DNA of 64,000 nt from Deferribacterales bacterium (lineage in GTDB: Bacteria > Chrysiogenota > Deferribacteres > Deferribacterales > Geovibrionaceae). This document shows, in pieces, positions 1 to 64,000 of the stretch (within the stretch, counting starts at the first letter, position 1; each line of letters opens with the position of its first letter). The position numbers and the translations under genes were made by a program. Below the pieces are notes generated by a model. It did not search any database and had not been told where the DNA came from. It saw nothing but the letters and a program-made list of their open reading frames with translations. Location: contig JBFWJS010000003.1 in assembly GCA_050253075.1 (NCBI GenBank), positions 181,458 through 245,457 on the forward strand. Direction: 5' to 3'.

Positions 1-54
1 TGAATCGCCTCTAGTCTTATATATACTTTTGAGAATGAAAGCTAGGTGAGTTTC

Positions 55-74
55 TTCTGACAGGATTCTGACAG
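55..74 (-). promoter_or_regulatory. Tandem 11-bp-period direct repeat (CTGTCAG-N4-CTGTCAG on the minus strand), OmpR/PhoB-family-like binding box for a gene starting left of the window
   Basis: TTCTGACAG at 55-63 and 66-74; candidate -10 TAGCTT at 44-39 (minus); RBS-like AGAGG at 12-8 (minus). Confidence 0.5.
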
Positions 75-220
75 ATTGGGTGAAATAGCATTTAGAGTTA
101 AGTGATTATTGTCATTCACTTTAGCTCCCTATACTTCCCGCTGATTTCTATATGAATTAGAGTTCAAGGATGCCGAAACAAGTTCGCCATTTCGGGGAAA
201 ACTCGCTCTCGGCATTAAGG

Positions 221-249
221 AAAGCCCAGGGTAAAACTGGGCTTTTTTT
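221..249. terminator. Intrinsic terminator, probably bidirectional
   Basis: AAAGCCCAG-ggtaaaa-CTGGGCTTT, ending in a run of 7 T on +; lies downstream of the minus-strand cytochrome b gene. Confidence 0.75.
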
Positions 250-276
250 GTCTCTGCGGTTCTTTGGTTTGGAAAG

Positions 277-945
277 TTACTTCTTTGGCTCTGCTATGGG
301 TTCCTGCTTTATCCCTGTGAGCATAGAGCCGACCATGCCGAAGATGTATGATGCGTATGCATGGATGACCGCATAAACCACCATTATCATCGATACTGAT
401 ATGTGAAGAAATCTCGTTGCGGCGGCAGGGTTGTCAAACCCGCTGAAGATCGCCTGACTAAATCTGTTTACGATGCTGAAATCTGCCGGAAATATCAGCC
501 CCAGACCTGTCAGTACCATTATCATCCAAAGGGTAAGCCAACCCCACCAAGCAAGTACTTCCGTTAAGACTATCTTTTCCTCATACTTATTCTTTTCAAT
601 ATTATACCTGACGGGGCTCTCTAGTTTTTTGCCCTCTACGATGCACTTTATCTCGTGCATGAAAAAGTCGAATCCTTTGCCAATGCGGGAAAGCCCGAAC
701 CATTTGTATTCACCGCTAACGACGAAATAATATAGGAAGAACGTTATGGTTCCCGTCCATGCCATGGATATGACTATGTGCAGGCTTCTCGCAACGCCTC
801 TGCTGAGGATAGGCAGCTTAAGGTATTCGCTGACCGCCATGCCTGAGATAACAAGCATGAGTACCTCTGCGACGATCGCCCAGTGCAGTATTCTGTATGT
901 AAGGCTGTGTCTTTTAACGCTTATGGTATTAGTCGTTGTCTTCAT
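277..945 (-). CDS. Di-haem cytochrome b, Ni/Fe-hydrogenase/formate dehydrogenase (HyaC/FdnI/PhsC-like) type
   Basis: Four hydrophobic helices; His21 (RILHW), His56 (RSLHI), His181 and His195 (RFLH..VIHAY) in the spacing typical of this family; overlaps the upstream gene. Confidence 0.8.
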   Translation of the reverse strand: MKTTTNTISVKRHSLTYRILHWAIVAEVLMLVISGMAVSEYLKLPILSRGVARSLHIVISMAWTGTITFFLYYFVVSGEYKWFGLSRIGKGFDFFMHEIKCIVEGKKLESPVRYNIEKNKYEEKIVLTEVLAWWGWLTLWMIMVLTGLGLIFPADFSIVNRFSQAIFSGFDNPAAATRFLHISVSMIMVVYAVIHAYASYIFGMVGSMLTGIKQEPIAEPKK

Positions 946-1975
946 GGTCTTTTCCTTTCTTGGCTCGCTTGTTTACGGCGTGAACGCCTATGCCGGAGAT
1001 GGTTCCGACGACTGCTGCCCCTGCCCAAGTGTTCACCTTTGTGCCGAAGGCTGTCTGAAGTCTGTTTTCGCCTTTATGCGGGTCCATCTTTTTGTCATGT
1101 TTGTCGTCGTGACAGCTTCCGCATTCCATAGATCCTCTGGTGAACTGTCCTGACTCGTATTTGTCGCCTTTGGAGTGGCATGTTTTACATCCTGCAGTAT
1201 CATGTGAGAGGTGCATAGGGAAAGCGGTGTGGAGCTCGCCTTTGACGTGGGCGTTCATTAGCTTCACTGCCATGGCTGCTATGTCGCCTGTCACTCTGGC
1301 ACATCTTTCCGATCTTTCTTTCGCACCGCTGGCATAGCCTGATTTTTCGCACCACTTGCCCACACTTACATGGCAGAGGACAGAGCTGCTGCATGACTGT
1401 GGCAGAGCATTTGCGCTCTTGTATTTAGGCGGGAAGAACTCGCCCGAGGATGCGTACGTATTTGATTCGTTCGTGGGGAAAGACTCAGTTTCGTAATATC
1501 TTAAAAGTCTGGGGACAATCTCGTCGACCACATTCATCGGCAGCATGTATGTCATGGCAGAAGCAGCCCCGTTTGGTGCACCGCAAAGTGTTCCGTATCC
1601 TGCGACACCGCCTGCGGCATACTGCATGGGTATCTGCATGTGTTTTTTGCTCCCTGTTTCGAGGTGTTCCATAAAGTCCTCTTTGCTGTAGCTGGGGATA
1701 AGGGTAAATGGATATCCAGTCTTTTCACGCATGGCTGTTATGATAGCCCAGAAGGCGCCGCCGCCGCACTCCTCGAGATAATATCCGAGATGACCGAGTT
1801 TCCTCACGTATTCAGGATCCAGCTCCTGATAACCCCATGGGAGTATAGGCGTCTCCTGTTGTTCTGCGGGGGTTTCTGCCGCTAATGCGCTCTTCATTGT
1901 TGCGGTACTGCATAAAGCCATTCCTGAAACGGCCACTGCACCCTTGATAAAATTTCTCCTGTTTAATGTCCTCAT
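929..1975 (-). CDS. Tat-exported split-Soret cytochrome c-like protein (C-GCAxxG-C-C family) with two CxxCH haem motifs and a C-terminal membrane anchor
   Basis: Tat motif NRRNFIKG; EECGGGAF, GTLCGA, LCHVSVGKWC, RSERCAR; CKTCH and CGSCH; C-terminal WAGAAVVGTISGIGVHAV; RBS GGAGG favours ATG 1975 over GTG 1978. Confidence 0.8.
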   Translation of the reverse strand: MRTLNRRNFIKGAVAVSGMALCSTATMKSALAAETPAEQQETPILPWGYQELDPEYVRKLGHLGYYLEECGGGAFWAIITAMREKTGYPFTLIPSYSKEDFMEHLETGSKKHMQIPMQYAAGGVAGYGTLCGAPNGAASAMTYMLPMNVVDEIVPRLLRYYETESFPTNESNTYASSGEFFPPKYKSANALPQSCSSSVLCHVSVGKWCEKSGYASGAKERSERCARVTGDIAAMAVKLMNAHVKGELHTAFPMHLSHDTAGCKTCHSKGDKYESGQFTRGSMECGSCHDDKHDKKMDPHKGENRLQTAFGTKVNTWAGAAVVGTISGIGVHAVNKRAKKGKDHEDND

Positions 1976-2101
1976 CACTCACCTCCATAAAATGTTGCTT
2001 TGTTGAGTTTTACTGTATGTATATTAATTTTATTTATATATAAAAAAGCTGGTTTGGGTTTTAAAAAAGCGAATGCTTAGGCAAGTCGGAATATCTATAG
2101 T

Positions 2102-2123
2102 AATATATTGTTTACAATATATT
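2102..2123. promoter_or_regulatory. Perfect 10-2-10 inverted repeat, candidate operator between the cytochrome operon and lysR
   Basis: AATATATTGT-tt-ACAATATATT in the AT-rich divergent intergenic region. Confidence 0.45.
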
Positions 2124-2260
2124 TATGGCTAAGTTATTCCGGCTTTAACTTTGCATTATTTCTTATGTATACAAAACTAAGGTTGTATAATAAGACAATA
2201 GTCACTATATTTTCTTATGTAAAATCAATAATAATTGAATAATATATAAGGAAAATTTAT

Positions 2261-3139
2261 ATGAATATAACGATAAGGCAGGTAGAGGTGTTTTATTACA
2301 CCGCAAAGCTGGGGAGCATATCACTTACGGCTGAAAAGCTGTGCATAACCCAAGCCGCTGCCAGTATGGCTTTGAAAGGGTTTGAGGAGCAACTGGGTGA
2401 GAAGCTCTTTGACAGGGTCGGCAAGAAACTAGTGCTGAACGGTAAGGGGGATGCGATACTTCATGCCTCTTCGGAACTGATATCAAAAGCCGGTGAAATT
2501 TCTAATTTTTTCTCTGATAAGTCATCATTGTACGGGCATCTGGCCATAGGAACTATCCCGTCTATCGCTAATTATGTTCTGCCTGAGTATATCTCCGCCT
2601 TTGTGGATGAAAATCCGAAGAGCAGTGTCCATATGAATATAGGCAACAGTGATTACGTTATAGATAAACTGCTTAAACATGAGATAGATATAGGGGTGAT
2701 AGAAAAGCCTTACAGGCACCCGCAGATAGAAGTTGTCCAGTGGAAAGAGGATGAGCTGTCCATATTCACATCTGCTTCTCACTCTTTAACTAAAAAGGAG
2801 AGGGTCGAGCCTTCTGATCTGGAGGAATTCGGCTGGGTGATGAGAGAGATAGGCGCAGGCTCCAGAAGGGTTTTGGAGAGCGAACTGAAAGAACACTCTA
2901 TTAAAATACAGATAACGATGGAGCTGACTCTAACCGAGGCGATAAAAAACTATGTCGCCAGCGGGCGAGGCATTGGCTGCCTGTCTAAATATGTTCTCGG
3001 AGATATGGAAAAACTGGGCAAGATAAAAACACTTTCGACCCCGTTTCTTAATCTTAAGCGCAGTTTTTACGTTATTCTGCATAAGGATAGATTCAGAACG
3101 AGGCTTCTGGAGGAGTTTACGAACCTGCTGCGGCTTTGA
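2261..3139 (+). CDS. LysR-family transcriptional regulator (CysL/CmpR-like)
   Basis: N-terminal HTH (AEKLCITQAAASMALK..E..LG.KLFDR); C-terminal substrate-binding domain (WVMREIGAGSR); divergent from the cytochrome operon. Confidence 0.92.
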   Translation: MNITIRQVEVFYYTAKLGSISLTAEKLCITQAAASMALKGFEEQLGEKLFDRVGKKLVLNGKGDAILHASSELISKAGEISNFFSDKSSLYGHLAIGTIPSIANYVLPEYISAFVDENPKSSVHMNIGNSDYVIDKLLKHEIDIGVIEKPYRHPQIEVVQWKEDELSIFTSASHSLTKKERVEPSDLEEFGWVMREIGAGSRRVLESELKEHSIKIQITMELTLTEAIKNYVASGRGIGCLSKYVLGDMEKLGKIKTLSTPFLNLKRSFYVILHKDRFRTRLLEEFTNLLRL

Positions 3140-3228
3140 TGATTAGTTAAGCACCGGTGTCCACTTCATTGGAAAACCATGAGAGAAGCAATTATAATAG
3201 ATCATTAGTTATTACAGGGAGTTGATTT

Positions 3229-4443
3229 ATGTCTGAATGGCTTGGCAAGAACGATCCGCATATGGAAAACCTTCGCTTATACTGCGAAGGGATACTGGAA
3301 GATGAAGACCTCGGCGCTCTTTATGCTGAATATGAGAGCGACATAAAATCTGTCAGATACGACGAAGTTATGGCGTTGGTTGACTGGATGGTTACCTGTG
3401 AGAAATATGATATGGAAACTATCAAAGGAGCTCTTAACAGGATAATCAACATATTTTCCAATCAGTTAGATGATGATGTCTTTAACCTCTGCAGGAATGT
3501 TCCGCAGTTTATATCTATAATGACAGACGAGAACGCAGCGATAACCGAGCATATGGAATCTATCAAAGAGCAGCTTCAGCTTTTCAGCAAGGCGGAAGAG
3601 GGCTCGCAGGAATTCGACAGATACAGACGTGCTATCAAAAAGAAGATCGAAGAGCTCGCAGAGATAGAAAAGCACTATGTAAAGAAGGAGAATATCCTTT
3701 TTCCTTATGTTGAGAAATACATCCCAGAGTATAGATGTGTTAATGTGATGTGGTCTATCCACGATGATGTACGTAAAGGGATGAAGTCGCTTCTGACGGT
3801 TTTGGATGCTGATAAATATGACGGCATCAGGTTTAACAGAGTGGTCGGTAAGCTGTTTTTTGATATTTACGGGCTGATCTTTAGGGAAGACTACATTCTG
3901 CTCCCTATGGCTGCCTTGAAGATACCTGAAAATGTTTTTCCCGAGATGGCGGGACAATGCCCTGAGGAGGGGTACAGCTTTATAGATACCCCTGAGGTGG
4001 AGAGCATTAAAGCAGAAGAGCCGAAACTGCCCGAAGGGATGATAAATATGGAGACGGGTTCTCTCACAGTCGGCGAGCTTATGACTATGCTGAACACTCT
4101 GCCTGTGGACATCACATATGTTGATGCAGACGATAAGGTAAGGTATTTTTCCTCGCCTAATGAGCGTATATTTCCACGCTCAAAGGCCATCATCGGCCGA
4201 AGCGTGCAGAACTGTCATCCGCCGGAGAGCGTGCATATCGTGAATGAGGTCGTGGAAAGGCTGAAATCCGGCAAGCGTGATGTGGAATCATTCTGGATAC
4301 AGATGATGGGTAAGTTCATACTGATACAGTATTTTGCACTCCGAGACGGCGAAGGGGAGTACATCGGCACAATAGAGGTCAGTCAGGACATCACAGAGCT
4401 TCGCTCGCTTTCAGGCGAAAAGAGGCTTCTGGATTATCAATAG
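3229..4443 (+). CDS. DUF438-like protein with hemerythrin-like and C-terminal PAS domains
   Basis: HYVKKENILFPY, VMWSIHD, IFREDYILLP (hemerythrin/HHE-like); C-terminal PAS with LPVDITYVD..DKVRYFS..RIFPR..IGRSVQNCHPPES. Confidence 0.85.
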   Translation: MSEWLGKNDPHMENLRLYCEGILEDEDLGALYAEYESDIKSVRYDEVMALVDWMVTCEKYDMETIKGALNRIINIFSNQLDDDVFNLCRNVPQFISIMTDENAAITEHMESIKEQLQLFSKAEEGSQEFDRYRRAIKKKIEELAEIEKHYVKKENILFPYVEKYIPEYRCVNVMWSIHDDVRKGMKSLLTVLDADKYDGIRFNRVVGKLFFDIYGLIFREDYILLPMAALKIPENVFPEMAGQCPEEGYSFIDTPEVESIKAEEPKLPEGMINMETGSLTVGELMTMLNTLPVDITYVDADDKVRYFSSPNERIFPRSKAIIGRSVQNCHPPESVHIVNEVVERLKSGKRDVESFWIQMMGKFILIQYFALRDGEGEYIGTIEVSQDITELRSLSGEKRLLDYQ

Positions 4444-4454
4444 ATTTATAAACG

Positions 4455-4485
4455 GTATAGCCGGCTTTAAAAGTGCCGGCTATGC
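4455..4485. terminator. Hairpin terminator between convergent genes
   Basis: GTATAGCCGGC-N9-GCCGGCTATGC followed by a T-rich tract. Confidence 0.65.
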
Positions 4486-4490
4486 TTGTT

Positions 4491-4862
4491 TTATTTTACT
4501 TTTTTCGCCGTGACATCACGCACAATAGAGCTGAAGCCCGCTCTTTTGCCGTTTTCGTGTATCACCTGTATAGAGAATTCTATGATGAGCTTATGCCCGT
4601 CTTTAGAGACAGCAGGCACAGAGAGCATTTTGTCTGCATATCCGCTTTCGCCTGTTTCGATAACCCTGTCAAATCCTGTCCAGTGTTTTGCCCTGTGTCT
4701 TTCGGGGATGATAAGGTCTAGATTCTGCCCCAGAGCCTCGCTTTCGGAGAATCCGAAGATCTTTTCACAGCCGATATTCCAGTATCTGATGATTCCGTCA
4801 GCCGAAACATACATTATACCGTCGTGGGCTGTCTCTGCCATTTCTTTTAAAAAATCAGTCAT
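4491..4862 (-). CDS. Stand-alone PAS-domain protein, FixL haem-PAS-like
   Basis: DGIIRYWN.GCEKIFGFS..EALGQNLDLIIPERHRAKH; His60 lies at the position of the FixL haem ligand. Confidence 0.85.
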   Translation of the reverse strand: MTDFLKEMAETAHDGIMYVSADGIIRYWNIGCEKIFGFSESEALGQNLDLIIPERHRAKHWTGFDRVIETGESGYADKMLSVPAVSKDGHKLIIEFSIQVIHENGKRAGFSSIVRDVTAKKVK

Positions 4863-4917
4863 TTCAGCACCCCTTATGATTCTTATAATAAAATAACCCG
4901 CCTTTTGAATATGTAAA

Positions 4918-4931
4918 TTGATTCAGGTCAA
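4918..4931. promoter_or_regulatory. FNR/Dnr-type (Crp/Fnr family) binding site
   Basis: TTGAT-tcag-GTCAA, 9/10 match to TTGAT-N4-ATCAA, upstream of the PAS gene. Confidence 0.6.
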
Positions 4932-4982
4932 TAATCATCGATTGGGTAAAAAACGTTATTTCGGACATATTAATTTACATAT

Positions 4983-4996
4983 TTAACGCAGATCAA
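4983..4996. promoter_or_regulatory. Second, weaker FNR/Dnr-type site
   Basis: TTAAC-gcag-ATCAA, 8/10 match, upstream of the NIT chemoreceptor. Confidence 0.45.
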
Positions 4997-5088
4997 TTTT
5001 TTAAATCTAATAAATGTTAAAACTGATATGTCCCGATGCTGTGAGCATCTTATTTTCATTTAGCGGCTAATTATTTAAGGGGTGGAAT

Positions 5089-7068
5089 ATGAATATCAAA
5101 ACAAAACTTTATCTTGCTTTAGTAATACCTGTTATCGCTCTGATGATTTATTCAGTATCGGGCATAATGCGTAACTACAACACATACGACAATATGGTGC
5201 ACATTGTCAGCTATACGGATACGTCCGCTCTGGTCAGCAGGCTGGTGCATGAGACTCAGAAAGAGAGAGGAATGACGGCAGGGTTCATAGGCAGCGGCGG
5301 TTCGTCATTTTCATCCGAGCTCAAAAGGCAGAGGGAATTGACGGATAAGACAGCGTATGAATTCACATCATTTTTTGAAAGTCATAAGGCGAAGCTGTCG
5401 ACTGAGCTGCTGGAGCACATCGGCGTAGCCTTAAGATATATGGATCAGATGCCAGACATAAGGAGGCGGGTGGATTCTTTCTCCATACCTCTTTCGGATG
5501 CGATATCCTATTACTCCGGTCTTAACGGCGATTTCCTGTCTGTTATAGCGGATGCGGCACAGGCAGCGGATAATGCATCAGTATCGAGGAATTTGTTGGC
5601 ATATATGAGCTTTCTTTTGGCAAAAGAGAGGGCTGGTATCGAGAGGGCTGTCCTCGCGAATGTCTTTGCCAAAGACAGCTTTGGCAAAGGACTTTATGAA
5701 AAACTCATAAGGCTCATCGCAGAGCAGGATTCATATATGAGTTCTTTCGAGCTTTCCGCTTCGGAAGATATATTGAATATCTATAATACAGTGCTGTCCG
5801 ATCCTTCTTTTAAAGAGGTGGCAAAGTATCGTCAGACAGCCGTCGACGGGGCAGCTTCGGGCAATTTCGGCATCAGCTCCGATAAATGGTTTGCGACGAT
5901 AACGCAAAAGATAAATGCACTAAAAGAAGCAGACGATAAGATGAGCACGTCTATCATAGATCAGGCGAACCTGTCATTATCCTCTGCAAAGCGCAGTATG
6001 CTTATGAATATCTTCATCAGTGTTTTATCCATCATATCCCTTCTGGCTCTGCTTTATGTCATCAGAGATGCGGTGATATCCAACCTGCTCAGGTTGATAA
6101 GGCTGACGGCGAATCTCAATAGCGGTGACGCAAACCTTACACAGAGGATAGTTGTTAAAAATAAGGATGAGATAGGTGAGCTGGCGGAAAATATAAATAC
6201 TTTCATCGCCAGTATCGAGGACATCGTCGTGGATGTGAAGAATGTTTCGAACAACCTCGCATCGAGCAGTGCCGAATTTGCCGCCACAGCCGAAGAATTG
6301 TCCACCACTTTTTCAGAACAGACAGGTCAGGCAAATGATATGGCTTCCGCTATGGAGGAGATGAATGTCACGTCTAAATCCATAAATGAAAATACATATG
6401 AGGCAAATAACCTCACACTACAGGCTTTTGAGCTGACCCTTGAGGGGAGCGGAGAGCTCGCCAATGCAGTGAAGAAGATAAACAGCATTAAAAACTCCAC
6501 AGAGGAGCTTTCTATAGTGATAGCAAATCTTAATAACTCTTCGGGTGAGATAGGCGACATAGCGGGCTCCATAGCAGATATTGCAGACCAGACAAATCTG
6601 CTGGCGCTGAACGCCGCCATTGAGGCAGCCAGAGCAGGGGATGCAGGAAGGGGATTCGCCGTGGTGGCAGACGAGGTTAGAAAGCTCGCCGAAAAGACTC
6701 AGGAATCGACTAAAATGATCACCGAGATCATCGGTACTCTGGTCAACGAGTCTAAACAGGCGGATAAGAACATGTCTATGGCAAAGGTGAGTGTGGACGA
6801 AGGTGTAGAGGTCATCGAGCTTACCACTGTTATTTTCAATAAAATTAAAGATGCCGTTTCAAAGGTTAAAGAGGCAAATGACTTTGTCGGTGTCTCGATA
6901 TCCGAACAGGCAGATGCGATAGACGCAAGCAGCGAGAATATCCGCATGGTCTTTCAGGGGATCACCGAGAGCAACGTTGCTGTGGAGCAGATCAGCTTTA
7001 CCGTGAATGATCTGGAAAGTCAGGCGGTCAGCTTGAATAATATGATGAATAAATTCAGAACCAAATAG
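5089..7068 (+). CDS. Methyl-accepting chemotaxis protein with periplasmic NIT (nitrate/nitrite-sensing) domain
   Basis: Two TM helices; NIT motifs [10 protein letters not shown] and [16 protein letters not shown] hairpin [36 protein letters not shown]. Confidence 0.92.
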
Positions 7069-7082
7069 ACACTCGGCATATA

Positions 7083-7120
7083 AGAAAAGCTCAGTGTAAA
7101 GCTGGGCTTTTCTATCTTTT
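7083..7120. terminator. Bidirectional intrinsic terminator
   Basis: AGAAAAGCTCAG-N7-CTGGGCTTTTCT between convergent MCP and araC genes. Confidence 0.7.
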
Positions 7121-7123
7121 TGT

Positions 7124-8002
7124 TTATTCCGACTTAGAGTTCATTATCTCTGTGGGGCTCTCTCCGAAAAACTTTTTAAACTCTCGGCTGAATTGTGAAA
7201 CGCTCTCATAGCCGACCTTATGGGCGGCGATATAAACCTTCATCCTTTCATTTTTGATGAGTTCCTTCGCTTTATTCATGCGCACTTTCTTTATATACTG
7301 ACCAGGTGATTCGGATGTTATCTCTTTGAAAGCTCGGTGAAATGTCGAGAGGCTCATGTTTGCCGATTCTGCCAGATGTGTCACATCGTCTTTGATAGAG
7401 CAGTCTCTGTGTATCATCATCAGCGCCTTTGAAATACGTGCAAATTTACCGTCGTGGGCGGCGAGTGCATAGAGCGACTGAGCCTGACTGCCTCGGAGAG
7501 CTCTGTATATTATCTCCCGAACAAGTCCCGGGCCAAGTATGGACGCCTCTGTCTCAGACTTCAGGCATTTCAGCAGGCGTATAACAGTGTCGGACATTTC
7601 CATATCCATAGTGGCCGGGCCTACACCTTTCGGTATCTCGGCCACCGACAGGTCTCTTCCGGTGCTGTTCTGGCCGAGCAGTCCTATCAGCTCGTGCAGC
7701 ATGGGCATGTCTATGTCCACGTACAGCCCGAGGAAAGGCTTGTCAGGTTGGGCGAATGTCTCGCACTCGAAAGGTATGGGAAGCGATGTCACAAGGTAGT
7801 TCTGTGCGTCATACTGAAAGCTGCGCTCGCCGAGGTAGCCTATCTTCTGCCCCTGAGCCACGATGAATATCCCCGTGTTGTACAGCAGGGGAGACCTGCA
7901 TATATGGGTGCCGGATTTAAAAAAGCGCACACCATTCAGGTGGGATTTGTTGAACAGTTCGTTCAGGTTAAATTGTTCGAGCAGTTCTACCATCTGAGAC
8001 AT
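7124..8002 (-). CDS. AraC-family regulator, YqhC-like
   Basis: N-terminal AraC_N-type region (IVAQGQK..YDAQNYLVTS.P.PFECE); C-terminal double HTH (MSLSTFHRAFK..VGYESVSQFSREFKKFFG); divergent from an Fe-ADH. Confidence 0.9.
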   Translation of the reverse strand: MSQMVELLEQFNLNELFNKSHLNGVRFFKSGTHICRSPLLYNTGIFIVAQGQKIGYLGERSFQYDAQNYLVTSLPIPFECETFAQPDKPFLGLYVDIDMPMLHELIGLLGQNSTGRDLSVAEIPKGVGPATMDMEMSDTVIRLLKCLKSETEASILGPGLVREIIYRALRGSQAQSLYALAAHDGKFARISKALMMIHRDCSIKDDVTHLAESANMSLSTFHRAFKEITSESPGQYIKKVRMNKAKELIKNERMKVYIAAHKVGYESVSQFSREFKKFFGESPTEIMNSKSE

Positions 8003-8091
8003 GCATTCACCTCTGTTATCGTCTGTGTTAATTTACTTGGCACAATATAGCATGAAAAAATGTAAAAATACTATTTAAAAATATCATTTTG

Positions 8092-8154
8092 ACATGATTA
8101 AGCAAAGTTTAAGCAGGAATGGATATTCCATTCTCTTTTCGGTGTCTGTATAGT
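8092..8154 (+). promoter_or_regulatory. Candidate AraC-type activator site plus -10 hexamer for the adh gene
   Basis: ACATGATTAAGCAAAGTTTAAGCAGGAATGG (8092-8122), 26 nt, then TATAGT (8149-8154); a similar site with identical spacing occurs at 16135-16197. Confidence 0.5.
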
Positions 8155-8210
8155 CCTTCAAACAAACGGACGTCCCCGGAAAATATGAACAGACAAAAAA
8201 GGAGAAAATA

Positions 8211-9356
8211 ATGTCATCATTTACAGTACCAAGAACTATCCACCACGGCCCAGGCTCATTAGAAAACCTCAAAGACGTAAAAGGCAGCAAAGCTGTTATC
8301 GTGATTGGCGGCGGTTCTATGAAGAGGCTCGGTGTTCTCGATAGAACTATCGCACTTCTTAAAGAAGGCGGTATCGAATCAGTTGTTTTCGAAGGTGTAG
8401 AGGCTGATCCTTCCGTTAATACAGTTATGAAAGGCGTTGAGCTTTTTAACAGAGAAAAGCCCGACCTCATCATCGGTCTCGGCGGATGCTCTGCCATAGA
8501 CGCTGCAAAGGCTATGTGGATATTCTACGAATACCCTGACTATACTTTTGCCGATGTCACAGTGCCTTTCGGCATCAAATCGCTGAGGAACAAGGCTCAC
8601 TTCGTAGCTATTCCTTCCACAAGCGGTACAGGTACAGAGGTCACATGTGTGGCTGTTATCACTGATACAGAAAAGGGGATCAAACACCCCCTCGTATCCT
8701 ATGAGATAACACCGGACATCGCCATCGTTGACGGCGAGCTCGCCAAAAGTATGCCCGCAAACGTGACGGCAGACACAGGCATGGACGCTCTTTCTCACGA
8801 TGTAGAGGCTGTTGTGGCGGCACTTGCCAGCACATATTCAGACACCCTCGCCATAGATTCTATCAGTGCTATTTTCGAAAACCTGCCTGTGGTTGTCGCA
8901 GACGGAGAGAATATAGAGGCAAGACAGGCAATGCACGACGCTTCATGCAAGGCCGGTATCGCATTCTCTAACGCTATCCTCGGCATCATCCACTCTATGT
9001 CTCATCAGATAGGCGGAACATTCAGCATACCTCACGGACGTGCGAATGCTATCCTCATGCCTAACGTCATCAGATATAACAGTGTAGAGACTGATAAATA
9101 TGAGCTTATGGCTAAGGCTGTGGGGAAAGAGACAGCGGAAGAGTTCGCTTGTGAAGTTGAAGCTCTCCGCGAAAGAGTGGGCATCGAAAAGAGCTTCCGT
9201 GACTACGGCATAGACGAGAAAGAGTGGAACGAAAAGCTCGACGACCTTGTAGACCACGCTCTCGCAGACCCATGTACGGGTACAAACCCTAGAAAACCTT
9301 CGGCAGCAGATATCAAAAACATACTGACATGCTGCTACAACGGCGTATCTATCTAA
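8211..9356 (+). CDS. Iron-containing alcohol dehydrogenase (butanol dehydrogenase-like)
   Basis: GLGGCSAIDAAK, AIPSTSGTGTEVT, GMDALSH, GIIHSMSH, IPHGRANA; strong RBS AAGGAG. Confidence 0.95.
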   Translation: MSSFTVPRTIHHGPGSLENLKDVKGSKAVIVIGGGSMKRLGVLDRTIALLKEGGIESVVFEGVEADPSVNTVMKGVELFNREKPDLIIGLGGCSAIDAAKAMWIFYEYPDYTFADVTVPFGIKSLRNKAHFVAIPSTSGTGTEVTCVAVITDTEKGIKHPLVSYEITPDIAIVDGELAKSMPANVTADTGMDALSHDVEAVVAALASTYSDTLAIDSISAIFENLPVVVADGENIEARQAMHDASCKAGIAFSNAILGIIHSMSHQIGGTFSIPHGRANAILMPNVIRYNSVETDKYELMAKAVGKETAEEFACEVEALRERVGIEKSFRDYGIDEKEWNEKLDDLVDHALADPCTGTNPRKPSAADIKNILTCCYNGVSI

Positions 9357-9398
9357 AATATTCAAGGTGTCATGACCTTTTTAAGTAACAAGAAGTCG

Positions 9399-9432
9399 AA
9401 GGACTCTGCACCCTGCAGGGTCCTTTTGCTTT
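9399..9432 (+). terminator. Intrinsic terminator
   Basis: AAGGACTCTGCA-ccc-TGCAGGGTCCTT followed by TTGCTTT. Confidence 0.7.
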
Positions 9433-9442
9433 TCAGCGGAGT

Positions 9443-10099
9443 TTAGAAATGGATGGAGATGTTCCGCCCGTGGGTTGTTATCTCATTTCGCTCTATCATT
9501 GCTTTTATTATGCGGGAGAGGTTCTCAGGGGTGGTGCCGAGCAGAATTGCCAGCTCGCACTTTGCCACAGGCAGCCTGAAGCTCTTTGAATTTTTCTTTT
9601 CCGCATGCCTCAGCAGGAAATTTTCCAGACGCTGTTTCGTGTCGGACAGCATCAGATCCTCTATATGTGTGATGTAGAACTCAAATTCCTTTTTACATGA
9701 CGCCAGCATATCTTCCAGAACTTCATTGTCGCTGAAGGCGGCCTGTTTCAGCACGTTCTTATCCACGGCGAGCACCTCGCACCTTTCCAGTGCTTCGGCG
9801 GAAAGTATCGTCGGCCCTGTGATGATGCTCTTTGCAAAGGATTCGCCGGGCGAGATATATTTAAATACGACTTCCTTGCCGTCTTCGTTATGCCTGTACA
9901 GCTTTATGAGACCGCTTATCAGGTGGTAGGTGCTGTCCAGGATGTCCCCTTGCGTATAGAGCGTCTCTTTCTTTTTCAGAAAAAACACATTGCTGTTTTT
10001 TTCAATTTTTTCAGCCAGCGAAGGGGCATTCTTACCTATTCTGTGTAAGAGCAGGCTCTCTATCGCATCTTTTTTATTCAAAGTCTTAACACGCGTCAA
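9443..10099 (-). CDS. Crp/Fnr-family regulator (Dnr/HcpR-like, no FNR N-terminal Cys cluster)
   Basis: cNMP-like domain (LYTQGD..LISGLIKLY..DGKEVV..PGESF); HTH ELAILLGTTPENLSRIIK with the E--SR recognition motif; TTG start with AAGGAG RBS. Confidence 0.88.
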   Translation of the reverse strand: MTRVKTLNKKDAIESLLLHRIGKNAPSLAEKIEKNSNVFFLKKKETLYTQGDILDSTYHLISGLIKLYRHNEDGKEVVFKYISPGESFAKSIITGPTILSAEALERCEVLAVDKNVLKQAAFSDNEVLEDMLASCKKEFEFYITHIEDLMLSDTKQRLENFLLRHAEKKNSKSFRLPVAKCELAILLGTTPENLSRIIKAMIERNEITTHGRNISIHF

Positions 10100-10116
10100 T
10101 GTTTTACTCCTTAAAT

Positions 10117-10135
10117 GATGTTAATACTCATTATC
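10117..10135. promoter_or_regulatory. Fur box
   Basis: GATGTTAATACTCATTATC, 15/19 match to GATAATGATAATCATTATC, in the short divergent region upstream of the TonB receptor. Confidence 0.65.
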
Positions 10136-10205
10136 AATAAGTGGACGGCTTGTCAACGAAAACAGGAATAATAATGACTTTATAAATGTTACAGGAGATA
10201 AATTT

Positions 10206-12317
10206 ATGAGAGTACTATTGGCATTGATGATTGTTTTTACATTTTCAGTATCCGTACATGCAGAGAATATCATGCAGGATACCATTTATCTGGATTCTGT
10301 CACGGTGACAGACACGGGCTTCACGGAAGAACAGCTTAAATCCAGCGGATACAGGGTGGATGAAAGCAAGAGGAGCAACAACATCGCAGACTTCCTCGAG
10401 GACGACCCTGAGATAAGCCTTAAGAGGAAAACCGTAATAGGCGACAGCGGAGATGTCCTTACCATCAGGGGGCAGAGCGGACAGAGGATAATGATGAATC
10501 TGGACGGCAGATCGATGAACTCCACAGGTACAAACGGCGGTAACTATATAGATTTCAGCACTATCCCGCTGGACAACATTGAACGCATAGAAGTTATCAA
10601 AGGCGGAAGCAGCGCAGAATACGGCAATAATGCCCTCGGCGGTGTCATAAACGCATATACATATAAGCCCTCATCAAAGCCCAGTATAAACCTGTATGGT
10701 ACACTTGGTAAGTGGGACTGGGACGACGGCTTTTCTAATATACGAGGCAGCTATCTGCAGAAATTCGGCGCAATAGGCTTTAGCCTCTCAGGCAGCTATC
10801 AGGAAGCAGACGAATACCTCTGGAACAACGACTACCGCTCGACCCACTTCGCACCGAAGCTGTATATCGATACGCCCGGCGGAGGCGAGCTCGTACTCGG
10901 ATATGACTATACCAGAACATACCGGGGGCTCATCATAACAAACAGAGCCTCGAACGACCCTGACGACCCGGGGTATGACCAAAAGATAAATGAGGATGCT
11001 CCGCTCTCTCTCGGAGAGGTATTTTCTGGCGGTGCGGGCGGACGTGCCATGAGCGTAATAGGCGAGGGCGCACACTCAAATAAGATAAAGCATATGTACA
11101 ACGCAGCATATACCCATAATATAGGCGACAATGCCTTTGTCGAGTTCTCCGCATTTATGAACAAAGAGGATAGAGAGGATAAGAACTACGCAGATTCCAC
11201 ATTCGGCGGTGTGCAGGAGGGCGACCTTGTTCTCGACAGAACAGTAGAAGTAGACCGCAGCTACGGCTTTAAGGCGAAGAGCGAGATCAACCTTGAGAAG
11301 CACCACATAATCTTAGGCGCAGAGCAGAAGAATATGAAAGCAGGCGCAATAGACGTTGACTATGTAGCCTCAGGTCCGTGGCAGGGCGGTATCTCCAGCT
11401 CGGATTCCGACCCTGAGATAGAGAACATCGGCGTCTTTTTATCAGACACATGGGCGATAAATAATAAGCTCAGTATAGACGCAGGTCTCAGATACGACGA
11501 CTATGAAGCGGGACAGGATAAAACTATAAACGGAGTCCCCGGTCGTAAAACATATGAGGAAGACAGCCTGACACCGAAACTGGGAGCGACATACGCTTTC
11601 ACAGACAGAGACAAACTGGGCGTATATGTCTATCAGAGCTACAGAACTCCGACCATCCCCGAGATGAACCACTACGGCGACGCTCTCTCCATAGCGGCGC
11701 TGGAGGATGAGTCTCTGAAAGCGGAAAAAGCGAATGCCATAGATATGGCTTATAAGCACACATTCGCAGACAGGTCAGGATATGTGAAGCTGTCGGCATT
11801 CTATTACGACATAAAAGACTATCTGCTGATGGGCACAAACCCCGATACGAATATGGGGCGTATAACGTATAACATCGACAACGCAGTCTTCAAGGGGGTC
11901 AGCACGGCTGTCAGCTATAATGTATCCCCTAAGGTGACAGTGAACGCAGGTGCCGCATATCAAAAGACCAAAAAGAAGGGCGACCCTGTGACAGAATCAT
12001 ACGTTGGCTATACCTCAGACGAGGTGGACTATGTACCAGATGTCAAAGCTAATGCAGGGGTGGTGTGGAGGATAAGCGACAAGCTGACTCTGGACACTGA
12101 GCTGAGCTATGTGGGTGAGCGTAAATATTTCTACTACGGGAAATCACGTGACCTCGACCCATACGTGCTGGCGGATGCAAGCATAAGCTGGGAAGTGCTG
12201 AAGAATACTACCGTCGAGTTCTATCTCGATAACATATTTGATAAAGAATACGAAGAACAGTACGGATATCCTTCACTGGGGATAAACGGAGGAGTGAGCG
12301 TTAAATGGAAACTGTGA
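10206..12317 (+). CDS. TonB-dependent outer-membrane receptor
   Basis: Signal peptide; TonB-box-like DSVTVT; plug (TIRG..LDGR..IERIEVIKGGSSAEYG..ALGGVIN); beta-barrel ending DNIFDKEY..SVKWKL. Confidence 0.93.
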   Translation: MRVLLALMIVFTFSVSVHAENIMQDTIYLDSVTVTDTGFTEEQLKSSGYRVDESKRSNNIADFLEDDPEISLKRKTVIGDSGDVLTIRGQSGQRIMMNLDGRSMNSTGTNGGNYIDFSTIPLDNIERIEVIKGGSSAEYGNNALGGVINAYTYKPSSKPSINLYGTLGKWDWDDGFSNIRGSYLQKFGAIGFSLSGSYQEADEYLWNNDYRSTHFAPKLYIDTPGGGELVLGYDYTRTYRGLIITNRASNDPDDPGYDQKINEDAPLSLGEVFSGGAGGRAMSVIGEGAHSNKIKHMYNAAYTHNIGDNAFVEFSAFMNKEDREDKNYADSTFGGVQEGDLVLDRTVEVDRSYGFKAKSEINLEKHHIILGAEQKNMKAGAIDVDYVASGPWQGGISSSDSDPEIENIGVFLSDTWAINNKLSIDAGLRYDDYEAGQDKTINGVPGRKTYEEDSLTPKLGATYAFTDRDKLGVYVYQSYRTPTIPEMNHYGDALSIAALEDESLKAEKANAIDMAYKHTFADRSGYVKLSAFYYDIKDYLLMGTNPDTNMGRITYNIDNAVFKGVSTAVSYNVSPKVTVNAGAAYQKTKKKGDPVTESYVGYTSDEVDYVPDVKANAGVVWRISDKLTLDTELSYVGERKYFYYGKSRDLDPYVLADASISWEVLKNTTVEFYLDNIFDKEYEEQYGYPSLGINGGVSVKWKL

Positions 12318-13057
12318 CAAAGAGCGAAAAGATGTGGGATAAAAAAGCAGAATCTTATCCAAGATATAACCCTTCGAAAGACACTTTCGAAGCGAAAATA
12401 ATAGAGATGATAAAAGAGCGTGGGGTTCCCCTCAGCGGCAGCAGCATTCTCGATGTCGGTTGCGGGAGCGGTAAATTCAGCATAGCACTGGCGAAAGAGT
12501 GCGGCTCGCTCCACGGCATAGATATCTCGGGCGTCATGCTCCGCATACTTCAGGAGGATGCCCTTGCCGAAGGCGTGGATAACATCACCACGGAGAAGAC
12601 AGGCTGGGAAGAATTCGAAGGGAAGGGCGACACATACGACATAGTATTTTGCTCCACAACCCCCGCCGTGCGAGAGCCCGAGGCGTATCAGGCGGTGCAC
12701 GGCATGGCACGTAAAGCTGTGGTATACCTCGGCTGGGCAGGCCGTAAGGAGTCTGATGTCTCAATAGCTGCGTGTAGGCATTTCGGCATAGAGCAGAAAG
12801 ATTTCAACGATACCACCGACCTGAAAAAATGGCTGGACGAGCAGGGGATAGAGTATCAGGCAGACGTGATAGAGAACGAATTCAGCAGGACAGAGCCCGT
12901 GTCCGGTGCTGTGGAGACCATCCGCGGTACCGTGGGCTATATGGGTATAAAAGCGACCGAGCAGGATATCGAAGCCATACTGAAAGGGATGGTCAAAGAC
13001 GGCGAGGTGACAGACAGGCACTATTTCAGAAGAGAGCTGATAATATGGGGAAAATGA
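12305..13057 (+). CDS. Class I SAM-dependent methyltransferase
   Basis: Motif I ILDVGCGSG, GIDIS..ML, YDIVF; overlaps both neighbours. Confidence 0.9.
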   Translation: METVTKSEKMWDKKAESYPRYNPSKDTFEAKIIEMIKERGVPLSGSSILDVGCGSGKFSIALAKECGSLHGIDISGVMLRILQEDALAEGVDNITTEKTGWEEFEGKGDTYDIVFCSTTPAVREPEAYQAVHGMARKAVVYLGWAGRKESDVSIAACRHFGIEQKDFNDTTDLKKWLDEQGIEYQADVIENEFSRTEPVSGAVETIRGTVGYMGIKATEQDIEAILKGMVKDGEVTDRHYFRRELIIWGK

Positions 13058-14124
13058 GGCTGATCCTCTTTATGGCTGTCTTTATGTCTGCCCTTTCGGG
13101 GTGGGCATACGAGGTGACAGACCTCCTGGGGCGAAAGGTGAATATACCAGACGAAGGGGTAAACCGCATCGTCCCGCTGAAGAGCACTAGCGGACTGATA
13201 TCATTCCTCGGAGCACAGGCGGATGTCGTCGGCATAGAAAAGGTGGATGTGGCATATTCAGAGCGCAGACCCTTCACTATCGCTTCGTATAAATATTACA
13301 AAGACCTGCCGATAGTCAGCGAAGGCGGAGCAACGGGCAAGCCAGCCCATGAGATTATAGTCTCTCTGAAGCCTGATGTCGTATTTATGATATCGACAGA
13401 TGCCGCAGAGGCAGACATGCTGGAGAGGAAGATACGTAAGCCTGTCGTGGTGCTGAGCTACGGCACGGCAGAGACAGACTTCGAGAGCATATATGAATCC
13501 CTCCGTCTGGCAGGGAGGATACTCGGCAGATCGGAAAGGGCGGATGAGCTGATTGAATATATGAAAAAGCTTCAGTCTGAGCTGTGGTATGCGCCCGATG
13601 AAAAGGCGAAGGCATACATCGGCGGTGTTGCCTATAAGGGTATCCGAGGGCTGGACAGCACAGAGGGCGAGTTTGTCCCCTTTGATCTGGCGCATGTAGA
13701 GAATATGGCAGATAAGATGGGGCGGAAAGGGCATATGTTCCTGCAAAAGGAATATCTGTCTCTGTTAAATCCGCCGCTGATATTCATAGACTCCGCAGGC
13801 TTTGAGGTTGTGTCCGAACAGAGCAGAAAGGAACAGAGATACTATAAACGCTTTAAAGCATTCAAAGAGGACAGGGTGTACCTGCTCCCTCCGAATAATA
13901 CATTTTACAGAAACATCGATCTGATGCTTGCCAATGCGTTCTTCATAGCAAAGGCAGCCTATCCGGAGCAGTATAAAGAGCTCGACCCTTTTGCGAAGGC
14001 GGACGAGATAATAAAGACCTTTACCGGTGAGGCTCTCTACGGTGCTATGGCGGATGAGTTCGGCGGGTTTAAAAAGGTCAGGCTGACAGACGACGGGCTG
14101 ACTCTGGGGGATGCCGGTCTATGA
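13054..14124 (+). CDS. Periplasmic binding protein of an iron-chelate/cobalamin-type ABC transporter
   Basis: Signal peptide MRLILFMAVFMSALSGWA, VTDLLGRKV, EIIVSLKPDVV; ATGA overlap with the methyltransferase stop; the track start at 12829 is over-extended. Confidence 0.88.
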   Translation: MRLILFMAVFMSALSGWAYEVTDLLGRKVNIPDEGVNRIVPLKSTSGLISFLGAQADVVGIEKVDVAYSERRPFTIASYKYYKDLPIVSEGGATGKPAHEIIVSLKPDVVFMISTDAAEADMLERKIRKPVVVLSYGTAETDFESIYESLRLAGRILGRSERADELIEYMKKLQSELWYAPDEKAKAYIGGVAYKGIRGLDSTEGEFVPFDLAHVENMADKMGRKGHMFLQKEYLSLLNPPLIFIDSAGFEVVSEQSRKEQRYYKRFKAFKEDRVYLLPPNNTFYRNIDLMLANAFFIAKAAYPEQYKELDPFAKADEIIKTFTGEALYGAMADEFGGFKKVRLTDDGLTLGDAGL

Positions 14125-15149
14125 GACAACAGGTTATTTTCTGGAGCGTGATGCTGTTTCTGCTGGCGGCATTCGTTTTAATGGGGGCAAAGCACGGGGC
14201 TGTGGAAAACAGCTGGGGCGACACCGTCAGAGCATTTTTAATGACGGGCGACGATGAGGATCTGGAATATTTCCTCTGGCATCTGCGTATGCCGAAGATA
14301 GTAGCGGCGCTTGCCGTCGGCGGTGCGCTGGCTGTCAGCGGTGTGATACTGCAGAACATCCTGAACAACCCGCTTGCTTCGTCTTTCACACTTGGACTTT
14401 CACAGGGTGCCTCATTCGGGGCGACCTTTTCGATAATAATGCTGGGGGCGGGCTTTTCGGGCGGCGGATTCATGCTGGGCAATCTGGGCGTGGTGGCTTT
14501 CGGAGCTTTCCTCGGTGCGCTTCTTTCCGCCGTGATAATTCTGCTGTTCTCCTTTGTCAGGGGGATGACACCGCAGGGGTTGATACTCGTTGGTGTTGCC
14601 ATGTCTGCTTTCTTCAGCGCATGTACCATGCTTATGCAGTATTTCTCCACGGATTCGGAGCTGGCTGCTGCCGTCTTCTGGACATTCGGAGACCTCAGCA
14701 AGGGCGCATGGTCAGAGGCTGTCACTGTATTTATCGTATTGCTCGTCGGGCTTGCCTTTGCCGTCAGGTACAGCTGGGACTACAACGCTCTGCAGTGGGG
14801 CGATATGCATGCAGTGGGGCTGGGTGTGGATGCTAAGAGGATAAGGGTGTATTCGCTGATAATGACATCATTTATGGCTGCGTTTGCAACTGCTTATTAC
14901 GGCATAATAGGCTTCGTGGGGCTGATAGCTCCGCATATGGTGAGGATGACGTTCAGACACGTGAATCACGGTTTTCTCATACCTGCCTCTGCTGTTCTGG
15001 GCGGTGTTTTCCTTTTGGGTGCGGACACGCTTGCACAGATGCTCTTTTTCCCTTTATCGCTCCCCGTGGGCGTGATAACAGCATTCGCCGGTGTTCCTAT
15101 GTTTCTTTTTATACTGATGAAGAGGTCGCTGCAGCATGGTAAGAGCTGA
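14121..15149 (+). CDS. FecCD/BtuC-family ABC permease
   Basis: LRMPKI..GGALAVSG.ILQ.ILNNPLA, GIIGFVGLIAPH, LPVGVITAF.GVP. Confidence 0.93.
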   Translation: MRQQVIFWSVMLFLLAAFVLMGAKHGAVENSWGDTVRAFLMTGDDEDLEYFLWHLRMPKIVAALAVGGALAVSGVILQNILNNPLASSFTLGLSQGASFGATFSIIMLGAGFSGGGFMLGNLGVVAFGAFLGALLSAVIILLFSFVRGMTPQGLILVGVAMSAFFSACTMLMQYFSTDSELAAAVFWTFGDLSKGAWSEAVTVFIVLLVGLAFAVRYSWDYNALQWGDMHAVGLGVDAKRIRVYSLIMTSFMAAFATAYYGIIGFVGLIAPHMVRMTFRHVNHGFLIPASAVLGGVFLLGADTLAQMLFFPLSLPVGVITAFAGVPMFLFILMKRSLQHGKS

Positions 15150-15885
15150 TAATATAACATTCAAACTCAAAAGCGGACGGAAGATATTAGACAATGTGAG
15201 CTTTGCTCTCGAGAGCTCAGAGATATGCGCCGTGATAGGTCCGAACGGTGCGGGGAAGAGCACGCTTATGAAGGTGCTGAACGGGATAATTATGCCATCG
15301 GAAGGAGTTGTGAGGATAGGCAGCCAAAAGCTGAACGGGCTGAAAAGGAGCGAAATAGCTAAGATGATAGCCTTCCTCCCTCAGACAACCCATGCTGTCC
15401 CCTGCCGTGTGTATGACTCTGTGCTTTTGGGGCGGAAGCCGTATATGAGCTGGAACCCAAAGGAACGTGATCATTCTATGGCTGAGGATGTGATGAGCGA
15501 ATTCGGCATATGTGAAATGCGTGATAAGTGCGTGACAGAGCTTTCCGGCGGAGAATTTCAAAAGACGCTGATAGCAAGGGCTATGGTGCAGAACGCAGAT
15601 ATACTTATGCTGGACGAACCGATAAACCATCTGGATGTGAAGAATCAGGTGGACATAATGAACATAGCACAGTCTGTCACAAAACGCCGTAATCTGGCGA
15701 CAATGATAGTGATGCATGATCTGAATCTGGCTATGCGTTATGCGGATAAGATACTGCTGATGAACAACGGAAAGGTTGTCCACTGGGGGCGGAAGGAAGA
15801 CCTGTCCGAAGAGCACCTGTCGGGCGCATTCGGTATAGATATCTCTGTCCACAGGCTGAACGATAAAAGTGTCGTGCTTTTTTAA
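15136..15885 (+). CDS. ABC transporter ATP-binding protein (FecE/BtuD-like)
   Basis: Walker A GPNGAGKS, LSGGE, LMLDEP, MHDLN. Confidence 0.95.
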   Translation: MVRADNITFKLKSGRKILDNVSFALESSEICAVIGPNGAGKSTLMKVLNGIIMPSEGVVRIGSQKLNGLKRSEIAKMIAFLPQTTHAVPCRVYDSVLLGRKPYMSWNPKERDHSMAEDVMSEFGICEMRDKCVTELSGGEFQKTLIARAMVQNADILMLDEPINHLDVKNQVDIMNIAQSVTKRRNLATMIVMHDLNLAMRYADKILLMNNGKVVHWGRKEDLSEEHLSGAFGIDISVHRLNDKSVVLF

Positions 15886-16134
15886 AGCAGACACAGCCTC
15901 CGCATCATTCTTCTCTGCGGAGTATGATCTGTTTTATCTCTGGCGGAACGAACAGTCTGAATGAGAAGCCTGCCCAGATACCTGTGCCTGCATTAAAAAG
16001 CGGAAGGCTTCCGGTACGTCTGTCATGGCTTTGCGAATGATACATACTCATAATGCACGTTTCGGCGGTAAAGCGTTATACGGTTCCTGAGTGATACTTG
16101 GCTGATACTGCATATCAACAAATTTAGGTTTTCT

Positions 16135-16197
16135 GCATTTATAGGCAAGAATATTGTAAGAATTGGCTATTACTTTTTTTGTAAATGTACATATTAT
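16135..16197 (+). promoter_or_regulatory. Candidate AraC-type activator site plus -10 hexamer for the MFS gene
   Basis: GCATTTATAGGCAAGAATATTGTAAGAATTG (18/31 identical to 8092-8122, ungapped), 26 nt, then TATTAT. Confidence 0.45.
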
Positions 16198-16248
16198 AAC
16201 CCATAGTGATTTTCTAATTTTATTCACTTTTCTTCGGAGTAAAATCTA

Positions 16249-17451
16249 ATGCCTCGGAACGAATTCATAAATGCAAAAGGCAGTTTGCGACTTTTGCTTA
16301 TCCTTAGCCTTCTTATGGGCTTTGCTTCACTTTCCACAGACGTATATCTCCCCGCTATGCCCGCAATGCAGCAGGCACTGGGTGTCAGCCCGGGTATGAT
16401 AGAGTTCACTGTTTCAGGGTATCTCATCGGCTTCAGTATCGGTCAGTTATTCTGGGGGCCGATAAGCGACAGATACGGACGGCGAAAGCCTGTTATCATC
16501 GGGCTGGTGCTGTTTATCATCGGTTCTGCCGGTTGTGCTATGTCGGGGGATATTATCACCATGATAGCATGGCGTGTAGTTCAGGCACTCGGAGCATGTG
16601 CCAGTGTGGCTCTGTCCCGAGCGATGGTTCGGGATATATACAGCGGAAGTGAGGCGGCGAGAATGATGTCTGTGCTGATATCCGTGATGGCTATCGCACC
16701 CCTCGTAGGTCCATTCATCGGCGGGCAGGTACTGCTCTTTTCAGGATGGAGGATGATATTCTGGGGGCTGGTGGTTCTCGGTGCTCTGACGCTGGCGTCT
16801 ATGTTCACCATACAGGAGACGCTCCCTGCGGAAAGGCGTGATACCGACACATCGATCTTTAGCTCCATACTAAACTATTTTAAGCTGATAAAGCACCGCA
16901 GTATCCTTGCATATGCGGGTGCCAGCGGCTTTTTCTATTGCTCGATATTTGCCTATGTGGCGGGCAGTCCGTTTGCATACATAGACTATCATCATCTGAA
17001 ACCACAGTATTACGGCATATTATTCGGCATAAATACTCTGGGCATCATGCTCAGCAACCTTTTGAATAATAAGGTCGTGACCAGATTCGGCCTTAAGAAG
17101 ATTATCGTATTCGGAGGTGTATGCTCAACTGTTGCGGGTATTGTGCTTGTGCTGAATGCGTTGTCTGATTTCGGCGGTCTTGCAGGGCTTGCCATACCTC
17201 TCTTTGTGCTGGTCAGCATGAACGGCTTCATCGTGGCAAACTCCATAGCCGGCGCTCTGGAGGACTTTCCTCATAATGCAGGTGCCGTGTCGGCGCTGAT
17301 AGGCATGATACAGTACGGCAGCGGTATAGCAGGTACGGGCATAACGGGTCTGCTGGCTGACGGCACTCCTCTGCCTATGGCAGGTGTTATGGGTGTTTCG
17401 GGCGTCTTTATACTCGTTTTCGCACTGCTCATACCAAAGAGGGCGGATTAG
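16249..17451 (+). CDS. Bcr/CflA-family multidrug efflux MFS transporter
   Basis: STDVYLPAMP, GQLFWGPISDRYGRRKP, RAMVRD, IAPLVGP.IGG; about 12 hydrophobic segments. Confidence 0.92.
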   Translation: MPRNEFINAKGSLRLLLILSLLMGFASLSTDVYLPAMPAMQQALGVSPGMIEFTVSGYLIGFSIGQLFWGPISDRYGRRKPVIIGLVLFIIGSAGCAMSGDIITMIAWRVVQALGACASVALSRAMVRDIYSGSEAARMMSVLISVMAIAPLVGPFIGGQVLLFSGWRMIFWGLVVLGALTLASMFTIQETLPAERRDTDTSIFSSILNYFKLIKHRSILAYAGASGFFYCSIFAYVAGSPFAYIDYHHLKPQYYGILFGINTLGIMLSNLLNNKVVTRFGLKKIIVFGGVCSTVAGIVLVLNALSDFGGLAGLAIPLFVLVSMNGFIVANSIAGALEDFPHNAGAVSALIGMIQYGSGIAGTGITGLLADGTPLPMAGVMGVSGVFILVFALLIPKRAD

Positions 17452-18088
17452 TCTCTACTGCTTTACTTCAATAAAATACACTTCGTACCTTTTCAAAAAT
17501 GCTGAAGTTATTTAACATTATTTAACTAATAGTTTACAAAATCAAACCTGTTCTTATGCCCTCTATAGTTCATGGAGAGCTTTTGATTTGGGTGTATTTC
17601 ATGTGTTTTGCATCAATAATATATAACCTAAATGCATTAATTTTACACAAAAAACATATTAACCTGAGTGCATGGAAGTATAGTCTGTGGTTATAAGTGG
17701 TTGTGCTTTGAATGTGATTTGCACATAAATTTTCTTTTATATTAATTATTTGAAATTTTATGACGAAAAAAGTATCAATTTGAAAACTTATCTCCCATAT
17801 GATGATTGATATATAAATTTTTATTATAATTGCGGTTCGCTAAATGGTTGCATTCTTTGAGGATTTCACCATATGAACTTATAATATAAAGGTATTAAAA
17901 ATGATTTATTTATGCGAAAAGGTAAAATTCACTATTAATCTTAGTTAAAAATCTGTAGTATTACACACGTTCTATTTTATTAATTATTAGCGGCGTTTTT
18001 TTATCAATTAATACACCCAATTAAACAACGAACAAAAAATATATGTATGTCTATGGCATAGATGCTGAAAATCTATGGAGGAATAGCT

Positions 18089-21000
18089 ATGAGTAAAGTT
18101 CTCGCAACTGTAAACGGGATATCGGGCAAGTTTTTTGCGATGTCGCCGACAGGAGAAGTAAGGGTCTTAAACAGCGGTGATGTGGTATATGAAGGTGATG
18201 CGATATTCTCTCAGGTCGCAGACGGGTCTTTCGAAGACTTTATCGACTTCGTATACACAAACGGCGAGAATGTTGTCCTGACCGGTTCTTCATATTATCT
18301 GGTGGAGACCATCATCGCAGGAAATGATGATACAGACATCCAGAGGTCATACCCCTCGCAGGAGCAGGAAGAATATATAAGGCTCCACGGATATGCCGAA
18401 GGCGAAGATGAAGACTCATATTATAACAACAATCCTGACAGTGCCTCATTCATTCCTAACACTATCAGGCCTGAAAATACAAACCCTGCACCCGAGGAAG
18501 ACCCCTCAGCGGAGGGAACTGCTCCCGATACTGATGTTGATGTCATCGGCGCAGACACGGCGCAGGATATCCCTAACGCTGAGCCCGAGGCTCCCGGCAG
18601 CGAGATAACGGGTATCGAAGATACAGAATACGTCATAACTCTCGCCGATCTGAACTATTCAGATGCAGACGGCGACCCTGCCTTTGCGGTGAAGATAATA
18701 TCTCTGCCCGATGAAGGTACGCTGACGCTGAACGGAAATCCCGTGGTGGAAGGTCAGGTCATACACGCATCAGATATAGACGGCGGTCTGCTGGTATTCA
18801 CACCTGATGCAGACGAATACGGCAGCGGATACACAGAATTCCTCTATGCTGTATCAGACGGCGAAGCATACAGCAACCCCGGCACTATGATAGTGAATAT
18901 CGACCCCGTGGACACAGGCATAGACAACCAGACATACACTGAGAACGACCCTGCAACGATACTGGATTCGGAGATCAGCCTTACAGATGTGGCGGGTGAT
19001 TATGTATCCGGTGCGACTGTTACCATAACAGACCTGCAGGATGGGGATGTGCTCTCATTCACACAGCAGAGCGGGATAACAGGCTCTTACAATGCTGCAA
19101 CGGGCGTGCTTACCCTGACGGGTACGGCGACAGTGGCAGAGTATGAGGCAGCTCTTGAAAGTGTGACATACATCTCACAGAGCGACGATCCTACGGTGAA
19201 CGATGCCTTTACCACAAGGGACATAGAATGGAGCGTTACAGGCGCAGAGAACACCACCCATTATGGATCGCTCCTGACCATCATACCTCTGACAGATAAC
19301 CCCGTGGTGATGTCGGACAGCGTGACAATGTATACCGAAGGCGAACCGGCGGTGGTTATCGACCATGCTGTCAGCCTTTCAGACGTGGACGACACAGAGA
19401 TCACTTCGGCTACGGTACAGATAACCGAAGGGCTGAACACGGGCGATGTACTCTCTTTCATCGATACGGCAAATATATCGGGAAGCTATGACCCTGAGAC
19501 GGGCACTCTCACCCTTACAGGTACGGCGTCAGTGGCAGAGTATGAAGCCGCTCTCCAGAGTGTCACATACGAAAACACCGGAGACGACCTCTCCGACGAT
19601 AAAACTATTACATGGACAGTAAACGACGCAAACAGCGACGATGCAGGAACGGGCACAGGGATAGCGACAAGCACCATAGTGGCCATACCTCTTCCTGATT
19701 CGCCTGTTTTCGCCGATATAGACGATCAGGTATATACAGAGAATGACCCTGCAACGGTGCTCGACTCAGACATCAGCCTGACAGATGTGGATGACGAATA
19801 TATATCAGGCGCATCCATAACCATAACAGACCTGCAGGACGGCGATGTTCTCTCATTTACGGAGCAGAGCGGGATAACCGGCTCATACGACCCTGTGACA
19901 GGTGTGCTGACCCTGACGGGTACGGCGACTGTGGCAGAGTATGAATCCGCTCTGGAGAGCGTGACATATCTCTCCGAAAGTGATGACCCCACAGTGGGCG
20001 ACACGGAGATGACAAGAGACATCAAGTGGAGCGTGACAGATGCCGACAGCGACGGCACAGGCGCACAGACCACTACATATACATCTCTGCTGACCATAAC
20101 CCCCGTCGAGAATGATGATGCTCCTATAGCAAATCAGGCCGCTGACGTCACAGTCACCGAGGCGGACTATGACGCTGTGGCAGACGTCACCGTGAACGGA
20201 AACCTGCTGACAGACGGCGGTGCGGATAACTTCAACGACGGATTCGACTATGTGCCCGACAACGGCGCAGTGATCTATCAGGTGTCCTACACTGACACCA
20301 ACGGTGATGCGCAGACAACGACACTCACGACAACGGAAACCACACTCGATACATACTACGGCTCACTCACAATAAACAAAGATACCGGTGCATATGCATT
20401 TGATATAAGCGGAAATATCGACCACACAGCCTCTGATTCGGTTACTGAAACATTCAGCTATAACCTGATAGACGGCGACGGAGATATATCAAACTTCGCA
20501 GACCAGAACATCATAATCACAGACGGCACAGACCCTTCATTCGGCACGGTGGACAGTGCAGTGCTTTATGAGAAGAACCTCGCCAGCGGTACAGACCCCG
20601 ACGCAGGGAAGCTCTCTGTGACAGGATCCCTCGACCTTACCGGAGGAAGCGACGACTTCGAGGCGGTATTCACACAGAATACTATCGACTACCTCGAAAG
20701 CCTTAACCTTGAATCAAATAACAGCACCGTAACATACTCCCTCTCCCCTGACGGAAGCACTATCACTGCGGAAAAGGACGACCTCTCGGGTGTTGTCTTC
20801 ACAGTGGTACTGACATCCTCAGACTCCGACAGCGCAGGCTACACATTCACCCTGTCTGCTCCGATAGACGAAAGCGGGGATAAAGTGATGAACCTGCCCG
20901 TGAGCGTGACAGACAGTGATGACGACACGGCAACGGCGACTATATCACTCACAATCATGGATGACACTGCCCCCACAGAGCAGACGATATCCGTGAACGA

Positions 21001-24000
21001 AGACTCGAATGCAACAGTGAATACAAATGCAGACGTGACACAGGTAAACACCGTGATAGGCACAGGCGCAGTCGCAGGAGACATCGCCCCCACACACGGA
21101 ACAGCAGTAGTAAACCCGGACGGAAGCATTACATATACGGCAACAGACCAGAATTACAGCGGTACTGATTCATTTACATACACCACGACGACAGATCAGG
21201 GGGAGTTTACGACCACTGTTACGGTAAACGTTATCCCGGTATCTGATGCTCCTACATGGAGCGGCACAACAGACTACACCACCCTAGAGGATACGTCTGT
21301 ACCTCTCAGCGGAATGGCTCTCCCTGTCCTTTCAGACACAGATACCGATCAGTACTCTGAAAAGCTCGGCACCATAAATGTGGATATATCCACAGGTGCC
21401 GCGCTTGAATATTCATACACTGAACCGGGCGGGAATATCGTCAGCGGTAACAGTATAACAGGCACAAGCAGCACTGCTGACATGCACATCGTTATCGTCA
21501 ACGGAGACGGCACGGTGAATACAGACTATCACTACAGCGACATAGACACTACGGGCGCAGTACTGATGACAGTGGCACAGTATCAGAGCATGGTTTACAC
21601 ACCAACGCCTGATGATGCAGACGATGCAGATATCACCATAACAGCCACAAGCTACGACAGTACAGACGGCACTATGGCAAGTGCTGTGGCGGGGGCGAGC
21701 AGTACCTCGACAGTACACGTGGAAGTAGAGGCGATAACAGACCCTGTGACTATGGCAGCAAGCGCAGCCAGTGACAGCCTCACCGCATCAGAGGATTCAT
21801 GGATAAATATCGGCAGCTATTTTACATGGACGACGGGAGATTTCGACGGCTCCGAGGATAAAAGCATCACCATATCGGGCATCCCGAGCGGATGGTCATA
21901 CAGCGTAAACGGAACGTCTGTGAAAGGGACTGCGAACGGTTCCGACATTACCATAAGCGTCAATAACTCATTCTATATAAAACCGCCTTTAAACAGCGAT
22001 GCAGATGCAAACTTCACCGTGACATTTACTGTCGAGTCCACCGACACGGATGACGACACGACAGTATTTACGACCCCTATCATAACAGAGACGGCGAGCG
22101 ACAGCATCACGCTGGACATAACAATAGACCCTCAGCCTGACGGTGTTACGATAAACACCACAGACGGACAAAACTATGAGGACAGTCTCGTTTCATTTGA
22201 CGTATCTGCGACCATAAAGGATACGTCGGTGGATGACGGCTCGGCAGAGACCATCGATACTGTGACTATAAGCAATATACCGACAGGGGCCATCATCTAT
22301 ACAGATGCAGCGGGCACTGTCGTATTAGTGGATAACACAACAGGGGCGAACAGCAGCGTCGTCATAACAGTGAACTCCACATCAGACTACAGCGACACTT
22401 TCTATATTCTACCCCCTCAGGACTATAACGGTTCTTTCGATCTGGACATAGATGTTGAATCTTATGAATCAGCCGATGCGGGAAATTCTGTGACAGACTC
22501 AGGAACCGTAACAATCGATGTCGTAGGTGTCGTGGATACTTCGGCAGGCGATGCAGATCATGCCGATGCGGGATACTTAGATGTATCGATAGGTGGCAGT
22601 GCAGGGACGGGTGTCTCTTCCACTGCCAGCTATCTGGCAACATACGCCACGGATGAGGACGTCAGGGTAAACCTGAACATCGACGTGGACTCTTTTGAAT
22701 CCAGCGGTGACGGCTCTGAAAAGATAACTGTCGTGATCAGCATGGACGACGGCTCATACAGCGGAGAGTTCACCATAGTGGATAACGGCGGCAATGAGAT
22801 AGGCTATGCATCCCACGACGGATGGCACCTTACAGCAGCAGAGGCGGCGGATGCGCACCTTCTGCCTGCGGAAGATTCAGGGGATGACCTTTCCCTCGCT
22901 GTGACTACGATAGTAGAGGATAAAGACGGCAGTACCGTCGACGATGTGAACACACAGACAGAATATATCTACATAGACGTGACACCAGTGACAGACGTAC
23001 CCGACATAGTGGTCAGGGATGTTTTCACCAATGAGGACAGTGCAGTAAACCTTGATATACGCCCAATCGTGACAGATATAGACGGCAGTGAATCGCCGAT
23101 ATCTGTTTCGCTAACTGTTCCTTCGGGGGCTGCCCTTTCATATTACGACTCCGGCTCGGACAGCTATATCACTATCTTTGTGAATGATACGGCGGGCGAG
23201 CTTACATACGATTTCAGCATAGATGCCGTCTCGACAGGCACTACAGGTCTGGCGAGCGGTGCAGGCGGAACATATGCCAGCGGTATCACACTGGAAAACC
23301 TCGGCAACCTGTACTTTACACCGCCAGCACACGCAAACGGCGATATAGAGCTGACCGTGACACCTGTCGTACAGGAAGATACAGGGGAAGTACCTGCATC
23401 CCAGACGGTCACAGTGACAGTCTATTCACAGGGTATAGCCGATGCGCCTGTTCTGCATCTGGTGGATACAGACGATAGCTCCGTGATACTGAATCAGGGG
23501 ACAGGCGAAGAATCCACTCTGAACCCTAGTCAGGACGTTATATACGACGGCGACGACACCATAACCATCGTCGGCCATGAAAAAACAGAGAATAATCCGA
23601 TAGTCGGCATACCGATAAGCCTTTATGCCGTCAGCAGTGAATATACTGCCTCGGTGGATATCAGCACAAATCCTGCTTACTCCGCTGCGGCAGACCCAAT
23701 GACAGATACATCCGAGACCATAAGCTACATTCTGGATAATGTGCCTGACGACATCAGGCTGGTGGACTCTGCGGGTAATCTCGTGGGGACATACATGGGT
23801 GCAGGCGGTGACAGCGACACGAAGAAGTGGGCTATCACAGCCGACGAGATGTCAGACCTGCTGCTCTCTGCTCCTGAGAAATATTCGGGCGTATTCGAGC
23901 TGATACTCACCACTATCGTCACAGAGGACGACGGTGACGAGACAAGCATACAGACTCCTATCACTCTGGATATACAGCCTGAGATCACGACCACGGCCGA

Positions 24001-27000
24001 TGATGTTCTCGTCGGTGCGACAGGGTCTGAGGACGGGCTGATGATACTTAGCTTCGGCTCTTCGGACGATACCTCCGAGGTGCTGACATATGTGAAAATA
24101 CCTGAAAGCGGTATACCCGAAGGGTTTACCCTTATGATATACGACGAAGGCTCTTCCCAGTGGGTTGCGGCTTCGTCATTCCTCACACCTGAGGGCGGAT
24201 ACTATGTAGTGACAGACTATTACCAGTCAGGCTATGTGGCTCTGCAGGTGAATGACGGCGGTGTATGGTCTCAGAAGGATACGGCGACAGAGGGCGTTAA
24301 TCCCCAGATAACAGGCATCATCGTCGGCATAGACGACCTCACTGACGGAGACTCCACCGAGACAGACGCAGCCCTGACAGGGGATATGGATGTCATCATC
24401 GATGCAGATGCCGATGCTCCTGCTATGAGTGTCGCAGACGACACTCTCGAGCCTGACTGCGGCGTTGCCATCGGTCTGGGGATAACAGCCTCCTACGACG
24501 ACAGCGACGGTTCTGAAACACATTATTACATAATACAGAGCGTGCCGAACGGATGGTATGTGACCAATGCCGAATACAACGGCGACGGCACATGGTATGT
24601 CGAGGCGGGGGATATCTCAAACGTGAGCATCGTGGCATACGGCAACGACCCTGCGGATATCACCGTTGTGGGATACTCTGTGGAGACATCAAACGAAGAT
24701 ACGGAGACCAGCTCTATCGTTATAAACGTAGACCCCGTTGACGGAACATGCTCCGGCCCCGGTACTGAAACATATACTGCACAGGTGCCTACTCTTGTAG
24801 TGGTTACGCCTACGACGACAGAAGACACTGCGTCTCTGTCTCTGGACGACTTTATCACTTCGCTGCATCTGAACGACAGCGACTCGGGCTCTGAGTCACT
24901 GGTGCTGATAATATCAGACCTGCCTGCGGGGGTAACTCTCTCTTCGGACACATACGACCTGATAAATTACACAGACAGCACAGGCAAGGACTGTATAAGG
25001 GTGGAGATACCGACGAACGGCAACGACGAGGTTGACCCTGCGGTGCTTCAGGCGATAATGGTGAACCTGCCGAGCGACTACAGCGGCATGATCACATTCA
25101 CCTTAAACGCCGTGGCTATAGAGACAGGCAACGGAACACGCATAGTTTCAGCGGGGACAGATCAGGAAAACAATGTATCAGCCAGCATATCGCCTGTGGC
25201 GGATGCTCTGGTCGTGATGCCTATCGTAACAAGCATAGTGGAAGACCAGCAGACGGCACTGCAGTTTACGCTCTCTTCGTCAGACGGAGTGACCAGCAGT
25301 GTAGACCATGCTGAGACAGTCTCATCCACTGTATATATAACAATCACAAACGGAACATTCGTGGATGGCAGCGGGAACACACTCGCCTCGACAAACCTCG
25401 AGGTGCAGGTGGACGGCAGCGGAAACGTAACATTCGGAGGCAGCGTAGTTTACGTCGTGCCGAACAGCCAGACCACAGATACCGTCACCATAAGCATTTC
25501 TGCCGATGTGACAGATGCTACAGACGGATATGTATCCAGCGTCATCACGCAGAGTACATCATACGAAATATCCGTAAGCTCCGAGCCTGACCCTGCGGGG
25601 TATGAGGACGGCAGCAATACGCCTTCGACACTGGCGGTGCTCGATGCCTCCGGAGCAGAGGATGCTCCGATACAGCTTAATATCACCGCTGTATTCCCCG
25701 ATGCGGACGGCTCAGAGATACAGTCACTCGTGCTGACAGATATGCCTGACGGAGCGATCATAGTGAACTCGCTCGGCAATATAGTCGGGCAGAACAACGG
25801 CAACGGCACATGGGACATCACAGGCGCAGACCTCGGCGATATCTACTTTGTACCTTCGCCGAATTTCAGCGGAACACTTACACTCGGCATAACATCCTAT
25901 GCCATAGAGATAGACACTTTCGACGCTGCCGAATACAGCACCACATTCGATGTGGAGGTGACGGCAGTTGCAGACGGAGTGGTCATCACAACCCATAACG
26001 CAAGCGGTGCCGAAGGGGACTATATAAGACCTGCGGGCGACACCGGCTTCCTCGAGGGTGCTCTGGTAGAGACCGAGGAATATCTGCTCTCTACATACTA
26101 TGATGCAAATACCCCTGACGAATCCAGAATGGACGAGACCTATAAGGTGGTATTCGACGGAGTGGACGACGGCATCAGCTTCTATTATCAGGACGCAGGC
26201 GGGAACTACATCCTGCTTCAGGACACAGACGCCGGTGCTGACACATACACCATGGAAGGACTGACACAAAGCCAGCTGGATACGCTCTCTATAGTCTCCA
26301 CAGAGACTACGGGAACGCTCTATCTCGGTGTGGAGGTCTCATCTCAGGAATACGACAGCGACGGCAACCTCGTGGATACATCCGCACCCGAGACAGGAAG
26401 CCTGACTGTTTCAGTCAGTGCAGTCACTCAGGGGCTGGAGCTCACAGATTTCGGCAGAGGCGCAGCGGGCGCACCTGCTGACCTTACCCTCAGCTATATA
26501 GACGGTGACGGAAGCGAATCCATAAGCGGGAACATAGTAATCACTACGACAGCATCCCTGAACCACGGCAGTGAGTCGTCGGACGTGTGGACACTGAGCG
26601 AATCTGACCTCACAGGGCTGACATTCACTCCTGCGGACAACGCAGCATTTACCACAACGATAGAAGCCACGACCACGGAAAACGGCGTGGATAACATACA
26701 GACCATCACCATAAGCCACGGCTCGTCTTCCAACGACAGCTTTAACTACGGCGATGCGGACTATATTGACGGCTGGGGCGGTACAGACACTGTATCTATG
26801 AGCGGTCAGACTATAAACCTTGAACTCGTCTCATCCAACATGACAGGGATAGAAAAGATAAATATGGATAACGGCACAAGCACCAATGCCATAACAAACC
26901 TCAGCGTGAACGACTTCCTCGATATCACGGGCGGGGGGAACACCCTGACCATAGACGGCGGTTCCGAAGACTCCGTGTCTCTGGTGAACGGCGACGGAGG

Positions 27001-27112
27001 AGACTGGACAGACAACGGCGTATCGGGGGGCTACCACTCATTTTCCTATTCGGACGGTGGAAGCACACACACCATAAACATTGATGTAGATATCAATACG
27101 ACAGTTTCATAA
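18089..27112 (+). CDS. Giant (~3000 aa) T1SS-secreted repetitive adhesin, LapA/BapA-like, with N-terminal retention module
   Basis: N-terminus VLATVNGISGKFFAMSPTGEVRVLNSGDVVYEGD; many acidic Thr-rich Ig/cadherin-like repeats (xED..DxDGSE..P.G); C-terminal IDGWGGTD and TLTIDG.SED.V.L secretion-signal-like region; upstream of the T1SS genes; RBS GGAGG favours ATG 18089. Confidence 0.9.
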   Translation: MSKVLATVNGISGKFFAMSPTGEVRVLNSGDVVYEGDAIFSQVADGSFEDFIDFVYTNGENVVLTGSSYYLVETIIAGNDDTDIQRSYPSQEQEEYIRLHGYAEGEDEDSYYNNNPDSASFIPNTIRPENTNPAPEEDPSAEGTAPDTDVDVIGADTAQDIPNAEPEAPGSEITGIEDTEYVITLADLNYSDADGDPAFAVKIISLPDEGTLTLNGNPVVEGQVIHASDIDGGLLVFTPDADEYGSGYTEFLYAVSDGEAYSNPGTMIVNIDPVDTGIDNQTYTENDPATILDSEISLTDVAGDYVSGATVTITDLQDGDVLSFTQQSGITGSYNAATGVLTLTGTATVAEYEAALESVTYISQSDDPTVNDAFTTRDIEWSVTGAENTTHYGSLLTIIPLTDNPVVMSDSVTMYTEGEPAVVIDHAVSLSDVDDTEITSATVQITEGLNTGDVLSFIDTANISGSYDPETGTLTLTGTASVAEYEAALQSVTYENTGDDLSDDKTITWTVNDANSDDAGTGTGIATSTIVAIPLPDSPVFADIDDQVYTENDPATVLDSDISLTDVDDEYISGASITITDLQDGDVLSFTEQSGITGSYDPVTGVLTLTGTATVAEYESALESVTYLSESDDPTVGDTEMTRDIKWSVTDADSDGTGAQTTTYTSLLTITPVENDDAPIANQAADVTVTEADYDAVADVTVNGNLLTDGGADNFNDGFDYVPDNGAVIYQVSYTDTNGDAQTTTLTTTETTLDTYYGSLTINKDTGAYAFDISGNIDHTASDSVTETFSYNLIDGDGDISNFADQNIIITDGTDPSFGTVDSAVLYEKNLASGTDPDAGKLSVTGSLDLTGGSDDFEAVFTQNTIDYLESLNLESNNSTVTYSLSPDGSTITAEKDDLSGVVFTVVLTSSDSDSAGYTFTLSAPIDESGDKVMNLPVSVTDSDDDTATATISLTIMDDTAPTEQTISVNEDSNATVNTNADVTQVNTVIGTGAVAGDIAPTHGTAVVNPDGSITYTATDQNYSGTDSFTYTTTTDQGEFTTTVTVNVIPVSDAPTWSGTTDYTTLEDTSVPLSGMALPVLSDTDTDQYSEKLGTINVDISTGAALEYSYTEPGGNIVSGNSITGTSSTADMHIVIVNGDGTVNTDYHYSDIDTTGAVLMTVAQYQSMVYTPTPDDADDADITITATSYDSTDGTMASAVAGASSTSTVHVEVEAITDPVTMAASAASDSLTASEDSWINIGSYFTWTTGDFDGSEDKSITISGIPSGWSYSVNGTSVKGTANGSDITISVNNSFYIKPPLNSDADANFTVTFTVESTDTDDDTTVFTTPIITETASDSITLDITIDPQPDGVTINTTDGQNYEDSLVSFDVSATIKDTSVDDGSAETIDTVTISNIPTGAIIYTDAAGTVVLVDNTTGANSSVVITVNSTSDYSDTFYILPPQDYNGSFDLDIDVESYESADAGNSVTDSGTVTIDVVGVVDTSAGDADHADAGYLDVSIGGSAGTGVSSTASYLATYATDEDVRVNLNIDVDSFESSGDGSEKITVVISMDDGSYSGEFTIVDNGGNEIGYASHDGWHLTAAEAADAHLLPAEDSGDDLSLAVTTIVEDKDGSTVDDVNTQTEYIYIDVTPVTDVPDIVVRDVFTNEDSAVNLDIRPIVTDIDGSESPISVSLTVPSGAALSYYDSGSDSYITIFVNDTAGELTYDFSIDAVSTGTTGLASGAGGTYASGITLENLGNLYFTPPAHANGDIELTVTPVVQEDTGEVPASQTVTVTVYSQGIADAPVLHLVDTDDSSVILNQGTGEESTLNPSQDVIYDGDDTITIVGHEKTENNPIVGIPISLYAVSSEYTASVDISTNPAYSAAADPMTDTSETISYILDNVPDDIRLVDSAGNLVGTYMGAGGDSDTKKWAITADEMSDLLLSAPEKYSGVFELILTTIVTEDDGDETSIQTPITLDIQPEITTTADDVLVGATGSEDGLMILSFGSSDDTSEVLTYVKIPESGIPEGFTLMIYDEGSSQWVAASSFLTPEGGYYVVTDYYQSGYVALQVNDGGVWSQKDTATEGVNPQITGIIVGIDDLTDGDSTETDAALTGDMDVIIDADADAPAMSVADDTLEPDCGVAIGLGITASYDDSDGSETHYYIIQSVPNGWYVTNAEYNGDGTWYVEAGDISNVSIVAYGNDPADITVVGYSVETSNEDTETSSIVINVDPVDGTCSGPGTETYTAQVPTLVVVTPTTTEDTASLSLDDFITSLHLNDSDSGSESLVLIISDLPAGVTLSSDTYDLINYTDSTGKDCIRVEIPTNGNDEVDPAVLQAIMVNLPSDYSGMITFTLNAVAIETGNGTRIVSAGTDQENNVSASISPVADALVVMPIVTSIVEDQQTALQFTLSSSDGVTSSVDHAETVSSTVYITITNGTFVDGSGNTLASTNLEVQVDGSGNVTFGGSVVYVVPNSQTTDTVTISISADVTDATDGYVSSVITQSTSYEISVSSEPDPAGYEDGSNTPSTLAVLDASGAEDAPIQLNITAVFPDADGSEIQSLVLTDMPDGAIIVNSLGNIVGQNNGNGTWDITGADLGDIYFVPSPNFSGTLTLGITSYAIEIDTFDAAEYSTTFDVEVTAVADGVVITTHNASGAEGDYIRPAGDTGFLEGALVETEEYLLSTYYDANTPDESRMDETYKVVFDGVDDGISFYYQDAGGNYILLQDTDAGADTYTMEGLTQSQLDTLSIVSTETTGTLYLGVEVSSQEYDSDGNLVDTSAPETGSLTVSVSAVTQGLELTDFGRGAAGAPADLTLSYIDGDGSESISGNIVITTTASLNHGSESSDVWTLSESDLTGLTFTPADNAAFTTTIEATTTENGVDNIQTITISHGSSSNDSFNYGDADYIDGWGGTDTVSMSGQTINLELVSSNMTGIEKINMDNGTSTNAITNLSVNDFLDITGGGNTLTIDGGSEDSVSLVNGDGGDWTDNGVSGGYHSFSYSDGGSTHTINIDVDINTTVS
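18920..20104 (+). repeat. Three tandem ~125-aa repeats within the adhesin
   Basis: YTE..PA..D..SL.DV..GDVLSF..GSY...TG.LTLTGTA.VAEYE.AL.SVTY at ~18920-19290, ~19322-19690 and ~19718-20104; units 1 and 3 are also similar at DNA level. Confidence 0.85.
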
Positions 27113-27136
27113 AGGTTATTATTTAAAGGAGGATAT

Positions 27137-29371
27137 ATGAGAAAGGTGGCAATATTGTGCATAACGGCACTGTTAGCCGTGAGTGCCAATGCGATGGGGC
27201 TTCAGGACATGATAGGAGAGGTTTCGAGAAACAATCCGTCTGTCAAAGAAAAGCTGAAATATTATAATTCCGTTTATCAGGAATATGAAAAAGCAAAGGG
27301 CGGATACCTGCCGAGGCTCGATCTCTATGGAGGGGTAGGGCACGAATGGGTCAGCAACTCCAATACAGACTATGAAGAGAGAGACAGCGACGTTTATCAG
27401 GCGAGGATTGTCCTTCAGCAGGATATATTCACAGGCTTCGGCGTGCAGAATGAAGTGAAAAAGGAATATGCGAAGCTGAACTCTGCGAAATACACATATT
27501 TTAACGAAGTGAACGAAGTCGCTTTCGAAACAGCCACACAGTATATCAGTGCTGTTAAAAGCCTTCAGATGTTTGACTTTTCCAACGAACTGCTGAAAAA
27601 ACAGCAGGTATATATCGACATGATACAAGACAGGGTTGATCAGGGGATGGACCTTGCCTCTGATCTGGAAAGGGCAAACGCTAAAGTCGCCGGCATGCTG
27701 GCAGACAACCTGATGAAAGAGAATGTGCACAGGGCAGCCCTGATAAAGCTGAGCAAGCTGCTCGGCAGATATATCGAAGGGAACGAGCTCATCAGACCGG
27801 ACTTTGACATTGCGAACATACCCGCAAGCCTTCAGGACGGAATGGTGACACTGAAAAATGAGAACCCTATGCTCGTCTCTGCCAAATACGACATCGATTA
27901 TCAAAAATTTAACCACAAAGAGAGCAAGAAAGAATATTTCCCACGTATTTATGCGGAATTTTCACATGACATAAACGACAACATGAGCGGTGTGGACGGA
28001 TTCGAAAGAGAAACCAGAGCCATGCTTATGATGGATTTCAACCTCTTCAACGGTACGAAAGACGTGGACGAGGCGAAGAAGAACGTAAGTCTTTATCACA
28101 AATCTGTAGATGCTAAAAACCGTGTATCAAGAGACCTCGCAAGCGACTATCAGCTCACATGGTCTGCCCACAGGCTTCTCATGAAACAGATATCCTATCT
28201 GCAGAAGAATAAGAACGCTCTCGAAAAAGTGCTGAAATCTTATAAATCAGAATTCAAGATCGGCAAGAGAAAGCTGATAGACATAATGAATCTGGAAAAC
28301 GAGATATTCGCCGTGGACGGAAAGATAACAGAAGCACGCTATGATGCGCTCCTGTTTAAATACAAACTCCTGTATACCCTCGGTACTCTTCCACAGGCGC
28401 TGCAGGTCGTGACACCTGTTGCCTACGGCTCGGACGATCTGCCTGAGATGGAAGACAAGCTCCCCGTGTCATTCGACATGGACGAAGATAAGGTAGAGGA
28501 TGCGGGCGACTTCTGCCAGAATTCCAAAGGCGGAGAGATCGGCAGCGGATGCGACGAGAAAACAACCGAGACATTCCTCAACTCGCCATTCGTGGAGCCG
28601 AAACCTGCCCTTGATTCCCGTGTGATCAGCAGTGTTTCCGAGCTCGCAACGAACAAGCTGAAGACAAACTCAAGGGTGACCACAGGCATAGAATTCTTTG
28701 AAAAAGATTCCACAGAACTGACAATGGACGCTGTAGAGATCATGAGAGAGATGGTGAAACAGCTTCAGGAGATCAGCTCCGGGAACAGCATAGAGATATA
28801 TGTTTACTCGGCAGATAACGGTGATGCCGCAGCAGATTATCAACTCTCCTCAAAGAGGGCTTACAACCTTTTCAGGATAATGCTGATAAACAACGTCAGC
28901 CGTTCGGCTCTTATCACATACGGCAAGGATTACCCAAAAGCCGAGAAGTACCCGCAGAACTTCGTAGAGATCATCGTCAGAGACTCGAGCGAAACATACG
29001 AGAACGTCTATGAGATATACTCCGGCTCTGACCTGTCATTTGTGAATGAAGACGGCGCAGATAAGACGGCTAATCCAGGCAGCCTGAGCGCAACCGGACG
29101 TGAGAGCCTGAGACAGTATGCCATGATGGCTAAGACTGTCGGCTCGGATGTCGCTGTTGACGTTATCAACTTCAGCTATGACAAGGCTGATCCGCTGAAT
29201 AACAAAAAGGTCAGCGAGGAGAGGTCGAAAATAGTCTCCGAAGAGATCGCAAAGATGGATATCGAAAACATACGAATCACTAATTTCGGGATAGACTACG
29301 AGCTTCTCGATGATATCTCCTATGGTAAGGACGCACCAAAAAATAAAACGTATCTGATCATTCATAAATAA
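27137..29371 (+). CDS. TolC/LapE-family outer-membrane channel with a C-terminal extension (TSP3-like linker and two degenerate OmpA-like domains)
   Basis: Signal peptide; GGYLPRLDL, YFPRI, EFKIGKRKLIDIMN; after about aa 430, DMDEDKVEDAGDFC..GC, then LSSKRA and VSEERS motifs. Confidence 0.88.
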   Translation: MRKVAILCITALLAVSANAMGLQDMIGEVSRNNPSVKEKLKYYNSVYQEYEKAKGGYLPRLDLYGGVGHEWVSNSNTDYEERDSDVYQARIVLQQDIFTGFGVQNEVKKEYAKLNSAKYTYFNEVNEVAFETATQYISAVKSLQMFDFSNELLKKQQVYIDMIQDRVDQGMDLASDLERANAKVAGMLADNLMKENVHRAALIKLSKLLGRYIEGNELIRPDFDIANIPASLQDGMVTLKNENPMLVSAKYDIDYQKFNHKESKKEYFPRIYAEFSHDINDNMSGVDGFERETRAMLMMDFNLFNGTKDVDEAKKNVSLYHKSVDAKNRVSRDLASDYQLTWSAHRLLMKQISYLQKNKNALEKVLKSYKSEFKIGKRKLIDIMNLENEIFAVDGKITEARYDALLFKYKLLYTLGTLPQALQVVTPVAYGSDDLPEMEDKLPVSFDMDEDKVEDAGDFCQNSKGGEIGSGCDEKTTETFLNSPFVEPKPALDSRVISSVSELATNKLKTNSRVTTGIEFFEKDSTELTMDAVEIMREMVKQLQEISSGNSIEIYVYSADNGDAAADYQLSSKRAYNLFRIMLINNVSRSALITYGKDYPKAEKYPQNFVEIIVRDSSETYENVYEIYSGSDLSFVNEDGADKTANPGSLSATGRESLRQYAMMAKTVGSDVAVDVINFSYDKADPLNNKKVSEERSKIVSEEIAKMDIENIRITNFGIDYELLDDISYGKDAPKNKTYLIIHK

Positions 29372-29379
29372 TTTATTAC

Positions 29380-29407
29380 GGGCGGGGTTTCGGCTCCGCC
29401 TCATTTT
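29380..29407 (+). terminator. Internal hairpin (weak terminator or stabiliser) between the tolC and ABC genes
   Basis: GGCGGGGT-ttcg-GCTCCGCC followed by TCATTTT. Confidence 0.45.
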
Positions 29408-29424
29408 CACAGGAAAGGGCAGTC

Positions 29425-31551
29425 TTGAATAATATAAGTATCGATAACGAAAGTTTGTTTCGCACCTTCAGGCAGTTTGTCTCAAAATATACAGGAATAT
29501 CTCAGGCTCTGATGATGGACTCTATCCCCGTTGAAGAGGGGAAGACAGCTCCCGATATGCTCGCCCACACGGGGAAACAGAGCAATGTGGAGATCATGTC
29601 CCAAAACTGCGGACTGAGGTCGAGATTTATCATAAAGAAGCCTCTGGAAATACACACCGAGGCACTCCCCCTTATCGCTTTTATGAAGGACGGCTCGACA
29701 GTTATCTTAGAGGAGAACAGCCCGTCGGAAGACTCTGTGCTGTGTACGGATGCTAATGGCAAAACCGTAAGGATAAGCAAATATAAATTTGCCGAAGAGG
29801 CGGACGAGACGGTTCTGTTGCTGAAAAAAGAGCTGAAAATCGATGAGAGCATTGGTGAGAAGAAGCGTAATAAGTGGTTCTTCGACGCTGTATGGCTTTC
29901 GAAATTTATTTATCTGGACGTTATAGCGGCATCTTTATTTATAAATCTCTTTGGTATAGTGACGCCTCTATTCACCATGAACGTATACGACAGGATAGTG
30001 CCGAACCACGCCGTGGAGTCCCTGTGGGCTCTTGCCGTGGGTGTCATCACGGTATTCTGCTTTGACGCTGTTTTAAAGTATATGAGGCATCATTTTCTCG
30101 AAATATCGGCGAAAAAGACAGACCTGCTCCTTTCGGGCAGGATGTTCCGTAAGGTGATGGATCTGAACCTGAGCGACAGGCCGAAGGTTATCGGCTCTTT
30201 CGCTTCGAATCTGAAAGACTTTGACATGATAAGGAATTTTTTATCATCGTCCACAGTTTCGCTAATTGTGGATCTGCCGTTTATGATCATCTTTCTGGTC
30301 TTGATAGCATATATCGCAGGCTTCATCGTAGTAATCCCCATCTCGGTGATAATAATACTGCTGATGTATGCTCTCATAATCAGAAAGCCGATAAATGCTC
30401 TGGTAACGGAGAATTATAATGTCTCTTCCAAAAAGAACGGCATGCTTATCGAGTCTCTGAAAACTCTGGAAACTATAAAGTCGTTCAACTTTCACAAGCA
30501 TAAGATGTGGGAGTGGGACAACATAGTCTCTAAGGCGGCGTATATAAATAAGTCGCTGAAGGGGCTCTCTTATTCAATGAATACATTTTTCAACTTTATG
30601 GTGAATCTGACGACAGTATCAGTCGTTATCACAGGTGTTTACCTCATCTCTGAGCTGGAGCTCACCACGGGCGGTCTGATAGCCGCCGTTATGCTCTCCT
30701 CCAGAGCCGTAGCACCGGTCGGGCAGGCGATATCGCTCATCACCAGCTACGATCAGGCAAAGGTCGCCTTTAAAGGGATAGACGACATAATGCAGAAAGA
30801 ATCCGAAACAATAGACAGCTCAAATCTGCTGAACATTGAGCATATAAAAGGGAGCATCGCCTTCCGCAATGTCAGCTTTAAATATCATGAAGAGGGCGCA
30901 TATGCGCTGAAAAATGTCAGCTTCACTGTTCAGCCGGGCGAGAAAGTTGCCATACTGGGAAAGATGGGCTCGGGTAAATCCACCCTGCAGAAGCTGATCA
31001 TGGGCTTCTTTCACCCCAACGACGGCGAGGTGCTCATAGACGGTATATCCGTCTCACAGATAAACCCCGTGATGCTGAGGGACAATATCAGCTATGTCTC
31101 CCAGAACGTGGAGCTCTTCCGTGGAACGATGAAGCAGAACCTATGCATAAGAAAAACAGACGCAAGCGATCAGGAGATAGTGAACGCCGTGAACATAGCC
31201 GGGCTCGGTGGTTTTATAAACAGGCACCCGCAGGGGCTCTCAGCCGAGATAGCCGAAGACGGTCATAACCTTTCGGGCGGGCAGAAGCAGTCTATCACCA
31301 TCGCAAGGGCATTCATCGGTGACAGCAGTATAGCGCTGATGGACGAGCCCACCGACGGCATAGACCACAATACCGAGATGGCAGTCATTCATAACCTTAG
31401 GCAGGTGCTGAAGGATAAGACCCTTTTCCTCATCACCCATAAGAACAGCCTGCTCGATCTGGTGGACAGGGTGATACTGCTGGAGGACGGCGGAATACTG
31501 TTTGACGGTTCAAAGGAAGAGATGTTCAAGCGATTTAGTAAGGTGTCATAA
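29425..31551 (+). CDS. Type I secretion permease/ATPase (LapB/LssB-like)
   Basis: C39-like N-terminal region, PLFTMNVYDRIVPN, Walker A GKMGSGKS, LSGGQKQ, MDEPT; TTG start. Confidence 0.93.
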   Translation: MNNISIDNESLFRTFRQFVSKYTGISQALMMDSIPVEEGKTAPDMLAHTGKQSNVEIMSQNCGLRSRFIIKKPLEIHTEALPLIAFMKDGSTVILEENSPSEDSVLCTDANGKTVRISKYKFAEEADETVLLLKKELKIDESIGEKKRNKWFFDAVWLSKFIYLDVIAASLFINLFGIVTPLFTMNVYDRIVPNHAVESLWALAVGVITVFCFDAVLKYMRHHFLEISAKKTDLLLSGRMFRKVMDLNLSDRPKVIGSFASNLKDFDMIRNFLSSSTVSLIVDLPFMIIFLVLIAYIAGFIVVIPISVIIILLMYALIIRKPINALVTENYNVSSKKNGMLIESLKTLETIKSFNFHKHKMWEWDNIVSKAAYINKSLKGLSYSMNTFFNFMVNLTTVSVVITGVYLISELELTTGGLIAAVMLSSRAVAPVGQAISLITSYDQAKVAFKGIDDIMQKESETIDSSNLLNIEHIKGSIAFRNVSFKYHEEGAYALKNVSFTVQPGEKVAILGKMGSGKSTLQKLIMGFFHPNDGEVLIDGISVSQINPVMLRDNISYVSQNVELFRGTMKQNLCIRKTDASDQEIVNAVNIAGLGGFINRHPQGLSAEIAEDGHNLSGGQKQSITIARAFIGDSSIALMDEPTDGIDHNTEMAVIHNLRQVLKDKTLFLITHKNSLLDLVDRVILLEDGGILFDGSKEEMFKRFSKVS

Positions 31552-32883
31552 ATGTTTGCAGATTCTAAAAATAACGAGCTGGACTTTATATCGGCAAAGT
31601 CGGCCTCTATGCTGGAGACCAACTCGAGAAAATCGAAGATAATTATCTGGCTTATCATGCTGTTTATCCTATGCGCAGTCGCATGGGCTTCACTGGCGAA
31701 GGTGGACGAGATCGTGCGCGGCGTGGGGAAGATCATCCCGTCGAAGCATGTGCAGATCATACAAAACCTCGAAGGAGGGATAGTCTCGGAGATATTTGTC
31801 AGACCGGGAGATATTGTCGAAGCCGGGCAGAAGCTCATGAAGATAGATAATAAGCGGAACGAGAGCGGACTGGGTGAAAACACGGTCAGCATGAACGGTC
31901 TGAAAGCAAAGGCCGTGAGGCTGTATGCGGAGAGTCAGGGGATATCTTTCGACGAATCTCTGAAAAAGCTCGGGTATGAATCGCTCCCCACGGGACTGCT
32001 GAATAACGAAGAGTTGCTATATATCAAAGATATGCAGTATCTGAACAACGACGGACAAATGATAAACGAACAGATAAATCAGGTAGTGATAAGGAATCAG
32101 GAGCTGACATCGAGGATAAGCAACCTGAAAGAAGGGCTGGCTCTTACAAAGGCGGAGATAGACATGACAGAGCCGCTGGTATACAGCGGGGCAGCGTCGA
32201 AGATAGACCTGCTGAAACTGCAGAAAGAGCATAACTCGACCCAGACAGAGATAGAATCCGCAGGGATAAAGATAAAAGAAAACAATGCCGCAGCAGCGGA
32301 ATACCGCAAAAAACTGCAGGAAGGTCAGATAAATTTCAGAAGCAGAGCCCAAAAGGAATATAACGAAACCGTTTCAGAGATTGAAAGGGTGTCTGAGACC
32401 ATAACAGGGTTCGAAGATCAGGTAAGCCGAAGTGAAGTGCTGTCCCCCGTGAAAGGGATAGTGAAGAAGATATATGTGAACACTGTCGGCGGTGTTATCC
32501 GACCGGGGATGGATATAATGGAGGTTGTGCCTATGGGAGACGTACTTGAGGTCGAGGCGAAGATAAAACCCTCGGACATCGGTTTCATCCACGAGGGGCA
32601 GAAAGCATTGATAAAGTTCACCGCTTTTGATTTCAGCATATACGGCGGGCTGGATGCGCTGGTCACATATGTAAGCCCCGATACGTCCATAGAGGAGAAA
32701 GAGGTCTACTACACCGTAAAGCTCGAGACATCTTCTAACGAGATAATAAAAGACGGGCGTGTGCATAAGATCATCCCGGGGATGGTCGTCTCCGCAGATA
32801 TCATAACGGGGAAAAAGACCATTATGGACTATATACTTAAGCCTGTGCTGAAGACAAAGCAGGCTGCGTTCAGTGAACGATAA
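31552..32883 (+). CDS. HlyD-family T1SS periplasmic adaptor (LapC-like)
   Basis: One TM; GKIIPS..Q.IQNLEGGIV; SPVKGIV..TVGGVIRPG; IIPGM..ADI.TGKKT..DY.LKP. Confidence 0.94.
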   Translation: MFADSKNNELDFISAKSASMLETNSRKSKIIIWLIMLFILCAVAWASLAKVDEIVRGVGKIIPSKHVQIIQNLEGGIVSEIFVRPGDIVEAGQKLMKIDNKRNESGLGENTVSMNGLKAKAVRLYAESQGISFDESLKKLGYESLPTGLLNNEELLYIKDMQYLNNDGQMINEQINQVVIRNQELTSRISNLKEGLALTKAEIDMTEPLVYSGAASKIDLLKLQKEHNSTQTEIESAGIKIKENNAAAAEYRKKLQEGQINFRSRAQKEYNETVSEIERVSETITGFEDQVSRSEVLSPVKGIVKKIYVNTVGGVIRPGMDIMEVVPMGDVLEVEAKIKPSDIGFIHEGQKALIKFTAFDFSIYGGLDALVTYVSPDTSIEEKEVYYTVKLETSSNEIIKDGRVHKIIPGMVVSADIITGKKTIMDYILKPVLKTKQAAFSER

Positions 32884-32946
32884 ACAAAATGAATCGATAG
32901 TGTGAAATATATGTCTTTTTTTTATAAATCTGATACAATGAGTACA

Positions 32947-33882
32947 ATGAATATAAAGCTGAAACACATCCAACAAATAGAGACCATAGCACGTCTCGGC
33001 AGTTTCAATAAAGCAGCCGAGGAGCTCTCGCTAAGCCAGCCTGCACTCAGCAGATCAATAGCATCGCTGGAAGAGCTTTTAAACGTGCCTATATTTAACA
33101 GGACGACGAGACAGATCCGTGTCACACACATCGGACAGATCATACTCGACATGGGGATGCCCCTGCTGAACGGCATGGAAAACCTTGAAAAGAACATAAG
33201 CTCCATCATCGGGCTGGATAAAGGCAAGATCGTCTTTGGAAGTGCGCCTTATCCCACGGCGACATATCTGCTGAAAGCGCTCACTTCATTCAGCGAGCAG
33301 TATCCCGACATAGATGTAAAAATATTGGAAAGTTCACCCGATATGCTGATAAAGCTGCTGCTGGACAGGAAAATAGATTTTTACATCGGAGACATCCGCT
33401 TTATAAACCATCTGGAGCACTTTGAGTATCTCGAAAAGATACTTCTGCCGAAAGAGAAGGTCTATCTCTGCTGCAGGAAAGGACACCCGATACTCGAAGG
33501 CGAGATAACACCCGAGGCTATAAAGAGCTATCCTTTCGCCTCTATCCCTGCGCCCATCGAACTTTTTGCAGATTCTCAGCTATTTGACATAAGCGGCATA
33601 TCATCACTGGATGAACTGCCTGTGCAGGTCATCACCAGCTCAAACCTTAACCTTATGATAGGGTATGTGTCGACGACAAATGCCATAGGTATGATGACGG
33701 AAACTGTTATGAAGCAGTGGAATTATGACCTTGAGCTTATCGACGTGCCATTTGTAAATATCCATACGAACATGGCGATAGTCTTTTTAAAGCACTCTTT
33801 TATGTACCCTGCGTCTAAGCGGATGTCGGATATCATTCTGGATGTTGCCAGAGAATTTTACGAGACGGAAGGGCATTATTAG
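32947..33882 (+). CDS. LysR-family transcriptional regulator
   Basis: GSFNKAAEELSLSQPALSRSI..LEE....IFNRTTR; start placed at MNIKLK by family alignment (track start 32902). Confidence 0.9.
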   Translation: MNIKLKHIQQIETIARLGSFNKAAEELSLSQPALSRSIASLEELLNVPIFNRTTRQIRVTHIGQIILDMGMPLLNGMENLEKNISSIIGLDKGKIVFGSAPYPTATYLLKALTSFSEQYPDIDVKILESSPDMLIKLLLDRKIDFYIGDIRFINHLEHFEYLEKILLPKEKVYLCCRKGHPILEGEITPEAIKSYPFASIPAPIELFADSQLFDISGISSLDELPVQVITSSNLNLMIGYVSTTNAIGMMTETVMKQWNYDLELIDVPFVNIHTNMAIVFLKHSFMYPASKRMSDIILDVAREFYETEGHY

Positions 33883-33904
33883 CCGCTTAATTACAAGCAT
33901 CAAT

Positions 33905-35518
33905 CTATAATGAGCTGTGCACATAGTTCAGCTTATAAAGCGTCCATACGGGCTTGCCGTCCATGTCCACAGACCTGACCTTTGTCATCACCACGCCCGG
34001 GGTATTTGTCTCAGGGCTCAGCTTTTCGTCCTCAGACAGGAAGTATGCCGACCTGTTATCTGCCGATCCTTTCAGTTCGTTCATCCCGCTCCTTATGATA
34101 TTTTGCCCCACTGCCCAGACCAGCTTCATGTTGTTGTTGTCGGAGTAGAGCTCGGCCTTTTCACCCGTTAGCACGGTGCGCAGTTCGTGCAGGAGTACAA
34201 AGTCCTTATTAGGGATTATCTCCTGAGCAAGAGGCGGGACAACGTTTATCAGCACGATGAAAGTGATGACGACGGAGTGTATGTATGAAGTGCCCGAGCG
34301 GAGGCGTATGCTTCTGTATGCGGCATAGTTTGAAACCAGAGCTATGGCGAGCATTATAAGGTCGTTGTCCGATGCATTCGGTCTGGTATATGCGTATACC
34401 ACCGACGCTGTTACCAGGAGAGAGATCAATACGGTCAGCGCCATATACATGTTTATTATCAGCCTGTCGCTTCTGCTTAGTACCTCTTTCTTGAAAGCGT
34501 TTACGAGGTATCTCAGGTAATGCGACACTATAACGGCCATCGGTATGGTGACAGGGAGTAGGTATCTGTCCTTTTTTTCCGGTATCACGGCCAGCAGGAT
34601 GACCATTATCACCGTCCATAAAAGGAGCATCTGATAGTTTTTATTTTTACCTATCTTTTTATAAGCGTATGAAGGCCACATCATAGGCAGAATAATGAAT
34701 ACCCATATGCCCGACATAGCGGGGAACTGAAGGTAATACCAGAATGGCTTTATGTGCCTTGAGAACCAAGCCTGACTTTCATCTTTTACTATGCTGTGCA
34801 GCTCTGCGGGCATGTGTGTGTAGACATACAGAGGCCATGCGGTACTGACAGCAAGGCATACCAGCGTCATTACGGTAAAGTGCCTGAAGAGGTCCCCGGT
34901 GTATTCCTGTCTGTATATCACGGCGTGGCTTATCAGAAAGGGCAGAAGCAGAGCATAGAAAGATACGGGCCCCTTGCTGAGCCATGACAGCCCCATGAGA
35001 ACCCCTGCCGAGATGCTTGTCAGATATTTCTTTTCCTTAGAAGTGAAGGTGACGATGTAGAGCCAGACAGCCCCAAGCATGAAGCTGTGGCAAAAGATGT
35101 CCCAAGTGCCCTTCCTCGCCATATACATGAACATATAGCTGGTGGAAAGCACAATGGCAGCATATACGCCTGTTTCTCTGCTTCCTGACATCCGCTTTAC
35201 CGTCAGATATATAAATCCCACCATCAAAAGAGCAGCAAACCCTGCGGGGAGCCTGTTTGCTGCGAGGTTGTCATCTGTGCCGGATATCTTCATAGCGAGG
35301 GCTGTTGCCCATGTGGGGAGCGGCGGTTTGGCTATCCTCGGCTCTCCGTTCATGGTGGGGAGAAGCCAGTTGTTGTTCTGCACCATCTCTCTGGCGGTTA
35401 CAAAGTTCCTCGCCTCCATCAGGTCTACGTTCATATATTTGCTTCCTGAGTATATCCCGCTGAAGATGATGAAGCAGAGACCAAGTATGTATATATATTT
35501 TTTGTAAGTTTCCGCCAT
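33905..35518 (-). CDS. arnT: ArnT-like (GT83/PMT-2) membrane glycosyltransferase
   Basis: MEARNFVTAREM..NWLLPT.NGEPR.AKPPL..W, LSKGP, HIKPFWYY, KKDRYLLP; multiple TMs; RBS AGAGG favours ATG 35518. Confidence 0.82.
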   Translation of the reverse strand: MAETYKKYIYILGLCFIIFSGIYSGSKYMNVDLMEARNFVTAREMVQNNNWLLPTMNGEPRIAKPPLPTWATALAMKISGTDDNLAANRLPAGFAALLMVGFIYLTVKRMSGSRETGVYAAIVLSTSYMFMYMARKGTWDIFCHSFMLGAVWLYIVTFTSKEKKYLTSISAGVLMGLSWLSKGPVSFYALLLPFLISHAVIYRQEYTGDLFRHFTVMTLVCLAVSTAWPLYVYTHMPAELHSIVKDESQAWFSRHIKPFWYYLQFPAMSGIWVFIILPMMWPSYAYKKIGKNKNYQMLLLWTVIMVILLAVIPEKKDRYLLPVTIPMAVIVSHYLRYLVNAFKKEVLSRSDRLIINMYMALTVLISLLVTASVVYAYTRPNASDNDLIMLAIALVSNYAAYRSIRLRSGTSYIHSVVITFIVLINVVPPLAQEIIPNKDFVLLHELRTVLTGEKAELYSDNNNMKLVWAVGQNIIRSGMNELKGSADNRSAYFLSEDEKLSPETNTPGVVMTKVRSVDMDGKPVWTLYKLNYVHSSL

Positions 35519-35556
35519 ATCGCACCTCTTATCATGGCTAAGATAACTTAGCCAAA

Positions 35557-35618
35557 ATGAAGAAAGCATGAAGAGGTGCTGCGGGCTTTGAAAATAATTT
35601 TCTTCATCTTTTCTTCAT
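35557..35618. promoter_or_regulatory. Pair of divergently oriented OmpR-type tandem boxes
   Basis: ATGAAGA at 35557 and 35568; TTCTTCAT at 35600 and 35611; both have an 11-bp period, and each is followed after 10-11 nt by a TAnnnT hexamer. Confidence 0.65.
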
Positions 35619-35683
35619 TTCAGAGGAGTAGTTTATTGAATGATTTATATTGCTAATGCTCGGAGAGGTTATAAACTAAAGAT

Positions 35684-36367
35684 ATGAAAATACTTATCGT
35701 TGACGACGAGGTACAGCTCAGCACCGAGCTGAAGAATGTGCTCGAAAGCGGGAAATACGACGTAGATGTAGCCAACGCAGGCAATGAAGCACTGGATAAG
35801 ATATTCGGAAACAGCTACAACCTCATCATTCTGGATGTGATGCTCCCTGAGGTGGACGGCTTTGAGATACTGGAAGAGATACGCTCGGCAAACCTGACGA
35901 CGCCTGTGCTGATGCTGACGGCGAAGTCTGATGTGTCAGACAGGATAAACGGGCTGGACAAGGGTGCGGACGATTATCTCGTAAAGCCCTTTGCCGTGCC
36001 TGAGCTGCTGGCGAGGGTTCGTGCTCTCCTGCGCAGGGAAACTCTGGATAAAAAGCCTCTGCTGGAGATAAGCGACATCACGCTGAATACACTGACCAAC
36101 GAAGTACGCAAAGGCTCAGAAGTGCTGAACCTTACCAAAAAAGAGTTCATGGTTTTGGAATATCTGCTGTATAACAAAAACAGGACAGTGACAAAATTTT
36201 CTCTGTCTGAGCATGTCTGGGGCGACGAATTTGATGAATTCAGCGCATCTAATTACATAGATGTTCACATAAAAAACCTTAGAAAAAAGATCGGCGACGA
36301 GAACCACTCGATAATACAGACCAAGAGGGGCATAGGATACATCATTAATGATAAAGATGAAGATTAA
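35684..36367 (+). CDS. OmpR/PhoB-family response regulator
   Basis: ILIVDDE, LDVMLP..DG, GADDYLVKPF, winged HTH IDVHIKNLRKK..IQTKRGIGY. Confidence 0.95.
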   Translation: MKILIVDDEVQLSTELKNVLESGKYDVDVANAGNEALDKIFGNSYNLIILDVMLPEVDGFEILEEIRSANLTTPVLMLTAKSDVSDRINGLDKGADDYLVKPFAVPELLARVRALLRRETLDKKPLLEISDITLNTLTNEVRKGSEVLNLTKKEFMVLEYLLYNKNRTVTKFSLSEHVWGDEFDEFSASNYIDVHIKNLRKKIGDENHSIIQTKRGIGYIINDKDED

Positions 36368-37697
36368 GACCAGAATAATTTCATACACTTTCCTGTCGTG
36401 CTTCATTGTCATATCTGTCCTTTCATCTTTCATCTATATCGAGATGAAGGAGATAGTTGTCCAGACTCTTGATTCTAACGCTTCCGAGGTTGAGAAAAGT
36501 TTATTTCATCTCATCACCTCAGAGGATAAATCCATCGATGAAACAGTCAATGCAGACGAATATGCAGAGTATTACATCAACATCTCATATATGGGAGAGA
36601 GCTATGCCTCAACTCTGGGCAGACAGTTCGCTCCGCCCCAATCAGGTAAAGAAAAGTTCGTGGCTGAGCTGTACCCGATAAAAGGGGACGGGTATACGTC
36701 AAAGACCTTCAGCTTTATAAGATATGATGCAGTGCATGCAGGCTCGGCTATGAGTATACTCATAGGCATCCCCCTGGACGGTATAGAGGAAGAACTGAAC
36801 GAGCTTTTTGTGAGTGTTTCTGTCTCGACGCTGATATCTATAATAATCATAGGTCTTTTGGGCGTGTTCATTGCGAATACGATACTGAAGCCTGTGCAGG
36901 ATATTGTGAAAGCCAGCGGAAACATAAACAGCAGAAACCTCAGCGGCAGGATAAAAGTACCGGCCAGCAGAGACGAGATATATGACCTGACCATAACGCT
37001 GAACACCCTTTTCGACAGGCTGGAGAAGTCATTCAATTTGCAGAAAGAATTTATCGCAGATATTTCCCATGAGATAAAGACGCCGCTGACCATAATGAAC
37101 ATAGCCACAGATACCGCCATGCAGGAAGCCGCAGAAAACGACTCGGAAGACAAGTATCTCTTCAAAATGTATAACAACCTGAACCGCCTGAACAAGCTGG
37201 TTAAGGACATCATAAACCTAAGCTATATAGAGACAAATCAGCTCGCATCAGTTGAGGATATCCCCCTGAAGGACATGGTGGAGGACATCACGGAGAACTT
37301 CTCGGAGATGATAGAGGAAAAGGGGATCAGGCTAAGCTGTCTCTTTGAGGGCAAAGGTGTCGTAAGTGGTGAATACCGCCTGATATACAGCGCAGTGACA
37401 AACCTCATACACAACGCAGTTAAATATAACGTAACAGGCGGTTACATTCAGATATCCGTCACGGACAATGAGGGGAAGACAGAGCTGAAGGTGGAGAACT
37501 CCTGTAATGATAATTCCGGTGTGGACACAGGCAGGATATTCGACAGATTCTACCGTGCTGAAAAATCACGCTCCAGAGAATACGGCGGGGCAGGGCTCGG
37601 GCTTTCGATAGTTAAAGAGATAGTGGTGAAACATAATGGCTCTATAACTGTCTATAAAACAGATAAAAAGACGATCTCGTTCGTGATGGTGATATAG
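36348..37697 (+). CDS. Membrane sensor histidine kinase (HAMP-HisKA-HATPase)
   Basis: Two TMs, FIADISHEIKTPL, NLIHNAVKY, IFDRFYRAEKSRSR..GGAGLGLSIV; start may be 36357. Confidence 0.93.
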   Translation: MIKMKIKTRIISYTFLSCFIVISVLSSFIYIEMKEIVVQTLDSNASEVEKSLFHLITSEDKSIDETVNADEYAEYYINISYMGESYASTLGRQFAPPQSGKEKFVAELYPIKGDGYTSKTFSFIRYDAVHAGSAMSILIGIPLDGIEEELNELFVSVSVSTLISIIIIGLLGVFIANTILKPVQDIVKASGNINSRNLSGRIKVPASRDEIYDLTITLNTLFDRLEKSFNLQKEFIADISHEIKTPLTIMNIATDTAMQEAAENDSEDKYLFKMYNNLNRLNKLVKDIINLSYIETNQLASVEDIPLKDMVEDITENFSEMIEEKGIRLSCLFEGKGVVSGEYRLIYSAVTNLIHNAVKYNVTGGYIQISVTDNEGKTELKVENSCNDNSGVDTGRIFDRFYRAEKSRSREYGGAGLGLSIVKEIVVKHNGSITVYKTDKKTISFVMVI

Positions 37698-37698
37698 G

Positions 37699-40251
37699 AT
37701 GAATTTAAGAAAACCGGTTTCTGTTCTTCTGCTTTGTGCCGTTGTCGGGGGTGTTTTATACGCTGCCCACGGCTTTTTGAAAGATTATAACGTACATCAG
37801 ATAATATCAGAGCTGAATAACATATCTCTGAAGAAAGAGATATACGCAGTTCTTCTGGCTGCTGCCAGCTATGTTTTTCTTACATTTTACGACTTTCTCG
37901 GGCTTAGATATCTGGGAAAAAAGCTGGCTCCGATGTATGTTATCACCACATCGTTCATCAGCTATGCTTTCAGTAATTCCATCGGTCTTTCAATACTTGC
38001 GTCAGGGTCTCTCCGGTACAGATATTATTCTTACTGGGGGCTCAGCTTCAGCGAGATAACAAAGATAATATTCTTCACTACTGTGACGTTATGGGTGGGC
38101 GTGCTGTCCGTGGGCGGTCTGGCTTTTTGTTTTGGTCCCCATGTAGAGCTCCCCTACGGGATATTTAAATACATAGATACCGGATACATCGGGGTGCTGT
38201 TCATTGGAGTGATTTTCATATACCTCGCTCTCTTAGCATTCAAAAAAGAGCCGGTTGCTTTTTATGACAAAGAATTTGTACTGCCGAAGCTGCGCATGGG
38301 GCTTATGCAGGTATTTGTGGGTGGTGTGGACTGGATACTGGCGGGATCGGTTCTTTATGTTCTGATGCCTGATCAGGTACAGGTTAGCTTCACATCTTTC
38401 ATCGCCATATATCTTATCGCCCAGACAGTGGGGCTGATAAGCCACGTGCCCGGTGGTGCGCTGGTCTTTGAGGGTGTTCTGCTGTCGTTTTTCCCCGCTG
38501 AGTTTGTCCCGCAGATAATAGGCTCCGTACTTGTCTACAGGGTCATCTATTACATCCTGCCTCTGCTGGCGGCAAGCCTTATAATAGGCTTATCAGAGTT
38601 TTACCGTAACAGGAATAAGCTGGATAAGTATTACAGCGCCATCAACAGCATTTATATAAAGGTGATACCTAATCTGCTCTTTCTCATAGTCTTTTTATGC
38701 GGAGCATATATGTTCATGAAGGGGGCTATGCCCATAAACCCTGAGCGTTACCCGATAGTAAGAGAGATATTTCCGTTGCCTCTGGTTGAGTCTTCTCATT
38801 TTATGGAGAGCCTCATCGGGCTTATGCTGGTGATAATATCCCGAGGGCTGAAGATGCGTGTGGATCTGGCATTTCAGATGACTGTCGTCCTTCTGATAGC
38901 GGGTACTGTTTTCGGCATTGCAAAGGGGGCGGAGTACGAGACAGCTATGTTCGCCGTTTCAGTTATTGCCGTTCTTATCCCCGTACGGAAGCTGTTTAAC
39001 AGAAAGAGCTCTTTCTTTACGGACATTATGACAAAGGAATGGTTTGTCAGTATATTTGTAATATTGAGTGTTTTCATATGGATAGGCTTCTTTTCCTATA
39101 AGCATGTGGAATACAGCGACAGCCTGTGGTGGTCATTCACATTCGACGGCAACGCCTCACGTTTCTTACGTGCCATGATGGGCGCATTGGTGCTGGTGCT
39201 GGTGTTTGTCACTTATAAGTTTATGATGCCGTCCAAAAAAGTCCCTCAGGGGATAGACGACATAGCCGTCAGGCTCGATAAGATTATCCCCGATAACAAA
39301 GCATCCTATGCTTATCTGGCATATCTGTCCGATAAGAAATATATATTCAGCGAGTCCCGAGACCTGTTCATCATGTACGGCATATCGGGGCGCAGCTTCA
39401 TATCCATGGGAGACCCTGTGGGGGCAAATGAGAATGCCGACACCGTGGGCGGTCTTATACGCGATTTCCGCAGGACGGCGGTACAGCATGGGTGCAGCTC
39501 TGCCTTTTACGAGATAAGCGCAAAGTATATCCCTCAGTATATAGAATCAGGCTATAAGATATTCAAAATAGGAGAAGAGGCGAGGGTCGACCTCGGAACT
39601 TTCTCCCTGCAGGGCGGGCACTGGAGCGGTACAAGGAACAATATCAAAAAGCTGGAAAAGGGCGGATGTGATGTGCGCATGCTCGAAGGCGAAGAGCTCG
39701 ACGCCATGATGACAGCCCTGAAAGAGATATCAGATCAATGGCTTGAAAATAAAAGCACAAGGGAGAAGAAGTTCTCTCTCGGGCTCTTTGATGAAGCCTA
39801 TCTGAGAAAGACAAAGGTCGCCGCTGTTTTCTGTGAGGGGAAGCCTGTGGCATTTGCAAACCTGTGGCGGACAAACGACAAGAGTGAAATGTCTGTCGAC
39901 CTGATGAGATACAGCAACGATGCCCCTGCGGGCGTGATGGAGTTCCTGTTTGTAAAGCTGATGCTGATCGGGCAGGAAGAGGGCTATAAATACTTTAATC
40001 TGGGTATGGCTCCTCTGTCGGGCATCGACGCAAACCAGTACTCCCCGCTTTGGAATAAAGTAGCGGAAAAGATTTATAAGCACGGAGAGACCTTTTACAA
40101 CTTTAAAGGGCTCCGCAGTTACAAGAGTAAATTCCGCCCTGAATGGGAGCCGAAATATATCGCCGTTCACGGGCTCTTTGCACTGCCTAAAACCATAGCA
40201 AATGTCGCCTCTCTTATCAGCGGCAGTGCTGCTGGTGTATTTATTAAATAA
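37699..40251 (+). CDS. mprF: Bifunctional aminoacyl-phosphatidylglycerol flippase/synthetase MprF
   Basis: N-terminal multi-TM flippase (LRYRYYS, ISHVPGG..VFE); C-terminal synthase (SMGDPVG, KIGEEA, SVDLMRY, FNLGMAPL, FYNFKGLRSYK.KF.PEWEPKY). Confidence 0.93.
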   Translation: MNLRKPVSVLLLCAVVGGVLYAAHGFLKDYNVHQIISELNNISLKKEIYAVLLAAASYVFLTFYDFLGLRYLGKKLAPMYVITTSFISYAFSNSIGLSILASGSLRYRYYSYWGLSFSEITKIIFFTTVTLWVGVLSVGGLAFCFGPHVELPYGIFKYIDTGYIGVLFIGVIFIYLALLAFKKEPVAFYDKEFVLPKLRMGLMQVFVGGVDWILAGSVLYVLMPDQVQVSFTSFIAIYLIAQTVGLISHVPGGALVFEGVLLSFFPAEFVPQIIGSVLVYRVIYYILPLLAASLIIGLSEFYRNRNKLDKYYSAINSIYIKVIPNLLFLIVFLCGAYMFMKGAMPINPERYPIVREIFPLPLVESSHFMESLIGLMLVIISRGLKMRVDLAFQMTVVLLIAGTVFGIAKGAEYETAMFAVSVIAVLIPVRKLFNRKSSFFTDIMTKEWFVSIFVILSVFIWIGFFSYKHVEYSDSLWWSFTFDGNASRFLRAMMGALVLVLVFVTYKFMMPSKKVPQGIDDIAVRLDKIIPDNKASYAYLAYLSDKKYIFSESRDLFIMYGISGRSFISMGDPVGANENADTVGGLIRDFRRTAVQHGCSSAFYEISAKYIPQYIESGYKIFKIGEEARVDLGTFSLQGGHWSGTRNNIKKLEKGGCDVRMLEGEELDAMMTALKEISDQWLENKSTREKKFSLGLFDEAYLRKTKVAAVFCEGKPVAFANLWRTNDKSEMSVDLMRYSNDAPAGVMEFLFVKLMLIGQEEGYKYFNLGMAPLSGIDANQYSPLWNKVAEKIYKHGETFYNFKGLRSYKSKFRPEWEPKYIAVHGLFALPKTIANVASLISGSAAGVFIK

Positions 40252-40358
40252 TTAATGCCTTAATTTAATAAATACTTACAGCATCATATACCGAATACTG
40301 AATATTTCAGGTTCGGTTCTATTTTTCAAAAAATTTACATTAAATTACAAATTTGCCC

Positions 40359-40402
40359 TTGACTTCTAAACCTGAAAGTCACATTGTTGACTCTACAGTC
40401 AA
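40359..40402 (+). promoter_or_regulatory. Promoter with TetR-type palindromic operator
   Basis: -35 TTGACT (40359), 17 nt, -10 CATTGT (40382); palindrome TTGACT-ctac-AGTCAA at 40387-40402; second inverted repeat TGACTT..AAGTCA at 40360-40381. Confidence 0.6.
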
Positions 40403-40434
40403 AAAAATGAACAATTAGATTTTCAGGGGAATTG

Positions 40435-41028
40435 ATGGACATTAAAAGCAAGAAAAAAGAGATGATCAGCAATATGATCAAGCAGAATATTGTAAGCATC
40501 GTGATATCTCTTCTTTCAGAAGGAAAGCCGATAACGATGGACAATGTTGCCGCTGCATGCGGTGTGTCCAAAGGTACGGTTTACAATTATTTCGAAGACA
40601 GGAAGTCTCTGCTGAACCATGTACATAAGGAGATCATCACTCCTATAGTTATGGACAGGGATAATCTGTTTATGAGCGACATCTCTCCGCTGCAGAAACT
40701 GCGCGAATTCATAAAATCATTGAAAGCAACAGCCGACAACACTTCGGTTTATTTCAGATTTATCAAGAATGAACGCACGGTTGCAGAAGAGATGGAAGAT
40801 CATTTCAATCTACTTACTAAACCGCTTGCCAACGTTATAAAAGAAGGGATCGCCAAAGGTGAGCTGATTGAAATGGACCCGTATGTCATGGCAGAGATGC
40901 TTTCAGGCGGATGGATAGGCATATTCCACCTGCAGGATATAAAGCACGAAGACCTGCCAGAGTATCAGGATATAGAGAAGGAATTCAATAATGTATTGGA
41001 TATATTTGTATCAAAAGGAGATAAATGA
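40435..41028 (+). CDS. TetR/AcrR-family regulator
   Basis: ITMDNVAAACGVSKGTVYNYF.D; first gene of the RND operon. Confidence 0.92.
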   Translation: MDIKSKKKEMISNMIKQNIVSIVISLLSEGKPITMDNVAAACGVSKGTVYNYFEDRKSLLNHVHKEIITPIVMDRDNLFMSDISPLQKLREFIKSLKATADNTSVYFRFIKNERTVAEEMEDHFNLLTKPLANVIKEGIAKGELIEMDPYVMAEMLSGGWIGIFHLQDIKHEDLPEYQDIEKEFNNVLDIFVSKGDK

Positions 41029-41031
41029 TTT

Positions 41032-42174
41032 ATGAGAAACATGATATTATTGGCAGTAGCAATAATAATTGTAGCCGGAGCAGGATACTTCTATCTGCAC
41101 GGTAAAGGGGGGAGCGGTAATGCTGCTCAGCAGGGCGGTGGAATGCCTCCCACTGCAGTCGACGTATATGTCGTTAACGAAGGCGACATAGATCTCACCA
41201 ACGAACTGTCTGGAAGAACTTCGGCATTCAGAATTTCTGAAATACGACCGCAGGTCAGCGGGATCATTAAGAAAAGATTTTTTACTGAAGGGGGCCTCGT
41301 GAATAAAGGCGAGCAGCTCTATCAGATAGACCCAAGTACATATGAGGCTGCACTCGAGAGCGCAAAAGCGTCTCTTCTGCAGGCGGAAGCTACTGTTATG
41401 TCTACGAAACCAAGAGCAGAAAGATATGCTGAGCTTGTGAAAGTGGGCGGTATCAGTCAGCAGGAATACGACGATGCCGCAGCAGCACTTAAGCAGGCTG
41501 AAGCATCAGTGGCGGCTGCACAGGCAGCAGTGAAAACAGCGTATATCAACCTCGAATACACTAAGGTGCTTGCTCCTATATCAGGACGCATAGGCAAATC
41601 AAGCGTGACAGAGGGTGCTCTGGTAACTGCTAATCAGGCTACGGCTCTGGCGACAGTTCAGCAGCTTGATAAGATATATGTAGATGTACAGCAGTCCAGT
41701 CAGGAGGCGAGAAAGCTTAGAAAAGGGGTAGCTTCTGAGTCTGCACCTGCCGCAGTGACACTGTTTGTCGAAAATGAGAAAGAGCCCTATGCCTATACCG
41801 GCGAGTTTCAGTTCACAGACGTGAGCGTGGACGAGACCACAGGCATGGTAAACCTCAGGATACTCTTCCCTAACCCTGAAGAGGAGCTCCTTCCGGGGCT
41901 TTTCGTAAAGGCGAAGGTGTCTGAAGAAGTTGCTAAGAATGTGATCCTCGTATCCCAGAGATCCGTAATGAGAAGTCAGGACGGCAGTGTGGTCGTTTGG
42001 ACAATAGATGCGGAGAATAAGGTCGGGGTAAGACCTATCGAAACACTCAAAGCCCTTGGCAATAAGTGGATCGTTACGGCAGGTCTGAAAGACGGCGACA
42101 GGGTTCTTCTTAACGGATTTCAGAAAACAGGCCCAGGAGCAGTGGTTGCTCCGACAGTCGTAACAGCGTATTAA
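41032..42174 (+). CDS. acrA: RND efflux periplasmic adaptor (AcrA/MexA-like)
   Basis: EIRPQVSGII.KR.F.EG, APISGRIGKS.VTEGALV, VDETTG.V.LR..FPNP..LLPG. Confidence 0.9.
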   Translation: MRNMILLAVAIIIVAGAGYFYLHGKGGSGNAAQQGGGMPPTAVDVYVVNEGDIDLTNELSGRTSAFRISEIRPQVSGIIKKRFFTEGGLVNKGEQLYQIDPSTYEAALESAKASLLQAEATVMSTKPRAERYAELVKVGGISQQEYDDAAAALKQAEASVAAAQAAVKTAYINLEYTKVLAPISGRIGKSSVTEGALVTANQATALATVQQLDKIYVDVQQSSQEARKLRKGVASESAPAAVTLFVENEKEPYAYTGEFQFTDVSVDETTGMVNLRILFPNPEEELLPGLFVKAKVSEEVAKNVILVSQRSVMRSQDGSVVVWTIDAENKVGVRPIETLKALGNKWIVTAGLKDGDRVLLNGFQKTGPGAVVAPTVVTAY

Positions 42175-42195
42175 TTGAAACAGGATATTTAGAAT

Positions 42196-45100
42196 ATGGC
42201 TAGATTTTTTATAGATAGACCCGTTTTCTCATGGGTTATCGCCATTATAATCATGCTCGCCGGTGTGTTTGCTATCAAGACACTGCCTGTCGAGCAGTAC
42301 CCAAGGATCGCTCCGCCCAGTATCGTCATAAACGCATCATACCCTGGTGCATCTGCCGAAACACTGGAAAACAGCGTTACACAGGTTATCGAGCAGAGTC
42401 TCACCGGTATCGATAATATGAGATACTTTACATCTTCAAGTGACTCTACGGGTAACATGCAGATCACTGTTACATTCGAGCAGGAGGCAGACCCTGACAT
42501 CGCACAGGTTCAGGTACAGAACAAAGTGCAGAAGGTCATCTCGTCTCTACCTCAGGATGTCCAGCAGGAAGGCGTAACGGTAAACAAATCATCGAACAGC
42601 TTCCTTCTCATCGTCGGTCTTTATTCCGAAGACGGCAGCATGGGAGAGAACGACATCAGTGACTACATCAACAGTAAGATGGTAGACCCTATCAGCCGTC
42701 TTTCAGGTGTGGGTGATGTTACTGTTTTCGGTAATGAGTATGCTATGCGTATATGGCTCGATTCTGAAAAGATGGAGAGCTATAAGCTGACACCGGCGGA
42801 TATTTCTGCTGTCGTATCAGCTCAGAACGTTGACATACCCGCAGGACAGCTCGGCGGTGCTCCCGCTGTGGAAGGACAGCAGCTCAACGCAACAGTAACG
42901 GCGCAGACAATGCTCCGCTCCGTGGAAGAGTTTGAGAACATACTGGTCAGAGTGAATACTGACGGTTCCAAGCTGTTTCTGAAAGATGTGGCAAGGATCG
43001 AACTGGGTGCTGAAAGTTATGGCTTTAAACCCAGATATAACGGTCAGACTGCTTCCGGTGTTGCGGTCAGTCTTGCATCCGGAGCAAATGCTCTTAAAAC
43101 TGCAAACCTTGTAAAAGAAAGGGTCGAGGAACTTTCTAAATACATGCCTGCAGGTCTTAAATATATGTTCCCTTACGACACGACACCGTTCGTAAAGATA
43201 TCCATCGAAGAAGTTGTTAAGACGCTTCTCGAGGCTGTCGTGCTCGTATTCCTCGTTATGTTTCTCTTCCTTCAGAACTTCAGGGCGACGCTTATCCCGA
43301 CGATCGCTGTGCCTGTTGTACTTCTCGGTACATTCGGCGTACTTTCGGCTTTCGGTTTCAGCATCAACACCCTGACGATGTTTGCTATGGTTCTTGCCAT
43401 CGGTCTCCTTGTGGACGACGCAATTGTTGTCGTGGAGAACGTGGAGAGACTTATGAGTGAAGAGGGGCTTTCACCTAAGGAAGCCACAAGAAAATCTATG
43501 GATCAGATCACAAGTGCTCTTATAGGTATAGCTCTTGTACTGTCAGCGGTTTTCGTTCCTATGGCTTTCTTCTCGGGCTCTACGGGTGTTATATACCGTC
43601 AGTTCTCGATAACCATTGTTTCTGCGATGGCTCTGTCGGTGCTGGTGGCTATCATCCTTACGCCTGCGCTTTGCTCTACTATACTTAAACCTGTTAAAAA
43701 GGGACACGGTGAGATCAAGAAGGGATTCTTCGGATGGTTTAACCGTATGTTCAATGCCAGCAGGGGACTTTATAAAGACAGTGTCGGATATGTCGCTGCC
43801 AGAGTGTTCCGTTTCCTCGTTCTTTACGGTCTGATCGTGGCGGGCATGGCTTTCATGTTCACAAAGATTCCTACATCATTCCTGCCGGACGAAGACCAGG
43901 GTATCATGATGCTCATGCTGAACTCTCCTGCGGGATCGACACTGGAGAGAACCAGACAGAACATGGAAGATGTAGAGAAATACTTCCACGAGAATGAGAA
44001 AGAAAACATCGTGAGTATATTCACCGTTACAGGTTTCAGCTTTGCCGGGCGTGGACAAAACACAGGTCTCGGATTCGTGAAGCTGAAGCACTGGGACGAA
44101 AGAACCAGACCTGATCAGAGTGTTCAGGCTATCGCAGCTAGAGCAAATCAGAGACTCTGGGGGATGAAGGATGCTATGACATTCGCATTCTACCCGCCGG
44201 CTATCGTTGAGCTAGGCAGATCTTCAGGTTTCAACCTTCAGGTGCTCGACAGAGGCGGTATCGGACACGAAGAGCTGGTAAAAGCCAGAAATATGGTACT
44301 GAACGAAGCCAGAAAGAATCCTAAGCTGACATCCGTCCGTTTCAACGGTCTGGAAGACGTGCCTCAGTATCAGCTGGATATAGATACTGAAAAGGCTAAG
44401 TCGCTCGGTGTATCTATTTCTGATGTCCGCTCGACACTTAGTGCCGCTTGGGGATCTCAGTATATCAACGACTTCGTATATGACGGACGTATCAAAAAAG
44501 TATATATGCAGGCTGACGCTCCTTCTAGGATGCTGCCTGAGGATACAAAGAAATGGTATGTGAAAAACAGTGACGGCGAGATGGTCTCTTTCGGAACATT
44601 TACAAGCGGTTACTGGAAATACGGTCCTCCTCAGCTCGCCCGTTTCAACGGTAACTCCTCTATGGAGATACAGGGTGCACCTATGATGGGTGTTTCCTCC
44701 GGTGAGGCTATGGGCATTATGGAAGACATAGTGAGAAACCTGCCTATCAGCGGTGTAGACTTTGCATGGTCCGGTATTTCATATGAGGAAAAGGCAGCAG
44801 GCTCGCAGACAATGCTTCTGTACGGTCTGTCGCTCCTTATAGTATTCCTTTGCCTTGCGGCGCTGTATGAGAGCTGGTCTATTCCGTTTGCGGTCATACT
44901 TATCGTTCCCCTCGGTATCGTGGGTGCGGTATCCGCCACACTGCTTGCTAAGATGTCTAACGACGTTTACTTCCAGGTGGGGCTTCTTACGACGATCGGT
45001 CTGGCATCCAAGAACGCCATCCTTATCGTTGAATTTGCGAAGTCGCTTTACGAAGATGGTCATTCCCTTCTGGAATCAGCCACAGAAGCTGCCAAGCTGA

Positions 45101-45345
45101 GACTTAGACCCATTATTATGACATCGCTGGCGTTCATCCTAGGTGTTACACCGCTTGCGATCTCATCCGGTGCAGGTTCTGCCAGCCAGAACGCCATCGG
45201 TATAGGTGTTATCGGCGGTATGCTCACGGCAACATTCCTTGCTATTCTTTTCGTTCCGATGTTCTTCATCGTTATAGAGAAGGCATTCGGAAGCAAAGCA
45301 AGGGAGGATGTTAAGCAAAATGCGGAGGTTGGCCATGCTGAGTAA
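42196..45345 (+). CDS. acrB: HAE1 RND efflux permease (AcrB/MexB-like)
   Basis: [56 protein letters not shown]; 1049 aa. Confidence 0.95.
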
Positions 45346-46744
45346 GATATTAACAGCGGCGATACTTTGTGTGTCTATGGCTGGGTGTTCCATGATGCCT
45401 AAATATTCCAGCCCTGATATCTCTCTGGATAAGAGCTGGTCAAAAGACGGCAGGTACGCCCTCTATGATGAAAAGGGAAATGCTGCGGATATCTCGTGGA
45501 ACGAGTATTTCAAATCTGAGACCCTGAAACAGATAATCGCAAAAACACTTAAAAGCAACTATGACATACGTCTGTCTGTGCTGAACATTGAGGCAGCCAG
45601 AGCAGCGTATAGAATACAAAGATCGGAACTACTGCCGACGGTCAATGCGGGAGCGTCAGCGGCAAGGACAAGCACACCTGCCGATATAAGCGCAACAGGG
45701 CAGTCAGTTACCGCTTCGACATTTTCAGCTAACGTCGGAGTCACAGCATACGAGCTGGACTTCTTCGGTAGAGTGAGAAGCCTTAATCAGAAAGCGCTTG
45801 AGAATTTCTTTGCTACAGAAGAGTCAAAAATCAGTACACAATTAGCCCTCATAGCTGAGGCTGCTAATGTTTATCTAACCTATCTGTCAGACAAAGAAAT
45901 GCTCAGGCTTTCTGAGGAAAACCTCGAATCATACACAAAGACATACGAGGTTGTTAAGAGATCGTTTGAGCTCGGAAACGCTACACAGCTAGCTGTGTAT
46001 CAGTCAGAATCAGCATATCAAGGGGCGAAAGCCAGCATAGCACAATACAAACGTGCGATAGTGCAGGACATAAACGCCCTTAATCTGCTGGCAGGCGGCT
46101 CTGTGGAAGAGATACTCGAAGGGAGTACAGACACCATAGAGACTGTTCAGTTCATGAAGCAGCTCCCTGAAGGCGTGCCTTCGACAGTCCTGCTGAAAAG
46201 ACCTGATATCAGAATGGCTGAACACAGACTGAAAGCATCAAATGCAGACATAGGTGCTGCAAGGGCTGCGCTTTACCCAAGCATCAGCCTGACAGGTTCT
46301 TTCGGCTTTGCCAGTACAGAGCTGGAGAACATCTTCGACGACGGCGCGAGATACGCATGGAACTTTTCTCCTTCTATCAGCATCCCTATATTCAACAGGG
46401 GCGCACTGAAGGCCAGTCTGGAAACAGCAGAAGTTCAGGAAAAGATAGCTGCGACAGAATATGAGCAGGCTGTTCAGACAGCTTTCAGAGAAGTCGCAGA
46501 TCAGCTCGCAGCCAGAAGCACTTACAAACAGCAGCTCGATGCACAGGAAGCTGTGCTGAACAGCGCACAGAAGTCTTATGACCTCTCACTGAACCTGTAT
46601 AACGCAGGCGCAAACGACTACCTCTCCGTGCTGGATGCACAGAGGTCGCTCGTTTCTGCTCAGCAGGGCGTTGTCTCTGTTAAGCAGGCTTACAAGGCTA
46701 ATCTTGTCACACTGTACAAAGTACTTGGCGGTGGACAGATATAG
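45335..46744 (+). CDS. Outer-membrane efflux lipoprotein (OprM/NodT family)
   Basis: Lipobox [55 protein letters not shown] favours ATG 45335. Confidence 0.93.
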
Positions 46745-46794
46745 ACGAAGGGCTCTGATGAGCCTTTCTGGTTCCACTAACAACTCCACTATCG

Positions 46795-46828
46795 GAAAAG
46801 GCCGGACATTTGTCCGGTCTTTTCATTT
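46795..46828 (+). terminator. Intrinsic terminator of the RND operon
   Basis: GAAAAGGCCGGACA / TGTCCGGTCTTTTC stem followed by ATTT. Confidence 0.7.
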
Positions 46829-47030
46829 CTACACATTTTTTATCCTAAAAATATCTTAATCGGCTTTAATAATATGTTCATTCTGTTAATTTAAAATTTC
46901 ATATCCGTTATCCATTAAGGGCTTAGTGATTACATGTGTTTATAATAGCGAACATGGAGAATTTTTGTGTTAGTATTATATTTATACTATGTGTGGTGTT
47001 TAATTTATTTGTGTTGACGTAAGGTGTATT

Positions 47031-49073
47031 ATGAAAAATGAAATTGCTAAACAAAAGATGCGTCTTAAAAATGCATCAATAGGCATGGCATTCCTTATGC
47101 TCCTGATACCTGTCACAGCGGCTATCTTAGCCACATTCAGCTTTGTGTATTATAAGAACATAGAGACTGACCTTATCCTTATGAAGAGGAACGAGTATCA
47201 GATAATCCAGAAACAGCAGTCGCTGATCCTTAAAACACTGCAGAATGTCGTCGGGGACCTTATGGTGGCGGCGTCGCATCATGAGATACGCCACATGTTT
47301 GAAAATGACGATAGCGCGTATTCTAACACATCAGCGGAATTCTCCGAGCTTGTCAAATACAAGAAGAAATACGATCAGGTGCGTTATATAAACGAGGACG
47401 GCGAAGAAAAGGTTCGTGTCAATTACACCGGCGGTAATGCCATAGTCGTGCCTAAAAGTGAATTGCAGAATAAAGCCGAAAGGTATTATTTCAAAGACAC
47501 TATCGTACTGAAAAGGGGGGAGGTTTTCATGTCGCCCCTTGATCTGAACATAGAGAACGGTCAGGTAGAGATGCCGTATAAACCTATGATAAGGTTCGCC
47601 ACGCCCGTATTCGACAAAGACAGTTATAAGCGAGGGATAATCATCATCAATTATCTCGGGCAGATAATGATAGACGACCTTATAAGACTTTCTGAGACCA
47701 CATACGGCTCTATACTGATGATAAATCAGAATGGCGATTGGATAAAAGGCCCAACAGAAGACAGCGACTGGAGCTTTATGTTCCCGGATAAGAATCTGGC
47801 GACATTCGGCGAAGAACATATGAGCGCATGGGAGGAGATATCCGAAAGCGACAGAGGACAGCTTGTCGTGAATGACAACATATTCACATTTGACACTGTT
47901 TATCCTCTGGAGATAGGCGTGAAGGCGACAAAAGGCGCATCCACGCCATACGGAGACAGCAAAGGATTTGTAAACGAGCATGATTTCAGCTGGAAACTGG
48001 TGTCATATATACCGAGCACCGTGGTCTCGCAGATGCGCATGGGTAACCTTATAAAGCTGTCACCTTTCCTCATTCTTACGTTTATTATCGTGGTTTTCGG
48101 GTGCTATATGCTCGCAAGGAACATAGTGAAACGCAGGATAATCTCTGATGAACTGGTGAAGACCAATATAAAGCTCGAAGAGCGTGTAAGAGAACGTACA
48201 GAAGAGCTGAGCAGGCTGAATAAAGGTCTGGAGATAAAGGTAAAGGAAGAGACGGAGAAGAGGATGTATAACGAGAATCTTCTCAGTCAGCAGACCAGAT
48301 TTATACAGATAGGCCAGATGTTTACCGCTATAGCGCACCACTGGCGGCAGCCGCTTAATGTCATAGGGCTGCGCATACAGGACGTTTCCGATGCGTACGA
48401 AGAGGGCTCAATGGATGCTGAATATATCGAAGAGCTCATAGACTTCAGCATGGCACAGATAAAGAATCTGTCGTATTCCATAGACAATTTCCGCACGTAT
48501 TTCAGCACTGACGACGACCCTGTGGAGTATGAGATGATAAATGTCGTGAGAGACACTATCAGACTGCTGGAAGGACAGTTTAAGAGCTGCGGTATAGGCT
48601 TTTCTTTCCACGGCGACTGCGGTGATTCATCCTGCAGCGCAAAATCATCAGATGAGATGGTCTGTAAAACCGGCGGAACAAAGATGTATGGACACCCGCA
48701 GTTTATGAAGCAGGTGCTGATGAACATTTTAGTTAATTCATATGATGCCATACTGGCCAAACGTGCCAAAGATCCGAACAACCGCAGTAAGATATCTCTC
48801 ACGGCCGAGGTTGTCGAGGACAATATAAAGATAACCGTATCAGACACCGGAGGCGGTGTCCCCGTCGAGGTGATGGAGAAGATATTCGACCCTTACTTCA
48901 CCACAAAGGAAGAGGGGAAAGGTACCGGTATGGGGCTGTACATGGCCAAAGTGATAGTGGAAAAGAACATGCAGGGGAAGCTGCGTGTGAATAACTCCCT
49001 CGAAGGGGCAGAGTTTACAATCGTCACTCCGCTGAGATACGATCAAGGCGATATGAGCAGTATTTCAGAATAA
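47031..49073 (+). CDS. Orphan sensor histidine kinase with periplasmic Cache-type domain
   Basis: Two TMs; YDQVRYI...G.E.VRVN, SPLDLNIE.G..E.PYKPMIRFATPV; H-box AIAHHWRQPLN; DTGGG, FTTK..GKGTGMGLY. Confidence 0.9.
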   Translation: MKNEIAKQKMRLKNASIGMAFLMLLIPVTAAILATFSFVYYKNIETDLILMKRNEYQIIQKQQSLILKTLQNVVGDLMVAASHHEIRHMFENDDSAYSNTSAEFSELVKYKKKYDQVRYINEDGEEKVRVNYTGGNAIVVPKSELQNKAERYYFKDTIVLKRGEVFMSPLDLNIENGQVEMPYKPMIRFATPVFDKDSYKRGIIIINYLGQIMIDDLIRLSETTYGSILMINQNGDWIKGPTEDSDWSFMFPDKNLATFGEEHMSAWEEISESDRGQLVVNDNIFTFDTVYPLEIGVKATKGASTPYGDSKGFVNEHDFSWKLVSYIPSTVVSQMRMGNLIKLSPFLILTFIIVVFGCYMLARNIVKRRIISDELVKTNIKLEERVRERTEELSRLNKGLEIKVKEETEKRMYNENLLSQQTRFIQIGQMFTAIAHHWRQPLNVIGLRIQDVSDAYEEGSMDAEYIEELIDFSMAQIKNLSYSIDNFRTYFSTDDDPVEYEMINVVRDTIRLLEGQFKSCGIGFSFHGDCGDSSCSAKSSDEMVCKTGGTKMYGHPQFMKQVLMNILVNSYDAILAKRAKDPNNRSKISLTAEVVEDNIKITVSDTGGGVPVEVMEKIFDPYFTTKEEGKGTGMGLYMAKVIVEKNMQGKLRVNNSLEGAEFTIVTPLRYDQGDMSSISE

Positions 49074-49221
49074 ATCCTAAATAATACTCACGTGGCACCT
49101 ATCCGAACGGATAGGTGTCCTGCTTGTAAATGTCAATTATTTCGTTATTTATCCATTCCTTTGATTGCCTGAGATTCTTCGCAAGACTAAGATTTAGTAA
49201 ACACGCATATAGAGGAATTTC

Positions 49222-50685
49222 ATGAAAATACCCTTCAGTCGTTTGCTGCTGTCAGTCTTTCTGTGTGCCTTTCTGGTCTCATGCGGGGGCGGGGAGACAT
49301 ACGGCACAGACGAGACAAATGACGAGATAAATCTACCGAATGTCCTGACGGGCATATTTTATGATTCCCCAGTGGCTGGGCTGTACTACGAATGCACCGC
49401 ATGGCAGTACGGCTATACGGACGAGAACGGCACTTTTGCCTGTAATGAGGGCTGCGAGGTCAGTTTTTACATCGGGGACAAATTCCTTGGCTCTGCTTTA
49501 CCCCGGGACGGAGTGGTGACGCCTATGATGCTCTTCCCCGATGATGAAGGCAGGGCAGTGGGGCTTGCCAGCGTTTTGCAGTCTCTCGACGAAGACAGAG
49601 ATCCCTCAAACGGTATAAAACTCGATGAAGATAAGATAGCGATGATATCTTCCGCAGATTTCGAATTTACAGACGAAGATTTCACAGACAGCGTGATATC
49701 CGCCATTGGCGAGCCTCTTGTAGATGAAGATATAGCGCTGATACATTTAAACCAGTCACTGCGTGAGTATGGCATTGATACAGTAAAACAAGCTCTGCCG
49801 GAGCAGGAGATCGTAGACAATGATAACGACGGCATACCGGACGCCGTTACCAGGTACACCTATGATGTCAACGGACTCCTGACAGAGCAGACAGAAGATA
49901 CTGACGGCGATGGTGTAGTAGATGTAATATACAGCTATGCTTACGACAGTGACTGGAACCTTAAAAGCCGCAGCCGTGATAATAACGGCGACGGTGTGAC
50001 GGATAATTATTATGAATATGAGTACGATACCTATGGCAGACTCATCCAGAGGAAGATCGATGAGGAAGGCGACGGAAATTTCGAATCCATAACTTATATG
50101 ACGTACAACATCTATGGCCGTGAGCTGAGCAGAAGCACAGACACCGCCCCCCTCGGCGACATGAACATAATCATCACTACGGTTTATAATGCTTATAACC
50201 AGGAGGAGTCGAGGGAAGTAGACAGTGACGCAGACGGTGATGCCGACTATGCGGCATTGATAGAGTATGGTGAAGAAGGATATCCGTATAAATACAGCAT
50301 AGATAGTGATGGCGACGGCACATACGAAGAGGTAAGGATATTTACCACGGACTCAGAAGGCAAACCGCTCAGCATGATCAGCGAAAACGAATCCTATATG
50401 GTCACATACGAGTGGACAGGCGATCAAGTCGTTATCAAAACAAGATATGACAATGATCTGGACGGTATAGCAGACGAAACCATCGTCGAAACGGTCGTGG
50501 TGGACGATGTAAACGGCGACCGTTACCTAAGTCTAGTTCGGTATAACGGGCCCATCGGCTCTGACTTTTACTCTGCAGTATATTACGACTATGACGCCGA
50601 CGGAAATGTCATTAGGAGAACGTATTACTATCTGGACGAGGAAGCCCCGATGGCGGTGACCACATATATCTGGGGCGAGTACTAG
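49222..50685 (+). CDS. Acidic lipoprotein with DxDGDG-containing YD-like repeats
   Basis: Lipobox LVSC-GGG; N-terminal GIFYDSPVAGLYY domain; repeated DxD/NGDG..D..Y.YD..G units from ~49810. Confidence 0.75.
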   Translation: MKIPFSRLLLSVFLCAFLVSCGGGETYGTDETNDEINLPNVLTGIFYDSPVAGLYYECTAWQYGYTDENGTFACNEGCEVSFYIGDKFLGSALPRDGVVTPMMLFPDDEGRAVGLASVLQSLDEDRDPSNGIKLDEDKIAMISSADFEFTDEDFTDSVISAIGEPLVDEDIALIHLNQSLREYGIDTVKQALPEQEIVDNDNDGIPDAVTRYTYDVNGLLTEQTEDTDGDGVVDVIYSYAYDSDWNLKSRSRDNNGDGVTDNYYEYEYDTYGRLIQRKIDEEGDGNFESITYMTYNIYGRELSRSTDTAPLGDMNIIITTVYNAYNQEESREVDSDADGDADYAALIEYGEEGYPYKYSIDSDGDGTYEEVRIFTTDSEGKPLSMISENESYMVTYEWTGDQVVIKTRYDNDLDGIADETIVETVVVDDVNGDRYLSLVRYNGPIGSDFYSAVYYDYDADGNVIRRTYYYLDEEAPMAVTTYIWGEY

Positions 50686-50775
50686 CCTTTCAGATCCGAA
50701 AACTATTGAATAATTTTTCACGGAGCATGATCTTAGGCATATTGAGATTTGATTAGTATGATTAAGAGGTGCTCT

Positions 50776-51504
50776 ATGAGATTTTTCCTTACTTTGGCAG
50801 TGATGCTGGCCGCATCCGTGGCGATGGCGGGGCAGGCTGTTGTCTATCAATCCGCAGGTAAAGACTATGAAGGATATTATGCTCCTGTAAAGGGAGCTCC
50901 ACTGGTACTCATCATCCATGACTGGGACGGGCTCACAGACTATGAGGTGAAGAGGGCAGATATGCTGAACGAGCTCGGCTTTTCCGCATTCGCTCTGGAT
51001 ATGTACGGCAAGGGTGTCAGACCAACAGAAATAGCCGAAAACAAACGCCTCACGGCAGAGCTGTATAACGACAGAGAAAAAATGCGCAGACTGCTGAATG
51101 CGGGTGTTGCCGCTGCGAAAGAGCAGGGTGCGGATGTTTCAAACGCCGTGATGATAGGCTATTGCTTTGGCGGTGCTGTCGCCCTTGAATACGCTCGCTC
51201 CGGCGAACCGCTAAAGGCTTTCATACCTTTCCACGGCGGTCTGAGTACGCCTGATGGGCAGGATTATTCAAAGACTAATGGTGAGGTAGTTGTATTCCAC
51301 GGAACAGCGGACAAGGCTGTCAGCATGGCAGAGTTCGCAGCACTGGCTGTGGAGCTGGAGCAGGCGGGCATAAAGCATGAGATGCACACCTACAGCGGTG
51401 CACCCCATGCGTTTACAGTATTTGGTTCTCCGAGGTATCACGAAGAGGCCGATAAGAAATCCTGGTCCAGATTTGTAGAATATATAAATACTAAACTGAA
51501 ATAA
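50776..51504 (+). CDS. Exported dienelactone hydrolase-family protein
   Basis: Signal peptide; HDWDGL, IGYCFGG nucleophile motif, HGTAD, YSGAPHAF; RBS AGAGG favours ATG 50776. Confidence 0.9.
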   Translation: MRFFLTLAVMLAASVAMAGQAVVYQSAGKDYEGYYAPVKGAPLVLIIHDWDGLTDYEVKRADMLNELGFSAFALDMYGKGVRPTEIAENKRLTAELYNDREKMRRLLNAGVAAAKEQGADVSNAVMIGYCFGGAVALEYARSGEPLKAFIPFHGGLSTPDGQDYSKTNGEVVVFHGTADKAVSMAEFAALAVELEQAGIKHEMHTYSGAPHAFTVFGSPRYHEEADKKSWSRFVEYINTKLK

Positions 51505-51509
51505 CAGAT

Positions 51510-51537
51510 AGGCCCGGTGTAAAAAGCCGGGCTTTTT
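51510..51537. terminator. Intrinsic terminator between convergent genes
   Basis: AGGCCCGGT-gtaaaaa-GCCGGGCTTTTT. Confidence 0.7.
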
Positions 51538-52039
51538 ATATCAGAAGCCCGATAGCCAGCACGGCACCAATGGCTGAAACGGCTATCCCTTTACGAAGCT
51601 GTCTGCTCGTCGGCTTATACATGAAAAACGATGACAAAGCGAGGAAGAGCAGCAGCAGGCCGTATGTTACGTTAAACATATGCGAGGGCATGGCTGATGT
51701 GGATTTATGCAGATTCACCATCTTCTGTATGATGTACGGCAGTTCCTTTGATGTGTATGCCAGCTCGCCCGTTGCCGAGTCGTATGTGCCTGTGTATTCC
51801 CCTTTGGAAAAGGTTATGACGCTCCCCTCGGCGGAGACTATATCTATCTTTGCGTGCATCTCTTTCCCTAGATCACCCGCTGGGACACCTTTGTCTATTA
51901 CGATATTTATCTCTCTTTCACTTTTGAGAAAATCAGAATCTCTGTATGTGAGCAATACCCCGCTGACAGCGTAGATAAATGTGATGCCTACCACCAAAAA
52001 GCCTATGTATCTGTGCAGAAAACGCATTGTTGTTATCAT
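51536..52039 (-). CDS. PepSY-associated TM-helix membrane protein
   Basis: RFLHRYIGF....IYAVSG and MVNLHK..LSSFFM motifs; three hydrophobic segments. Confidence 0.75.
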   Translation of the reverse strand: MITTMRFLHRYIGFLVVGITFIYAVSGVLLTYRDSDFLKSEREINIVIDKGVPAGDLGKEMHAKIDIVSAEGSVITFSKGEYTGTYDSATGELAYTSKELPYIIQKMVNLHKSTSAMPSHMFNVTYGLLLLFLALSSFFMYKPTSRQLRKGIAVSAIGAVLAIGLLI

Positions 52040-52060
52040 TTTCTCCTCCTTTGTTAATCA

Positions 52061-52077
52061 TATCTAAATGTTAGATA
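52061..52077. promoter_or_regulatory. Perfect 7-3-7 palindrome upstream of the PepSY-TM gene
   Basis: TATCTAA-atg-TTAGATA, flanked by TTAAT/ATTAA. Confidence 0.35.
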
Positions 52078-52174
52078 ATTAAAAGTTAACAAGCGTAAAG
52101 AAGGGTAAATTATAAGCAAATATCATTATTTTTAGTGGTATATTATCTCTAATGATTATACTAGGGGCGGAAAT

Positions 52175-52762
52175 ATGAATGCGAAACTGAATGCACTGCT
52201 TGCGAAACTCGAACAATTCGGAGCCGATAACGACTCGGTGAAAGAGGTCAAATCAGAAAAAATGCTCAACATCACCCGTGATACAGGTGAATTCCTCCGT
52301 GCGATGATAGTCGCCGCGAATGCCAAAAATATCGTCGAGGCGGGTACTTCGAACGGGTACTCCACCATATGGCTTGCTCTCGGTGCCGAGGCTGTTGGCG
52401 GGCAGGTCATCACTATAGAGCTTCTGGACGAAAAGGTAAAGATGGCAGCCGAAAACTTTGCAGAATCTGGCATGGGCGGATTTATCACACAGATTCAGCA
52501 GGATGCGGGCTTCTACTTTGCATCTTTGAAAGACGCTTCCGTGGATATGGTATTCCTCGACTCAAAGCGTACAGAGTATGCAGGATGGTGGGGCGATATC
52601 CTCAGGTGCCTTGTGCCGGGCGGGTTTATCGTTGTGGATAATGCTCTCTCTCACGTGGAGGAGCTGGCAGATTTCACCGAGACGGTAAATGCCTGTGACA
52701 GGGTCATCACTTCTCTGCTCCCTTTGGGTAAGGGCGAGCTGGTGATAGTGAAGAACAGATAG
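52175..52762 (+). CDS. O-methyltransferase (Methyltransf_3/YrrM-like)
   Basis: IVEAGTSNGYSTIWLA, DMVFLDS, PGGFIVVDNALSH. Confidence 0.9.
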   Translation: MNAKLNALLAKLEQFGADNDSVKEVKSEKMLNITRDTGEFLRAMIVAANAKNIVEAGTSNGYSTIWLALGAEAVGGQVITIELLDEKVKMAAENFAESGMGGFITQIQQDAGFYFASLKDASVDMVFLDSKRTEYAGWWGDILRCLVPGGFIVVDNALSHVEELADFTETVNACDRVITSLLPLGKGELVIVKNR

Positions 52763-53443
52763 CTATCTGAGCGGGTCGGACTGCTCCATCCATTTGGTGA
52801 TGAACCTGTAGGCACGGTTCACATCCATGAATTTATCCTTGTCGCCGTCTGACTGGTCGGGGTGGTACTGCTTGCACAGTTCTCTGAAGCGTATCTTCAC
52901 CGTTGCTAGGTTTTCATGGCCGTGGAGCCCGAGCGTGAGGTATGCGTCGTTTATGCTGTTGTCCGAGCTGAGTATCTCCCACGCTCCCGAAAGGAGGCTT
53001 TCGGCGGAGACACTGTCCAGCTTGTCATAGTTTGCTTTGTCCAGATAAAAATATTTCAGCGATATGGATTCCAATGCGGAGTCTCCGAGCTGTTCGGTGT
53101 GTAAGGTGCAGTGTTCGGAGCCTGCTGATGCGGGCATATTGCAGAAAGACATTGTGTCTTCGTTAAAGTATGCGCATAAGCCTTTTTCGGGATATCTGAA
53201 AACACCCGTCCGCATGAAGTGCACATGCAGATATTTGCCTTCGTTCACGTATTCGTTCTGCATGGAGTACAGCTTATGAAACAGGGCAAAGTGCATCCTG
53301 TAAAGCTCCACTGCGGGCATGCCTAGTATAGTGATGTCTCTGAAAGCTGCTTTCAGCATCTTGCTTTCGTAGCAGGGCTCTGTCTCTATCAGCTCTTTCA
53401 GCGCTTTTTCGTCTATCGTTTCGAGGAAATCGTTCAGCTTCAT
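52763..53443 (-). CDS. DnaJ-related protein with C-terminal J domain
   Basis: LYRMHFALFHKLY N-terminal motif; C-terminal AY.TLGL..YHPDQ.DGD..KF..VNRAY with HPD. Confidence 0.82.
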   Translation of the reverse strand: MKLNDFLETIDEKALKELIETEPCYESKMLKAAFRDITILGMPAVELYRMHFALFHKLYSMQNEYVNEGKYLHVHFMRTGVFRYPEKGLCAYFNEDTMSFCNMPASAGSEHCTLHTEQLGDSALESISLKYFYLDKANYDKLDSVSAESLLSGAWEILSSDNSINDAYLTLGLHGHENLATVKIRFRELCKQYHPDQSDGDKDKFMDVNRAYRFITKWMEQSDPLR

Positions 53444-55302
53444 TCTTTATCCGTCAGTTCTTCCTGTCTTTCCATCAGTTCGAGGATGCGCATTTCGGCT
53501 TCTTCTATCCTCTCCTGAGCCTGAGACAGCTCTGTATAGTTGCTTCCGCCTTTTGCCAACACGGCCTGATCTGCGCCTACCTGTGCTTCGAGCTTTTCTA
53601 TCTCGGCGGGGATGCCTTCCAGCTCTTTCTTTTCCATATATGTCAGCTTCGCCTTCTTTTCGGTCTTTGGCGGTGCGGGCTTTTCTTTTACTTCACGCTT
53701 CTTTTCCGCCTGCTGTTCCTTGCGCAGCTCGATATAGTCGTCGTAATCACCGGGGAACTTGTCTATCCCGCCTTCGCCGTCGAAGACGAGCAGGGTGTCC
53801 GTGACACGGTTCATAAAGCATCTGTCGTGGGAAACGACGAGGAGACACCCTGGGAAATCCACGAGGAAGTCCTCCAGTACGGAGAGGGTCTTTATATCAA
53901 GGTCGTTCGTAGGTTCGTCCAGTATCAGGAAGTTCGGGTTCAGCATCAGTATCAGTACAAGGTGCAGTCTGCGCTTTTCCCCTCCGCTCAGCTTATGCAC
54001 GGGGGTGTGGTGCATTATAGACGGAAAGAGGAACTTTTCGAGCATCTGCCCTGCGCTAATCGTCTTTCCGTTTGGCAGAAAGATGGTCTCCTTCTCCTGC
54101 TTTACGATGTCTATGATGCGTGTGTCGGGGTCGAGAACCTTGCTGTGCTGGTCAAACACTGCGAATGTGGTGTTTACGCCTTTACGTACTTCACCGCTGT
54201 CTGAGGGCTCTTCCTCTGTTATCAGGCGTATGAATGTACTCTTGCCTGCGCCGTTCGGACCGACAATGCCCAGATGTTCGTTATGTTTGAAAGTGTATGT
54301 GAACGGCTTTATTATCTCTTTGCCGTCGTATGATTTCGATATATCTTCCACCTCGAGTATCTGTTTGCCGAGGCGTTTTCCGCTTATTTCGAGCTCCAGC
54401 TCCTGCTGTTTGTGCATTTTCGGGCGGTTCTGCATCTCTATTACACGGTCTTTGCGTGCTTTCTGTTTTGTGGTTCGGGCTTTTACCCCTGCTTTCAGCC
54501 ACTTCAGCTCGTTGCGCAGGATGTTTTTTATACGGTCTTCCTCACGCATGAGGCTGTCTTCTATCTCCGCCTTTTTTTCAAGGTAGTATGAATAGTTTCC
54601 GTTGAATGTGTATATCCCCTGACGGTCTATCTCTATGATATTTGTGCAGATGGAGTCTAGGAAGTATCTGTCGTGGGTGACCATCAGTATGGACTTGTTC
54701 GTTTTGGATAGGAATGTCTGCAGCCAGTCCACCGTCTCTATGTCCAGATGGTTGGTCGGCTCATCCAGTATCAGCAGGTTTCCTTCGTCTATCAGTGCCT
54801 TTGCCAGAGCGGCCTTTTTTATCATCCCTCCGGACAGTGTGCCCATCTTCAGACTTACGTCGTTTATGCCAAGCTCGCCGAGTACGGATTTCACTTCGTA
54901 TTCATACTGCCATGCGTCCAGCTTGTTCATCTCTTCCATGGTTTTGTCCAGCTCGTCACGGTATCTGTCGGAGTCCTCCGCCTTTGTACATAGCTCTTCA
55001 TAGTGCTTTATCAACTTCACCAGTGCGGATTCGCCCGACATGATGAAGTCGAGTATGGTGTCCTCTGGCTTTATGTCGGGGAGCTGAGGCAGATAGTTGA
55101 TGCGGCATTCTTTATTTCGGGATATCAGTCCGCTGTCGGGGGTGCCTATACCTGCTATCATTTTTAGCAGGGTGGACTTCCCGCAGCCGTTCACGCCGAT
55201 GAGCGCCGTCTTTTGTCCTGATTCGATACCAAAAGATATATCTGAGAAAAGGGTCTTATCCCCCATGGTTTTAGAAATGCTGTCGACTGATATAAGGTTC
55301 AT
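53440..55302 (-). CDS. uup: ABC-F family ATPase (Uup-like)
   Basis: Two ABC domains (GVNGCGKS, GPNGAGKS; LDEPTNHLD, LDEPTNDLD), linker WL..G.KARTTKQKAR, C-terminal coiled coil, no TM; RBS GGAGG favours ATG 55302. Confidence 0.88.
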   Translation of the reverse strand: MNLISVDSISKTMGDKTLFSDISFGIESGQKTALIGVNGCGKSTLLKMIAGIGTPDSGLISRNKECRINYLPQLPDIKPEDTILDFIMSGESALVKLIKHYEELCTKAEDSDRYRDELDKTMEEMNKLDAWQYEYEVKSVLGELGINDVSLKMGTLSGGMIKKAALAKALIDEGNLLILDEPTNHLDIETVDWLQTFLSKTNKSILMVTHDRYFLDSICTNIIEIDRQGIYTFNGNYSYYLEKKAEIEDSLMREEDRIKNILRNELKWLKAGVKARTTKQKARKDRVIEMQNRPKMHKQQELELEISGKRLGKQILEVEDISKSYDGKEIIKPFTYTFKHNEHLGIVGPNGAGKSTFIRLITEEEPSDSGEVRKGVNTTFAVFDQHSKVLDPDTRIIDIVKQEKETIFLPNGKTISAGQMLEKFLFPSIMHHTPVHKLSGGEKRRLHLVLILMLNPNFLILDEPTNDLDIKTLSVLEDFLVDFPGCLLVVSHDRCFMNRVTDTLLVFDGEGGIDKFPGDYDDYIELRKEQQAEKKREVKEKPAPPKTEKKAKLTYMEKKELEGIPAEIEKLEAQVGADQAVLAKGGSNYTELSQAQERIEEAEMRILELMERQEELTDKE

Positions 55303-55452
55303 TTCGCCTCCAAAATAAAGCTCAGGCATGATATCAAAAAGCCCGTTATACTTCAATCTCCATTAGTAAATAGCTTTACAAAGCACCTAAAATAGTAATA
55401 TTCTCATTTGGTATATATTTTTATTATGATTATTGTGCGTGCAAGGGTTTCG

Positions 55453-58128
55453 ATGAATTTTAAACATACTAATTTTAAATGGGTGCTGTTCATAGCATTA
55501 GTAATTATCGTTATGAACTGCGTTTACATATATTTGAGTTATGTCATCAGCATGGATTCTATCCGTGCGAAGCTGCGTGAAGAGACGGCCAATGTCAGAG
55601 AAATATTTGTCATGGCTGAGGAATCAACTGCGAGCAACATGCAGTTGGTTGCTTCATATGTGGCAGCTCAGCCGAGGGTGCAGGAGCTTTTTTACCTCGG
55701 CGCACAGGCTGTTCTGGAAGAGGGCGGTGCAGGCGGCGGGTATGAAGCGGATTATTATCGAAAAGAGCTGTACAACTATGTAAAGCAGAGCTGGGAAGCG
55801 GTTCGTAAGGATTACGACACCAGACAGCTTCATTTTCATCTCGGGCCCGGGTCAAACTCATTCCTGCGTGTGCATAAGCCTGAGAAATTCGGCGATAATA
55901 TGGACAGCGTCAGGTTCACCATCGTAGATTCAAACAAATATCAGATAAAAGTAAGAGGCTTTGAGACAGGGCGTGTCTATTCGGGTATACGGGGCGTAGT
56001 GCCTGTGTATTATACCGACCCCTTCACAGGGAAAAAGACGCATATAGGCGCACTGGAGGCGGGGACATCATTTTCAGAGATGATAGGCAATATGTCCGCC
56101 ACGGTGAATGCAGATGTCGCCGTGTTTCTTAAGATAGACCATATGAAGGCTTATATGTGGCCGTCTGCCGTTGAAAAACGCATCCTTGATAATTATGGCA
56201 ATAACGGATATCTGGCAGATACACAGATAAACTCTGAAGTGATGAAGTATGTGCTTTTCCGACTGCCGGGGTTTAAGCTGGAGCCGAGAGAATTCGTGAT
56301 GTTTCAGTTCCGCGGCAGGGACTATTATATATCCTCCATACCGTTTCTGGACTATGCCTCTGATAAGGTCGGCATAGACGACGAAGTCGGGCTCTTCACC
56401 TATGTGAAAGATGTGTCTGAGCAGATGGTCGCACTCAGAGATGCCAATACCAAAAATGCTTATTACTCTACTACGGCCTGTTTTATTCTGTTGATAATTA
56501 TCACACTTTCGTGGATAGCCGGTTCGAAGAAGCTGGTGAGCATTATAGACTCTCAGACAAAAGAACTGGAAAAGGCGAGGAAAGCTGCTGAGGCTGCCAG
56601 CGAGGCAAAGAGCCTGTTCCTTGCGAATATGAGCCACGAGATACGTACACCTATGAACGCCATCAGCGGTCTGAACCAGCTTCTGCTTGAAACAGAGCTG
56701 AATGAAAGACAACACGACTATATAGAAAAGAGCCAGTGTGCCACACATCACCTGCTGGGTATCATAAACGAGATCCTTGATTTTTCTAAGATCGAAGCGG
56801 GCAAGATGACTCTGGAGAACATCCAGTTCGACCTTTGCGCCGTATTGGATAATGTGGAGCAGGTGCTCATGCATAATGCAAACGATAAGGGGCTTGCATT
56901 TTCCGTGAAGAAGCCTTCTATGCCGGATTGCGGGCTGATAGGCGATCCGCTGAAGCTGTCGCAGATACTTATAAACCTCGGCAGTAACGCAGTTAAATTC
57001 ACATCCGAAGGCTCTGTCGAGATCAAAGCTGTCATCATGCAGGCATCAGACGGGCGTGTCGTCATCAGGTTCTCCGTGAAAGACACGGGGATAGGCATCA
57101 GGGAAAACCGAAAGGCCGTACTCTTCGAGGAATTCACACAGGCGGAATCCTCTGTCACAAGGGTGTACGGAGGCACAGGGCTGGGGCTGACCATCAGTAA
57201 AAAGATGGTGGAGATGATGGGCGGCGAGATATGGTTTGAGAGCGAATACGGTAAAGGCAGCACTTTCAGCTTTATCATCCCTTTCTCTACGGGTGATGCC
57301 GTGGATGAAGAGCACAAGTTCTATTCCGACAGCAAGGGGCTGGTATTTGTGAAAGGTGGCACCTTTACAAAAGCAAATGCAGAGCTTGTGAGAGGAGTAG
57401 TGGGCAGGCTGGATATAGCCGTGAGCTACGGAGACGCAGCGACAAAAGCTGAAAAGTTTAAGAGTGCAGACGAATTTTATAATTTTGTAATAATAGATAA
57501 GATTGATATAGAGAGGCTCGGGTTTATCAAATTCATATCCGAGCTAGGCAGTAAACACACCAAAACGCACGTGATACTGACGGACGATGCTGTGGACGAT
57601 ACCATGAAGGAGAGCTTTCCTTCGCTCACTTTCCACACGCTTTCTCAGCCTGTAATACACTCGGAGCTGATAAATATAATCAGCGAGATATCGGATAAGA
57701 GCAGGGGTGTTCAGGCTTTCCGCAGGGAAAAACCTCTGGATAAATTTGCAGGCGGACGTGTGCTCGTCGCCGAGGACAATAAGCTGAATCAGCTGGTTGT
57801 CACAGAGCTGCTGAAGAATATGGAGCTGACCTGCGATCTGGCCGTAAACGGGGAAGAGGCTGTGGACGTGGTATTTGCCAATCCTCCGCACACATTCGAC
57901 ATTGTCCTGATGGATATGCATATGCCCGAAATGGACGGTCAGGAAGCGGCGAAGATCATAAAGGATAACCCTGACTATGCAGACCTGCCGATATATGCTC
58001 TCTCTGCCGATGTGATAGGCGAGAATGTGCATGATGCTATGGAATGTGGTCTGGACGGATATCTGGAAAAGCCTATCTCGATGGTAAAGCTGAGAGAGGT
58101 CCTCTCTAAGTACCTGCAGTCGAAATAA
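55453..58128 (+). CDS. Hybrid sensor histidine kinase/response regulator with periplasmic Cache-type domain
   Basis: QLHFHL....[13 protein letters not shown] (dCache_3-like); [22 protein letters not shown]-terminal [21 protein letters not shown]; start 55453 likely (track 55408). Confidence 0.92.
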
Positions 58129-58132
58129 TTTT

Positions 58133-59155
58133 CTAAAAAGGTATGGTCACCATCACGTCTATTATATTGTTTTCATAGTTCATTCTGATGTCGCCTTTGA
58201 AGAGGTCCGTCATGACCTTACTGCAATAGGTTCCGTATCCTGTACCTTCGCTGTTTGTTCCGCGCACATACCTGCTGAAGAAGTTCTCACGGATTATCTC
58301 ATCCAGTGAGCCGTGGTTTTTGACCGATACGGTGAAGCTGTCTGCTGATTTTGTAATATGGAGATAGACATCCGAACCGTTTGTGCTGTATTTGAATGCG
58401 TTGTTCACCAGATTAGAAAATAGCAGGTATATCAATCCTTTATTATGCTTTGTCGTGTAATCTTCGAAAGATTCGGACGAGTTGTCTGTGCTGATGGTTA
58501 CGGACAGGCTTTTGTTTCTGGCTAATGCAGACTGGTCCTCTGCTATCTCCCGCAGGGTTTCATAAAGGCTGACCCCTTTTACAGAGCGGTAGCTGTCGCA
58601 TAACAGGCTCTTTTTCAGGCTTTCATACGTTCCCAGTATCTTTTCCATAACCATGGCGGTCTGTACTGAGACCTGTATGTTTTCATGGAAATCTTCGAAA
58701 TCGCTGATCTCATAGGAGTCTTTAAGGGTTTGATTTACCAGATTGAGGTTATTCAGAGCGTTGCGCATTTCATGGGAATATATACTGTCCAGCTCCTTGA
58801 CGAGCTTGGTATTTGCGGAATAGTCACCCGTGTCGGTGAATATTAAAAGATGTTTTTCATTACCGTCTTTATACACTTTTGTCTTTATAACGAAGAATTC
58901 CATGCCCATTGTGCTGCATTCGAGCATATGTATTACCTTATCGGTATCGGACATGTCTATATGGACGGCGCTGTTCGCACAGGAAGTATTAGATAGGCAG
59001 CCAACTACATCTTTCAACTGCTTATCTCTGTAATCTGAACAGTTCGAAATCTTCAATAATGAATTACTGACCATTTCCACTTTGTTATCAGTAGGGTCAA
59101 GCAATACAAAATAAATAGAGTCGTTCAGATCCAGCAGTTTAATGAATTTGTACAC
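58133..59155 (-). CDS. Cytoplasmic histidine kinase (HisKA-HATPase)
   Basis: SHEMRNALN, NLVNNAFKYS, VKNHG, GTGYGTY; no TM; RBS GAGG favours GTG 59155 (track 59191). Confidence 0.82.
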   Translation of the reverse strand: MYKFIKLLDLNDSIYFVLLDPTDNKVEMVSNSLLKISNCSDYRDKQLKDVVGCLSNTSCANSAVHIDMSDTDKVIHMLECSTMGMEFFVIKTKVYKDGNEKHLLIFTDTGDYSANTKLVKELDSIYSHEMRNALNNLNLVNQTLKDSYEISDFEDFHENIQVSVQTAMVMEKILGTYESLKKSLLCDSYRSVKGVSLYETLREIAEDQSALARNKSLSVTISTDNSSESFEDYTTKHNKGLIYLLFSNLVNNAFKYSTNGSDVYLHITKSADSFTVSVKNHGSLDEIIRENFFSRYVRGTNSEGTGYGTYCSKVMTDLFKGDIRMNYENNIIDVMVTIPF

Positions 59156-59320
59156 CAGATCACCTCTCACACCACTATGACAATATAGCACAAGAGTGAT
59201 TAAAATATATACACTTTATTTTGAATAATTGCTGAAATGTGACATTTTTTAAGAAATCTTTAAGATGCGTAAACTTAGAAAAACGGGCACGCCTGGGCAT
59301 GCCCGCATGTTTTGATATTA

Positions 59321-61834
59321 TTATCTGTCTTGACTGATGATGCTGTTCAGCTTATCCATCAGTCTTTCTGCCGTGTCGAACAGATTGTAGATAGCGACCT
59401 TCGCCTGAGCCTTATTACCCGACTGGACACCGCGCACAACTTCCGCTGCGAGGCTGTGTATCTGCTGGTGGATAGGCTCCAGCTCTTTGAACTCTCTGTT
59501 GTCGCCGTAAACTTCCTTACCGTTGCTGTAGTAGAACTTGCCGAACGCACAGTTATGATGGTCTACAAGTATGTCAGCGGTCTCTGACCTTGTGCCTTCA
59601 TACACAGAGTAGACCTTATTCAGGTATATAAGGTGCTGCAGCTTCGCTATGGAGAACATCGCCGACGAACTTCTCAGCTTATACTGTGTGAAGAGGTTCG
59701 TCCTTGTCATGATATTGCCTATGAGCTGTTTGATATTCCCTGAGAGGATATCGAGCTCTTCTTTAGACTTTATCGAAGACTGCGAAACAGTGTCGATACT
59801 GCTCGCTATCTGTGTGGTCACTGCGGACTGCTGATCCACTGCGCTGGAAACACTGAGAATGTTCTGCGAAAGGTTTTCTACTGCGCTGAGGATGTTGTCA
59901 AAGTTTTCGGATGTCTGTGTATCTATGGCAGACTGCTGTCCCACAAGGTCTGTGACGTTTATCGCTTCGGAGTTTGCCACTTTCACACGGTTCTGCATCT
60001 CTTTTACCATTTTACGTATATCTTCGGTAGAGGTCTGTGTCTTTTCAGCCAGCTTCCTCACCTCGTCTGCCACCACTGCAAATCCTCTGCCCGCTTCGCC
60101 TGCTCTGGCCGCTTCTATGGCGGCGTTGAGGGCGAGCAGGTTTGTCTGCTCGGAGATGTCGTTGATAACGGTGATGACGTCCTCTATCTCTGTGGCGTGC
60201 TTTGTCAGCTCATGTATCTCGTTTGTAAGTGTGGTGATCTTTGTTCTCATGTTTGAGGATATCTCCTCTGAGCGTTCGATGATCTCCACCCCTTTCTTTG
60301 ATACATGCACAACCTCTTCATTCTGGCTGGCTGCGTCTGATGTGTTGCTTGCTATCTCGTCTATGGATGAGCTCATCTCCTCTGCGGCTGTTGCCACCTG
60401 AGAGGCCATGTCGCTTGTTTCTATCAGAGATTCGCTCACTGTGTCCTGAGACCTGATGATAGGTATCATTGACTCCACAGTGCCCGCCAGCCCGTTTATA
60501 AGCTGGGTGAAGTTAGAGTCTAGGTTGTCCAGCACTTTATTGAATGCTGTTGAGAGCTCTTTTGTCTCGCCCGTGTTGCCTTCGTTTATTCTCTTTGTAA
60601 GGTCTCCGCCTCCGTCAGACATCTGTTTCAGTATGTTTGATGTGCTTGTGACGCTGCCTGCTATTCCTTTGGCTATGATCACAGCCACAACAGTAGCTAT
60701 GATGACCATGAAAAGGGATATGATGAGGATATTGCGCACCAGCATATTTGTATTTGCACGTGTCTCTGTTGTTTTAAGGGCTATCGCATCGTCTATATCG
60801 TCTGTATAGACGCCTGTACCGATAATCCAGCCGAGTGGCTTAAATAGCTTAACGTATGACATCTTCGGCTGCGGATCTGATTTACCAGGTTTTGGCCAGA
60901 GGTATGATACGAATCCCTCGCCGTCGTCGGCTGTTTCGTTCACCATAGCGGTGAAGATGTTTTCGTTCCTGTCTTTGCCCGCCACGTTGTATTTGCTGTC
61001 TTCGAGTGTTTTACCGTCTAGCTGCGGGGCGATAGGGTGCATCACCATTTTCGGGTGAGGTTTGCTCGTATCGTTTATCCAGAAGTACCCAGTACCTCCG
61101 TCGTATCTGTATTTAGCTACTTCTTTAAGTATGTTTGAGATGGCTTCCTCTGCGGCATCGTCTACATATATGCCTGTACCGATTATCCATCCCCAGGGTT
61201 TAAATTCTTTTATATATGAGAGCTTCGGCTGTGGTGTTGTCTTGCCGGGTTTCGGCCAGATGTATCCGACGAATCCTTCGCCGTTTGACTCTGCCTTTTC
61301 CACCATAGCGATGAAGAGGTTTTTATTGTTATCGGAAACATTGTACTTGCTGTCGCTGAGCACCTGTCCGTCCAGCTGAGGGGCTGTGGGGTGCATTATC
61401 ATCTTAGGATATGGTCTGCTTGTGTCGTTTATCCATATGTAGCCAGTACCCTCGTCATATCTGACAGCCTTTACCAGCTCTTTCGCCCTTGCCTGTGCGG
61501 CGGCTTCAGACATCTGTCCGTCCTGTGCTTTCTGCTCCAGATCTTCGATCTGCTTCATTACAGAGTCAATTACGGTATGCAGTCTTTTCCCGTATGTTTT
61601 TTCGATATAAGCCTGTTTTGTAGAGTTTTCGTATGTGTCTGTTATGGATTCGTATGTGACGTCGATAAGGCTTCTCAGTTTTTCCTTCACCCTGCTGTAT
61701 TCGGTGTCGTTAAATTCAGCCAGACTTTTCGTTTCACGGTTTTTGATATTGTATATCGTCAGCCCCGAAACAATGCCTGTGGTGATAATAACGAGCAGGA
61801 TAGTACTGAGTGTTATCTTATGTGCTATTTTCAT
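59321..61834 (-). CDS. Methyl-accepting chemotaxis protein with tandem sCache_2 domains and C-terminal CZB domain
   Basis: Duplicated RYD.GTGY.WIND..MHP..G.GFV.Y.WPKPG..W.IGTG.Y; MCP hairpin; C-terminal [20 protein letters not shown]. Confidence 0.92.
60797..61462 (-). repeat. Internal duplication of the Cache domain
   Basis: Similar ~100-aa units at 61157-61462 and 60797-61108. Confidence 0.8.
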
Positions 61835-62022
61835 GTGCTCTCCCCGATCTTTGAATTGTTTAATTATAACACAAGGTTATTCATAATGTATTCAATTTAA
61901 GAAGTTTTAGCTTTAATTGGAGCTATTTCATCATTATGCCCCTGTGTAGTAGTTTATTGTTTGTAGACAAAAAGGCAGAATGTGCTAATATATTTATCAT
62001 ATTCTCTAAATGAGGTTCATTA

Positions 62023-62391
62023 ATGGTCTCACACGAAAAGCTTGCGGAGCTTGTGGTACTTTATGTCGAGGATGATGACATCACCAGAGAGATGGCGTTC
62101 AGGATGCTGTCAAAATACTTTAAGGTCGTGCACCCCGCCACAGACGGCAAAGACGGCTATGACAAGTATAAGCAGTATCAGCCGGATCTTATCATCACAG
62201 ACCTCTCCATGCCGGAGATGAGCGGCTTTGAAATGATCGACCTCATTAGAGTCACGGATAAGAACACCCCTATCATTGTAACCACCGCATACCGCAGCGA
62301 AGCGGAGTCCCTTAAGGAAGTTAACGAGATAGTTTATAAGCCGGTTAACAAAAAACTCCTCCTTAAAGCTGTGTCAGATCTGAATATCTGA
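62023..62391 (+). CDS. Single-domain response regulator (receiver only)
   Basis: VLYVEDD, ITDLSMPEMSG, TTA, KP. Confidence 0.9.
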   Translation: MVSHEKLAELVVLYVEDDDITREMAFRMLSKYFKVVHPATDGKDGYDKYKQYQPDLIITDLSMPEMSGFEMIDLIRVTDKNTPIIVTTAYRSEAESLKEVNEIVYKPVNKKLLLKAVSDLNI

Positions 62392-62419
62392 AAAGTATCC
62401 AGCTAAAGTTCAAAACATG

Positions 62420-62448
62420 TTGTCATTCTATCTTTTTGCAGTTATATT
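62420..62448 (+). promoter_or_regulatory. Sigma70-type promoter of arsR
   Basis: TTGTCA-17 nt-TATATT. Confidence 0.5.
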
Positions 62449-62486
62449 AACGATAATTATTATTCGAACATTATTTGTGGGGCAAT

Positions 62487-62822
62487 ATGGAAAACAAAGT
62501 AGATATTTTCAAAGCACTCAGCGACAGCAACAGGCTGCGCATTCTCAGCATGCTGTCTGTCAGAGATCTTTGCGTTTGTGAAATAAACGCAGTTCTTAAT
62601 GTTTCTATGTCGACAATATCATCTCACCTCAAAATATTGCGCAATGCCGGTCTGGTTACTTCCAAAAAGGATGGCAGATGGATAATCTACAGCCTTGATA
62701 AAAGTAATGAAGCAGTTAACGGCCTTGTTGGCATATCTCTTGATTTCATATCAGGTGAGAAAGAGGTCATTTCCGACAAGGAACACCTAAATACTGTTAG
62801 TCCTGAAAACTGTTCCGCTTGA
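62487..62822 (+). CDS. ArsR/SmtB-family metalloregulator
   Basis: FKALSD.NRLRIL, DLCVCEI, S.STISSHLKILRNAGLV...KDGRW..YSL. Confidence 0.92.
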   Translation: MENKVDIFKALSDSNRLRILSMLSVRDLCVCEINAVLNVSMSTISSHLKILRNAGLVTSKKDGRWIIYSLDKSNEAVNGLVGISLDFISGEKEVISDKEHLNTVSPENCSA

Positions 62823-62827
62823 TGCCA

Positions 62828-62856
62828 TTCACAAATCTCCAATGATGCGTTATAAT
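62828..62856 (+). promoter_or_regulatory. Sigma70-type promoter
   Basis: TTCACA-17 nt-TATAAT, followed by RBS AAGGAG at 62866-62871. Confidence 0.55.
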
Positions 62857-62876
62857 GATAACGTAAAGGAGCGCAT

Positions 62877-64000
62877 GTGAAAAAGGTAATCGAAGGAGAA
62901 GGGATACTTACCCTTGTAGGCGGTTTAAGATACGGAGACGATGTAGTCTTTCAGACGGAAGAGGCCTTGGGATATAGGATAATATCTGAGTCTCTTCTGG
63001 CTGAACTGACAAAAAACGGTCATAGAATCCATCACATCAACTTCTTTAACGGTCCCGATAATCTCAATTTTAACGATGAGAATGTTAAAAAGTACTACGT
63101 AAATCCCGATAAAGGCTTTGAGTCTTTTGTCGAGGAGTGCTGCGACATAGTTTTCTCTATGGGGCACGGCGACATGCTTTTTGTCGACTGTCTGACCAGC
63201 CTTATGTCCTTTTGGGGCTCGGACTGGCTGATAGGATACGCCTATCACGCTATATCAGAGGTGATGAAGGAGCGTGATGTCACTTCCTTTATGGGGATAG
63301 TGAAGAAGTGTCACAGGCACTTCACCATCAAAAAGGTCGTCGACTCTGCCACTGTCGTGGTACGTGTCATGAAGGATAACGTTGGCAGACACTGCCTTCT
63401 TCCCCGTAAGGCAGCGGGCAGACAGAGCCATGTGATGTATCAGCCCTTTATACTGGACGTGCAGAAGAGTGTGCGCCCCATAGCGGATAACGTGGAAGCT
63501 ATGGAGATAATCACCCCGCCTGATAAACGTAGCGATATGCAGTATTATCAGTGTCTGGACAAACTTTTCCTCGGCGGAGCGGAGAATAATAACGACCCCG
63601 AAGCCGTCAAAAGCATGTGTATGATAATGATGGGGCAGGATAAAAAGATTCTCGGGCTCGCCTCGCAGTATTTCACTCTGAACGAGATGAAGCTGATACG
63701 CCGCCGAACCATCGGTTCAGGCTATATCGGCGGTAAAGCGACAGGGATGCTCGTCGCCAGAAAGATAATCAAAGAGCACCTTCCAGACATATACGAAAAA
63801 CACTCCGAGCCCGACGACAGCTATTTTCTCGGTGCGGACGTTTTCTATACATTCATGATATATAACGGCCTGTGGGACGACTATAAGAGCTTCCTTAACT
63901 CGGCCGACGTGATAAAGGCGAAGAAGCTGCACAGGCTGATAATGAACGCAAAGATGCCTCCTGAGGTTCTGGAAAGGATGGAGGACATCATCGACTATTT
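62877..64000 (+). CDS. PEP/pyruvate-binding (PPDK_N/PEP-synthase-like) domain protein, 5' partial, running off the window
   Basis: Not in the ORF track; I translated it from GTG 62877 and it stays open to the window end; contains TIGSGYIGGKATGMLVARKII and SYFLGADVFYTF. Confidence 0.82.
   Translation, partial: MKKVIEGEGILTLVGGLRYGDDVVFQTEEALGYRIISESLLAELTKNGHRIHHINFFNGPDNLNFNDENVKKYYVNPDKGFESFVEECCDIVFSMGHGDMLFVDCLTSLMSFWGSDWLIGYAYHAISEVMKERDVTSFMGIVKKCHRHFTIKKVVDSATVVVRVMKDNVGRHCLLPRKAAGRQSHVMYQPFILDVQKSVRPIADNVEAMEIITPPDKRSDMQYYQCLDKLFLGGAENNNDPEAVKSMCMIMMGQDKKILGLASQYFTLNEMKLIRRRTIGSGYIGGKATGMLVARKIIKEHLPDIYEKHSEPDDSYFLGADVFYTFMIYNGLWDDYKSFLNSADVIKAKKLHRLIMNAKMPPEVLERMEDIIDY

Follow-up and report, generated by a model that had tools for sequence, protein, structure and literature searches.

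Two overlapping genes in the window (the whole 64,000-nucleotide stretch of a Deferribacterales genome analysed here) encode a split-Soret cytochrome c (Ssc)-like protein with a twin-arginine (Tat) signal and a histidine-bearing C-terminal tail, and a four-histidine cytochrome b. The two genes are strictly paired across genomes, and both membrane parts, the tail and the cytochrome b, are homologous to parts of [NiFe]-hydrogenases. Because these parts are closely related to the membrane parts of archaeal hydrogenases, the pair is likely to form a respiratory complex. Comparison of the sequences makes it probable that the two proteins build a two-subunit membrane complex, and that the tail and the cytochrome b were taken together from an archaeal-type [NiFe]-hydrogenase operon.

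Anatomy of the gene pair

The features of the locus are collected in Table 1. ORF A, the head gene, has an alternative GTG start one codon upstream of the ATG, which would give a protein of 349 residues. Its Tat motif is well conserved (R6 in 114/120 and R7 in 113/120 listed homologues), and its score against PF10518 is 17.4 bits, under the cut-off of 22.7. The four cysteines of the head align with cysteines of the Ssc structure 1H21; we take them to hold a [2Fe-2S] centre, as in Ssc. These residues (C70, C131, C201 and C225), together with H202 and the arginines R221 and R224 that flank C225, are invariant in 82/82 alignment rows. H300 is kept in 116 of the 120 listed homologues, and we infer that H202 and H300 are the distal haem ligands. 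ORF A scores 27.7 bits against PF09719 (the C-GCAxxG-C-C family), a marginal pass of the gathering cut-off of 27, 28 against TIGR01909 (below the cut-off of 47.4) and 158.8 bits against NF047622 (split-Soret cytochrome c; short of the curated cut-off of 400). The solved structure that best matched its sequence was 1H21 (E 4.6e-28), which was also the sole Foldseek match of the ORF A model at E <= 0.001 (E 1.1e-12, TM 0.77 by target), a fold comparison limited by the low confidence of the model in the haem region.

Table 1 Features of the gene pair and its regulator (positions in the window)
Feature	Position	Strand	Basis or detail
Four-helix dihaem cytochrome b gene, ORF B	277..945	(-)	222 aa; His21/56/181/195
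Anchored Ssc-like dihaem cytochrome c gene, ORF A	929..1975	(-)	348 aa from ATG
C-terminal anchor of ORF A, T308-V334 (His332 codon 980-982)	974..1054	(-)	homology to archaeal hydrogenase small-subunit tails
CxxCH haem c site 2 of ORF A, residues 285-289	1109..1123	(-)	motif
CxxCH haem c site 1 of ORF A, residues 263-267	1175..1189	(-)	motif
Four-Cys domain of ORF A, predicted iron-centre site	1301..1768	(-)	C70, C131, C201, C225; H202
Tat motif of ORF A, residues 6-11	1943..1960	(-)	R6/R7 conservation
ATAA-N7-TTAT palindrome, LysR-type box, before the regulator gene	2246..2260	(+)	conservation
YeiE-like LysR regulator gene travelling with the pair, divergent	2261..3139	(+)	recurs beside the pair

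1H21 is the Ssc of Desulfovibrio desulfuricans ATCC 27774, which shares with ORF A the fold, the four cysteines and the two C-terminal CxxCH motifs, whereas ORF A adds a tail helix and has a dedicated cytochrome b. The D. desulfuricans protein is soluble. It is also a dimer, according to the title of a paper cited in PMC8840924.

The tail helix of ORF A (W317-V334) contains His332 and is followed by the basic residues K336 and R337. Its hydrophobicity is no more than moderate (best 19-residue Kyte-Doolittle mean 1.32), and the single-chain model places it with low confidence (pLDDT about 52-60). Because the basic residues come next, His332 would sit at the cytoplasmic face, and because the cytochrome b has four histidine ligands of its own, His332 is unlikely to ligate iron. 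In Wolinella succinogenes HydA, the anchor histidine is reportedly needed for quinone reactivity.

ORF B overlaps ORF A by 17 bp, matches PF01292 (prokaryotic cytochrome b561; 51.1 bits, cut-off 30.1) and is modelled as a confident four-helix fold (pLDDT 90), nearest to 1KQF_C and 4GD3_A (FdnI and HyaC; against 1KQF, Z 14.2, rmsd 3.8, 180 aligned). Its histidines 21/56/181/195 align with H18/57/155/169 of FdnI and H22/63/184/198 of HyaC, and His13 is likewise invariant in 33/33 aligned homologues. Scores against TIGR02125 (HyaC/HydC; 23.9) and TIGR01583 (FdnI; 18.7) did not reach the cut-offs of 121.5 and 115.85, and a sequence search of the PDB with ORF B gave no match. Asn110 and Gln113 of FdnI, before helix 3, presumably form the quinone-site motif; in ORF B they are replaced by Val126 and Glu129, placed by the register of the intermediate relatives P0169, P0172 and P0176, with the direct alignment gapped there. 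The motif is similarly altered in close relatives outside the Ssc-linked family (P0157-P0162), among them P0162, a fusion with a hydrogenase maturation protease.

The first-pass annotation had described a Tat-signal protein of the C-GCAxxG-C-C type with two CxxCH motifs, a hydrophobic C-terminal helix with a histidine followed by basic residues, and an overlapping cytochrome b with four transmembrane helices and these same four histidines, and all of these were found as it had them. It had also remarked that no hydrogenase or molybdoenzyme catalytic subunit lies nearby; genes of neither kind occur at window positions 1-12000 or, as far as ORF starts show, in the 15 kb before the window.

Promoter and terminator scans of the region gave results at chance level. 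By eye, positions 221-250 downstream of the cytochrome b gene show an inverted repeat of 9 bp accompanied by a T run; this may be a bidirectional terminator, though it is absent from the terminator scan list. On the other side of the locus, the LysR gene is directly followed by a hemerythrin-PAS protein gene (3229-4443), whose recurrence beside other copies of the pair was not seen.

The head and the cytochrome b are strictly paired

We scanned species genomes for the head and examined the best 80 of 232 relatives, a sample that leans to close relatives because the best matches were taken. In this sample, heads with a histidine tail were directly followed by the four-helix cytochrome b at 30/31 loci, two of which leave fewer than 700 bases of room; at the 31st, 18 bases are left. 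Heads with a tail lacking the histidine were followed by a different, six-helix FdnI-like cytochrome b (10/10). By contrast, neither cytochrome b stood next to any of the 37 tail-less heads (four with fewer than 700 bases), as scored by two profiles and Pfam on 75 chosen neighbours, and the remaining two of the 80 loci were cut. Searching from the other partner gave the same picture: 16 of the 18 metagenome loci found through the cytochrome b have a histidine-tail head upstream and the other two start at a contig edge, in a search whose patterns favour this cytochrome b family and whose loci may in part duplicate genome loci. Co-occurrence, which the first-pass annotation had proposed to survey, is complete in the loci examined, every exception being cut. 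In the window's phylum, 7/7 strong cytochrome b matches adjoin a head, and four weak ones (about 20 bits) are not beside one. No fusion of head and cytochrome b occurs among 7994 longer candidates, though this result carries little weight.

The pair is patchily distributed, being present in 5/16 genomes of the family. Among the best 80 of 232, hosts include Deferribacterota, Thermodesulfobacteriota, Chloroflexota, Aquificota, Campylobacterota and Thermoproteota, and the pair is present in a cultured type strain, Trichlorobacter thiogenes (L048). On the contig of L160 the head gene occurs a second time in inverted orientation, which may be an artefact of assembly.

Conservation of the anchor histidine had been part of the original proposal. 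Among the 120 listed proteins, the histidine is retained in 77 of the 78 tails of the His332 type, but it is not required in every anchored Ssc, because a sister clade without it pairs with a different cytochrome b. These His-less anchored proteins were seen at L053, L055, L057-L059, L061-L063, L065 and L066; their six-helix cytochrome b is extended by two helices at the N terminus, and six of its histidines are invariant.

All anchored heads form one branch (SH-aLRT 100) in a quick tree of the tail-free core from which seven broken loci were omitted. Tail type changes just two to three times on this tree (sign test p 0.5), so the pairing is not statistically independent. We dropped the idea that tail and partner were swapped repeatedly on the Ssc tree: the quick tree needs three changes, and a single origin of the histidine-tail form is not rejected (p-AU 0.50).

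Two further arrangements of the split-Soret fold were seen. The genome has a second Ssc-like gene (L002:1204-1983, in G000:C2:351466-354136) with one CxxCH and no tail, followed by a 4Fe-4S-like subunit with an RR leader and a 402-residue membrane protein (NrfC/NrfD-like by eye); such a locus would connect the fold to the membrane in yet a third manner. At L100, L101, L102 and L104, the Ssc head carries a fused C-terminal domain which, by eye, resembles a secretion-system sorting domain.

Both membrane parts are related to archaeal hydrogenase parts

Outside the Ssc-linked family, the cytochrome b has its nearest relatives (205-241 bits) in [NiFe]-hydrogenase operons of archaea. At L205 and L206 the relative lies with genes for the small and the large subunit, and at L193-L195 with genes for the large subunit and a protease. 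Across 43 genomes of the phylum of G055, six matches to the cytochrome b profile were found: two beside Ssc, three flanked by genes for a [NiFe] large subunit and for a maturation protease, and one fragment. A tree of 31 rows groups the 16 Ssc-linked cytochromes b in a single clade (98/98), with three from archaeal hydrogenase operons as its sister group (96/97). Hydrogenase-linked cytochromes b of Archaeoglobales branch further out, so that the Ssc-linked proteins are nested inside the hydrogenase-linked ones. Holding all non-Ssc ingroup rows together was narrowly rejected (p-AU 0.041), and the direction of the graft rests on this value, obtained with a long-branch outgroup.

The first-pass annotation had suggested a profile search of the tail against the C termini of hydrogenase small subunits, and this search revealed homology, closest to archaea. 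The tail profile matched the C termini of the two archaeal small subunits compared (E 1.6e-11 and 1.9e-7 among 252 frames), which come from loci selected by their cytochrome b, not by their tail. Aligned by hhalign, Ssc tails and archaeal small-subunit tails reached 97.4% over 42 columns, a probability that is inflated for such helices, because a control of His-less hydrogenase tails against the same archaeal tails also reached 93.9%. The match to bacterial hydrogenases was weaker: their tails reached 86% with histidine on histidine, a motif-level likeness, the tail HMM gave ranks of 30 (the genome's own hydrogenase tail) and 20 among 818 tails, and E. coli HyaA reached 12.9%. Searches of the PDB and Pfam with the tail profile gave unrelated matches only, with neither a hydrogenase chain nor a relevant family among them.

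The tail and cytochrome b unit is found behind three different heads: hydrogenase small subunits, Ssc and, at the Archaeoglobales loci L207, L209, L210 and L213, secreted proteins with nine CxxCH motifs and a histidine tail, followed by the same cytochrome b subfamily. Together, the tail homology and the cytochrome b tree support the earlier proposal that a hydrogenase membrane module was grafted onto a split-Soret protein.

All parts of the pair are of known kinds. Like the [NiFe]-hydrogenases of the HyaABC/HydABC type, it combines a histidine C-tail on a Tat subunit with a four-histidine cytochrome b, and in the archaeal operons at L205 and L206 both membrane parts are homologous to those of the pair. 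Unlike hydrogenases, the pair has neither a large nor a small hydrogenase subunit, and its head has no PF14720 match. FdnH/FdnI (1KQF) offers the best fold match to ORF B, with the four histidines aligned and an FdnH tail that also ends in a histidine, whereas the pair has no molybdoenzyme or 4Fe-4S subunit, the quinone-site Asn and Gln are replaced, and the two tails show no detectable kinship (hhalign 2.5%).

The module had been put forward as undescribed, which has to be softened, because a neighbouring Ssc and cytochrome b gene pair, Pyrde_1256/Pyrde_1257, is noted for Pyrodictium delaneyi in the accessible text of PMC8105010. The Pyrodictiaceae loci that we examined have a His-less tail and a six-helix cytochrome b, and we infer that the P. 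delaneyi pair belongs to this form. A membrane-attached Ssc is mentioned in the available part of PMC8359318. What stands is that the histidine-tail, four-helix family, the two-way matching of partners and the hydrogenase origin were not found in the literature covered, which included few subscription papers; the supplements of PMC8105010 and PMC11492766 may list such genes.

Regulator and gene neighbours

Among the 16 family genomes, an orthologue of the divergent YeiE-like LysR gene occurs at exactly the seven places that have the pair. The palindrome before it is kept in 5/5 aligned intergenic regions and matches one preceding E. coli yeiE; its position, not its count, carries weight, because the window has four matches against 1.39 expected. 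The LysR scores 250 bits against NF040889 (YeiE), below 480. Of the eight residues lining the sulfite site of YeiE (as given in the accessible text of PMC8931317), four are identical in the window's LysR and one is a conservative change, whereas the paralogous copies L183/L184 have 7/8. Five of the seven LysRs beside the pair, the window's included, have lost at least half of the site. The three-gene cassette is present twice in each of two genomes (L028-L031); the YeiE-type pocket is near-intact in one copy and altered in the other, which suggests that the two respond to different signals.

Other regulators were seen at some loci. L032, L033, L034, L040, L047 and L050 have a sigma-54 -24/-12 motif upstream of the pair and, except for L033, which is cut, a sigma-54 two-component system downstream; the Geobacteraceae loci L036, L037 and L048 have the two-component system and no -24/-12 motif.

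The gene neighbours, the YeiE-like regulator among them, hint at a sulfur oxyanion. YeeE, YeiH or DsrAB adjoin 8 of the 37 tail-less relatives among the best 80 of 232, in three phyla. In Desulfovibrio, ssc genes are predicted to be preceded by a binding motif for DVU0539/DVU0946 (accessible text of PMC3333781), and an operon with an exporter of the PSE family is presumed to be under the control of DVU0539 (available part of PMC10102598). Against this hint, the window's LysR keeps just four of the eight sulfite-lining residues, the genome has a separate yeiE-yeiH-like pair, the phenotype of the PSE cluster was molybdate (also from PMC10102598), and the published expression links of Ssc, as far as the accessible texts of PMC5701242 and PMC8105010 go, are to nitrate. 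Our best guess at the substrate, a tentative one and less likely than not to be right, is a low-potential sulfur oxyanion such as sulfite. The gene order yeiH-ssc-dsrA(-dsrB) was seen in Chloroflexota (L082, L083 and L099). In the genome itself, tblastn with one query each found no DsrA, DsrB or YeeE. A similar single-query search had suggested that yeiH was absent, and this was overturned by a PF03601 gene beside a second YeiE-like LysR, a separate yeiE-yeiH-like pair.

Proposed complex and alternative readings

In the complex that we favour, the head would be exported folded through Tat, with an iron centre in the four-Cys site and two haems c, and the tail helix would pack on the cytochrome b. 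The head would form the catalytic end, and the complex would pass electrons between a periplasmic substrate and the quinone pool, by a path that may run from the four-Cys site through the haems c to the periplasm-side haem b, the cytoplasm-side haem b and menaquinone. Descent from a hydrogenase would point to oxidation on the periplasmic side and to an electrogenic loop of the kind known from hydrogenase and formate dehydrogenase N. Lying where the helix reaches the cytoplasm, beside a cytochrome b that has all four of its own ligands, His332 would support the distal haem or a quinone site and not ligate iron.

The complex could instead be a non-catalytic adapter, in which soluble periplasmic dehydrogenases (anchor-less hydrogenases, for example) pass electrons to the head and the head only hands them on to the cytochrome b and quinone. 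Ssc is called an electron-transport cytochrome in the part of PMC8359318 that was accessible, two of the genome's hydrogenase small subunits have an RR leader but lack a tail helix, and its histidine-tail hydrogenase operon (G000:C4:216683-220036) is without an adjacent cytochrome b. However, a lone HyaC-like gene is present on another contig (G000:C6:202643-203335), and the pair has its own travelling regulator and a patchy distribution. Moreover, no catalytic gene recurs beside the pair in the 41 anchored loci among the best 80 of 232 (one, L061, has an upstream molybdoenzyme operon, with its own cytochrome b), and invariant arginines flank C225. We regard an adapter as possible though somewhat unlikely.

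Electrons might also flow the other way: the complex would then oxidise quinol, as a terminal reductase or in detoxification, and an oxyanion of sulfur or nitrogen would be reduced at its four-Cys site. In thiosulfate reductase a cytochrome b of this family works in that reverse direction, and the quinone-site motif of ORF B differs from that of FdnI. Pyrde_1257 of P. delaneyi rose on nitrate (accessible text of PMC8105010), and Ssc was nitrate-induced according to earlier work cited in the available part of PMC5701242. Yet the altered motif is shared by P0157-P0162, and because these close relatives lie outside the Ssc-linked family, it looks inherited from uptake enzymes and not a mark of reversal; we consider such a reductase unlikely. 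That the genes are co-transcribed while the proteins form no complex, the tail being a generic Tat C-tail anchor with an incidental histidine, would fit the mutual resemblance of Gly/Ala-rich tail helices and the two to three tail changes that leave the pairing non-independent, but it is highly improbable given a tail-plus-cytochrome b unit behind three different heads and a histidine kept in 77/78 tails.

Within the favoured reading of a two-subunit respiratory complex, a more specific proposal is that the pair is a molybdenum-free, quinone-linked oxidoreductase of sulfite or a related sulfur oxyanion, in which the four-Cys iron site is catalytic and a hydrogenase anchor-plus-cytochrome b cassette is plugged onto the fold. 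We put this forward as speculative and doubtful. If true, it would be the first enzymatic function for the long-orphan split-Soret family.

Significance

To our knowledge, Ssc has no assigned function more than 20 years after its structure was solved. Mutants of Ssc in D. alaskensis had little phenotype, according to the accessible text of 10.1101/005694. The pair described here offers a testable link to this orphan protein family: an Ssc wired to its own cytochrome b allows a direct assay, with quinone turnover as a substrate screen, and swaps with the close hydrogenase relatives could show what the anchor histidine does. More broadly, the histidine anchor and its cytochrome b make up a portable cassette that is found behind three unrelated heads.
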